In this document: piece by piece, positions 1 through 64,000 of the stretch | Layout of the letters: each line of letters starts with the position of its first letter | How positions within the stretch are numbered: position 1 is the first letter of the stretch | DNA from: Chrysomallon squamiferum | Lineage: Eukaryota; Animalia; Mollusca | Reading direction: 5' to 3' | NCBI GenBank assembly: GCA_012295275.1 | Contig: CM022673.1 | Span: 9,114,001-9,178,000, forward strand | Length of the DNA: 64,000 bases | Position numbers and translations under genes: made by a program | Notes under the pieces: model-generated | Seen by the model: only the letters and a program-made list of their open reading frames with translations | What the model was told of the DNA's origin: nothing | Databases searched by the model: none

Positions 1-358
1 TTTTATTTTGTTTGGTTGGTTGGTTTCTTTTCTTACCTTCGCACCAAGAACACTGAGATATGCCATGTTAAATGCAATCATAAAACAAGGTCTGAACTAT
101 AGCCAGCTTGTCCTTGGATTGCCGTATAGCATTACAGTATAACATAATGTAAAAGAATAAAGCATAGCATAATGGAATGGAATTGAATACGATAAGATAT
201 CTATCATTTTGGTTGGTCTTTTGGGAAATAAACTATACTGTTTCATTATAATTGTTTTCCTTAACTGATTCAGTGATATATAACAACAGGTGCTTGCACA
301 CTGAGGTGACCCCTAAAATATTTCCGTGAAATAGCAACATTTCAATGAAAGATATAAG

Positions 359-1225
359 CAGGGCCTAGGCAAGATTAGATACTGGAATCCCCAGGAAAAT
401 ATCAGTTTTAAAATATTTAAACAATACATTTAAAAAAAAAAAAGTTCAACATTTGAGCTCAAATGTCCGGACACCCACGAAAAACATTATTTGATACTAT
501 TTTATTTGTAAAATTAAAACAAGCAAAACAAATATAAAGATAGACCTTAGTGATGACTTCAGGCTCAGTTATCCCATTATCTGATGTTCTGATTACATCA
601 ACAAAATATTTATTGTCATTTGTTCAATATGACTAACTTCAGGTATTCAATCCAGAATTATGGAATAGTATTTATCTCATTTTAGATAGCTTTTCCAAGA
701 CAGTGAAGCAGTGTTTATTATTTGTGTTTTTGGTCCCTTAAAGGCAGACACGGCAGCCAACATCACTGGTGTCACTCCACGCCTGAAACAATATTAAATA
801 CATTTTTTTCAACACCCTATGCAATCTTTAGAGGCAAGATTTTTCTGTAGAGGACATTCAAATACCACACACAGGCCATTTCTTTCCTTGTTTATACCAT
901 TAAATAAGGAGGTTCCGCGGTTAACTGAAGGTTGCGCACGATTCTACGGGAAAACTCATGGTCTGTGAAAAAAAACACGCGAAACGTACTTAAGTCCTGG
1001 AAGTTTCGTGTAACGCGTGATTTTCTCTCTCATTTTTGTTTGTTTCGGTCAGACTGATTATGCCCGAGAATTTGTCTCTGTATGAAATAAACCAGAATTA
1101 AAAAACGACCCTAAATAAAACTGAAATGTATTTATTTATTTTTCAAAACTGTTGTTGATTTGCACCCCCTGAGATCAGCGCCCTAGGCGACTGCCTAGTT
1201 TCCCTATACAGTAGCGCCGGCCCTG
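359..1225. mobile_element. Degenerate non-autonomous hAT-like element (MITE)
   Basis: Begins CAGGGCC (359-365) and ends GGCCCTG (1219-1225), with GC-rich subterminal gcgccctaggcgactgcctag. The 8-bp flanks gatataag (351-358) and ggtacaag (1226-1233) match 6/8, consistent with a decayed hAT target-site duplication. No transposase ORF. Confidence 0.55.
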
Positions 1226-1838
1226 GGTACAAGGGTCATATAAAAGTGACAGAAATTAAAACTCATTCCCTCTCACACAATGGAAGTGCTAGCTGAAGTC
1301 GTAAACAGCGATTTAGGACAATTAACTGCGTCATTTCACTTGAAAAGAAATTTTCGAAATCTGGGAAAATACAATAAGTATGTCAATTAAAGTGGACACT
1401 TGCGGTTTTTAATAGTCTGCCGCTTTTCAGCTCCACAGTGACTTGTTCGTGGTTTAATTAAACCCGTTTAACATAATTAAAAACTTTCAAGAATCATAGC
1501 AAAGGCTTTTAATAGCCCGATTTATATAACAATGGTAGCTGTTAATGTGTATATGTCAGAGGTTTGTAGCTTAGAGGTAATATAGCCCAGACGTTGGTGT
1601 TATATTTCTCTTCTCTTGCCTAAGGATGATTTCCCCGTCCAGTCCACAGCCGCAAGACAGGATAGAGAAGTGAAAGAATGTTAAACACTTGATAGTAATT
1701 TTAATTAATTACGTGTCATACCTTCGTTTTATTATCATCTGTAGCATTTCATCTATGCTGTCATGTTTTCAAAGTAATTTCCAACATTCCAAAAATAATT
1801 GTTTTTTAAAAATTGCAATACAGGTCTTCAAAAATATC

Positions 1839-1843
<5 letters not shown>

Positions 1844-1870
<27 letters not shown>

Positions 1871-1884
1871 AACATACATAATAT

Positions 1885-1939
<55 letters not shown>

Positions 1940-2094
1940 ATGTGTATGTGTGTGTGTATATATATATATATGTGTGTGTGTGTATGTATGTGTATGAATA
2001 ATGTATGTATGTATGTGTATGTAAGTATGTGCGTATGAAATTATAATCATTTAGACGGTTATCATGTCTGTGACAAACGTGAATATATGTAGAC

Positions 2095-2135
<41 letters not shown>

Positions 2136-2194
2136 TACGTATATATGAAAATATTATCATTTAGACGGTTACACACACACACACACACACACAC
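1844..2194. repeat. (TG)n/(TA)n/(AC)n microsatellite cluster with a short local duplication
   Basis: Long TG, TA and AC tracts; the segment atcatttagacggtta occurs twice (~2047 and ~2156). Confidence 0.9.
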
Positions 2195-3698
2195 ATTTAT
2201 GTGTTCTCTGATGATGATATCTTTTATTTTGTTAGTTTTTAAAAGATTGCATGAAGTCGTGTAATGAAACCGAATATTTGACCTCATATAACCTCACATA
2301 TTTATGACGCAGTATAGTACAGAGTATAGAGTAGTTAATGTAATGCGGAGTATTACAGTGTCCTCTTAGATTACTTCAGAGTAAAACAATACAGTGTAGT
2401 GCTGCGTAGTGTTATACAGTGTAATGATGTCTGGTAATATAGTGTAATGCAATATATTGTTGTATTCTTTATTATAGTATCATGAGGTGTATTTAGTGTA
2501 TATGGAGTTGCGATAATCTTGTCAGTCGTTGATTTACGTCCCATGCGACTTACGACTGTTTGACTTTACGACCGCTCGTCTGACAGTGATGCCGCGGCTA
2601 AGGCCAGGTTTAGACTTTTCTGTCGACTCTGTTCGTGGATACTCGGCACATTCCGTTGTTACTGCGTTCTTTCTGAGTCCGCTTCACTCCAGCTTCCCGT
2701 TCAAATGACGAGTGCATTTCGAAACTTTCCCGAATTTTCACTCCAAACTTCTCCTCAACCCATCGGAATGTTCATTTTTACTGTTAATTTCTATAATTTC
2801 ATTTGCATTAATAATACAGTCTGTAAATTCGTATGTTATAAATCCCTAACTGTATGCATTATCTCTTTGTTCGTTTCGTTTTTGCCAGTAGCATGCTATA
2901 TATTACATAAGTAAAATACTTGTCATTACGTTCACGTATTATTCCTTCGTGTTTTTGTCACGCACGAATGATCACACAAATGTGCAAGTAACGTCTGCTG
3001 AAAAGTTCCTTTTGTCTATCCATCGAGACAGGTGTCAACACTAAGATAGAGAAGGATGAGTATAGTATTAGACTGTTAGTTTTTAATCTTTCGGTCGAAA
3101 CTGAACTGACTGTGTATGATTAACGTTAATCTCATTACGTCATGAAAGATAATCAGTCAGATTATAACCCCGTGTGTGGGCTTCAAAACTGCTTTAACAC
3201 ATCTGCAAACTGAATTTGAGAATAACGTCACCGCCCAGTTAGGTCAGATTACTCACATTACCAAGCGTGAAGAGTCTGAATTGCATACAAGCTTGTGAAG
3301 AATGCACAGCAAACGCCTCTTTGAACAAAACATGTTTCCCCTGTCATCATCTATCTCTTTCTCTGTCTGTCTCTGGTCCTATCAGTCTCTCTTCTTTCTG
3401 TCTCTTTTTATCACCTAAGGTGTATCTCTGCAGAATAATCTGTTCGATAGTGGGTTATATCTTTTAGATCTTTTTTCTACAAAAATCATTGTTTCATTAT
3501 TGTCCTGAAATTTATTTTACATAACTTGCTGAACTTAATAAACTTATTTCAATCTTTCAAAAACAAATTTCGGTGCAAACTGATGGTTCACGTTTATAGT
3601 TTTATTTTTCATTTTGCTCAGGAATATATATATTTTGATAATTAAATTTTAAATTGTTCATCCTCATCATTTTGATCGTTGATTTTTTTCTTCTTCTT

Positions 3699-3729
<31 letters not shown>

Positions 3730-3751
3730 TGATTATTATTATTATTATGAA

Positions 3752-5248
3752 TACTGTGTACCTTGACTTACGAGTTTAATTCGTTCCGTGACCGAGCTCG
3801 TATTTCAATTTGTTCGTATACCAAATCAATTTTCCCAACTGAAATAAATTGAAATACCATTAATCCGTTCTAGCCCTACAAAAATCACTTCATTTTTTTT
3901 TTTTTTTTTTTTTTTTTAACGTGTTTTTAAATAATAAAAAAGGGTATTTATAAATGACAAATATTGTATGAAAACAAAATAAAAGAGAATGTAAAGAAAT
4001 AAATTGTTTTCGTAAAGTGTCTTTATCTTAGAGAAGAGACAAATTATTTTAACACCTGTGGCTGGAGTTATAGCCTTTGTCGACTCCTTCAGCTTCAGTA
4101 CGGTACACATCGTAGAAGTAGTACGCTCGTACTGCCTAGCCAAGTATGACGGTAAACCGGTTTTTTTTTTGGTTTTTTTTTATCTTACGTAGTAGGGCCC
4201 TTAGCCATACCCTAATAGGGCCTCGTTCAAGCTGTGGAAAGTTTTCTCAGCGATAATTAGAAATTAGATGTACTGTTTACTGTGTTTCTTTAGCAAAATG
4301 GTCCTAACTTTTTTACTAAGCCACAGATCGCAATTTAGTTTACACCTATTTATAGAACTCGCTGGTAGCTATTTTTATTTTTATTATTTTTTTTTTTTTA
4401 CTTATTACAGTATTTTATATTGTTGTACTTTTAAGATACAGTTGCTTTTGAAAATGTCGGTAACATATTTACTATTTACCTAAATAGCTTACTTTAATAC
4501 AGTTTAACATCCCGTAATTAACCTGTATGCATCATTAAAGTAAATAAATATGTTAACCATTCATTTCTACAAATATTCCTAACAATATGTATTAATTAAG
4601 TACCTAATGTTAGTTAACAGTAATCCAATTAATGAAGTCACCTAACAATTAACGATCATTAGCGAGAGACAAAAGGAATTTTTGTCAGCTCAGCTCTGCT
4701 GACTTCAGGGACGTCCGCGACGTGTTTATTTAAGTAAAAGACAAAAGAGACGAGAGAGACAAAGAACAAAGAGAAGACACGGGTTGGAGTGGGTGGTTGG
4801 CGGCCATTATTAGGCAATTATGTCGGTAACTACATTTTGGAAGCAGTGACAAATGGTTATCCTGCTTCTGTATGGTCTGTTTGATTTGTTGATCAATTTG
4901 ATGTAACCTGTATATTCTCCATAGAGAGTTTGAATTATATATTTATTTGTAACAAAATCTGTTAAGGAAAATTAAAAGAATTAAGAATTATAGTATTTCA
5001 TTAAACGCCAACTCCCACGTCCTCAACCACTAAATGATAACTATACACGTGTGAAATAAAAAGAAGTAACCGCGGCGAGGTAACCACGTGAAGTAAACGA
5101 GTGACATGCGGAATGCTGGCGGAAAAGCTGAAGTTCGCTCGTAAGTCGGATATTGGCTCGCAACTCAAAGCAAGAAGTCGGCCGGGCGACTGTTCGTTGG
5201 TCGAAAAACTCGTAAGTTGGAGCACTCGTAAGTCGAGGTACCACTGTA
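3752..5248 (-). mobile_element. Internally deleted Tigger/pogo DNA transposon (copy 1) carrying a nested insertion
   Basis: Left end ta-ctgtgtaccttgacttacgag and right end ctcgtaagtcgaggtaccactg-ta are inverted repeats bounded by TA. The minus-strand fragment ending at 4143 (ARQYERTTSTMCTVLKLKESTKAITP) resembles the CENP-B/psq HTH N-terminus of Tigger transposases. Homologous to 50309-51027. Confidence 0.85.
4190..4995 (+). repeat. Unclassified interspersed repeat nested in the Tigger element
   Basis: Aligns by eye, in inverted orientation, with ~45740-46662 (e.g. cctaacaattaacgatcattagcgagagacaaaaggaatttttgtcagct vs agctgacaaaaattccttttgtctctcgctaatgatcgttaattgttagg). Absent from the second Tigger copy. 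Boundaries approximate. Confidence 0.8.
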
Positions 5249-5586
5249 TTATTAATATTATTTTATCTTTGAATCAGATATTGATTGTATAAAAATGCAG
5301 CTTAATTCTAATTGTAAGAAAAAATAGATTTGATCTTTTCGCTCATTTTAACTCGGCGAGTATGGCGACTCAAAAAATTATTTTGACAACTTTACCATAA
5401 TGTTATGATAATTAATATGTCACATAACTAATAATTTGAGCATTTGAGTTAACTGCTATAACACAACGTTATGATAATTATTAAGTCACGTAACTAATAG
5501 TTAACCAACACAGTAACACTTATAACAACATTCACGAAGTTCGTTTTAATCTCGGAACAGACCCATTTTCATTTATGACATAAATA

Positions 5587-5892
5587 TATTAATGTCGAAC
5601 ATTTTAACACGCACACTTTTTATTTATATCGAACTCTTTAATGGAATTTTATTAATGTCATAAGGTTTGGCTCGGTATAAATATGTTAATGCTGTTAACT
5701 TTGATAGGAAAGAACTGGTTAACGTACATTTGTATAGCAACAAATTGACAGCAAATGTATTAATGTCGGACATTTTGATAGAGAAACACTTTTTATTGAC
5801 ATCGAAAACTTTCATGGAATTGTATTAATGTCTTAAACATTGACAGGAACAAATTGACAGAGAATGTATTAATGTCGGACATTTTGATAGGC
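5587..5892. repeat. Degenerate minisatellite downstream of the minus-strand gene
   Basis: Five recurrences of tattaatgtc, with longer blocks repeated (tattaatgtcggacattttgatag; acactttttatt..atcgaa..ttt.atggaatt.tattaatgtc). Confidence 0.75.
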
Positions 5893-5934
5893 ACATCATA
5901 GAAAAACAAAAACAAAAATAAATCTAAATTTGTA

Positions 5935-6959
5935 CTATTGACCTTTACCAGCAACAGTTTCTTTGACCCTTGTTAAACTCATCCATTGTCGACGTTTTTC
6001 CCAAAAAGTCATATTTTTCAAACGTTTATCTTGCTCCTTTTTCATTATCTCCAACTTGTCAAAAAACTCGTGAATCCTAAGTTCAACAGGTTTGCGCCTG
6101 AAGCTACGTTTGCTGCTTCCCATTGCTGATATGACGTCAAATTCTGAAACCGGTTCCTTGTTCAACAAGCCCGTGGCCAAATCTAAAAACGGCTTGTCCT
6201 CTAACATTTCGGGTTTGATTGCGGATATTCCGTTAGACTGTTCTAACGGGATGTCGTCAACTTTGGAAAATGAATGAAATTTTGATTCCGGCGCTCCAAT
6301 CCATCGATCGCTGGGCAAGTTAGAGACAGCCAAAGACTGGCCTCCCGGAATACTGTCCACTTTGTTAAACGAATAAAACCCACCTTCTCTCGGACGAGCC
6401 CAGCACTCGCTAGCAATTAAATCGACTACTTTGGGACAAGAAATCCGCGACGAACCATTCTGGATTCTTTTAAGGAGTATTGATTCAATATTGGTCTCCG
6501 TCAGCTCCTTCAGAAGGAGTTCATCCTCCTGGTCCTTTTCGCGTAACTGTCGGAGAAATTCTTCAGCTTGTTCGTGCGTTGTCGGTACTTTCCGTTGTTG
6601 ATGACGTATCATTTCTAGTTGAGACTTCGTGCGATGCGGAAGGGCGGTTGTTGCTGCTCGTGGAACAGCGGAGACCCCACCTGATATTCCAGCGGCACCG
6701 CTCCTGTTTCCAGGGGGAGCGGTCTGGATTTTGTTTCTGGATTTTCGTGAAGCATGTTGCAGCAGTTCGTTTGAAGATTTTCCCTCCAGCAATCTGAAAT
6801 GCATAAAAGATAAATTAAACCTGCTTAGGCAACATGTTCGAAATGGTTTAGTTTTTTTGTTGTTGTTGTTTCTGCATTCTGACTTTTGTATTAAAGAGTC
6901 ATTTATTTATTTATTTATTTATTTATTTACTTTTAATTATTTTAATTAATTAATTAATT

Positions 6960-7010
<51 letters not shown>

Positions 7011-7550
7011 TATTTTCTTTTTTGTTGTTGTTTCTTGTTTCAAATTATCTATAATAAGGCATACAGTTCCCAAAATACAATTTATAACTTTTTCATTGAT
7101 TATATACAGTTTTATGTCTCTCGTTAAAACGTTGCATGCATTTCAAGCAATAAAACGAATAATTATACTTTGACTATCTCATATAACTGTTACTCTGTAT
7201 CTCTGTTTAAGTATATAAATGTTTTATTATTATTGTATAACGATCTTTGATAACGTAAATACATTTTTATCCTTTATTTTATTACGTATCTTTTCAAATA
7301 ATGTTTCTCAGAAAGTGTACGTTGACAGATTTGTTTTATCAGTTCATTTATTAGGTCGCTATATAACAATAACAGGGACGTGTACTGCATATATTTAGGT
7401 TATTTATTCGTACAACTGAAAGTAGTAAATCGATTCATTTTGCATGCATTAGCTTTGGTAAAGCGGCTTAACTAAATCGATTTAGCTAACACATTTCAAA
7501 GTCATTAAGTATCTGTTTTGTTTTCTATCATTTATTCTCTCTCTCACTCT

Positions 7551-7624
<74 letters not shown>

Positions 7625-8008
7625 ATATATATGTGTGTGTGAGTGTGTGTATGTATGTATATATCTTTCATTCACTCTTGCTTTCTTTAACATTAATTCT
7701 TTAACATTAATTTTTCTCTCCCTTTGTCTTTCTTTCTTTCTCTGCCTATCTGTCTGAATATGTTTATATCTGTCTCTCAGTTTATCTATCTATCTACCTC
7801 TGTCTACCTATCTATCTGTTTTCTTTCTCTCCACAGTCCATCTATCTATCTATCTATCCGTCTAGCTACCTGTTTACCTACCTACTTATCTATCCTTCAA
7901 TTAATCTATTTATCTATCTTTTTTACTGTCTATCTGACTACCTCTGTCAGAATATCTATAAACCTGCCTCTGGCTGTCTGTTTGTCTATCTCTCTCTCTC
8001 TCTATCTA

Positions 8009-8084
<76 letters not shown>

Positions 8085-8151
8085 CATACTGTTTCTCCTA
8101 CTTTTTGTTTCTTCTTCTTCTTCATCTCTCTCTCTCTCTCTCTCTCACACA

Positions 8152-8230
<79 letters not shown>

Positions 8231-8720
8231 ACACACACTCGCTAGAACTTTCTATCTATTTTTCTATCTCATTTCTTTGTTTCCTTCTGACTCTCTTAAG
8301 CCCATATCCGCTGAAACATAAATCAGACAAACCTGCAAAATAATGCAAGATAAAACAGAAACAAACGAAACTCTGAAAGTCGGGAAAAGTAACTGAACCT
8401 TCTTTTCTGTCATGGTTCACATGATTGATTTACTGCCCGTGACAACCTGAACATACGATTACACCATCAGTGAAACATAAACTGGATATGTCACGTTTTT
8501 ATTTAGCCCCTTGGGCTGGAGTGAACAATGAATGACCTAGGGTTAAAAACTGATGGTCTGCTATTTATCCACGGTCCACTGAACAGATTACAAATACAAT
8601 TACTTCTTGTTTAGTTTCTAATTTGGTTATTTTCTTTCCTTGTCTTTCATTTTTTTTTCTTTCTTTCTTTTTTTTTTTTCATACTTTATCTATTCGTGTA
8701 TCATCCTTATTTCTTTACGT

Positions 8721-8752
<32 letters not shown>

Positions 8753-10379
8753 TATTTCTTTATTTCCCTCATTAATTACTCTCATCTTACTCAAATAATT
8801 TTCTTTGTTTTCTTGTTTATCTTCCTTCTAACTCTCCTTATCCTTGGTCTTTCTTTTACTGTTTTTTGTTTTCTTCTTGAATGCCTTAATTACTGGTTTT
8901 TATTATAATAAATGTCAGATTAATTAAGATGAAAAACAGCGATAAATTATTATTAATAGTTTTGTTTGTTTGTTTGTTGTTGATGTTTTTGTTTTGTTTT
9001 GTTGGCTTTTATAAAGGAGAAAAAGCTTGTATTTAAACATGTACGCCTAAAACTTTATGATATCGTCGCTCTGAAATAAAATACATAACAGACGACAGAT
9101 TTATTTTTCAAACAATACTTCAGTATATTATAATGTTAATCGTTATTATTTGAGATATATACAAACATATAAATAAATAAAATAATAACTAAATAAATAA
9201 AAATTAAGATAAAATAAAATGAAAAAAACAAAAAAAAAAAAAACAAAACAAACAAAATAAATAAATAAATAAAATCATCTGTTAACAGCAAAGAATATTT
9301 AATATTATTGTGTTTTTTGGTTTTTTGTGTGTGTGTATGTATGTTTTTTTTTTAAGGAATTTTGGTGTTCTTCTTGTATTTTTTTTTTCGTTGATGTTTT
9401 TCTTGGGTTTTTTTTACCTTTTTTTTTATAATTATATGACAGAGGAGTCTTGTTATCGAAATCAGACGTCATCACGTTAACAGTAAAGATCATTTACATG
9501 CATCTTAACATAGTCAGCAAAGCGTAAATCTGGGACGAGATGATCTAGGCGAGGAATATTGTACGAATCACGCTAAATAACATGACACAAAATATTTCAC
9601 AACAGTACTGCTTTATCACGTAAATATAATGCATGTCTTTGTTTTGGGAACAAACATTTTAAAACACCTGTAGAATAGAACTCAATTTTATTTATAACAT
9701 TTATTCATAATTCAACAGCTTTTGAGGTGCACTGCATACTTATGAATGCATTACTGACTATACGATATCTCCTGACCTCTCATGGATAGATTTCAGCAAG
9801 GGCTGACGTCTACAATCTCTCACTTACTTCATGACAAAGATGTATATAGAGTTTATAATGTAATGAAAATAATATATAATAATACAGTAAATCTTGGATA
9901 ATAGGTATTCGAAATTTAGTAAAATGCCTTTGCATGAGATGACACTTAAAAAAAAAAAATTAAACACTAAAAAAAAAAAAAAAAAAAAAAAAAGCAAGAA
10001 AGAAGGCTGAACTAAGAAATAATCAAACAATATATAATACAAATGCTACTTACCTGTCATAATGTTGGGGGAGGGGTTTTATTAATAATTTTTTTTTAAA
10101 TATATAAAAAAAAAATTATTTATTATTATTATTTTTTTGTCATAACCAATTGGTGATGGATTTTCTTCTTTTATTATTTCATTTCTGAAGTTACTGTTTG
10201 TTCTATTTATTCCGTTTCGTTAGATATATGTACTTTAAAAAAAAAAAAAAAAATTAAAAAAAATTTTTTTTTTTCTTTTAAATATTAAATCTAAACAAAT
10301 GTCGGTTTTGTATGGGTTTTTTATTTTTATTTTTTTAAATTTAAAATTTAAAATTTTTTTTATTTATTTATTTATTTTA

Positions 10380-10425
<46 letters not shown>

Positions 10426-11134
10426 TTTTTTTTTTTTTTTTTGTCTAAATAATAGTTATTTTTGTCTAAACAAAATATCTTTTCGGCTAAATAAATGTCC
10501 TTTTAATCTAAGTAAAAGATAAATTATAAAGTTTCAATCGCAGTGATAAAATATGATTTAGCAGCAGTCGACAATATCACCTGTTAATACTTCAGTTACA
10601 GCACACTCGAATGAAGACTATGTGCCCAGTCAACCGTATCAAGTATCGTTGACTTTCCCGACATCATGAAATAATCATATGTTTCTCTGTTTAACAGATG
10701 TGCATTTAAAGAAAATTTCTTTTCTGCTAATAACTTTGAATGGATTTCTTCTAGAGTCTGTAATTATTTTCGAAATGATTCGACTTTCAATAGTCGATGA
10801 TGAAAACATAATTTGAATTAGCGTTATACATAACACATTTTCCTTTATATATCCTCTATGTTCTGTATTAATCTATTAGGTCTGAGAAACGTTGTAAAAC
10901 ATTCTCTTAGGCAAAGATTATCTCCCATAATATATAGTTATTATAAATGTTTTGTAGAATTTGCACAAATTAAACAAAACATTTAAAAAAAAAATTTCGT
11001 TTCAGGTCTGGAAAGGATTTATTGCCGTCTGACTATTAAAAATAAGTACAAGAATAAGAATAATAAAATTAAAAAAAAAATACTTTTGGGGATGAATTAT
11101 TATTATTTTTTTTTATATAACAGTTTCTTCCACA

Positions 11135-11165
<31 letters not shown>

Positions 11166-12183
11166 ATTTTTTTTTGTTTATTTTTTGTTTTTGTATGTTT
11201 GCTTGTTTATTTATTTATTTACTTAGGTACTTAGTTTTTTATTTGTTATTTATAATTTTCTCTTTTTTTTCTTAAAGTAAATACGGATACCGCTGTAGTC
11301 TAATTTTCAGAATTAAATAACATTATCACATAATCTGTGATTGCTTCTCATTCTTGACGATTCTGTTATGACAATAATCTCTATTCATAGTAAATAATAA
11401 AATAATCCAACAACAATAATGAGCTTTCTTGATAAATGTACAGTAGTAATCCAAGCCTAGATACTAGCTGATTGTTTGGGATTTTTCGTAATGTCGACAA
11501 AACACACAGACGTAATAATATTTCGTATTATTCAATATTATAAATCGATCTCAGTAAATCTTTTTCTTTTCCCAAAGTTTTATTTTATTTTTCTGTTATT
11601 ATATAGTAAATATACTGATCTTTAGAACAAGTAATAAAAAATGATCATCAAGTTATGAGTTTAAAGATACTTTAAATTATGTCTGTCTGATTGTATATGA
11701 AATGAATATTCTGTATGTTGTAAGTCTGAATAAACTCTGCACATAGACAATATTCGGGAACGTACTGGCAACTGAGAACACAGTCCAATCACAACCTCAC
11801 AAACACCGTCAAATGCCACTGACGAGACTTAAACGTATAGCAATAATAGATAGATAGATATATAGACAGACAGAGAGACAGGTAGGTAGACAAAGACAGA
11901 CAGACAGAAGATAGATATGTAAATGGACAGACAGACAGATATATAGATACAGATACAAATATACACTGTAGATACAGATATAGATTCACACGAATGCTTG
12001 TATGCAAATCAAATAATATTAAAGGTAAGAATAAAAAGATCTATATAACATGTATTTTGCATAGTATGTGTATTTGTGTGCTGATGTGTGTGTTTATGCG
12101 TGCATTCAAAAAGTTAACGTTATGCAAATAAGTATGTTTTTTTGCTTCTTATATTTGATTTAAATTTGTTTTTTGTGCTTTTT

Positions 12184-12214
<31 letters not shown>

Positions 12215-12623
12215 TATTTTATTTTATTTTATTTTTATTATTATTATTTTGATTAAATTTTTATAATTTTGTTTTTTGTTACTGTTGTTTTTTATTATTT
12301 TGCTTTTGTATTGTATTATTTCTGTTCTTGTTCTTTTTGTTAGTTTATTTAGTTATTTATTTATTGTTATTTATTTATTTCTTCTTTTTTTAATACACTT
12401 ACCTGTAGTTATGAGGATTCAGATTGGATTCGCAGATTCTGATTTCTTTGAGGAACTCATATTGACTCACTCTGTCTCTGGCCATGTGTTTCACTATCAG
12501 TTTCTGTTGCTCTTCAAACTGACACATCGCTTTCCTCAGATTTAGCGAAGCCAGACTGTTCCTATTCTTCAGTTCTCGCATCGAGGCCGAATTTTTGAAA
12601 AAACTTGCACCTTTCCTGTCCAT
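5935..12623 (-). CDS. Uncharacterised ~359-aa protein; coding exons 12623-12403 and 6793-5935
   Basis: Exon A starts ATG (MDRKGASFFKN...) and ends AG|gtaagt in phase 2. Exon B has acceptor tttcag|A at 6793 in the matching phase and is open for 285 codons to TAG. It is the longest ORF in the window, with non-repetitive coding-like composition. The 3' end could instead splice at G|gtaaag or G|gtcaat just before the stop. Confidence 0.75.
7555..8240. repeat. (CT)n, (CTAT)n, (TA)n and (AC)n microsatellite cluster (intronic)
   Basis: Directly visible simple repeats. Confidence 0.9.
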
Positions 12624-14289
12624 TTCGTTGTCTCGATTATTATGGGAAATGCCTTAGAATCATCAATGTCTTACATCAAAGCTTGTGGAGAATTTACTTG
12701 CTGTGGGGAATATACACCACAGGGTAATGTTCTGGAAATCTAGACAGACATGTATTTATTAAAAGTGTCTCTTTTTTTAATTTTGATTTATTTAATATCT
12801 TGTCCCAAATTCCGTGTAGAATAATAATCAATAGTCGAAACAGAACAGTCTTTTACCGTTTCAGCCAAAAAGAAAGCAAATGTTAATATTGTCTTACTTC
12901 CATTTTAATAATGAAGAAAACCCCAAAAAAATGTATATGAACACAAAGAGAAATTAAATAAATAAAATTAAGACTGAACATCCAACAAACTCAGTGTTTT
13001 CTTGACTGAAATATTAAATATCTCTTAAACTTTACAACGATTTCCTTACGAAACCTTTGCCTTCCATAATCCACGTCAATTAACTGCTGGTTCATCACTC
13101 AAGAAAGATCTTGATTCAAATTTCCTTTTCTGCTGACAACCTTCCAGTTCAGATTCAGTTTTGTATCTCTCTTCCAGCAAAGAAAATAAACCATGTACGT
13201 ATACGAGATTTATACAGTTTGTGGCATAATATGCATTATTTTTTTCTCTATACCTACAACTTAGCTGAATATTAGATCGGTTACCTAATTTGGTTATATC
13301 TTCGCCACAAGAAATATCACCTTTAAAGCGATTATCTTTAATCCACAGAAACCACATATACGGATCCAGGGGGTGGGAGGGGGAACACCTACCCTTAATA
13401 CTTATCCACCTTTTTATTGCAGACTGATACTTCATGTTTTTTTTCTTTCTTGATATTGTATTTGATTTCAAGTTATAGCCACCCGACGAAGGTATTCCCT
13501 AAACACTTTTCTGAAATGTTGGATACTCCCTTGGAACAGACTGTTAGAAGAAAACACTGTACTGGACAATAATATTACGTAAAGGTTTTCTTTTATTACT
13601 CTCTTGAGAAAAGTTGTAGTTGTTCCATAATACAGAAAGAGAGATTAACAACGTGTATTCGTTTTTAATTAGGTATTATCATTAATCCTGAAGTTTATCT
13701 GTTATTGTTATGTTCAACAAGTGTATAAATGGTATAGCAAAGGTTACCAAAGATCCCATTGTGAATTATTTTATCTGATATTGAAAAACACCATAGCCAC
13801 ATGATACTGCAATCATCTTAGTGGTGATAAATCGAGGCTAAATCATCATCATCATCATTTTTAATCATCATGATAAAATAGTATTTATTTATTTATTTGC
13901 TTATTTACTTAGTTATTAATCTATTTGTTTATTTAACTATATTTATTTTATTTTATTTTATTTATGTTCCTACATCTAGTAGTGGTGTTATTGTTTGATT
14001 AATTATAGACGATATATTCAAAATGTTTTATTTGAATCCTGGAAGGAATCAACACACACCGCCAGTATTTTTATTTCTTTATTAATTTGTTGGGTTTTTT
14101 GGCGCACCGATTTTTCTTTACAGTGATACCCTCTTTTCTTCATGTTGGATCCGGTTCTGACTTCTACTGTCAAACAGCTACGAATATCAAAGATTTGTTT
14201 TTGATTGTGAGAAAGAATGGAAACATGTGAAAGTCATTCATAAAAGAAATATAGATATTTATACACAAGACATTTTTTTTCTTTTCAGT

Positions 14290-15063
<774 letters not shown>

Positions 15064-15437
15064 GAAATCAACAACATTAATATACATAGGAAAGCTACTC
15101 AAAAAGCAGCGAGGGAAGAAAGAAATGCTACAAGGGAGATAACCACAAAATACTGGCACAAAAACAGGAGTTATCGCCTTTAGAGTGAAACAACAAATAA
15201 AATACCAGACGAGCAGCAGTCACGCAATAGATCTGACATAAATCTAAATTTAAAGGAATGTCACTGATATATGCAAAGTTTCTAGTTCAAAATTACAGTT
15301 ATTTGCGCTAGGCATGTTAGAGAAACTAAGGAAATATTTTCAGTTTTACACCATTTAGTTTTAAACCTACATAATTATATATTCCTAATTTCCCTTTTTC
15401 TTTCAGATGTGCACCTCTTTTTCAGATTTTCGTCGCT

Positions 15438-15469
<32 letters not shown>

Positions 15470-15593
15470 ACACAGACATATGTGTGTGTGTGTGTGTGTG
15501 TATGTGTGTGTATATATATATATATATATAGCAAGTATACAAGAACATACATAGAAAAGATTCATTTTGTGCCATTCTACGAGACAGACAGAC

Positions 15594-15685
<92 letters not shown>

Positions 15686-16571
15686 AAGTAGAGAAAAATA
15701 ATTGATGCCACACAGAAACAGAGACAAAGGAGAAATATGTGGACTGATATAGACTGAAAGCGAGAGGGAAAGAAAGGATGAATGAGAGAGATAAAAATAT
15801 ACGAGACACAGATATACAGAGGGAAAGAGGCAAAAGAAACGGATGAAGAGAAAAAGAAAGACACATAGAGAGAAGCAGAGACAGACAGACATTGCATCAG
15901 AGATTCAGTTTAAAGCTGTTGTTTTAGCAGACATATTAAAAACAACAAGGTTTAATATAATGTATATCGTTTATTCAGATAATACGACCCTTTTCCTGAG
16001 GTCATTACAGGTGTAATAATATAGGCACTCAAGCGTGAACATTTGCTTTTAAAAACAAATTTTAAAATAAAATTTTATGTGAAAAAGTCTTTATTATCAG
16101 CTGCAGCTTTTCGTTTTGTTTTTGTTTTATGATTGGGGAAATTTGTTCTCCACGCTCCTAAATCTGAAAATATAATTAAAAAAATTGTTTAAGAAAGAGT
16201 TTTATGGTATTTTTAAAGATTTCATGAAAATAACAGTTATTAAGAAGAATTGTGAACATAAAGAAAGACAATTTTTTTTTTTTATCAATAACATTTTGAG
16301 AAAATATTTATAAAATAAAGAGAGCTTGAAAACCAGATGATTATAGAGAAGAAGAAACACAAACCCAGAAAGAGTGATAGAGAGAAAAAAAAAAAGAAAG
16401 AAACAGACAATAATAAAAAGAAAAAATAGAAAAAATAATGAAAGAAAGAAAAAGTAAGAATGACGGAGTCAACACAATGAAAGTGAGAGACAGAAAGAGA
16501 AAAGAAAGAAAGAAAGAGTAATATGTATTGTGACACAGAGACAAATGGAGAGATAGACACTGATTATGAGG

Positions 16572-16674
<103 letters not shown>

Positions 16675-16792
16675 TGACAGACAGAATGTCGAGTCTATCG
16701 TTGATGAATTCAAAGATGGCTAGATGACTGGATAGAGAGATGAAACTGTGGAATGACGAACAGTTGATAAATAAATTACAAAGTGAATCTTG

Positions 16793-17042
16793 TTACTGCC
16801 CCTCGACTTCTTCCCTCGCTTTCTCTAGCACTCTGCTGACCAGCATGGCTCGCTCTGCGTCTGTGAGGTTTTCAGGATTTTCTGGAATAAGACCGCTCCT
16901 TTTCCGCTTACCACTACAAACATTTGACAAAATATGCTGTTTTAAATATATCTCCACGAAATAAAAGAAAAACGAACAATCAGGCAGGAAAATTATCATT
17001 TAACATGATGGAAATGGTAATTGTTAGATTGTTTTAAATTAC

Positions 17043-17083
<41 letters not shown>

Positions 17084-18925
17084 TAAATAAGAAGAGTGTT
17101 TTTTTAAAATCAATATAATTATACCTCTACATTAATAGCAAACATTGTTTTGTTTGTGTGCATGTCTGTGTTTAGCAAAGCTAAATTAATTTATTCGTAA
17201 ATAAATCTGTACATTCTTTTACACATATCGATTATGATAACAGGAATCACATTTATAACAGACACTGATATACACGTACTATATACATTCATCCCTAAAG
17301 GGACATGCAACACAGACTGATAGACAGACAGACGGTCGTGCATTTCATTGAGACAAAATGCAAACAAAACCGTCAAAATATGTGAACAACTAACGAAAAT
17401 ACAAACTGACAGACAAACGGAGAATTAAAGACAAACTACATATATATACATATGTATATATATTTATACAGGTACGTACATAGATATATATAGATATACA
17501 TTATACAGATTTACAAACATTTATTTACACAGTTAAGAAACAACAAACGCCAAAAATACATACAGCCGTGGAACACCACATTAGTGATTAATACGTACAC
17601 ACTTACCTTGTCTACGAATATTATCAGCTTACTAACGAAATACAAATAATGTTATTAAATGAATAGATATTTAATTAATCAAACATGAAAACATGTTTTT
17701 CCATTGGATGGGTTCAAATAAAAAACACATTACGTCAGACTGTGTTAGTCTGTGGGTTATGTTTTATAAAATCTGTTACAGTCGATGTTTAAAAATCTTT
17801 CTGTCTTCGAATGCACTTTGACTAATTTACTCTAACAGTTTGGGGAGTGAATGAATAATTAATATCATTTATTATACTGTTTTATTTATTAATATATATA
17901 TATATTTATTTATTTTTATTTATTTTATTTTATTTTATTTTATTTTATTTTATTTTATTTTATTTTATTTTATTTTATTTTTTGACTGACTGAGTGAACT
18001 GTAATTTAATATAATTTTTATCTAATTTATTAGTCCAGTTAGGGAACGCTTTGTCGTGTGTTTGCAATCATCCAAATAAAAAATAAATTTTAAATTTAAA
18101 AAAAAAAATTAATCTTTCGGAAAAAAAAAAATAAAACCAAAATCTCAACTCCGATCAACTCCGTAGGGCGCCGATGTCAAAAGAGCCAATAATTTGAGGC
18201 CAGTGGCTCCGCCCATTATTCAGAAACTAACACAGCGTGGACCGCAGAATCTTGTAACACGGTCCAGCGCTTTAACCACTAAAACTATTTCTCATATATT
18301 TTTCCCCAACAGTTATAAAGGTTATTCACTCCTTTTACCTGACTACGTAAGACCGAAGAAGCTAATAACAGTAACGGAAACCTGCTAAACAGAGTTAAAT
18401 AAGCAATATTTCAAAGGTTAATTTACCTGAAACTCGTTAGTGGCAGATTCAAAATCGCTTTCATTAACTGAAATGATATCGTGTACGTACATCATGTCTT
18501 GTTTTCATTTCTTCTCATATCGTTTACATAACGGTAAGTGCCATTTAAGAAAAACCGCTAACGGGGGGCCATTAGAATATTACGTTTGTAATAAAATATG
18601 ATGTAGACACAGAAACATGGATTAACAACAATGGATCGGCTGTATGAAAAGACGGGAAAGAAACATTAACAGACATTAACGCTTTGTATTCTCCGTGGAC
18701 AATGCCCTACAAACACAATGGCAACACGCCATTGTTTGTATATTCTCATAGGTTACCTCATAATAATATAGAGAAATATTTTATGACGATGAAAAAAAAA
18801 AAAGAAAAAAAAAAAAGAGAGATAACCGGCAGATAGAGAGATTGATAAATACTCATGGATATAGAGAAATAGGTAACAAATATTTTGAAGATTAGACCAA
18901 CGAACAGATTTACAGACAGTCTGAT

Positions 18926-18972
<47 letters not shown>

Positions 18973-20650
18973 CATACATACATACATACATACATAGATA
19001 CATATATTCAGACAGACAGACTGACAGACAGATAGATAGATAGATAGATAGACAGATAGATAAATAGATAGATAGACAGACAGACAGAGAGACAGACAAA
19101 CAGATAGTCAGTGAAAACAAGCAATTATAACTTGCTAAACACATGACTCAGTCTTCATTCTGTAACACATACAGAGGTCAGAAAAAAATATCTTTATACG
19201 AAAGATGTATCCAACGGGAAAATTATGTAAACTGAAAACTGCAGCAACAAAGAGATTACTACGTACATTTTAAGAGGATCGAGGAGACCATGTGCTACTG
19301 AACCTCCACTATGTGCCAGAGCTAACAGAGCCTTTAATTCTGAAATTCGTACATCTGCGATCCTTTTCGATCTAAAACATCGTCATAAAATAATAAGAAA
19401 ACATGTTAAATTGTTATTATGCATGCATCGTGCCAACTTCATGCTGCAGTACGTTGTGTTGAAGAGAAAAGTGTTAATATGCAGATTTGGAATTTCTATG
19501 CATATGCATATATATATAAAGAATTGGAATTTCTATGATTCCACATCAATTTTCTATTATTCCAGAAGATTATTCCATAAGTAAATAACAATACGTGCAA
19601 AATGCTACAACTCTTTTCTCTTCAAACGGTGTGTAATGTTACATCTATTCAGATTTGTCAGGATCTGCACAGAACACGTCTCCGATAGTGCACAAGATGC
19701 AACATGGACTAAAACCGATCAAACCGCTGGACAGACCTCGCAACGACGTCTACCACGCCACAGGCGATGGTAGCACAGCCACGATGTGGTATTCTACCAC
19801 CCAGAGCAATCCAAGCCAAATATTCCGCTGCTTGAACATCTGCAGTCTGCCGCTTTGCTCTGTAAACAAATCAGTGTTAGATCATGTAATTCTATAAACA
19901 GATATCTAGTCGTAAATAGCACAGACAGATATAATTCTACAGGATGTCTCAAACATATTTATATTATAATTCTGCAAACAGATATTGTAAACAGGTATCC
20001 AGTCACAAGTAACACTGATAGGTATAAGTCTACAAGATGTCTGAAAAAAAAAAAAATTCTGTAAACAGGTATTTTAGTCATAAATAGCAATGATAGATAT
20101 AATTCTACAGGATGTCTCGAAAATATAATATAATTTTGTTAACAAGTATCCAATATAAATAGCATAATTCTATGTGGTGTCTCAAAAATCTTCATAATAT
20201 AATTCTGTAAAAAAAAAAAAAAAAAGAAGATATTCCGAATTAAAATAGCACTGTAGATATCATTCTAATTATTGTCTAAAAATATTTATAATATAATTCT
20301 CAAAACAGACATCCAGTCATAAATATCACTGATAGATATGTCTACTGGGCGTCTCAAAAATATTTATAAACTCTTGAATTTATTACAGGAATTCGTCATG
20401 TGCGTATTCATGATGTGAAAACAAATTCTGTGTGTGTATGATCATACTGACACAATTACATACCTAGTACAGTTAGATATACAATTATATGCACTCACAC
20501 AAATGTAATAGAGATATATCATGCATAGCATTCTTAATATTAATTTGTAAGCACACGCACAGAGACCCACCGCTGTTAAATATAATTCTATACATAACAG
20601 CAGAAATGCACACACTCAAATAGCATTCTGAGGTATGATTCTCAGAACCC

Positions 20651-20689
<39 letters not shown>

Positions 20690-21032
20690 ACACAATAACG
20701 CACGCATACATACACAACCTTGTTAAACATAGTTTTACAAACATCAGTTAATATCCACACACGCAAAGTGTACATATTTACACACGCGTGTACATGCACT
20801 CTTTAAAGAAGATATACATACAAAAAATTCATATATATATTGACAGAAGTATTCACACACACACACACACACACAATCACTTGTGTATTATTTATATGTG
20901 CACATAGCATATACACATCTAGAACGAAAGAAAGAAAGAAAGATGGATAAACAGATACATAAATAAGTAATTAGATAGAGACACACAGGCAGGCAAACAC
21001 GCATATAAATAGATAGATAGAGAGATAGATAC

Positions 21033-21101
<69 letters not shown>

Positions 21102-21424
21102 CAGATAGATAGACAGATAGATAGACAGACATACAGAATATAAATAGACTGACTGGCAGAGAGAACCAAGAAGAGAAAGATAATGAAAGAAAGCAGCGTA
21201 TTAATGTGAATATTTAACAAATGTATCGTATATATATATATTATAATATAAGCGTTATATTTCTTTGTTCTTGAGAAAGATTCTACCACAATGTCCTTGC
21301 AGTGTAATAGTTATCCAGATTAGTGTTACCTGCTTCCAAGATATGGCAAGTAACTGGCTTGAGTGACAGTGGCTAGTAATACTGACATCATCAACACCAT
21401 CCCCGACATCTGAAGCTTGTTCAT
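16793..21424 (-). CDS. Neuropeptide precursor A (112 aa), invertebrate PTH-like/PXXXamide-like; coding exons 21424-21330, 19859-19737, 16913-16793
   Basis: GT-AG introns with consistent phases (2,2). Product: [112 protein letters not shown]. It has a signal peptide, KR site, N-terminal Gln and a Gly+basic amidation signal. Confirmed by the paralog at 39446-41375. The family name is from recalled motif similarity, not a search. Confidence 0.9.
19888..20368. repeat. Intronic minisatellite, about six degenerate copies of a ~75-90 bp unit
   Basis: Unit approximately aattctgtaaacagrtatccagtcataaatagcactgatagatataattctacaggatgtctcaaaaatatttataatat, starting near 19888, 19968, 20055, 20131, 20201 and 20295. 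Confidence 0.85.
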
Positions 21425-21463
21425 TGTGGTCCTATAAAAACAAACAGGATAACTTAGACAGAA

Positions 21464-21604
<141 letters not shown>

Positions 21605-23219
21605 TTGAAATTTACTAAATAAATATATAATCAAGAAAATATTCGTAGTGATGATAATGATAATATGATGATAACAACGATAATGATAAAAGTTGTCAAA
21701 ATAACGGTAATATAAAGAACATGGACAATAACAAAGTCTCTGCAACAACGATAATAACCACAACAACAACAACAATAACATTAAAATAATAATAATAACA
21801 ACACAAAACAAGAAGTAAACGAAAAGTTGAAAGGTGAATTACACAGCAACAAAAGCCGCAATAAAAATAACCTGAAACAACGGAGAGAGCGGTCAATAAA
21901 TGGTGGAAGTGGGTATCAGTAATAAATGAAAGGAAAACAATTAAGAGTACGTATTACAAGTTCAGAAGGGGATCTGCCATTGAGTTTTAATCGTTATGGT
22001 TACACTTGCTTGAATGTGATGGTAAAAGAGTGAAATCACACAAGGTAAGTTAGAAATAGGAGGTCGACAGTTCACATTGCAGCTACACGCAGTGAAACAG
22101 TGTTTACATCATTTCTTGTTAATTAATTAGTCTCTCTCTCTCTCTTTTCTCTTTCTCTTTCTCTCTCTCTCTCTCACTGTCTGTCTTTACACTGAAGCTG
22201 ACATTTTTCATTGTTAGACATGATATCTAAAATGGTGTTCAGTTTATTTCTTATTAATTATAAAATATATGAATGAAAGAACTAATACGTCTTGAATGAC
22301 ACGTAAGCTACAGAATGGGTTATTACTTGACAGACCTAATTAGGACATTTGTTCTTATCACACTGAGAAATTAAATTCACATAACCATGTTGTAGAGAGC
22401 CTATGCCACGACCACTGAAACAACGAATATTAAGCAAAGAATTTTGTAAAATGTTGATGTCGTATGAACAAACGAAAATAATTTAATAAAAGATTAATGA
22501 CATATATTCCAGGTATAGTAAATGGCGAAAATCACGGATATGAAGACTGAAGAATGCATATAAGAGATCTTGCTGCAGAAAGTGTAGACAACCAATACAA
22601 AGGTGTACTTTAACTCGCCACGAAGAAGACAACGGAATTCGATACGTGCGTCTGGAATCTTTGTAAAATTAGAATCCGTATTAAGAACTGGATAAACACT
22701 GGTTGTCAGACGAACTCTTCCAGTGTGTCCGGTTTACGTGACTTCAAGATCTTCTTGAAACTGGCTATAGCTTTATCCAGTGATTGAACTATATAATGTT
22801 GTTGTTTTTGTTGTTGATGTTGTTGTTGTTGTTGTTGTTTAATTTAAGCCTTCTGCCTGTTTTTTCCTTTTCAAACAACACACCTCGAGATGTCATTGTG
22901 ATTTTTGACCATTCCAACCACTCTTTAAGAGACTCGTCATCTTTTTTGTCCTACTCCAACCTGTCTTTAAGAGCCTTTATCGTGATTTCCCTCACCATAT
23001 GTTTTCTGTATAAAACTTCCTATCCTACTAAAGGCTTGAAAAGCCTTCGCCCTACTTTTTCCCATTCCAACCAGTCTGTGAGAGCTTTCTTCATTATATT
23101 CCATCAGTGGTAATTTTTTTCTTCTTATCCTAGCCAGTATTAATGAGCCTATGGCTTTTAAGTGTTAACTTAAATAAAAACAACACTAATTGCAACAACA
23201 ACTATATTTACAACTAAGC

Positions 23220-23267
<48 letters not shown>

Positions 23268-25116
23268 CTATCTTAATAATACCGAATACAATTTTCATTT
23301 AATCTTTCCATTACGCAAAGTTTTAAACATGTTTTTCTTCATCTTCTTTTATTGCTTTTTGCGCAGTAAATTATAATTAATCTCTGTGTTATAAATCTGC
23401 CGGTTTTCAGCCAGGTTACTAAATAACGTGTTATTTGCCAACCGTTTTTAGTTTGCAATCAGTTCACCATGCTTGACTCATAAAACTATCAATTTGTGTT
23501 TTACAATGCAAAATGGGATTTGCGTCTTTAGATACAGGGAACCATGCCACAAAATATCCACACATACACACACACACAAAAAAAAATACTATAATTAGTT
23601 AATGTATATTATTATTATGAAGATAATGCCCATGTCAAACTTCACAGAACAGTTCTCTGAATGTAACATCCTCCAAGTTATTGGCGTGTATAAATTCCTT
23701 TTTTTTTGTTTTTTTTTTTTTTTTCATAAATCTATTTTGTTCACGTTAAGCGTACTTGTAGATTTTTTTCTGAGACACATGCAGGCGACATATTTCTCAA
23801 ACAAATAGTATTGTAATAAAAACTGTAACGAAATAAAATTTATGAATCGCCGTAAAACTTATGTTTTGTATTTTCAGTTCCAGACAAAATGTCCATGTAA
23901 AGGGTTATCAAATTTCATTATGACGTGTATTATATTGTCTAAGGGACGTGCATATAAAAATATAGTTCACTAACTTAGTCCACTGATGATGACAACAGTT
24001 TTTTTTTTTTTCTTTGATTCTACCACACTTATACCGTAACAGAAAAAACCCCCAATAATAACAAACAAACAAACAATAATAACAAACAAACCAACAAAAC
24101 GAATAACAACCAAACAAACAAAACGAATAACAACCAAACAAACAAACAAACAAAAAACTAAAAAAAGAAAAAAAGGATTGACACATTTTAGCAATGAAGT
24201 CTTTATATATTAATAATACGTATTTGTTCCAATGATTAGAAAGTAAAACCATCAGAAACTTTGCAAAGGCCTCTATCACTGTTATACACAGCGTTTTAAA
24301 TTTTATATTTAATGTGAAAATCATGGAATTTTCTCTAGACTGGCAGTTGAAAATCTCTTGTTATATACGGACTCTGCTGCCATCCCAAGATTTAAAACCC
24401 AGACCCTACAATAATTTCGAACACGTAACTTTTCCCGTGTCACCTGCATCCCTTTTTAATTTGGATTCAGCATACTTTAAAATCTTGTCAGATTTTACCA
24501 AAATTTGTCACGTGTCCGCTCTACTACTGTACGATGTTTAGTTGAAACATATTTATCACTGTCTGTAAGTTTAACTGAACGATAAATTTGTCCATTATCC
24601 AGGCAGTTGGCTGAAAACCCGATCCGGTAAAAACAATCTATAATGGATGGCTGTGCTTGGTTCAGTTGGCTCAGATACGCTCATGGTAAATCTTTGAACT
24701 CATTAAAGGGTATATGACAGGATGGATGTTTGGATAAATCCGTGGGTGGATGACAGAACGAAAATATTAAACCTTTGTTGTATAACTGGGATGTATAAAT
24801 AGATTAATGAATATGGAACGAAAATATGGCAAGCGTTTTGGAGACGAAGAATGAATAAATGAATGAATAAATATATAAATAATAAAAAAATAAAATATGT
24901 TTTAAAATAAAGATTTATGTTTTCTGCTAGTTCTGACAAGTTAAGGTAATATAAATAAATATATTTTAACCGAAAACGTAAAATATGAATTACTATATTC
25001 ATAATGATGTCCTTCTGAACAATGTATTGGCTGAACAAAATTGTAAATATGAAAATAGCCCAAGGTATGTGCACTGGTGCGTGAGTCTGTCTCTGTGTGT
25101 GTGTGTGTGTGTGTGT

Positions 25117-25202
<86 letters not shown>

Positions 25203-25592
25203 AGTGTGTGTGTGTGAGTGTGTGTATTTACGTACATATGCATATGTGCAGATATGTTGAATGTTCCTGTTTTAAGCCAAATAACGGAAAGTACATTATT
25301 TTCAAGCTGCTTATGACAAAATTTCATAAAATTTCAATAATCATGGAGAGTAAACCTTAATGTAAAATATACTATTCAGCATCATTGTTTCCATCAAATT
25401 TCATTTCAGCCGAAACTAAAATATTTTATCATAGCCCCAAGGGACGAAACATGATATTTAGAATAAAATAGCAGAGGAAGATATAAGTAAAGAAAGAAAG
25501 AAAGAAAGAAAGATAGAAAGAAAAAAAGAAAAGAAAGAAACAAAGAATGAATGAAAAAGAAATAAAAGAAAAAGAAGCTAGTAAGAAAGAAG

Positions 25593-25626
<34 letters not shown>

Positions 25627-25821
25627 AGCAACCATGAAAGAAACACGCACATGCATGCCTGTAATACTGACAGAATATTTAGAGTTTAAAACAGAATTAG
25701 CCATTTATGACTGAATAAACTTAAACAAAAAATAAAATAACAGAAAGAAATAATTAAATAAAAAATATACTAAAAAAAAAAAAAAGTATTGTGAATTGAA
25801 AAATAAATAAAAGTCACTTAC

Positions 25822-25971
25822 TTTGTTTTTTCTGAAATCCTATTCTTATTGTTGCGGTCTTTGATTCTAGTGGACAAATTATATGGTTATCGCCCTTTTT
25901 ATATTCTTTCGAACGATAACCAATTTCCGGGTAACGGCGTGGGTGTTCTCTTGCATTAAACCAATCAGAAA
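25822..25971 (-). promoter_or_regulatory. Promoter and non-coding first exon of precursor A
   Basis: Minus strand: tttctgattggttta (inverted CCAAT, 25971-25957), TATAAAAA (25903-25896), then a short exon ending at a gtaagt donor (25821). Same order and motifs as 35247-35403. Confidence 0.7.
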
Positions 25972-28900
25972 CGCGGATACTCGATATAATTTATTATATG
26001 CGTTTCAAATCCTTTGCTGTGACACCCAAAGATTTCGAAATAATTAATGCAAAAATCAAAGAGATAGTAAATTCAGCCGTACTTGCACGGAGAAAAATCG
26101 CGTTCGCGTTGACACAAATAGCGAAATTACGTTTCCGGTCACTGCCCGTCTCGTATTGACTGCGTTACTGACAACGAAAGAATCATATTTGTTTACTGAT
26201 TAGTTGCCAGCATTAAGCAAATTGTCATATCACCTCTGTTTTTGTGCTGTCGTAACGACCGCTGTTAATGTGTGTTCTATTGGTTATATTTCAGATGTTT
26301 GCGAAATATAATTTCCTGAGGAGTAACTAATAATTTTCATTACGTTGTTCAGACAGCGTGTGCCAATGATTTGTCATCGTGTCGTCTCGTCAGTGTAACA
26401 AAATAAGTCAACAAAAAACAGACGTAGAAGTATACTGACATAAACTGTTCTTCTCATGATTATTATTACTGTTTTCTTTATTTCGGTATTATTGAAAACT
26501 GTTTTGTAAAATAGAATTTAGTGTTTTGTTTACTTGAATAATAATCACTTCTATATATATATGTAAGGTATAATATTAGACATCGTTTAGTTATAAATAT
26601 TTGTTGTGCTTAAGAATGACTAAATATGATTATCAGAAGAAGAAAAAAACCAAAGGGAAAAAAATTAACAAAACATAGACCATTTTAAAGTTATTTATTT
26701 ATTTACTGATGTTGTTTTGTTGCTGTTGTTGTTTTGTTGTTGTTGTTGTTGTTTTTTATTGATATTTCTTAATATATTTACACAAAGAACATTAGATTGA
26801 AAGATAGAAAGAAAATAAAACAGTATAATAAACAAAAAACAAAAAATAAACAGTTTGACAGTTTCGTTAGTATGATGAAATAACCAAAGAGGAAAAAAAT
26901 TGAAATAGCAAGTTTGAGAAAAATTAATTTATTTTATTATTAGAATATGCTTAGTACTGATAAAAAGAAAAACAGAAAGAATGGAGAAGAGAAGAAAAGA
27001 AAAAAAATGATTTTAAAAGATATAATAGTTGGAACTATTTATTCTTTTTTATCACACACACACGCACGCACACATACACACACATAAATAAGAGTGTATA
27101 TACAACAAAAAAGAATGTATGTATAATAAAAAATAAAACAAATAGTAAAATAAAATTAAAAACATTTAAAAAATTATTAAAAATGAGTCCAGTCACACAA
27201 AAAATGTAGTCTAGAAGTAGCATTTGTTATTTTTAAATTACTGGAACAGAAAAACTGAGGTGAAAGAATACAATTATAGCAAAAATTATTTTTAAGTTAA
27301 CTGCTGTTAATCGTCTTTTCTTTCTTTTAAAACTTTTATTATATAAAAAAATATTAAATAATACAAATTAAATACTAATATTTACTATCACTCTTTTTCT
27401 CTGACAGAGAGTCTGAGTCTGTTTCTTTGTGTCTCTTTCATTCTCGCACTCTGTGACTCTCTCTCTCTCTCTCTCTTTCTTTCTACCATGCCCATATTTT
27501 TTTTTTTTTTTTTCTCAAATAAATTAGCTTGTCTCGTCTTCTGTTGTTTTGCCTGAATCAGACAATCTGGCGTTTATGTACATCCTTTCATCACGACACC
27601 GCATTCATTCTAATTTGATTCAAGAGTGTGACGTCATACCGACCATTCTAACAGCAGTTTATGAAGACAAACTGCTATTTTCTGCTGTGCACGTAAACAC
27701 CCCATCTCCTACCCAAGACGTAAACTTACTTAGCAGTAGGATGTCTGTATAGCTTTTTAAACTGTTGTCTTCCAAATGGAGACAAACGTATAGCTGCTTG
27801 AGTGCTAGGTGGAAAGCCTGCAAACCGCAGCATCACGAACTTTGTGGCAAATCTTTGAATCGTGTGCCATCCATCATTGTCAGCTTGGTAGTAATAATAA
27901 CTGAAAGAAAATATATCTTTTAATGAAACGGAGATGTCTAGGTGGAAGGCTCTCGTGTTTGTGGATTATCAGAAACCTTAGGGAAGAGCTGAAGGGTGTG
28001 GTTTGTTAGATGCCTCAGGGAATTGCTGAAATGTTTTTTTTTTAATTATTATTATTGTTACTACTGCCACTGTCACCATTAAAGCGTACTGTTGTTGTTT
28101 CTTTTTTGTGTGTGTGTTTTGTTTTCTGTTCTTGTTGTTGTTTTGTTGTTGTTTTTTTAACTTAAATGATATTTGGGTTCATTAAATCATATATATTAAA
28201 TACAAACATTAACTGCTACTACAACTACTACTACAACTGTTGCTGCTGTTGCTGCTGCTGCTGCTGCTCCTGCTGCCACATCTACTACTACTATTAGTAC
28301 TATTATTAATACTTAATACGAACATATAATTTATATTTACATATGCAGCATGATGCTTTATTTTCACAACTTGTTTTGATTTATATATTTATTTATTTTG
28401 TTGTTGTTGTTGTTGTTTTTTGAGGAGGAGGTGCAGGAGGGGGTGTCTATGAGTGATTAACATAAGTTAAAAATAATGAATGTATAGCCTTAATTTCACT
28501 ACCATTTTATTATAGAGAGTGTCATCCTCATAAGTTTTTCTTGCAAACGTTCAGGTAGGAAGTGACCAAATTTCCCCGAGAAATGTGCACTGTGAAAGAA
28601 TTTTGGACATCCTTACTGGATTTTGTATTTTCTTCGAGATAGATATGCAAAATAAAATAAAATAAAATAAAAATAAAATAAAACAAAATAATATAAAATA
28701 AATAAAAATTAGAATATTTTATTCATATATTTGTAAAATCGCTCGTTTGAATCTTGTACTGATTAGAATCAAAAATGACCCGAAATCATCATCAGAGTAA
28801 AGTTTCTCTTTTCCTTAGCCAACTTTAAAATATCTTTAAAATGCATCTCTTGTTGTAGAGGTTATATTTTGAACTCTGGTTAAGCCAAATAAGAGTCATG

Positions 28901-29302
28901 GTTTACCAAAAATCTTCTTGTTTACATAATAAATAACATAACAAGACCAATCTGGAAAGCAGCCGCTCCGATTTGTACTTAGATCGTTTTGAAATTTGTT
29001 TAAAAGATAATTTTTCTTGGACAAATCAAATGTGACCAAATTTTTATTTGCAAGATAAGCCGAAACAACGTCTGAGTGTTAATTTTAGAAAACATGCTTT
29101 AAAAACGCGTCGAGTCTCAAGATAAAAATGTTCCCAGCACGATCGCCTCAGATTTATCTGCATAATTATGTCAGCGAGAGTTTCCTAGGCAACACTACTG
29201 AGCTCGACAAGAACAGTATTTCATGCGACTGATTGTACGTGTCAAAGTCTTGTGAAAATGTCTGAAACTGAACTTGGTTGTTAATTGTGCTTAATTGTCA
29301 GT

Positions 29303-29404
<102 letters not shown>

Positions 29405-30167
29405 TGTCTGTTTGTCTGTCCACAATTTTCTGTCTCTTTTTCTCTGACTCTCTCTCTATTTCTCTCTCTTTCTCTTTCTGTGTGTTTGAACCTCTTGAGG
29501 CGACAACGATAATGAGTATGACGATAGTAATAATAATATGATTATTACATTCATAATACTCAATAATTTCAAAGCAAAATTAGTGTGGATGCAAAGACTG
29601 TGAAACATAATGACTGACAACATCACATAAAGATATAATTAACACTGTTTCCTAACTTGTTTCTTATCATCATATCAAATTGTTAATACTCTGTATTCGG
29701 TATTAGCAGCTGTTACATGTAAGTATCTCATATAAGTAGTTATTAACTACATTACGTCTGTGCTGTTTAAAAGCCTAATGTTTTTATTGTGTTCTTTACA
29801 AAGTTTCAGGTGTATCTGTCGCATATGAACGAATATCCAACATTAATTTGGTGACTTTAAAATGATTTTTTTTATTATTATTATTTTGTTACTGGCGACC
29901 AATTTTTGTCAATAATAAAGTAACAAATACGGTTAGTTTTCAGAGCATTACTTTTCATTTATTTTATTTTATTTTATCTTAATTTATTTTATATTTTAAT
30001 TTAGTTTATTTTTATTGTGTTTTATTTTATTTTATCTTATTTATTTACTAATTTTATTTATTTATTTATTACATTTCTACTTACAAAAAGAAATAATTAC
30101 CGTCTTCCATGCATTATGAAAGATTTTTAAATTCTGTTGTTTTTAATGAACATTCGATATATAGAAC

Positions 30168-30206
<39 letters not shown>

Positions 30207-33105
30207 ATTTTTTTGAAATTAAGAAAATCCTCAATATATGATAGAAATCTCGAAAACATTACTTATTAAGATTAAAATGTTGTTTATCTATGTTATGTAT
30301 GTTTATACACGTATACACACACACGTCAAACACATATACTAATGTATAAGGTTTTAGCATACAATGAATGTTCTTACACTCTTTGCTGTTTTCACAGTCT
30401 TCTTTTGGTGCGCAATATTTCTGATCTGTAATATATTTATTTTATATGGATATTAAAAAAGCTTAGTATATAATATCGATTTTAAGCGCATGGAATTACC
30501 TGATGGGTTTTATATATATATATATATATATATATAAATTAACTAATACAGTGATAATATCATTTGTATGTAACACATAAGAGTAATGATTACATAAAAG
30601 TGATGATCTTTTCGATGATTTTAAACTCCAGCAATATCGCCTATTTTCCCGCAAAAGGAAAGTTCAGTTCGGTGCTAAATCTGCAGAAATTGGAAGCACA
30701 CGTTCCAGTTTAAAAGTGATAAATCATTGTCTTGGTGATAATAATAATTTATTGTCCAATAACACTTTTTTCATCTGAGCTGGTTTGTTGAATGTTAAGC
30801 ATGTTTTATATCCTATTTTTGTCTACGAAAAGAGAATACGATCTTACAATTATAATTCAGATGAAAATTTATAAAAAAAAAGCCATGCAGTAATTTAGAT
30901 AAATAAATAAATGTATTACTTAATTAATATTTTAATAAATGATAATGATGATGATGATGGTAAAAACAACAACCACACCATTAATATCAGTAACATCAAT
31001 AATAACAGCAACAGTTATTATTATTATTATTATTACAACTTCTATTACTACTACTACTACAATACTACAGCTACAACTTCTACCAGTACAGCTTCTACCA
31101 TTAATACTAATATTACTACTACCACTACTACTACTACTACTATAATTATTATTATTACTTATGTTCTTGTTGTTGTTCCTATTTGGCTAGTTTATTGTTT
31201 ATTTCATTGTTTGATGCGCTGCTTAACGTTTTGTTTGTTTAGTTATTTTGGTTGGTTGTTTGGTTGCTTGGTGGGTTGATTGCTTGATCTGATAGTTGAC
31301 TACTGGTAGATTGCTGTGTTTATTATTTGCGTATAAGTTGTTTGTGTTTTTTATTTTTTATTTGGTTGGTTGAGTGGGTAGGTTGTCATTTAAACAGATA
31401 GCTGCTTTATAGTTAGTTGGTTAGTTTGTTGGTCGAATGGTTAGCTGGTGATTGTTATTTCCGTGCAGACAAAAAGCAAGGAACTAATCAGAACAAACCA
31501 AGTATTCCCGCAGTCACTTTATGTTTTGGCACAAAGACAAATTATACTTATTTGCATTTGTATTAAAAGCCTTTTCCCCGGAGATACAGAAACACACGAG
31601 ACGACGGCCATACAGACAAATAAAGGGAGGGTATTAATATCAATAAAACCGATTAACTGTGATGCCCAACGAACCTTAAACAATTAAACGTGAATCACCC
31701 TCTTACAGGGGATAAGTTGAAACAATGCTTCGTTAATTTTGAGACTTAATTTATGGAAACGTGCCATAAAAGAGTTGGCCGTTTTCTAATCGACGTATTC
31801 TTATCACGATCATTTGAAATGTATCTCTTGAAGAGAAGACAAGCTTGCGCGGCATTTTGCTGGTCAAAGGAGCGGCTCCTCAACAGTGTTTGTTCAGTGT
31901 ATTTCTTTTCTTTCTTCCTTTTTTTTTTTTTTTTTTTTTTTTTACATAGTTCTCTGTGGCCATATGTTATCCGCAGTAAACTGCCAAGGCTATTCTCACA
32001 CGGATAAATATTTGAGACAAAAGATAAAAGTTTAACCCAAAAAAAAGAGATAATCAGATTGTGTTGAAGTTACATCACACTGGTAGTCAAACCGATTCTT
32101 GCCCTTTCGTTCAAATAAATAAGAAATAAATTTAAAAGTGCTGAAGTTTAATAATCAATATACTACTCAAGGATGTCGAAACTGAAGAGGATTATGTTAA
32201 CGATTATGATGCCAGTGATGAGACGGTGATGATGATTATACAACAGCTATAATGTTAGAACTGAAAGCAGCTTTGTTGATAAAGAAACAGGCAAATATTT
32301 ATTTATTTATTTATTTGAATTTTAAAATGTGTTGTAAACTTTAAATGTTTAGCCGTTTTCTTTGTTCTTTTTCTTTTTTCTTCTAATAAATATCGTCATC
32401 AATTTCAAAATTACAAAGTAAAACCTGATAATATTTCAAACTACAAAACCAAAATGCTTTTATAAACTCTTAACGAGATCAAAAACGTTTTACAATAACT
32501 ATCTGAATAAAATTCTTCTGTCTGATGTCATCTCTCTGAGCTTTCATCTTACAAATATTAAATACACTAAAACACGAGGCCAGACACGCGTTGGTCGTCA
32601 CAAACCCGTATTAGCCATAACAGTCGTTTGCGGCACGTCATCTGTGATTTGTTGGACCTTTACGTGTACTATCGGTTGCAGCATTAGAAAACAAATGGCT
32701 GCCCACTGTAAATGACTCAACACTCTCAAGTAGCCTGCGACATAAAGTAAATCCGTCCACGAAGAATCCACCGGCGAGGTAAAACTTAAGGAACGCCAGT
32801 CTTGGAAATTAAGAACTTTATCGCCGCGTTTGGGAGCGGCAGGAAATTGACGTCCGGTTGGCAATATGGCGTCCGGTGTAAACGCTAACTGCGTAATGGT
32901 GACAAATTGACAAGCTGTTAAGACGCTGGAATAAATATTTCAAACGTGTATGAAAATTAGATAAATCAAAAGAACAAGGTTGGACGTATATTCTCGTTTG
33001 TTAATCATGCCGTGCAGGCAATGAATTTAAATAGACAGTTACGAGAATCCATTCTAATTGCGTAATCACGCCTGTCGTGTAGTTTAGGTCTTGTACAGTC
33101 ACGAC

Positions 33106-33185
<80 letters not shown>

Positions 33186-34018
33186 TACAGTTTTGTTATC
33201 AAGGTGATACTGTACTGAAGTTTTCAAAAGGTTTACCACTTTTCTTCTATTTTCGTAAAATATGAGATGAAAAGAAGTTTGCCTCTGCCTGTGTAATTAT
33301 ACACCAATATAAAAACATTTATTTATATACTCAATACTGTAAATCTTAAAGTTAATTAATTTGTAATTATATTTTGCTAATACAGTTTGCATTAATACTA
33401 TACTGCATTTTTCTCACCCACACTACCCTCGGCACACATACATGCACGCACTCACACGCATTCATATGAAATAGTTTGTATTTTCAAAACAGAAATTCTG
33501 TTATTACCATTATAAGGACAGTAAAACAAAGATATACAACCACCAACTAATCATTTTAAAATTAAAAAAAAAAAAAAAGACTGAATGACTCAAGGTCTTT
33601 TCAAAGAAAAAAAAACAAAACAAAACAAAAATCCCCAGGAAATCAAAAGCAGTAAAATAGAAATACTATCCTGTGCGATCCAGGAAACATGAAAATAAAA
33701 AACTGAAAATCAGAACATAAACTAAAAGTTAAAAGCCACCTCATACATATTCCTCCTTCACCATCCTTAAATTTGTTTTCTTGCTGACTTCATCCCACAA
33801 GCGATTTGGAAAAAAATAAAAAAGGAAAAAGGCCATACGTACTGACATAAACTTGTTTTCAATGAAACGTGCTAAATGTTACATATGTTCTTCTTCTCTT
33901 GGTAGATGAGAACTAAGTTAAAACAAATGATCGTATTTAACTTTTGAAAGGTACAAATGATTCGTCTTCCTGTTTTGATAATTTAGGGTTTATATATTTT
34001 TTATAGCTTATGTGGGAG

Positions 34019-34078
<60 letters not shown>

Positions 34079-34262
34079 TTATTATTATAATTATTATGAC
34101 AACAATAACAAAATTATAATTATAGAAGCAGTTATAATTACCGTGATTTATATTTTTTTTTATTTCTAATTTCTGTTCTTTTTTTTTAAATTGGATTAAT
34201 TATTATTTAGTTTAGATTCATTTTGTTTTATTTATACTGATTACTACCATACGATAACGATG

Positions 34263-34306
<44 letters not shown>

Positions 34307-34402
34307 CAACAACAACAATAATAACATCAAGAACAATGTCAGTAATTCAAGTAACTGTAACAAATATTTTGCTATTTATTATTATTGTCGTTGCTGTTGT
34401 TT

Positions 34403-34438
<36 letters not shown>

Positions 34439-34446
34439 TTCTTCTT

Positions 34447-34512
<66 letters not shown>

Positions 34513-34659
34513 ACCATCATAGGTCAGTGGTATCAATGATCACATAAAGAAAATAATTTGAAAAAGAGAACGATAACAAAAAAAAAAAAAAAATAAAATA
34601 AAAAATAAGAAATAAAAAAATAAGAAAAAAACACTTATAAACTTATGTGACTCAGTCGT

Positions 34660-34995
34660 TAACTAAAGACTAGCAATGGCCTAACCAAATGCCTAACTAA
34701 CTGTTTAATCCGTAAACTAGCCAAATGCTTAATAAATGGCACAGCCATTGTCTTGAACACTGACAGATAACTAAGGGTTTAAAGAAAATATTAGCCAATG
34801 GCCAAACCTATAACTTAAACAATGGACTAACCGAAGACTTGGCCAAGTTCTTAACCAGTGGCCAAAAAAAAAAAAAAAAAAAAAAGGCACAAATAATGGA
34901 ATAACGAATGACTCAAATTATGAAATAAAGAATGACTCACACAGTGGAATAAAGAATGACTCAAATAATGGAATGAGAAATGACTTAATGAGTAA
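34660..34995. repeat. Degenerate ~24-bp minisatellite containing TGACTCA motifs
   Basis: Unit ataatggaataaagaatgactcaa with TGACTCA at 34909, 34933 and 34957 and TGACTTA at 34981 (period 24), preceded by more degenerate aatggcc.aacc units. Confidence 0.75.
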
Positions 34996-35246
34996 ACTAA
35001 CTAAACCAGTTGCGGTCACCAAAAGTAGGACATTATGACCGTACTAAATCTGGAACAGCTCATTGAAATTCAAATAAAACGGTAACCAATACGAAGAAGT
35101 AACCTGAAGATTCCTAATTTAAGTGTCTTGTCAGAATGAATGATTTTTTCTTTTCAGCAAAGCTTCTTGTGTTTTACCCCATTAATAATCCGAGACGAAC
35201 TTCAGACGATGAATAATTCAAAGGTAGGTACCAAAAACAGATACTC

Positions 35247-35403
35247 TTTCTGATTGGTTTATACACATTTTGTTCAATAGTGCACCCATGTGAGTCCTTG
35301 GGATTGAATATCTTCAGAAACAATATAAAAAGAGTGAGTAGAGAATAACTGGGCCTCTAGAAATTAAAAAATATCAACAGGATTAGAACATCTCCTGCAG
35401 AAC
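35247..35403 (+). promoter_or_regulatory. Promoter and non-coding first exon of precursor B
   Basis: tttctgattggttta (35247-35261, identical 15-mer to the precursor A promoter), TATAAAAA (35324-35331), short exon ending at a gtaagt donor (35404). Confidence 0.7.
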
Positions 35404-35654
35404 GTAAGTATTTGTGGCTTGTTATACAGAGGCTTAATTATTATTGTTATTACTGTTATTTTTATAAGTTTTTAATCTGTTTAGAATCATAGATGTCACT
35501 ACACTTCTGTAAGTAATATTAATATGAAATGCTTCGTATCTAGTGTGAATTAAGCTATCACAGAACGTTCGCGTGTATCTATAAATAATTGTTATATTAT
35601 CATTAAGCGTTTTATGACTGACATGAATTAAGCATCTAACAAGTTTCCAATACC

Positions 35655-35716
35655 GAGAGGAAACCCACTGTCGTCATTTAGTGGCCAGTTCTTACTGAAT
35701 GGCGGTAAGGAGTCTT
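35655..35716. mobile_element. Probable SINE core remnant
   Basis: gagaggaaacccactgtcg...ttcttactgaatggcggtaaggagtctt resembles the conserved core (gagaggaaacccgctg...gattagcagcaagggatcttt) I recall from molluscan tRNA-derived SINEs. A related remnant lies at ~55810-55925. Confidence 0.4.
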
Positions 35717-36241
35717 ACTGGCTTATTCCGAATGGCAGAGAAAGTTTGTATAATGATTATAAAACAGAAGAAAAAAAAAATATCACGCTGGCGATATTCC
35801 GTGGCCTATTCTTGTCAGATTTTAAAGAAACACTTAGGTAAGTACTGCACTGCCTGACAAAGAAAGAATATAGTTTTGGTGTCTATGAGAAGGCTGAACT
35901 AAAAGATCGTCTCTTGCTAATCGAAAAAGAGTAGTCTACAGCAAGACTGTTGAAGATTTTCTTTCTCGATATTATGTATTTCATAGACTTCGTTCATGTT
36001 GCATCATATATTAGTAATTTTAAAATATGTTAAATGCACAGATAAATGTAAAATTTTATTTTCTTGTGCGAACTGTCTCAACTGAGCAAATCCGTATCAC
36101 AAATAAGTTGTTACATTCAAATGTTTCTATTTAAATTATTTATATTTTGTTCAGGGGAACAAAAGAAGAAGAGAAAAGAAACGACAATGATGATGATTAT
36201 GATAATGATGATAATGGTGGCTATGATGACGACTATAATTA

Positions 36242-36308
<67 letters not shown>

Positions 36309-36442
36309 ACGAAAACTTAAGAATGCGTGCGTATGCACGTATATGCATCAGATTACATTTATATATGTATGTATGGTGTATTAGTATGTTTCAAAGTAAA
36401 CGTTATTAAAACAAACAAAAACAAAAAACAAAAAAAAAATTG

Positions 36443-36611
36443 GTTATATGAATGAACTTAATAACAGGTTACTGATAAATTCTTAGCCTGCTAGACGTTT
36501 AACAATGTAAACAATACTGTGGGGAAATGACGGCGAACTGTAAATACTTATACATTACTTAACAGCAAATGAAACCGCGATCTGGGAAATAATCTTACGT
36601 TCCACGTGTCT
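36443..36611 (+). repeat. 169-bp direct repeat, copy 1 (intron 1 of precursor B)
   Basis: gttatatgaatgaac...gttccacgtgtct, nearly identical to 38206-38374. Confidence 0.95.
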
Positions 36612-38205
36612 GTGTCTTTGTCCGCAAAATTTGTATTTTTTTATTTTAATTTAAATTATTTTTAAATTAATGTCTCAGTAGCGAATAAAAAACTGTCCCC
36701 GGCTGCAGCAACTTACAAGAAATTTGAATACGACCATGAAAAGACGCAAACTTTGAGAATAAATGTTAACAGTTTCAAACTTTTGTTTTTACAAATGTTA
36801 ATATCATCTTCTTCTTCAAATAATACTGTCATTTCATTTTAAAAGTCAGCTATGGTCTAAAATGGAAGTTCAGAAAAACAGTTATCTGATTCCTTACATT
36901 TGAGATAAAGACAGAGACATTTATTGAATTTCCACCAGGTTCCTGCAACAGATGGAAGCCTGCTGACAATTAACCGTTAGATGGTTATTTTATAATAAAT
37001 ATGATCAATGCGTGACTTCCAAAATAAAACAAATTAGATCAACAGCTCTATTTAAGAGGAGTCGTCAAGAACTGAATGAAACAACTTTGTATCTAATCAT
37101 AAATTGTCTGTTAAAGACTGTGGTTATACTGATCCATAGCGAATGCTTATAGATGCAACGCTTTTACATTCTTGTCATAATAAACTCCGTGAAAAAAAAA
37201 AAAAAAAATGACTAGATCAAAGTGTTGATGTTACATTATGAATGGGAATAAGAATAGAAGAGAATCATAAAACTTCGCTATAAAGTACAGCAATAATTGG
37301 GGAATGCAGATTTCTATGTTTAATAAGATAACCAGGCGCAGATTTTTGAAAAACAAAAACGCTGACGTAGGTGAATATAGAAAATATGATCTAAAACGTT
37401 AGGCAAACGAGAAAGAACTATGTGGAAGATGCGGATGATGCGGATTCGAAAAGTCACATAGCAACGTCCAGCTACGGATAAACAATGCGATAAATTTGAT
37501 CGTTTTTCTAAACTGAGCAGAACTAAATCTGTGCCAGTCGATATCGTTGATTATCACGGTCATTGTGATGAACAATTCATTGCATTTTATAAGACATATT
37601 CTCCAGAAGACAATTTGCATAAAGTTTAAGCTATGAATTCTCTAAGTTTCATGCTGTCCTTCAAAGATGAAAAACTCTGAAAAGTCACATATATCTACTG
37701 AAAATAATCCACAGTTTTCTTCTGTAGATTTTACAAAACTATATGAAGATTATGGCATTGATCATTTTATTTTTTCTCCAAACTACGTCCCAGTGATGAA
37801 GCAAAGAGGGCTATACAGACATTTAACAAACTTTGGTCTAAAACCAGTGATAAGCAATTGTCTTAGTTAGACTATCAAACATCTGCATTGTTAAGCAGTT
37901 TCTCAAGCCCAAGTTGTATGATATCAGTAATGAAAGTATGTGCGTAGGCACAGATACAGAGAACAAACAAATAAAAAAAGATAAGAAGAGAGATCCCCAG
38001 AGAGGACGGTCCCAATGTCAGATACTGATAAATGTACTGTGTCTTTGTTCTAGTCCTCTTATATGCAACAAAAATAAGTACAAACGTAACGTGTCAACTT
38101 CATCTGCGAAACACGAAAGATACAAGAAGAATCTTCATTACTTCCGATACATGGATGGAATAAATATGACGTTATCCAAAAAAAAAAAAAAAAAGAAAAA
38201 GTAGT

Positions 38206-38374
38206 GTTATATGAATGAACTTAATAACAGGTTACTGATAAATTCTTAGCCTGCTAGACGTTTAACAATGTAAACAATACTGTGGGGAAATGACGGCGAA
38301 CTGTAAATACTTATACATTACTTCGCAGGAAATGAAACCGCGATCTGGGAAATAATCTTACGTTCCACGTGTCT
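38206..38374 (+). repeat. 169-bp direct repeat, copy 2
   Basis: Matches 36443-36611 except around cttaacagcaaatg vs cttcgcaggaaatg. Confidence 0.95.
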
Positions 38375-39445
38375 ATTTTTTACAGGAGAAAATCTTGTAA
38401 AACTCATCCTACCAATTTGTCCGAAAAAAGAAAATAATGTTAAACCTCCAGGAATGAACTTGTACAGACAAGTGTAAAATATCAGTTTAAGACGGTTAAA
38501 GAAGCATATCCTCTGTTTCGTATTATTACTAGAAATGGTAGAATTAGTAATCTTCCCAGTGCGATAGATTCATAGTCTGAGAACTTCAAGTCTTAGTATT
38601 TGCATCCAGAGCTGAGGCTAACTTCTAAAATTTTAATTTATGATAATTATTTGTGTTAAGTTATACTAATGTTTTAATGATTCAGTTTATCGTTTCAGAA
38701 AAAAGATTGTTTATATTAGCTTTTGCTGGATGTTGACATTTATAACTTATTATTGTGCTAGTGACACTGCCCACAACTGATTTTAAGATAATAGTATATA
38801 GTGCCACTCTACTGGTTAAGATATTTAAATTTATTTTGGTTTACCTCTGACTGATACGTCACAAACCAGCTTGAGTACCCAGCGGCACAAATCGTCTATA
38901 GTCATTATTTACTCAACAATAAATTTTTGTATGAACATAATGTTTTGGTATAGCTTTAAACAAATTTAGTATATTTACGACATCAAGATATCAAGAGATA
39001 TGGTCCCTGTATAAATCTCTTTGCTTTACTATCTATAAATATCTAATGTTGTTGTATATTATAAGAAGGATAAGTTATTAACATTGTAATAACTGGTCTT
39101 TAAATTTGTTAACACATCAGTATCTCTTTTTTTTCTTAATTTCTTTCTTCTTTTTTTTTATAATGAGGGGAAACTGAGCTTACTTCACTTGTTATTACAA
39201 ACTGTATCTTGCTTTAGTTTTATATATTCTACAGGGTTAAAACGCTTAATAAATGAAGGAATCATTACTGTTTTATTCTCAGTTTGTTTTCTGAATATTA
39301 TCATGTTCCAAATGTTTAAATACGACAGGCTTAAAAATTTAGGATTCAGACACGATACCTATGGATGTGAGTACAGGATTTTAACATGAGATTTTTTTTA
39401 ATGAATAATCCTCTTTATTAAAAACTGTTTACTTATAGGACAGCA

Positions 39446-41375
<1,930 letters not shown>

Positions 41376-41850
41376 AGAAAATATGAACATCATGAAAATG
41401 GAGAAAAAAAGGACAATACAATTTCTAGTCTTTTTTTTTAATATTTTGCTTGTATTATTTCACTGTTTGTTTACCCGTTTCATTGTTTCTATTTTTTACA
41501 ATGTTGTGTTTCCGAGTTTTCTGTCGAACAAACAAAGAATCCTGAATAAATAATACATTATTAAAGATAATGTGTTTTATTGTTGTTGTTTTCTTTAGTT
41601 TCTCGGGGGGGGGGGATTTTTTTTTTGATTCTTTCTTTTTTTTCTTTTTTTTTGTGTGTGTGTGTGTATATTTTCGCAAAGAGAGCAAATGAAAATGTCA
41701 TAAAAGACTGAGCCGGTTTCCATGACAGGTTTCACTTTCACAGATTTAAATTGTTCCAAACTTCCACGTAAAACTTCTGACAATCATTATTTATTTATTT
41801 ATGTATTTATTTATTTTCAAATATAATTAATAAAGAATTAATGTCATCAA

Positions 41851-41881
<31 letters not shown>

Positions 41882-44800
41882 TATAATTCACGAAGAAATC
41901 ATCAACAAAAATGGTTATCTCCCTTACACCACATTTTGTAAATTATTTACTATCAAAATATTTCTTATCTCTGTACTCGTTTGCATTCATGTTTTGTCTT
42001 CCCGTCAAAAGTCAGGGTTCCTCACAGGTTTTATCAAATTAAGTCTGTGAAACTGATTTTTCATTCTATGAAGTATAACAAAATCACTATTTGCTACAGA
42101 GCAATAGCAAAATTTTCTGAAGTAGTAACTGGGTTTTTTTGTTGGTTTTTTGTTGTGTTTTTCTCATTTTTTTTCTCATTCAGATGATGTGTTATTTAAA
42201 TAAGTGAAAAGAGAAAGAGAGAGAAGTATATATATAATCAAATATATTTAAGTGCAAACATCGATAATTGCAAGAACGGACTCATTCGAACTACTACGAT
42301 GATGAATCTAACCACATTTTTTTTTTTTAATTTTTTATTTTTTATTATTATTATTATTATTACTTTTTTTTTAATAGATGAAAAAATCATCAAAGACTGA
42401 GTAGGTTTCATTAGCTGCTTTCCACTGTTTAAATTATTGTAAATTTCCATGTGAAAAATTCAGACAAATATTTTTATTTATTTATTTTATAATTTATTTA
42501 TTTATTTCCAAATATAAGTAACAAAGAATTGATGTCATCGTAAAAAACGATAATAACTATAATTCTATTTTTAATTGTTTGTTTTTTCAGACATCGCAGC
42601 AAGGTTCAGGAAATAGAAATAATTCTGATTAAAATTTGCTAAGTATGTGTATAAATTATGAGCATAATATTTAATTTTTGTGTGGTTGTGATGGAACATT
42701 CCAAATTGATTGCTGTTGTATTTTTGGAATTTTTAAAGTATTATCAGATGGGACCATGATTATGAGTATTTTACAGTTCATCTAAATTACTGTTTTTTAA
42801 AAACAAAAATAAGAAATATACTTATTGCAGTAGCTTTATTATATATTTTTCATTTCGTTTGACGAAAATGTATTTCAGAAATTTATTTGCTTTTGTTATT
42901 GTTACCTGTTCTGTATAATATTTTTTTGGATCAAAATTTCATCTTTTAAAATTTTTGTCATTAGAGAGAAAAAAAAATTCATCCTAATTATAAGTTTAGT
43001 GACAATGATTTTGTGAATAATTATCATATTTAATCAGGCTTTCATTAACTTTACTAGAAATTGTATTTTTGTCTTCTGGTCTGCAAAAAATGTTGTTAGA
43101 TCCAATTAAATGCCATGTTTAATTTTTTTTTTATAAATATGTTGATATGGAAATTTGATTAATTATCAAATTCTATTATAACTGGTTTTGTAAATAATAA
43201 AAAATTCAGTAAGTATTTATTCTACTCTCAAAATTGGCCAAAATTTACATTTTACATTTCATCATCAACACTATTTTTATGAATCGTAGTGATGGTTTAT
43301 CTATGATTTCATGTGTCTTAGAAGGTAATTTTACAAAATATTTTGTCATTGTTTTGATTAATATTAATGTATATTCACTGGATAATTTAGATTTCTGGTG
43401 TGAAGTTGAATCAGTTTTTGAGCTAGTTTTATGTTTCAGTTTTTTCTTTCTTCACTTTATTTGCTGACTGATCACTTGATTCCAAAGCTTCTACTGTTTA
43501 TATTTCTTTACAGTATAATAATGTTGGTAAATTTTGTATGATGTTTATTTATTTATTTTATTTCATTTTTTATTTTATTTTTTCTAATCATTTTCATAAG
43601 CTAGAAAATAAAAGATATACTACAGATTTTACAGAAGAAGAAAAATCCTTTTTATCTGGTTCCTATTTTTCTTTCTTTTTGTGAAGCATTAACTTTCATA
43701 ACTTTTTTTTTTTCTTTCCAGAACCTAAGAGACTAAGCTCCATAGTTTTCAATGCATAAACAGATAATGTTATATTTGTAATTTCATATATGTACACAAA
43801 TATAATACATTTGTACATACATTGGCACATACACGGATGCATACACCTGCATTACTAAAATACACACAGACACCCATCCCATTTTTTTACTGTATGTCTG
43901 ATTCAGAAGAAAAATACGGGGCATTTATGAAATCTTTATTTAAGTTCAAGATACGTAATTAAACAGGAATATCTGTATCACTTCTTTCTTTGTATATGTA
44001 TTACTGAATGATGCATATTAATAATTTTGCTTTCTGTTACAAGCATGTGATAAAGTAAAAGTAAATGAAAACATTTTGCTGTAAAAATGCTGTGAAAGTG
44101 TTGTATTTTTGTTCGAATAGAAAATGTCTCTGAAAATACTTTTATATCTAGTTTGGTTTTTATTGAATGAATGTTTTGTGTATGATTTGATACTGTGTCA
44201 TCAATTTTTTTTTTTTTTTTTAAATTATTATTTATATAAATTATAAAAATGAAATATTGTTGCATAATATCTGATCGCCGCCATTCTACCCCTTCAAATC
44301 AAGAGTCATGACATCTGTTACATCTCGAATTTTCACCCATCACAATAATTATATATTACCCTGTCTGACTAGTGCTAAAATGTGTTGGTGAAATAAAAAT
44401 ATAGGCAAACTCATCAAGGCAGTTATCTGCAAATCAAAAAGATGTCAAAGTTAAATTGCAAGGTAGGTAATTGTATGTGTGTGCGCGCATTTCTAAAGAC
44501 AACTAAAACTAAATTAATCTAGAAAGATTTTGTACACTTTCTAATGATAGATTTATGATACTCATCATACTGTTCAAGCAGATCAATCTTTTCTAACAAT
44601 AAAGTAGTAGTACCACCACATCTCTCTCTCGCGCGCGCGCGCAAATTGAGATGACATAATAAAAATATGTTATGGCATAAAGTGATAATATATGATGTGA
44701 TAAAACAAGACATAACAAACATTGTATAATATAATATAATATAACAATATAGCAACATAACATAACATAATATAATATAATATAATATAATATAATATAA

Positions 44801-45040
44801 TATAATATAATATAATATAATATAATATAATGTAATTAACATATATTCATGACATTACAACTAATTGAAAATAAAAATACTTATGTATTGAAACAGTGTA
44901 ACTGACTGTCACGGGGCCCAGCACGTAAGAGGTGTTAGCTTTCAAGAGCTAACGACCCTATTAAAATATGGTTCGTTTCTTGTCCAGGGACTGCGCCTTT
45001 TGGTGACGGCTCATGTAACAGATACATATATTTGTGTATA

Positions 45041-45624
45041 CAGAGTGTCCCAAAAGTAACCGAACCGCAAACTTAAATAAAATTAGATATTAAAAACAAC
45101 AAATTTAATCTGTATATTTAGTATTTACAAATGTTCAAAATGTCTACCTTGAACTTCAATACAATCACTGTTTTTGGACGACCTTTGTTAGGAGCATTTG
45201 ACACACTTCCAGTTACTTCAAATTTGGAAACAAGATTGAACACTGTCGATTTACTCGGTACAGGTGTTCTAAAGTTTACTTCCCATCTTTCTTCAACATG
45301 CTTGTAGCTAGTCATTGCATAGTAATCCTTAATAACGAAGATACGTTCGTTTAAATGTAAAGTTCTTCGCTGCATTTTTAAGAGTGAGGGTACCATTTCA
45401 AGTCAAACCATGGAGAATCCAGTAGCGCGCGATAAAACAGAAGTCTCGATCACGAAGAATACGACAATCAGGTAACAAAAATCATTCCAAAGAGTACTAC
45501 TGACAGAAGTAAATGAACAGTACAAAAGATAACATAAAATGACATAAAAGATGGAATTAAATTTGTTATTTTTAATATCTAATTTTATTTAAGTTTGCGG
45601 TTCGGTTATTTTTGGGACACCCTG
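45041..45624 (-). mobile_element. Internally deleted Tc1/mariner-superfamily element with DUF4817-like HTH fragment
   Basis: ~70-bp TIRs (cagagtgtcccaaaagtaaccgaaccgcaaacttaaataaaattagatattaaaaa... / ...tttttaatatctaattttatttaagtttgcggttcggttatttttgggacaccctg) with TA at 45039-40 and 45625-26. ORF 45396-45118 (ERIFVIKDYY...PSKSTVFNLVSKFEVTGSVSNAPNKGRPKTV) is a transposase N-terminal HTH with a GRPK motif. No DDE/D domain. Confidence 0.9.
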
Positions 45625-45739
45625 TATACTACATGTATAAGTTATTGGTCTGTATAATATCAAGTATCCACTATGAACACAAAACAAAACAATATTTATA
45701 TTACAAAGATAATTATTAAATGACATTATTTAGATGGAA

Positions 45740-46662
45740 TTAAATTTTATAATTCCTATTTCTTTAATTTTCACTAACAGGGTATGTTAGAAATCTATAT
45801 AAATCAAACTCTCTATACAGGTTACATCAAACTGATCAACAAATCAAACAGAGCATACAGAAACAGGATAACCATTTGTCCCTGCTTCCGACTTAAACAA
45901 AGATTCATCTTTGCGTTATAACGTTATAACGCAAAATATAGTTAACAACATGGCCGCCAACTCCACAGTCCCACCCGTGTGTTCTCTTTGTTCTCTGTGT
46001 GTGGTATGGTATGGTATGGTATGGTATGGTAACTCTTTTTACGTGCACACGTCCAGTTCAAGGTTCAGGGACGCCTATCACTGGGATCGCCAGGGATGGG
46101 TTCCGGGACAGGATGTTCTCTGTGGTCTCACCACTTGGGCTCTTTTGTCTTTTATTAAATAAACATGTCGCGGACTTCTCTGAAGTCAGCAGAGCGTAGC
46201 TGACAAAAATTCCTTTTGTCTCTCGCTAATGATCGTTAATTGTTAGGCGATTTCATTAATTGGATTACTGTTAGCCAACAGTAGATATTTAATTAATAGA
46301 TACGTGTTAGGAATATTTGTAGAAATGAATGGGTTACATATTTACTTACTTCAATGATACATGCAGGAAATGTTAGACTGTATTAAAATAAGCTACTTAG
46401 GTAAATAATAAATATGTTACCGACATTTTCCAAAACTGTGCCTTAATAGTACAACAATATAAAATATTATAATAATGAAAAAAATAGCTACCAGCGGATT
46501 CTACAAGTACGTATAATCTAAATAGCAATCTGTCGTATAATAAATAAGTTAGGACCAATTTGCTAAGTTAAAGAAACACAGAAAACAGAATATCTAAATA
46601 CGGCTGTAAAAACTTTGCATAACTCGACCAAGGCCCTATTAGGTTATGGTTAAGGTCATACT
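45740..46662 (-). repeat. Second copy (inverted) of the unclassified repeat at 4190-4995
   Basis: Reverse-complement similarity along its length, interrupted by an insert at ~46000-46140. Boundaries approximate. Confidence 0.8.
46001..46140 (-). mobile_element. Probable 5'-truncated retroposon (SINE/LINE 3' end) with (TACCA)n tail
   Basis: (TGGTA)6 followed by ~110 bp of GC-richer sequence that is missing from the homologous position of the 4190-4995 copy. Confidence 0.5.
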
Positions 46663-46950
46663 GACTTCATTTTTAATGATTCTTTATATAATGGCTCAAA
46701 TACGATTCAGTTAATTTGAAAAGAAAAATCTGTATTCGCTATCGAAAAATTATGCAGTTCAAATTTGGACTATGAATCGTTTGCTGAATTTTAATTTCCT
46801 TTTCAGTCAACTGTGAATTATCTATTTATGTTTACGTAGTTGTTATTATGACCTTTTTTGACTGAAATACACACATGATCGCACACACACTCATACATGT
46901 GATTTTATTTTCTCTTCCTAAATGTTCAACGATACTGACATTAAAGCTGA

Positions 46951-46994
<44 letters not shown>

Positions 46995-47675
46995 CACTAA
47001 TATTACTGTTGTTATTATTAATATTTTACTTTATTTATTTATTATTTATTTCTTGTTTCTTAAACAAATATCTTTTAGTGCATTATCTTAAATGTTTATA
47101 TGATAAAGAAGATTAGTTTAAGTAAAGGTTTGTACATCAAAACAAAATGAAACTGACATAAATGAAATGAATAAAAATACTTTTTACTCAGAAAGTGATC
47201 AATGTTTTTGGTGGGTTTTTTTTTTTTCTGTTACTATTATTATTTATTTTTTATATTATTTATGTCGTTATATAGTTTTCGGAACCCGCTGGTACGACCT
47301 CACAAACATCAAATGCCGCTGACAAGATTTGAATGCGTGGCACCCATTCGCTCGCAGTGTTGTTGCAGTAGCTTTGTTGTTGTCTTTGTTCGTAGAATTT
47401 ATCATTTTATCTTTCAAAAGATCTATCTTACAACGAATCAGGAAGAAACCGGTAAAAAAAAAAATAATAAAAAAATAAATAAAGAAAGAAAGAAAACAAT
47501 TGTTCTGCACTGTAACTCGATACAAAGACTCAATTTAATTTTGGAAATGTTTAATCTCAGCAGATGACAAATACATGTAGGGCACGTACCTGAATGGGTC
47601 ATGCGGCTTCAGTCATTTTAAACTTTATGAAATCTGAACAGTGTTAGTAATAATAATTTTAAAAATGTAATAAAA

Positions 47676-47722
<47 letters not shown>

Positions 47723-49478
47723 AAATATAATAAAAAATTACTAAGATCAAACGAACAAACAACAAACTAACTCAATTCATATCCACTTTTCACAAAGTTG
47801 TAGTCTTCACCTACGTCTACTTGGAATTGTCGTTCAGCTTGTATTCAGTTTGAACTTCACAAACTGTTATTAATAATTCACGATCTCGTATTAAAATGTA
47901 TTAAAACATTTTGCAGCATTATCAACATCTCAAAGTATGCAAGTAAAAAAAAGGTAAATGGTGTTTATTGATGTTACTTAAAGGAAATCTGTGTACATAT
48001 ACTATCACCTACTGGGAGTTAACACCATCACAACAACACATTACATCATAACACATAAATCAATTTTTAATTCTTAATTATTATTTTTTTAATTTCTTTC
48101 TTTCTTTTACAATTCTATTTATTTAGTTATGAGTTTTCCCCTGTGCTGAGAAGCACAGAAACAACAACAACAACAACAACAAAAAAAAACAAAAAAAAAA
48201 ACATCAACAACCGATAACAAAACAACAAAATAAAACACAAACAAAACAAAACAAGTAATAAATAACTAAACAGATAACTAACTAACTAACTAAATAAAAA
48301 AAAGACAAAAACAAAACGAATAAAAAACAACAACAACAACAACAGCAAAGGAAACAACGTGAATGAGTGGTGGTTCCCAAACACTCGTCTTTGTTAGTAG
48401 TAGTAGTAGCAGTTGTTGTTTTTGTTATAGTAGTAGCAACATTGGTAGTAGTACTGGTAGTTGTCGTCCTTGTGGTAGTAACAGCAGCTGCAGCACCAGT
48501 AGCAGTAATAGTAGTAGTAGTAGTAGCAGTAGTAGTAGTAGTAGTAGTAGCAGTAGTAGTAATAGTAGTAATAAACACTGCTATTTATTTAAAAGTTTTC
48601 TTAACTTTTTGAAATTGGCCTCATTAATAAATAAACCCAGGCTTTTGTAAAACTAGAGAAAAGCGGGGAAAATATTATAATCATTGTGAGGTTGATGGTC
48701 GAAAGATTGGCAGTTATTGTTGTGACATATTGTCAGAGGGCTTCTTCTTTCAGTATTTTACGAGGCTACCCTCCAAAAAAACCCTTAAAAATAAATAAAT
48801 AAATAAATAATCAGAAAAAAAGAAAAAAACCGAAAAAGGAAAAAGACATTCGACATTTAAAACAACCGAAAAAAACCTGCACAACCAGTCTCACAGTCAA
48901 CAATTCCCCCCTCCTAAAAAAAAAAAAACAACAACAGCCATTTGATATTTCATTCAGTCAGTGCAAATGCTAATAAATCCATTTTTGTCGTGATAAATTG
49001 CATTACGTGCGGCTTCACATTTCCAACTAGAATTTAAAACGACACTAGTTTACGTCATTAAAGAGACAACAGTCAAATGTATCGTTATTTTTCTTTAAAA
49101 TTAATTTCCCCTGTCATACTTTAAATCTTTAAAGATATTATTTTCTATACTAAGAAAAATAACCGACATCCTGTTTGAATTTATGACTCACCTTAGCAGT
49201 ATGTATAAGTTTATGATAATAATTATAATAATAATAACAACAACAACAAGTTATCTGATGAAAACATCCAAGCCGCTGGTAAAAATAAAAATATCTTTAT
49301 TTAAAAAAAAAAAAAAACAGTGATATGAAAAACACGTACAATTAAATTAGATTATAAAAATAAAAACTACTCTCTAAAGACATATTCTCAGTTAGACATA
49401 TACATCTCTAAATGAAATAAGGTTATTTATTAATAATGTGATGGATACTGATAATTATATCTTACACTTTTGCGACCT

Positions 49479-49522
<44 letters not shown>

Positions 49523-49927
49523 CAACAATAATAATAAATCAATTACTGAGTAATATCTTTGATAATAAGGAGTTAACAACTGCAACGTGACTAATTCAGT
49601 ATTTAAAAACTTTTTTTCTTTATTTCTTTTAAAATAATGATATATCTGGTTGATGTCTTCTAACTTAGGAATAAAAAATAAAAAACAGTTATTATGTCGA
49701 AATTCATTATTCTGTGATAAAAAACAATTGATATCCACAGACGAAGGAACAAATGAAGAATAGTATCTACATCATCAACACCGACTTTGGCATAAATAAC
49801 AACAGCAACAACAATAACAACAACGCAGATATTTGTATTTGCATTTAAACTTTTTAAAGTAATAATTAGTATGCGAATATATATATAGAGAGAGATATAT
49901 ATATATAGATATAGATATATAGATAGG

Positions 49928-49998
<71 letters not shown>

Positions 49999-50308
49999 TC
50001 ACACACACAGCCATCATGTAAAAATTCTTATGCTACACGACATCAACAACAACAATGCAAAAGTAACCCACAAAATTAAAATAAGAAAAAACAACCATAG
50101 ACTTAATATTAACACCTTCGAATAAATAGTATCTTACCTTTGTCGTACATACACATACTTATATCTACCCGTATATGCATACACATACACACACTCACAC
50201 GCCACAACATAAACACACACATGTTGAACATACATACATACATACATACATACATACATACATACATACATACATACATTCATACATACATACATACATA
50301 CATACATA

Positions 50309-51027
50309 GATTTACGAGTTTAATTCGTTCCGTGGCTAACCTCGTAACTCAATTTCCTCGTATATCAAATCTATTTTCCCAAATGAAACTAATTGAAATA
50401 CCATTAATGCGTTCCAGCCCCCACAAAAAAAAAAAAAACCCCAGTTTTTTGTAACGTGAATTTAAATAAGAAATATATATGTATAAATGATAAATATTGT
50501 ATAAAAAAAAAAAATAAAATAGAATGTAAAGAAATAAATTGGTTTTGTCAAGTGTACAGGATTAGGGTTTCTCCATCTTTTCATGGACAGAGGTCCGCTG
50601 CTTATAATTTTTTTTAACGTCTTTGGCTGGTTTTATAGCCTTTATCGACTCCTTCTGCTTCAGTGTGATATATATCATAAAAGTACTATGCTGTTACTGC
50701 CTAGCCATGTTGACTACCTCGCTCATGTTTTTCTATGATTTCATGCTTTAATTCAATGGACATCATCCTCTTCTTCTTCTCAGCTCTGTCCTTTGCTCTC
50801 ACTTCATTAGGATCCATGGAAATTTGGCAAAATACTGCACAAAACAACAGAGATGCTTCCGCGGCGAGGTAACCACGTGAAGCAAATGATGCTGGATGGA
50901 TGTTGTGTTGTTCGTTGCGCCAACTAGCGGCGGCGTATCTGAAGCTCGCTCGTAACTCGGATTTTGGCTCGCAACTGAAAGCAAAAAATCGACCGGGCTG
51001 CTGCTCGAAACTCGAAGTAGCACTGTA
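50309..51027 (-). mobile_element. Internally deleted Tigger/pogo transposon (copy 2)
   Basis: Starts gatttacgagtttaattcgttccgtg (outer TIR lost in a TACA tract) and ends ctcgaagtagcactg-ta. The minus strand encodes MDPNEVRAKDRAEKKKRMMSIELKHEIIEKHERG (Tigger/TIGD1-like N-terminus) before a frameshift. Collinear with 3752-4150 and 5040-5248. Confidence 0.85.
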
Positions 51028-51256
51028 TACATACATACATATACATATATACATATCAATATACATAAATAACTCTTTGTTAAAATGAAAAGCCCAAAAT
51101 GTTTATGGGTGGCCATAATGAATGCTAGAATGCTTAAAGCAAAAACAACAAAGAGTCAAAACAGTTTTCAAAAGCTAGAAACACTGTACTTCTATGACCA
51201 GTATCAAACTTGATCCAGGAGATGACATCCTTCAAAATTATTTGAAAAGCGTGACA

Positions 51257-51351
<95 letters not shown>

Positions 51352-52017
51352 GAACTACAGTTCTATTCAGTTCTAAAACATTTTACAAGGACTTGTTAAA
51401 TATTTTTTTTTATTTTATTTTATTTTATTTTTTTACTGATAAATGTCAGGATGCCCTATGTGCCAAGTTAAATAAGTTCCATAAAAAAGAAAAAGAAGAA
51501 GAAGAACAAGAAGAAAAAAAAAAGGGGGGTTAAGCTGACAAAACACATAGGAGGTAAATGTTTGTGTAACATTTTTGCCAAATAAGGCTTGGAAATTAAC
51601 TGAAGTGTTTAAGGTTAACGTGAAATAAAGTTGTTTTAACCAATCACAGTGAACATCCTGGTTTGCTGTTTAGTTCAGTTATACAATTAGTTACACAATC
51701 ATTCACAATAAAGAATTATGTTAGTCAAAATTTACATATAAATGAAATTGCTGAAAATGCGGTAAGTGTCGGTGCTGAATACAGTTTTGGGGTGTCATGG
51801 AATACCTGACATCTTCCTCGTTCCAAACTGTTCTTTGAAAACAACAACAACAACAGAAGCGCAAAACAACCTCCAAAAAAAACCCACAACAACAACAACA
51901 ATAAAAAAATAATAATAATAAAATAAAATAAAATAATAATAATAATTGTAAAATAACTTCTGTTAAAAGAACAAAAACATTATTTTTCTCATTGCCAAAC
52001 ACCCCTATTAAACAGGA

Positions 52018-52137
52018 TCTTTCGCAAGGTCGTTGATCCGGGTGTGATATTGCGCAATGCGTATAGATTTCAAAAATTCCCCTAAATTCAAAAATTCGAC
52101 TATAAATAAGAGTGAGTGGAAGGACAAGTCATCATTC
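52018..52137 (+). promoter_or_regulatory. Promoter of the BRICHOS-like AMP gene: C/EBP palindrome, kappaB-like site, TATA box, Inr
   Basis: ATTGCGCAAT 52049-52058 (perfect C/EBP palindrome), TTTCGCAA ~52020-52027, AAAATTCCCC 52073-52082 (GGGGAATTTT on minus), TATAAATA 52101-52108, TCATTC 52132-52137, ATG at 52194. Confidence 0.7.
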
Positions 52138-52193
52138 AGAAGAAATTTTCTCAGAGACGAAGAAAGAAGAGAAAAACTGTAGAACCGACCATC

Positions 52194-53472
52194 ATGAAGG
52201 TAAACTTTTATTTATCTTTGTTATTTTTCTTTTTAAATGTATGTATTAATACTTTAAACTTTTTTCTTTTTTTTTATCAATCACAGTGTTAGTATTGCAT
52301 TTCATTATAAATTTTTAAGGCACATTGTAAGAAAGCGTTCAATTTATATAAAAACTTAGAATGCTTTACGGTGCTTATTTTTTATTTTATTATTTTTCCT
52401 TTTTTACTGCGTCGTATATTTTATAGAGTGCTACGTTAAATGAACTAAACAGAATAATTTCTTGACGTCTCCTTTATTTTTTATCATTTTCTTAACTCTT
52501 TTAAACTTAAATTTAAAACAAAATCAAATAAATTATCAAATAAACAAACATTACTGAAAAAGAAAAAACTAAAAGAAAAAACCCCACGGAAATAAAAAAA
52601 AAAACCATAAAGAAAACAAAACAATTTAAATTATTATTATTATTATTATTTCTATTTCCTATTTATTTTATTTTTCAGTTTGCACTTGTCATTGTTGCAG
52701 TTTTCCTGCTACAGTTCACAAATGCGCTGCCTGTAAGTAACTTTTTAGTTTTCAGCTTAGTTTGAATTTGATTATTAGATTTTGTTAATGCGTGTTTATT
52801 ACAAATTTTTATTATTTTCTTAATTTATTTTATTTTTTGTTGTTGTCGTTTTTGATGTTGCTTTTTTTGTTATTTTCAAAATACACAGCCTAACTTTACT
52901 AATATTAATACATACTTATATAAATAGAAATCTACGGAGTTGTTTCAAACACCAGACGGACATATGTACAAAGTTCAGATGGACAGAAATGGAAAAGAGA
53001 TCATTTCAAGAGATGGAGAAGACGACGAAATTACCGTTGCTTTGCACGAACAGGTAAGTAAAATTTCAAAAGTTTTAATATTATTATTATTGTTGTTGTT
53101 GTTGTTGTTGTTCTTGTTAATAAAGCATAAATTCTTGTACCTTTTACCAGAATACTACATAAAGAATTTGGTTCCAAAACGCTATAAATCCCTTTTACCT
53201 GATTTGAGAAAAATGACTATTTCTGCTCTGGAGTTTATGACGTTTTATAAGAAAGGTCTATAGAATTCTGGTGGAAATATTTATGGGCGTTGAACAGCCG
53301 TCAAAAGCTGAAAATTTGGTGACGGTTTCCCTTAAATTTTATTTTGGCGTTTTGGAATTAAACTCTTCATATTTACAAACCACACACACACAAACACACA
53401 CACACACACATACACAGAACCAAAGAGACAAAGGGAGGGAGGGACACACAGAACACAGAGAACACAGAGACC

Positions 53473-53530
<58 letters not shown>

Positions 53531-54394
53531 CATTGATGAACATATATATTTGCAGGGCAAGTGGGTGGTGATTATGCCAAATGACAACACCACGTGTTAC
53601 GTCATCGACATGACAGAGAAAGAAATCCAGGCCAAAGCTACGGTAAGTCAGTTTGTAAATTTAATAGAGAAAGAAAATGTATTTTATATAACGAATCACT
53701 CATCAATTTTTGATGTTGGTCGCCAAAAGTAACTAAGGTTAATGACGATACAGATAGCGAAAAAGAAAAAGAGAAATAATGGATGTTTATACTACCCACA
53801 GACAAGAAAATATAATGATATTAATTATTATTATTTGTTATTGTTGTTGTTGTTGTTGTTGTTGCTGCTGTTGTTATTATTATTATTATTATACTACTTT
53901 TCAGGATCTGGACTTTGAGACGGACGATTATGAAATGAAGACTGTACAGGAGGAGGTTGACGTTAAAGTAAAAGAGACTTGTGAGAAACAAGGCAGAAAA
54001 GGCATCGACATCATCCAACTAGGACCGAAAGAACACACAGACACTGTACCCGCCTTATCCCAGGGTAAATTATGAATTAATTATTTAACTGTGAATTCAA
54101 ATATTTAATTAGAATGACTCAAATTCACGAATAAAAAATAATAATGATAAATAATAAATAAATAAATAAAGCAACGGATATATACATATAAAATCGTACG
54201 ATTGTGTATATGATATAAACCCAAAATACATTCATTTGTTTTAAAATATTTAACAATTTTGTTTTTGTACTACAGGTGGAAAGATTGTCAAACGTTCGTG
54301 GTGTTTAGGAAGACGATGTGTCATCTACAGAATCACAATCAGGGGACGAAGCTACCTTTACATCCGCTGCTGGTACTACTACAGATACTGTTAA
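52194..54394 (+). CDS. Prepro-antimicrobial peptide, BRICHOS-like/arenicin-like (183 aa); exons 52194-52199, 52679-52732, 52928-53053, 53556-53642, 53905-54064, 54276-54394
   Basis: Five GT-AG introns (phases 0,0,0,0,1) give a 552-nt uninterrupted ORF: MKFALVIVAVFLLQFTNA-LPKSTELFQTPDGHMYKVQMDRNGKEIISRDGEDDEITVALHEQGKWVVIMPNDNTTCYVIDMTEKEIQAKATDLDFETDDYEMKTVQEEVDVKVKETCEKQGRKGIDIIQLGPKEHTDTVPALSQGGKIVKR-SWCLGRRCVIYRITIRGRSYLYIRCWYYYRYC*. Signal peptide, acidic propiece with two Cys (CYV and VKETC, BRICHOS-like), KR site, cationic Cys-rich tail. TATA upstream, AATAAA at 54509. Confidence 0.9.
54296..54391 (+). other. Predicted mature 32-aa cationic beta-hairpin peptide SWCLGRRCVIYRITIRGRSYLYIRCWYYYRYC
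   Basis: Follows KR (54290-54295). Seven Arg, no acidic residues, Cys at 3, 8, 25 and 32; C8-x16-C25 with a central RG turn. Confidence 0.8.
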
Positions 54395-54508
54395 ATGTCA
54401 CTGCAGCTTCATGAACTTTGATTATTTTTCAGAATTTAACGTATCCAGTACAACGTCTCGTTTTCTAATGCTATCTTACTAAATATCCTGACTTTGATTG
54501 TAAACGTA

Positions 54509-54519
54509 AATAAAATAAA
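54509..54519 (+). terminator. Polyadenylation signal(s) of the AMP gene
   Basis: Overlapping AATAAA hexamers ~115 nt after the stop, followed by a GT/T-rich tract (tgtttttgtttgtttt). Confidence 0.65.
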
Positions 54520-54692
54520 ATTAATGAAACTGTTTTTGTTTGTTTTATGAGTGTGATTTGTTAGATGTTAGTTTATATACATTTTGATTATAAACCCAGT
54601 CTTTTTTCTTTCTTTCTTTTTCTTTTTACAAAATAGTAAGTAATTTAAAATTGTCATTTCACTTTATTCACATCTTTTCCTAATATCTGAAA

Positions 54693-54730
<38 letters not shown>

Positions 54731-55809
54731 AATAACGAAATATATAACTCAAAGACTGAAAAATAATTTCGTATTAAAATCTGCAAAGAATTTGTTAGTA
54801 ATATATTTTTATATGTTAAAAATTATTTTAAAACTCAAAAGAGATGATTAGTTATTTATAGTTTTCGTAGTTGTTGTTGTTGCTTTTTTAAAATTCTAAA
54901 CATTTATTATTATATCTTACGACGTTTAAACTTGAACTTAAATTTCATTGAAAAGAAAGTTCTAACAGCATCCAGTAATGACGGAATGGGAGTTGTTTAA
55001 GAGGGACATCAAAATCGTTGAAAATGAAGCAGATAAAATGTATGTTAGTCACAAAAAACAACATTTTCAAATTAAATGAATAGGTGCTATCATAGCAAAA
55101 GTGCTGACTATAAAAAAAAAATTAAAAATCTTAGTTTTATAATTAATTCAATTTATATATTAAATATATGTAATTGTTTTCTGAAAAATATATATATAGA
55201 TATAAACACACACACACACACACACACGCTCACACACACAAACACACTACTCTGTTTTAAACCTACCCCAACACGTAGAGGAAATTGTTTTTCATCTATA
55301 TTTTTATATTTCTTTAGATAAACAGGATGTGTATCTTTTGATAATTAATACAAATTTGATTGTGCATCATAATTCGGACAAAATGTTTTAAAACACACAG
55401 CATAAACTTTCCTTCGATAACAAGAGGCAGAAATATAAAATAACAATTCTCTAACGTGACTTGTCTGTTAATATGTTGGTCCGGGACGAATCTTCAAAGC
55501 CCTACGTTTGAGAGAATAAAACATTCTCTTCCACATTTTCGAGACAATAAAATGAAATAAAATAAAACAAAATAAAATAAAAGTAAGATATAGCCATTAC
55601 ACTGTGCAGTAAACAATCCACTATTCAGTAACAAACTAGTACACAATTCTGTTGAAATAATGGTATTTAACGTTCGTTTGTTACGTTGAAAGAACACATT
55701 CTGCCACGTGGGAAACTTTGAAATCAACTCGAAAGACGTCCGTGTAATTAAAATTATGCGAGCTTTTCGAACATTTTATTCAAAAAGGTACACAACACAT
55801 TTTTGAATC

Positions 55810-55925
55810 TACCATTATTGACCTTCACATTTAGGACTAAGAATAGAGATACAAGGAGGAGAAAACCTGTTTTTGTGGCGACATTTCCTGCACTTTCTTA
55901 ATTAGCAACAAAGGATCGTTTACGG
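55810..55925. mobile_element. Probable SINE core remnant
   Basis: gaggagaaaacctg...ctttcttaattagcaacaaaggatcgttta resembles the same recalled core as 35655-35716; heavily decayed. Confidence 0.35.
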
Positions 55926-56371
55926 AGATTACGCCCTTCGATTCCTTCACATTATGTTTATATCAAATTATGCCTTTGTATTATTAAATTTATAATCGGA
56001 CCAAATCTGACCAACAGCTGTTTTAAATAATATGGATAATCTCCCTTCGTACACTCTTATAAAGACAATAAGGAAAAAAATGCTTTGTTTAAAGTGTATT
56101 TTACATCTAAGATTATACGGAGTCATATCTATGGGTAAATACACTCATTTAAGCAAAACACGCTAAATATTTTTTTACTCATGTCATTTCTAACTTTCTT
56201 TTATAAAATAAATCAACAATTCTTGGAGGATAACAGTTTAGCAGTGAGTAACTCACAGACTGGTTGCTCTGGAACACGGCCCTGGTTTAGTTTCGTTCTG
56301 GAACCTCACGTAACACAATTGTTACGAACGACAGTTGGTGAAAATATAGAAATTCGTTGTGAAATTTCCAA

Positions 56372-57454
56372 TCATAGTTCACAATTAAGTTGTACACCGT
56401 TCGACTCTTCGCTTTTAAAAGCGTGCATGTCAACTAAGTCCTGGAAAACAGAAAATAAGGGAAAAAGTGTAATTATAAATATATGTATGATATGCACGTA
56501 TGTAAGAGTGTGTATGCATGTCCTTTTTGCGTGTGCGTGTATTTGTGTGCGTGTATGTGAACGTGCAGCGTAAGTGTGTGTGTCGTTCCTATAATCATTG
56601 TTAACATAAGATATTACCACGGCTTTATTGTGCATATCGGCGGCCACCTTCGACTTCTGACAGGAGAGATCTTTGTTGGAGGAATGTACGGCGGAATAAG
56701 CTTCCGTGTACATCAGGGCAGACGTCCAGTTTTTTTATGCATACTCAGTCATTAATCGGTGCTGGTTTCATCTTCAGCGAATAAAGGCGATAATCTGAAA
56801 TGGAGACCAATAATAATAATAATAATAATAAAAAAAATAATAATAATAATCGTGGAATGCAAAAGTTTATAATTTTTATTAATTTGTATGTGATAATTAT
56901 ATTCGCATAATTATAGTGTTTGAAATTTCCACGAAACATAACTCTTTTACTCTAAAACGTTATATTAGTTTTGAAGTTATCTTCCCCTTATTTTATCTGT
57001 TTAGAGAAACAAATCTTGAGAAGGTCTGACGGGAAATAACAAATATTGTAATCCAAACAACGGAACGAACATTAGAGTTGCCCGTAATGCTTTCCTGTAA
57101 AAGAAAGAAACAAAAAATAATGAAAGAAGAAACATTAGTAATGAATACACACACACCTATGTACATACAGACAGCCACACACACATACATACACAAATTA
57201 AGTAAAATACTTACTTGTTTTAGAAACGCTAATGAGATCTGTGTACTGATGTATAAATATAAGGAAAATACGAATTCACGATAACATACTTGATATTAAA
57301 ACTTTAAAAGAAATATTTAATTAATTATCCGTGTAAATAATATCTGAGTTAATTGGGAACAGCGAATTCAAATAGCAAGCTGTGTACCGCGGCAATATCA
57401 TAATATTATTTCTTTTTTATTTTATGTATTTATCTATTTATTTATTTACTATTA

Positions 57455-57541
<87 letters not shown>

Positions 57542-58232
57542 ACACACACACAGATGTACAATAAGAGATCGATAATGAATATTTATAAGTATATTTTTGT
57601 GTATACTGATTAATGTCTTGTACGAGAGACGAGAGAGGAATCTTAATGATGACAGTTTTTGGTTTTGTTGACGTTGATGCTGATGCTGATGCACATGTTA
57701 TTGGTATTGTTCTCTTACTGTTCATATTGCTGTTGTTTCCCTATCATCATTTCATTGTTTTTTCAATCACATCATTGCAGATATATGTTTCTAGGACTGC
57801 ACTTTTTCTATAAAGAGAAAAGTCTCGAATATAAACAACATTAATTACTTTAACTAGTTTGTCTCAAGCCGAACCCGTTAAGCGTGCACCATGTAACTTA
57901 ATACAGAGACTGAATTGTGTGAATGTTAATCTCAGGTAGACGAGAGACATTCAACGGTTCATCCGGGTTCAGTCATTTTAATCTGTATGAGATCAAGACT
58001 GTGTTACTAATGTATCTCATAGAATAATAACAATTATTTAAAAAAAAAAAAAAAATATTTACTTAGTTTTTTTACAATTTTATTTTCCTCTTTTCCTATG
58101 AGCTGAGAAGACGAGGATATGTCCGTTCCTATACTGTTAATTGATATCAAAAAATAAACAACAACAGACACAAACAACAAAAATTAAAAAAAAATATAAA
58201 AATAAAAAGACAAAGAAAAAAAAGCAAAACAA

Positions 58233-58301
<69 letters not shown>

Positions 58302-58542
58302 AATAAATAAATAAATAAAAGATAAAATAAAAATAAAACAAAGCAACATGAACAGTAATCTGAAAACAACTGAAAAAGGACTGGTTCCCAAATTTCAAAA
58401 ATTAAAAACATCAAATCAAAAAAAAAAAAATAACATGAACATTGAACTGATTATTATTTTTTAAAATTACTTATGATCATTATTATTGTTGTTGTTGTTT
58501 TATTTTTTATATTTTGTATATTTTTATTATTATTATTATTAT

Positions 58543-58583
<41 letters not shown>

Positions 58584-59061
58584 GGTGTTGTTATTGTTGT
58601 TGTTTTAATCAGTTCTGTAGAAGGTACTGCTACTACAACTAGTACTACTACTACTATTACTACTACTACTACTATTATTATCTCTACTACTACTACTACT
58701 ACTACTGCTAATAATCATAATAATAATGACATATGTTCGTTATCTCTGACAATCGGTTTAAAATTTTTTTTAAACTGCAATCACAAAGCGTTCGTAAATA
58801 TATACACATACATACAGACAGACAAATACATAGATAATATATACATAGATATATACATGTACACATATATACAGAGACCTATACATACAAACATAAATAT
58901 TTATACATACATACATACATACATACACACATACATACACACATACATAAATACATGCATATATAGATACATTCCTACAGACATACAGACATACACAGAG
59001 AGAAAAATACATTTAATTTGTACTGAAATTAGAAAAACATAAATAAATCTTTCCAAAATAC

Positions 59062-59131
<70 letters not shown>

Positions 59132-59416
59132 TGAGTGAAAAACACACTGAGAGACAGAGAGAAAAAACTGTGTTTACTTGTTCGCTCTGTTTTCTTTGAT
59201 GGAAATCCTGATAAAGACTGCCAATAAGACGATAAACTGGAAATATTTTATCACCGGGCAATGAAAAACAAGAAAAAATAAAGCAAAACAGAAATCCTAT
59301 CTCCATAAGAGATTAAATTCTTATGATTAACAAACATAAAAGAAATGATAATAATATACATTATATATACCTACCTATCTGAATACATACTTACGAACCT
59401 AAACCTATATACATAC

Positions 59417-59487
<71 letters not shown>

Positions 59488-59680
59488 ACATTATTATGAT
59501 TATACTAATTACAGAAAACAAAAATGTATAATTTTATAAATAATGAATTATGAACTGCAGAATCGTTTAAGAATAAGTACAATTTCTTTAGTAGTTTCGA
59601 AAACCATTCCATTAAATGTTTTGTTATCAATAACTCATGCTTTTTCAGACAGAGTCTGTAATTCGAGAAGGTATTTAGAA
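56372..59680 (-). pseudogene. Unprocessed pseudogene of a calcitonin-receptor-like (secretin/class B) GPCR
   Basis: The exon from 57094 (ttttacag|G) reads KALRATLMFVPLFGLQYLLFPVRPSQDLFL* (TM6 signature; stop 57003-57001). Exon 56794-56618 reads IIAFIR*R*NQHRLMTEYA*KNWTSALMYTEAYSAV...HNKAV (helix 8 and tail, three in-frame stops) and splices in frame to 56440-56372 DLVDMHAFKSEESNGVQLNCEL*. Weaker remnants: TM4 ~59245-59178 (FIVLLAVFIRISIKENRAN, phase-2 donor), TM5/ICL3 ~57303-57215, TM3-like ~59670-59560. No intact TM7 exon or ectodomain was found. The 5' boundary is uncertain. Confidence 0.8.
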
Positions 59681-60773
59681 AAAAAAAATTTAAAAAGTGA
59701 AATTCCATTCAAACAAATTCACAAAGTAGCGTAATGAGAGAGCACTTTACAAAATAATCTGATTAATCTGATGAATTTCACCAGAAACATCCTGGAAGAC
59801 GAAAGTTAATGCTGTAGTGGTTAGTAAATAGATAATTAGTTTTGAATACAGGATACAGCCTATATTGCTTTTCTTCGTTTTCTTCTCTTTCTATACATTA
59901 TTTATTATCGTCGTTATTATTACTATTATTTATGTAGTTTTGTTATTGTTGCTGTTGATGATGATGATGAATATGATGATGATGATGATGATGATGACGC
60001 AGAATTCAAAGATATTGTTGTAAACGAAGCAAAGCAAAAGATAATAACGAACGTAGAAACCATCACAGAAACTTTAATCACACTTTCCAAGATTTTTCCC
60101 ATCGCCAGTAAGTGGGAACAGAAGATGGGTGGGTGGGTGGGCGGCGGGAAGGAATGGATTTCCTAAATGTCAACTGAAACAAATTAACTCCCAAATGAGT
60201 GACGTTATCTGATTGACCTACGCATGGGGTCGTGTTTGCGGGTCTTCTCGGGGCTTTGAAGCGGCGGTAATACCATCGGGCGAACAATCGCCGTCTTCTG
60301 CGGTATATGACTGACCCTTATCATTGCCTTGTGCCAGTTAGGAAGGCGGAAAATTCGACCTGACCAGCGAAGTGGGATTTTCCAAGAAGACGTGGTAGAA
60401 ACTGACAGTTCGTTATTTCGTCAGCCAAACGAAGTTGCGGCCTTTAATATTATCTTTATACATGGCTTGGCTTCAATCAGCTTGCGCTCTATCGGATGTT
60501 TACATTAATATCGCATGTCAAATCGGTTTAGCTTATGGAGTTAGTCGTCTAGGCAAGGAGTTTCGCGTTCGGATCGCTCGAGTGGAAAAGGAGTGCGTCT
60601 CTTGGCACGGGCCTCTGATGGCTTTTCGCGGTTCTTGTCGCTCACGTGGAAGGGACGCGAGGCTTGTGCCATATCGAGTATGAGTTTCAGGAGACGTCAT
60701 CCAGAAACGGCGATCGACCAAGTGAAAATAAGCAAAGGACTTCAACCTGAAAGCGAAAAGGCAGCCGGTAAAT

Positions 60774-61136
60774 TTATCTTTCCGTAAGGATATACGGCTT
60801 GAAGAAGCAATCTTTACCGAGATGTGAGATTTTATTAAAAAGTTGCGCGCAATTTTTCGCCACGCGTATCTTGTCGTTCGATGGCCGATTTAACACGATT
60901 CCTTCGCTTTGAGTCGAGACAGATTTTTGGAAACCATTAGGCGTACAATATTGCGCAAAATATAGTTTAAGTCTGCTTGCCCTGCTTGCGACATCATCGG
61001 TGTAAACACGTGGTTGATTGTCCATCCATCTGAAATGCTGATTTAAATCAGCCACGAATAATGCTGGATATTTAGCGTCAGAACGAAACAGATTAGTAAA
61101 TAATTTGACAGGTTGAAAATATACTAGTCTGTTCGA
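60774..61136 (-). CDS. Possible terminal coding exon (120 aa) of an unidentified or decayed gene
   Basis: Strong acceptor (T-run + cag, 61138-61137) followed by a phase-0 open frame SNRLVYFQPVKLFTNLFRSDAKYPALFVADLNQHFRWMDNQ...PYILTER* in a GC-elevated, non-repetitive block. No family recognised and no upstream exon identified. Confidence 0.3.
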   Translation of the reverse strand, partial: SNRLVYFQPVKLFTNLFRSDAKYPALFVADLNQHFRWMDNQPRVYTDDVASRASRLKLYFAQYCTPNGFQKSVSTQSEGIVLNRPSNDKIRVAKNCAQLFNKISHLGKDCFFKPYILTER

Positions 61137-61921
61137 CTGAAAAAAAAAAAAAGGTTATTTCATTGACACATATATTTTCTTTCTTAATTTCTTAGACCCA
61201 TTTGGATGCTTCCCATTACTACAGAGAGGGTTTCCCTTCTTGTAAAACTAAACCAAAACATTAGTCGCCTAATACAAACATGGACCAGGTTTTACTCAGT
61301 AATGAAATACAGACTAACGTACATTTATATACATACATACACACATACATTCACGCACACATATCCATGTGCACGGTTATTCGTAGACACAACGCGAAAA
61401 TAGACAATTATAGAAACTTCTTGCCACCATTCTATTTAACAGCAGCAACAGTGAAATTTTATTTATTCCATGATTAACCTTTTATATCAAGTGGGATTAC
61501 TATACTTAAGTAGATGAAATCATCCATTAATTTGGTCCCAGCTATTTCAAAAGTTTCTTTACATTTAGACCCATATATATGAATTTAAAAAAAAAAAAAA
61601 AATTGGGGGGGTGATTGTTGTTGTTTTTGAGAGGTTGCTGTTGTTGTTGTTTGTTATTTTGTTTGTTTGTTGTTGTTTTTTTTTTTTTTTTTTTTTTACA
61701 GTTATCTGAATTGTATCATTACATTCGAGAAACTAAGAAAAATATCGACTGAACAGGAAACCTCCAGTGACTGCATATATTTATCGTAAGTTTTAGATGA
61801 GCTTTTAATAAAACATCTGGCATTTTGAAATTCTTTGTTTCCAACACTCAGAATTAATTGTTTAGTCAACTGTATGTTTAGAAAGAGTAGAAAGAAAGTT
61901 ATAAGTAAGATAATAGATAGA

Positions 61922-61960
<39 letters not shown>

Positions 61961-63459
61961 GTAGGTGGGCAGTTGGAGCGGATGAGAGACAGACAAGTAG
62001 ATAAATAGATACACGAAGAAATAAACAAAATAATTAATTACTATAAATATAAAATGATAATTTTGATAAAAATAATATTATATCGTGATGATGATGATGA
62101 CAGTAATAATAATCATAACGATAATAATAAACATTTATAGTAGTCACAATTACAATAACAATAAATAATAAAAATAAGAAGACAAACAACAACAATAACA
62201 GCATCACAGCATAACTGATAAAATATTCGCTTCAAAAAATCAATAACGAATAATGTGCTTTACAAGCATTAAACGTTTGTGTAATAATTATCTGCTAATT
62301 TTAAAACATTCACAACATTTTCGATAGATTAATTAATTTAACTTCCAAACAACAATCATATATATATAGTATTACAAATCTGCTTAGAGAGAGAAAGTTT
62401 CATTAACGATCTTCCTAAAGCTGAAGAAGTAGATCTGGGGATACGATCTCGATCTCTGCCAATCACACAGCAATTATCTCAACCACCTGAAATATCAGAA
62501 TATATAATATTTTTAAAAATGAGTCCAAACTAGTGTAACTTTTGGTTGGTTCCATGCCACGACCCACCCTGTCCGTCATTCCAAGACCTCTGGATTATCC
62601 ATCGAGTTTCAATTTATCACATGAATTGCTGTTTCCAATGCTGTCCGTCTAATTAACGCGTGCACTAATTAGAATGATTGATGACTTTGTCGATGGTTTA
62701 ACCTCTGACTTTCAATATGACAGAAAACTACTTTCCGTAAGGCGAATTTCGCCTATCGACTAAACAAAGGTCAATACTCATAAATCAGAATTAGAGAACA
62801 GCCCGTTAGCTGCTAAGTTAGTGTAGCGTTTGATGTCTCCGAGTGCTGGGTAGATTTAGGTGCAAAACAACACTACATATATATATATATATATATATTT
62901 ATATTTATACATGTGTAATTATGGAAATATCCGATACATTAAAGATCGGTTGTTATTTATAAGAATGTTATTTTTAAATAGTAGGCATTTGCAGGTGAAA
63001 GAAGAAGTAATAATAATAATAATTGTATAATGACGTTGATGATGGTTATGATGCTGCAACTGATGCTTCTGGTGATGTTAATAATGATCTTGATAATAAT
63101 ATAACAATAACTATAACAATGATGATGATGATGATGACGATGATAGGAATTATGGTAATAATAATGCTGATAATAACGAAGAATGGAATAAACTGCATGC
63201 TATAAATTTAAAAAGATAAATTATTTACTTATTTATTTTTTTATTTTTTTTCTGTTTCTTTCTTTCTTTCTTTTTCTCAAATTATGTTTTATTATTTATT
63301 CAATTATTTTAATTTGTAAACATTTTTAACAAATGGAGCTAAATAAAACCGGTAAAACGTTTCTTAAACTTTGTTTTATTACTTTGATGTTTTTTTGTTG
63401 TTTTTTTTGAAAAAAAAAAAAAAAAAAATTTAAAATCTTTTAAAATTAAAAGATATAAT

Positions 63460-64000
63460 CCGCGTTTCCGGTATTTTCGTTTCAAAGAAAATAAACATTA
63501 AAAACAGTGTGCAGGTTAAAAGAAAACGTAAAAGTGTACGCAAAATACGAACCGAATTCGTTTTAAATGTCTAAAATTAAGCTCCGGATTTTGTATAATG
63601 CATGTACTCTTCCGGTTTCTCTTTTTGAAATCAAAAACATTCTTTTGATACACTAATTATTTCGCTTTTCACACACTAATATTTTAAGCTGTGCTTCATT
63701 ATTTTAAAATTCTTCGGGAATTATAGTTGATATTTTTTTTTATCCTCTAGTTATTTTCGAAAATCCTTTCATTTCGCGTTAGCAGATGGCAAGTCTCGGG
63801 AGAAGATCCCGTCTCGCGATGTCGCGGAGATATGCGGAAAAGAACGAGATAACTAGAGCCCCGCTGAGTGGAGATTACGCCACGAAAGATAGTAATCGAA
63901 CCCTTCAATTCGAGACGCGAGCAGGTAGCCAGTTTATTTTTCTCAGTGTCTGTGGTGTTTCTTTTAACCCTATACAACTACGCTGATGTCGTACAAACAC
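63460..64000. promoter_or_regulatory. CpG-rich promoter-like segment at the window edge
   Basis: Local CpG enrichment, TTCCGG ETS-type motifs (~63466, ~63610) and tctcgggaga / tctcgcgat motifs resembling TCTCGCGAGA (~63794-63820). Confidence 0.35.

What the first reader, a model, noticed from the sequence alone, without database searches (positions are those of the whole stretch)
52194..54394. Complete BRICHOS-type AMP precursor gene in what appears to be a non-polychaete (molluscan-looking) genome
Seen: six exons splice into signal peptide + acidic propiece + KR + cationic hairpin. Known: this chaperone-plus-AMP architecture is characteristic of annelid precursors (arenicin, alvinellacin, capitellacin, nicomicin), and alvinellacin is implicated in symbiont control. 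Inference: the neighbouring Cys-containing PTH-like peptides, the receptor helix-8 motif and the SINE remnants look molluscan. If the host is a mollusc, this extends the BRICHOS-AMP system beyond annelids. The introns argue against a bacterial or retroposed origin. I cannot determine the species from this window.
Basis: partly seen in the sequence, partly recalled or inferred. Interest (0 to 1): 0.85.

Follow-up and report, generated by a model that had tools for sequence, protein, structure and literature searches.

The report
Snail BRICHOS-like antimicrobial peptide precursor
This is a real, spliced six-exon gene, likely from a deep-sea vent snail, whose acidic front part is likely a stripped-down BRICHOS chaperone and is predicted to release a positively charged hairpin peptide that would act as an antibiotic, a design that the reviews we read report only from marine worms.

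Summary
The gene is real: six exons, all GT-AG, phases 0,0,0,0,1, 183 aa. One public contig joins all six exons. The host is very likely a neomphaline snail. The neighbouring neuropeptide exon is 90% identical to Gigantopelta aegis, and an uncharacterised G. aegis protein is a full-length homologue (51%, E 4e-65). Alvinellacin has the same exon count and phases. The inner Cys loop matches arenicin's size and central Arg-Gly. Read data show several paralogues with divergent mature peptides. BRICHOS membership is not clean. Pfam PF04089 does not hit, the invariant Asp is His, and the Cys spacing is 41 rather than 59. Support is indirect: ESM Atlas neighbours are BRICHOS clusters, below its bars, and low-confidence models give the BRICHOS strand/helix order. 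Gastrokines also have six exons, so gene structure does not prove an antibiotic. Activity is untested. Verdict: a new, Pfam-invisible molluscan variant that likely works like worm BRICHOS-AMPs.

The parts
52101..52106 (+). TATA-like box (TATAAA) 93 nt upstream of the ATG
   Evidence: sequence scan; function inferred
52194..52199 (+). Exon 1 coding part (Met-Lys); the 5' UTR lies upstream
   Evidence: joint skipping 479 nt in X14, X16, X10
52679..52732 (+). Exon 2 (54 nt): hydrophobic core of the predicted signal peptide (about residues 1-18) and start of the propiece
52928..53053 (+). Exon 3: predicted strands b1', b2', b1, b2; His60 (53045-53047) sits where BRICHOS has its invariant Asp
53556..53642 (+). 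Exon 4: predicted strands b3, b4 with Cys76 (53595-53597), N-glycosylation sequon N73, short helix 1; best-conserved exon (22 of 29 identical to G. aegis)
53905..54064 (+). Exon 5: predicted strand b4', helix 2 with Cys117 (53980-53982), strand b5, linker; ends in phase 1
54276..54394 (+). Exon 6 coding part: linker, KR site, mature peptide, stop
54290..54295 (+). Lys-Arg predicted convertase site, conserved in G. aegis
   Evidence: cleavage inferred
54296..54391 (+). Predicted mature 32-aa peptide, 4 Cys, +7, 9 aromatic residues; inner loop Cys159-Cys176 (54317-54370) has 16 residues with Arg-Gly at its centre
   Evidence: arenicin comparison from Table 4 of PMC6780910
54509..54514 (+). AATAAA polyadenylation-type signal in the 3' UTR
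   Evidence: RNA contigs cover the UTR to about 54484-54592

Best explanation
This spliced snail gene encodes a likely secreted precursor whose acidic propiece is likely a shortened, divergent BRICHOS chaperone, predicted to hold a cationic disulfide-bonded beta-hairpin until cleavage at Lys-Arg releases it, and the freed peptide would kill or restrain bacteria by membrane disruption, as arenicin and alvinellacin do. Shown: gene structure, splicing, charge segregation (-10 propiece, +7 tail), a full-length homologue in Gigantopelta aegis, and several divergent copies in one DNA run. Inferred: secretion, the Cys76-Cys117 disulfide, the BRICHOS fold (about 0.85), nested disulfides Cys159-Cys176 and Cys154-Cys183, cleavage at KR, and antimicrobial action (about 0.7).
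For: Architecture as defined for BRICHOS-AMPs: hydrophobic region, anionic propiece, dibasic site, cationic Cys-rich tail. Six exons with phases 0,0,0,0,1 and a large first intron (479 nt; alvinellacin 442 nt), as in the Fig. S6 legend of PMC4002450. ESM Atlas on the G. aegis homologue: feature ranks 1, 3 and 4 are BRICHOS clusters (0.86-0.87, 181-187 of 256 features shared); 10 of the 10 best hits with a family share that family or clan; structure rows 1-3 of 10 are BRICHOS clusters (TM 0.50, 0.55, 0.45). Both AlphaFold models give six strands (Cys on the sixth), short helix, strand, helix (Cys), strand, the BRICHOS core order b1' b2' b1-4 a1 b4' a2 b5 of PMC9714404. The inner loop has 16 residues and a central Arg-Gly, like arenicin-1. 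Tail diverges faster than propiece: 12 of 32 vs 76 of 124 residues identical to G. aegis, 4 vs 8 Cys, same +7 charge. DNA run X4 holds at least three exon-6 versions, two with different intron flanks, and one whose 66-nt core does not lay at 80% while its flanks do.
Against: No PF04089 hit at E<=10 for four exons, the full homologue or its trimmed domain. The residue 16 before the first Cys is His, not Asp, in both snails, with no Asp from -20 to -12; Cys spacing is 41 vs 59 in ITM2A. Atlas feature scores are under 0.9 (lead only; a third of shuffled proteins also get 10 of 10), structure rows are 'under the bar', and LolA-like bacterial clusters follow at TM 0.42. Six exons and similar size also describe gastrokines, and the human Bri23 hairpin is not antimicrobial. 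One expressed paralogue end, read by eye from a 30-letter loose end, loses two Arg and gains an Asp, so not all copies are strongly cationic. The listed differences in propiece exons are also mostly non-synonymous (5 of 6, 5 of 7 codons), so selection specific to the tail is not shown. No activity data.
Confidence: 0.62

Rival explanations
1. It is a divergent secreted BRICHOS protein of the gastrokine/Bri2 kind whose released hairpin is not an antibiotic. The aromatic-rich peptide would serve as a mucus, matrix or signalling component that needs a chaperone because it aggregates.
For: Gastrokines share six exons, 181-184 aa, a signal peptide and a divergent tail. BRICHOS spans 11 phyla and 14 families, only one of them AMP. 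Atlas neighbours are cnidarian, chordate and OAF clusters, not labelled AMP clusters. 9 of 32 residues are aromatic. One paralogue end is less cationic.
Against: Net +7 with no acidic residue in both snail species, arenicin-like loop geometry, multi-copy family with fast-diverging tail. Non-AMP BRICHOS tails such as OAF and group C are reported as highly conserved, although the gastrokine tail is divergent too.
Confidence: 0.23
2. The propiece is not a BRICHOS homologue but an unrelated acidic beta-rich prodomain (for example LolA/ependymin-like) that neutralises a cationic AMP; the likeness to worm precursors would be convergent.
Against: The top Atlas rows in both searches are BRICHOS. The Cys lie on b4 and a2 as in BRICHOS. 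The exon count and phase pattern match alvinellacin; chance about 0.015 with recalled phase frequencies.
Confidence: 0.12
3. The window copy is a silent or degenerate paralogue, and only other copies are used.
For: The deepest contigs in the two RNA-on-record runs differ from the window (45 of their 92 laid contigs are 90% or more alike, only 3 at 99% or more).
Against: Intact frame and splice sites; spliced contigs in X10 and X17 are about 98% identical.
Confidence: 0.03

Closest known systems
Annelid BRICHOS-AMP precursors (preproalvinellacin, preprocapitellacin, preproarenicin, HfBRI peptides)
   Same: Signal peptide + anionic propiece + dibasic site + cationic Cys-bonded tail; six exons with phases 0,0,0,0,1 and a large first intron (alvinellacin); multigene family; 16-residue Cys loop with central Arg-Gly (arenicin-1, -2).
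   Different: Host is a gastropod; no PF04089 hit; Asp replaced by His; domain about 18 residues shorter between the cysteines; 32-38 aa tails with 4-8 Cys; tail varies among copies, whereas the alvinellacin AMP exon is monomorphic and its BRICHOS variable (PMC5431198). No annelid protein was found by sequence search.
Gigantopelta aegis XP_041354458.1 (uncharacterized LOC121372233; P0003)
   Same: 51% identity over the whole precursor (E 4e-65), same two propiece Cys at spacing 41, same His, same IVKR site, tail charge +7.
   Different: Tail is 38 aa with 8 Cys; the RefSeq model has a longer N-terminus; unannotated.
Vertebrate gastrokines GKN1-3 (secreted BRICHOS)
   Same: Six exons, short introns, 181-184 aa, signal peptide, divergent C-terminal segment (PMC4199881). 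Same phases and a 54-nt exon 2 are recalled, not checked.
   Different: Canonical Pfam-positive BRICHOS; no cationic AMP-type tail described in the passage read.
OAF (Out at First)
   Same: Precedent for a BRICHOS member recognised only by structure and profile-profile comparison; OAF clusters are Atlas neighbours (0.85-0.86).
   Different: OAF keeps the Asp and has a conserved 70-aa tail; 260-270 aa.

Membership tests
BRICHOS domain (PF04089) | Match to the Pfam profile | tested here: not met
   No hit at E<=10 for four separate exons, the full G. aegis homologue or its 114-aa domain. The spliced window protein itself was not scanned.
BRICHOS domain (PF04089) | Two conserved Cys on strand b4 and helix a2 | tested here: met
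   Cys76/Cys117 (Cys90/Cys131 in G. aegis) fall on the sixth strand and second helix of both low-confidence models; spacing 41 vs 59; disulfide inferred.
BRICHOS domain (PF04089) | Invariant Asp at the end of b2 (16 residues before the first Cys in ITM2A) | tested here: not met
   His at -16 and no Asp from -20 to -12 in both snails (reference positions from PMC2751770). Tested by offset, not by structural alignment.
BRICHOS domain (PF04089) | BRICHOS core fold (b1' b2' b1-4 b4' b5, helix 2) | tested here: inconclusive
   Element order matches (vs 63) and Atlas structure rows 1-3 are BRICHOS clusters under the bar; own models have pLDDT 39 and 50.
BRICHOS superfamily | Four-part layout: hydrophobic region, linker, domain, beta-prone C-terminal region after a convertase site | tested here: met
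   definition.
BRICHOS superfamily | Propiece binds and chaperones its own C-terminal hairpin | not testable with these tools
Annelid BRICHOS-AMP | Six exons, intron phases 0,0,0,0,1 | tested here: met
   vs Fig. S6 legend of PMC4002450.
Annelid BRICHOS-AMP | Introns at homologous residue positions | not testable with these tools
   The alignment is a picture (Fig. S6) and the supplement of PMC5431198 could not be read.
Annelid BRICHOS-AMP | Cationic, Cys-containing mature peptide after K/R-R | tested here: met
   +7, 4 Cys, after KR; criterion from PMC10745061. Hairpin and disulfide pattern inferred.
Annelid BRICHOS-AMP | Sequence similarity of the propiece to worm precursors (about 33% among them) | tested here: inconclusive
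   No annelid protein among the 2 hits (53-aa query) or the 116 candidates; both searches are insensitive at that distance and no worm precursor was on hand for a direct comparison.
Annelid BRICHOS-AMP | Antimicrobial activity of the released peptide | not testable with these tools
   Needs bench assay.

The most novel reading that the evidence does not exclude
Molluscs carry a hidden branch of the BRICHOS-AMP system: a minimal, Asp-less chaperone that profile searches miss, used as a cassette for a fast-diversifying set of hairpin antibiotics. In peltospirid vent snails the family has expanded and polices endosymbionts and vent microbes, as alvinellacin does in the Pompeii worm. This would push the origin of BRICHOS-AMPs back to the annelid-mollusc ancestor and open a new pool of hairpin antibiotics.
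Probability: 0.3. Interest if true: 0.85.

Novelty: new variant of a known kind. Interest (0 to 1): 0.66.

Why it matters
Reviews of 2019 and 2022 state that BRICHOS-AMPs occur only in polychaetes (PMC6780910, PMC9756803), and the BRICHOS examples in a 2025 and a 2026 review are all annelid (PMC11767717, PMC13001179). Published mining uses BLASTP and HMMscan with the BRICHOS domain (PMC10745061), which this family escapes. If the peptide is active, the system is lophotrochozoan rather than annelid, and a new source of disulfide-stabilised hairpin antibiotics opens. It also gives a natural test of whether the invariant Asp and a full helix-1 region are needed for BRICHOS chaperoning. For vent-snail symbiosis it offers a concrete effector candidate: the main texts of the two peltospirid genome papers checked contain neither 'BRICHOS' nor 'antimicrobial'.

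Full report
1. Observation. All introns are GT..AG, phases are 0,0,0,0,1, and the spliced frame is 183 aa. It reads as a hydrophobic N-terminus, a propiece of net charge -10 with two Cys (76, 117), Lys-Arg at 150-151, and a 32-residue tail with four Cys, charge +7 and nine aromatic residues. A TATA-like box lies at 52101 and AATAAA at 54509. Public assemblies confirm splicing. One 671-nt contig of run X10 lays in six contiguous pieces on the six exons, and runs X14, X16 and X17 show the same joints in part. All are contigs, so level, strand and tissue are not shown. The tail pattern alone is only modestly above chance (2 in the window, mean 0.15 in 60 shuffles); the spliced contigs and the homologue below carry the proof.

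2. Host. No genome was held, so flanking genes were used. The window has two copies of a Cys-containing neuropeptide precursor gene. Exon 2 of one copy found 2 proteins among 5 candidates: Gigantopelta aegis at 90% and Haliotis at 75%. All three main exons of both copies match the G. aegis protein at 65-91%. Exon 5 of the precursor, scored against 1.84 billion representatives, gave 2 hits. The better is G. aegis XP_041354458.1, 'uncharacterized', a full-length homologue (51%, E 4e-65) with the same layout and a 38-aa, 8-Cys, +7 tail. G. aegis is a peltospirid neomphaline gastropod, a vent snail with endosymbionts (PMC7895826, passages). The host is therefore very likely a related neomphaline snail but not G. 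aegis (window GC 31% vs 37.22%). The species is not shown, and 'nearest' depends on what is annotated. The G. aegis protein alone establishes the family in a mollusc.

3. A variable multigene family. DNA run X4 holds at least three versions of exon 6: one with 7 differences, one with 14 and a different intron flank and 3' end, and one whose 66-nt core does not lay at 80%. The same 66-nt gap appears in RNA run X14, where the adjoining 3' piece has only 9 differences in 208 nt. A 30-letter loose end in X16, read by eye, keeps the Cys-Trp and terminal Cys spacing but changes 7 of 10 residues, losing two Arg. Between species the tail keeps 12 of 32 residues and exons 3-5 keep 76 of 124. The listed differences are incomplete (40 rows withheld) and are mostly non-synonymous in the propiece as well, so positive selection on the tail is suggested, not shown. 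In Alvinella the pattern is the reverse: AMP exon monomorphic, BRICHOS variable (PMC5431198, passages).

4. Is the propiece BRICHOS? Against: Pfam PF04089 hits neither the four exons scanned, nor the full homologue, nor its trimmed domain at E<=10. Only three residues are invariant in the family, D144, C160 and C219 in ITM2A numbering (PMC2751770, first third of the text). Both snails have the two Cys, but 41 apart instead of 59, and His where the Asp should be. For: the ESM Atlas places the homologue next to BRICHOS clusters by features (ranks 1, 3, 4; 0.86-0.87; 10 of 10 best family hits in that family or clan) and by its own model (rows 1-3; TM 0.50, 0.55, 0.45). All of these are under the tool's bars and count as one lead. 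Two AlphaFold models from 4-5-row alignments are poor (pLDDT 39 and 50), yet both give six strands, a short helix, a strand, a helix and a strand, with the Cys on the sixth strand and second helix. That is the core order described in PMC9714404 (parts 1-2 of 3 read). Searches of solved structures with these models were uninformative. Gene structure adds weight: alvinellacin has six exons, a 442-nt first intron, and all introns in phase 0 except the last in phase 1 (PMC4002450, Fig. S6 legend; figure not seen). I put BRICHOS ancestry at about 0.85 but do not file it as a PF04089 member, because two defining features were tested and not met.

5. Mechanism. Shown: structure, splicing, charge split, conservation of the propiece, Cys and KR, and variation of the tail. 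Inferred: the precursor enters the secretory pathway; the acidic sheet holds and neutralises the aromatic, aggregation-prone hairpin; a furin-type convertase cuts after KR (criterion used in PMC10745061, passages); the peptide folds with an inner Cys159-Cys176 bond and an outer Cys154-Cys183 bond. The inner loop has 16 residues with Arg-Gly at its centre, as in arenicin-1 and -2 (Table 4 of PMC6780910), whose class acts by membrane permeabilisation (PMC9756803). Other dibasic sites (122-123, 157-158) allow alternative cuts. Overall confidence is 0.62. The main rival (0.23) is a gastrokine-like secreted BRICHOS protein with a non-antibiotic tail: gastrokines have six exons and 181-184 aa (PMC4199881, one passage), and I recall, unchecked, that they share the phases. 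So the exon pattern argues for BRICHOS, not for an AMP or for orthology to the worm genes. A convergent non-BRICHOS prodomain is the second rival (0.12).

6. Prior knowledge and novelty. PMC6780910 and PMC9756803 (passages) say BRICHOS-AMPs are found in polychaetes only; PMC11767717 and PMC13001179 (passages) list only annelid examples. BRICHOS proteins as such span 11 phyla (PMC10182729, passages), so a molluscan BRICHOS protein is no surprise; an AMP-type one is. Eight searches bearing on this listed no paper on a molluscan BRICHOS-AMP. They cover only the open library, several listed only part of their hits (30 of 154, 30 of 154, 25 of 47, 40 of 13,196, 30 of 1,544), and most rows were seen as listings only. 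Supplements of the snail genome papers were not checked, and those of PMC4002450 (picture) and PMC5431198 (unreadable) bear on intron positions. One Atlas row tempers the vent story: rank 2 is a 67-member, 191-aa, mostly molluscan cluster with no common Pfam family. It could not be opened, but the family may be widespread in molluscs and unrelated to symbiosis.

7. Verdict. Observation confirmed; interpretation partly supported. New variant of a known kind: a Pfam-invisible, Asp-less, shortened BRICHOS-like precursor family in snails that likely works like worm BRICHOS-AMPs. Interest 0.66. The boldest reading not excluded, a hidden molluscan BRICHOS-AMP branch used to police vent symbionts, has probability about 0.3 and interest 0.85.

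Noticed in passing
window 21424-16802 (-) and 39446-40980 (+): Two divergently oriented copies of a Cys-containing neuropeptide precursor gene, homologous to G. aegis LOC121382127 and a Haliotis protein. The label QSamide/PXXXamide (PTH-like) is by recalled likeness and PMC8398477 passages, not by alignment; no Pfam hit. The - copy also has an extra exon-like piece near 19412-19266 matching the second peptide of the Haliotis protein, which suggests alternative splicing as described for the oyster gene.
   Followed up: partly
window 52050-52057: Palindrome TTGCGCAA upstream of the TATA box; the same word stands in the otherwise unlike upstream loose end of a paralogue contig in X14. It resembles a C/EBP site (label recalled), a possible inducible-promoter element.
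   Followed up: no
window 5935-6906 (-): A 322-codon open frame without a credible Pfam hit, probably the last exon of a larger unknown gene; possible upstream exons near 12402-12653 (-).
   Followed up: no
window 60150-61154 (-): About 1 kb of higher GC with overlapping 126- and 118-codon frames and no Pfam hit; may be a broken gene or mobile-element remnant. No receptor motif could be confirmed here.
   Followed up: partly
window 50701-51102 (-), 5001-5273 (-), 45118-45402 (-): Transposon-like remnants: the first two share about 70 nt and look like Tigger-type starts (recalled label); the third hits DUF4817 HTH (E 6.6e-9).
   Followed up: no
window 4199-4749 vs 46140-46655; 3759-4150 vs 50303-50714; 36417-36611 vs 38179-38374: Dispersed repeats of 200-550 nt at 72-95% identity; not classified.
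   Followed up: no
ESM Atlas, feature rank 2: A 67-member cluster of about 191 aa, mostly Mollusca, with no common Pfam family, scores 0.87 against the G. aegis homologue; likely the wider family, could not be opened.
   Followed up: no
P0004: Unnamed 69-aa fragment resembling exon 5 with the second Cys and ending at a likely splice donor; probably another animal relative, taxon unknown.
   Followed up: partly
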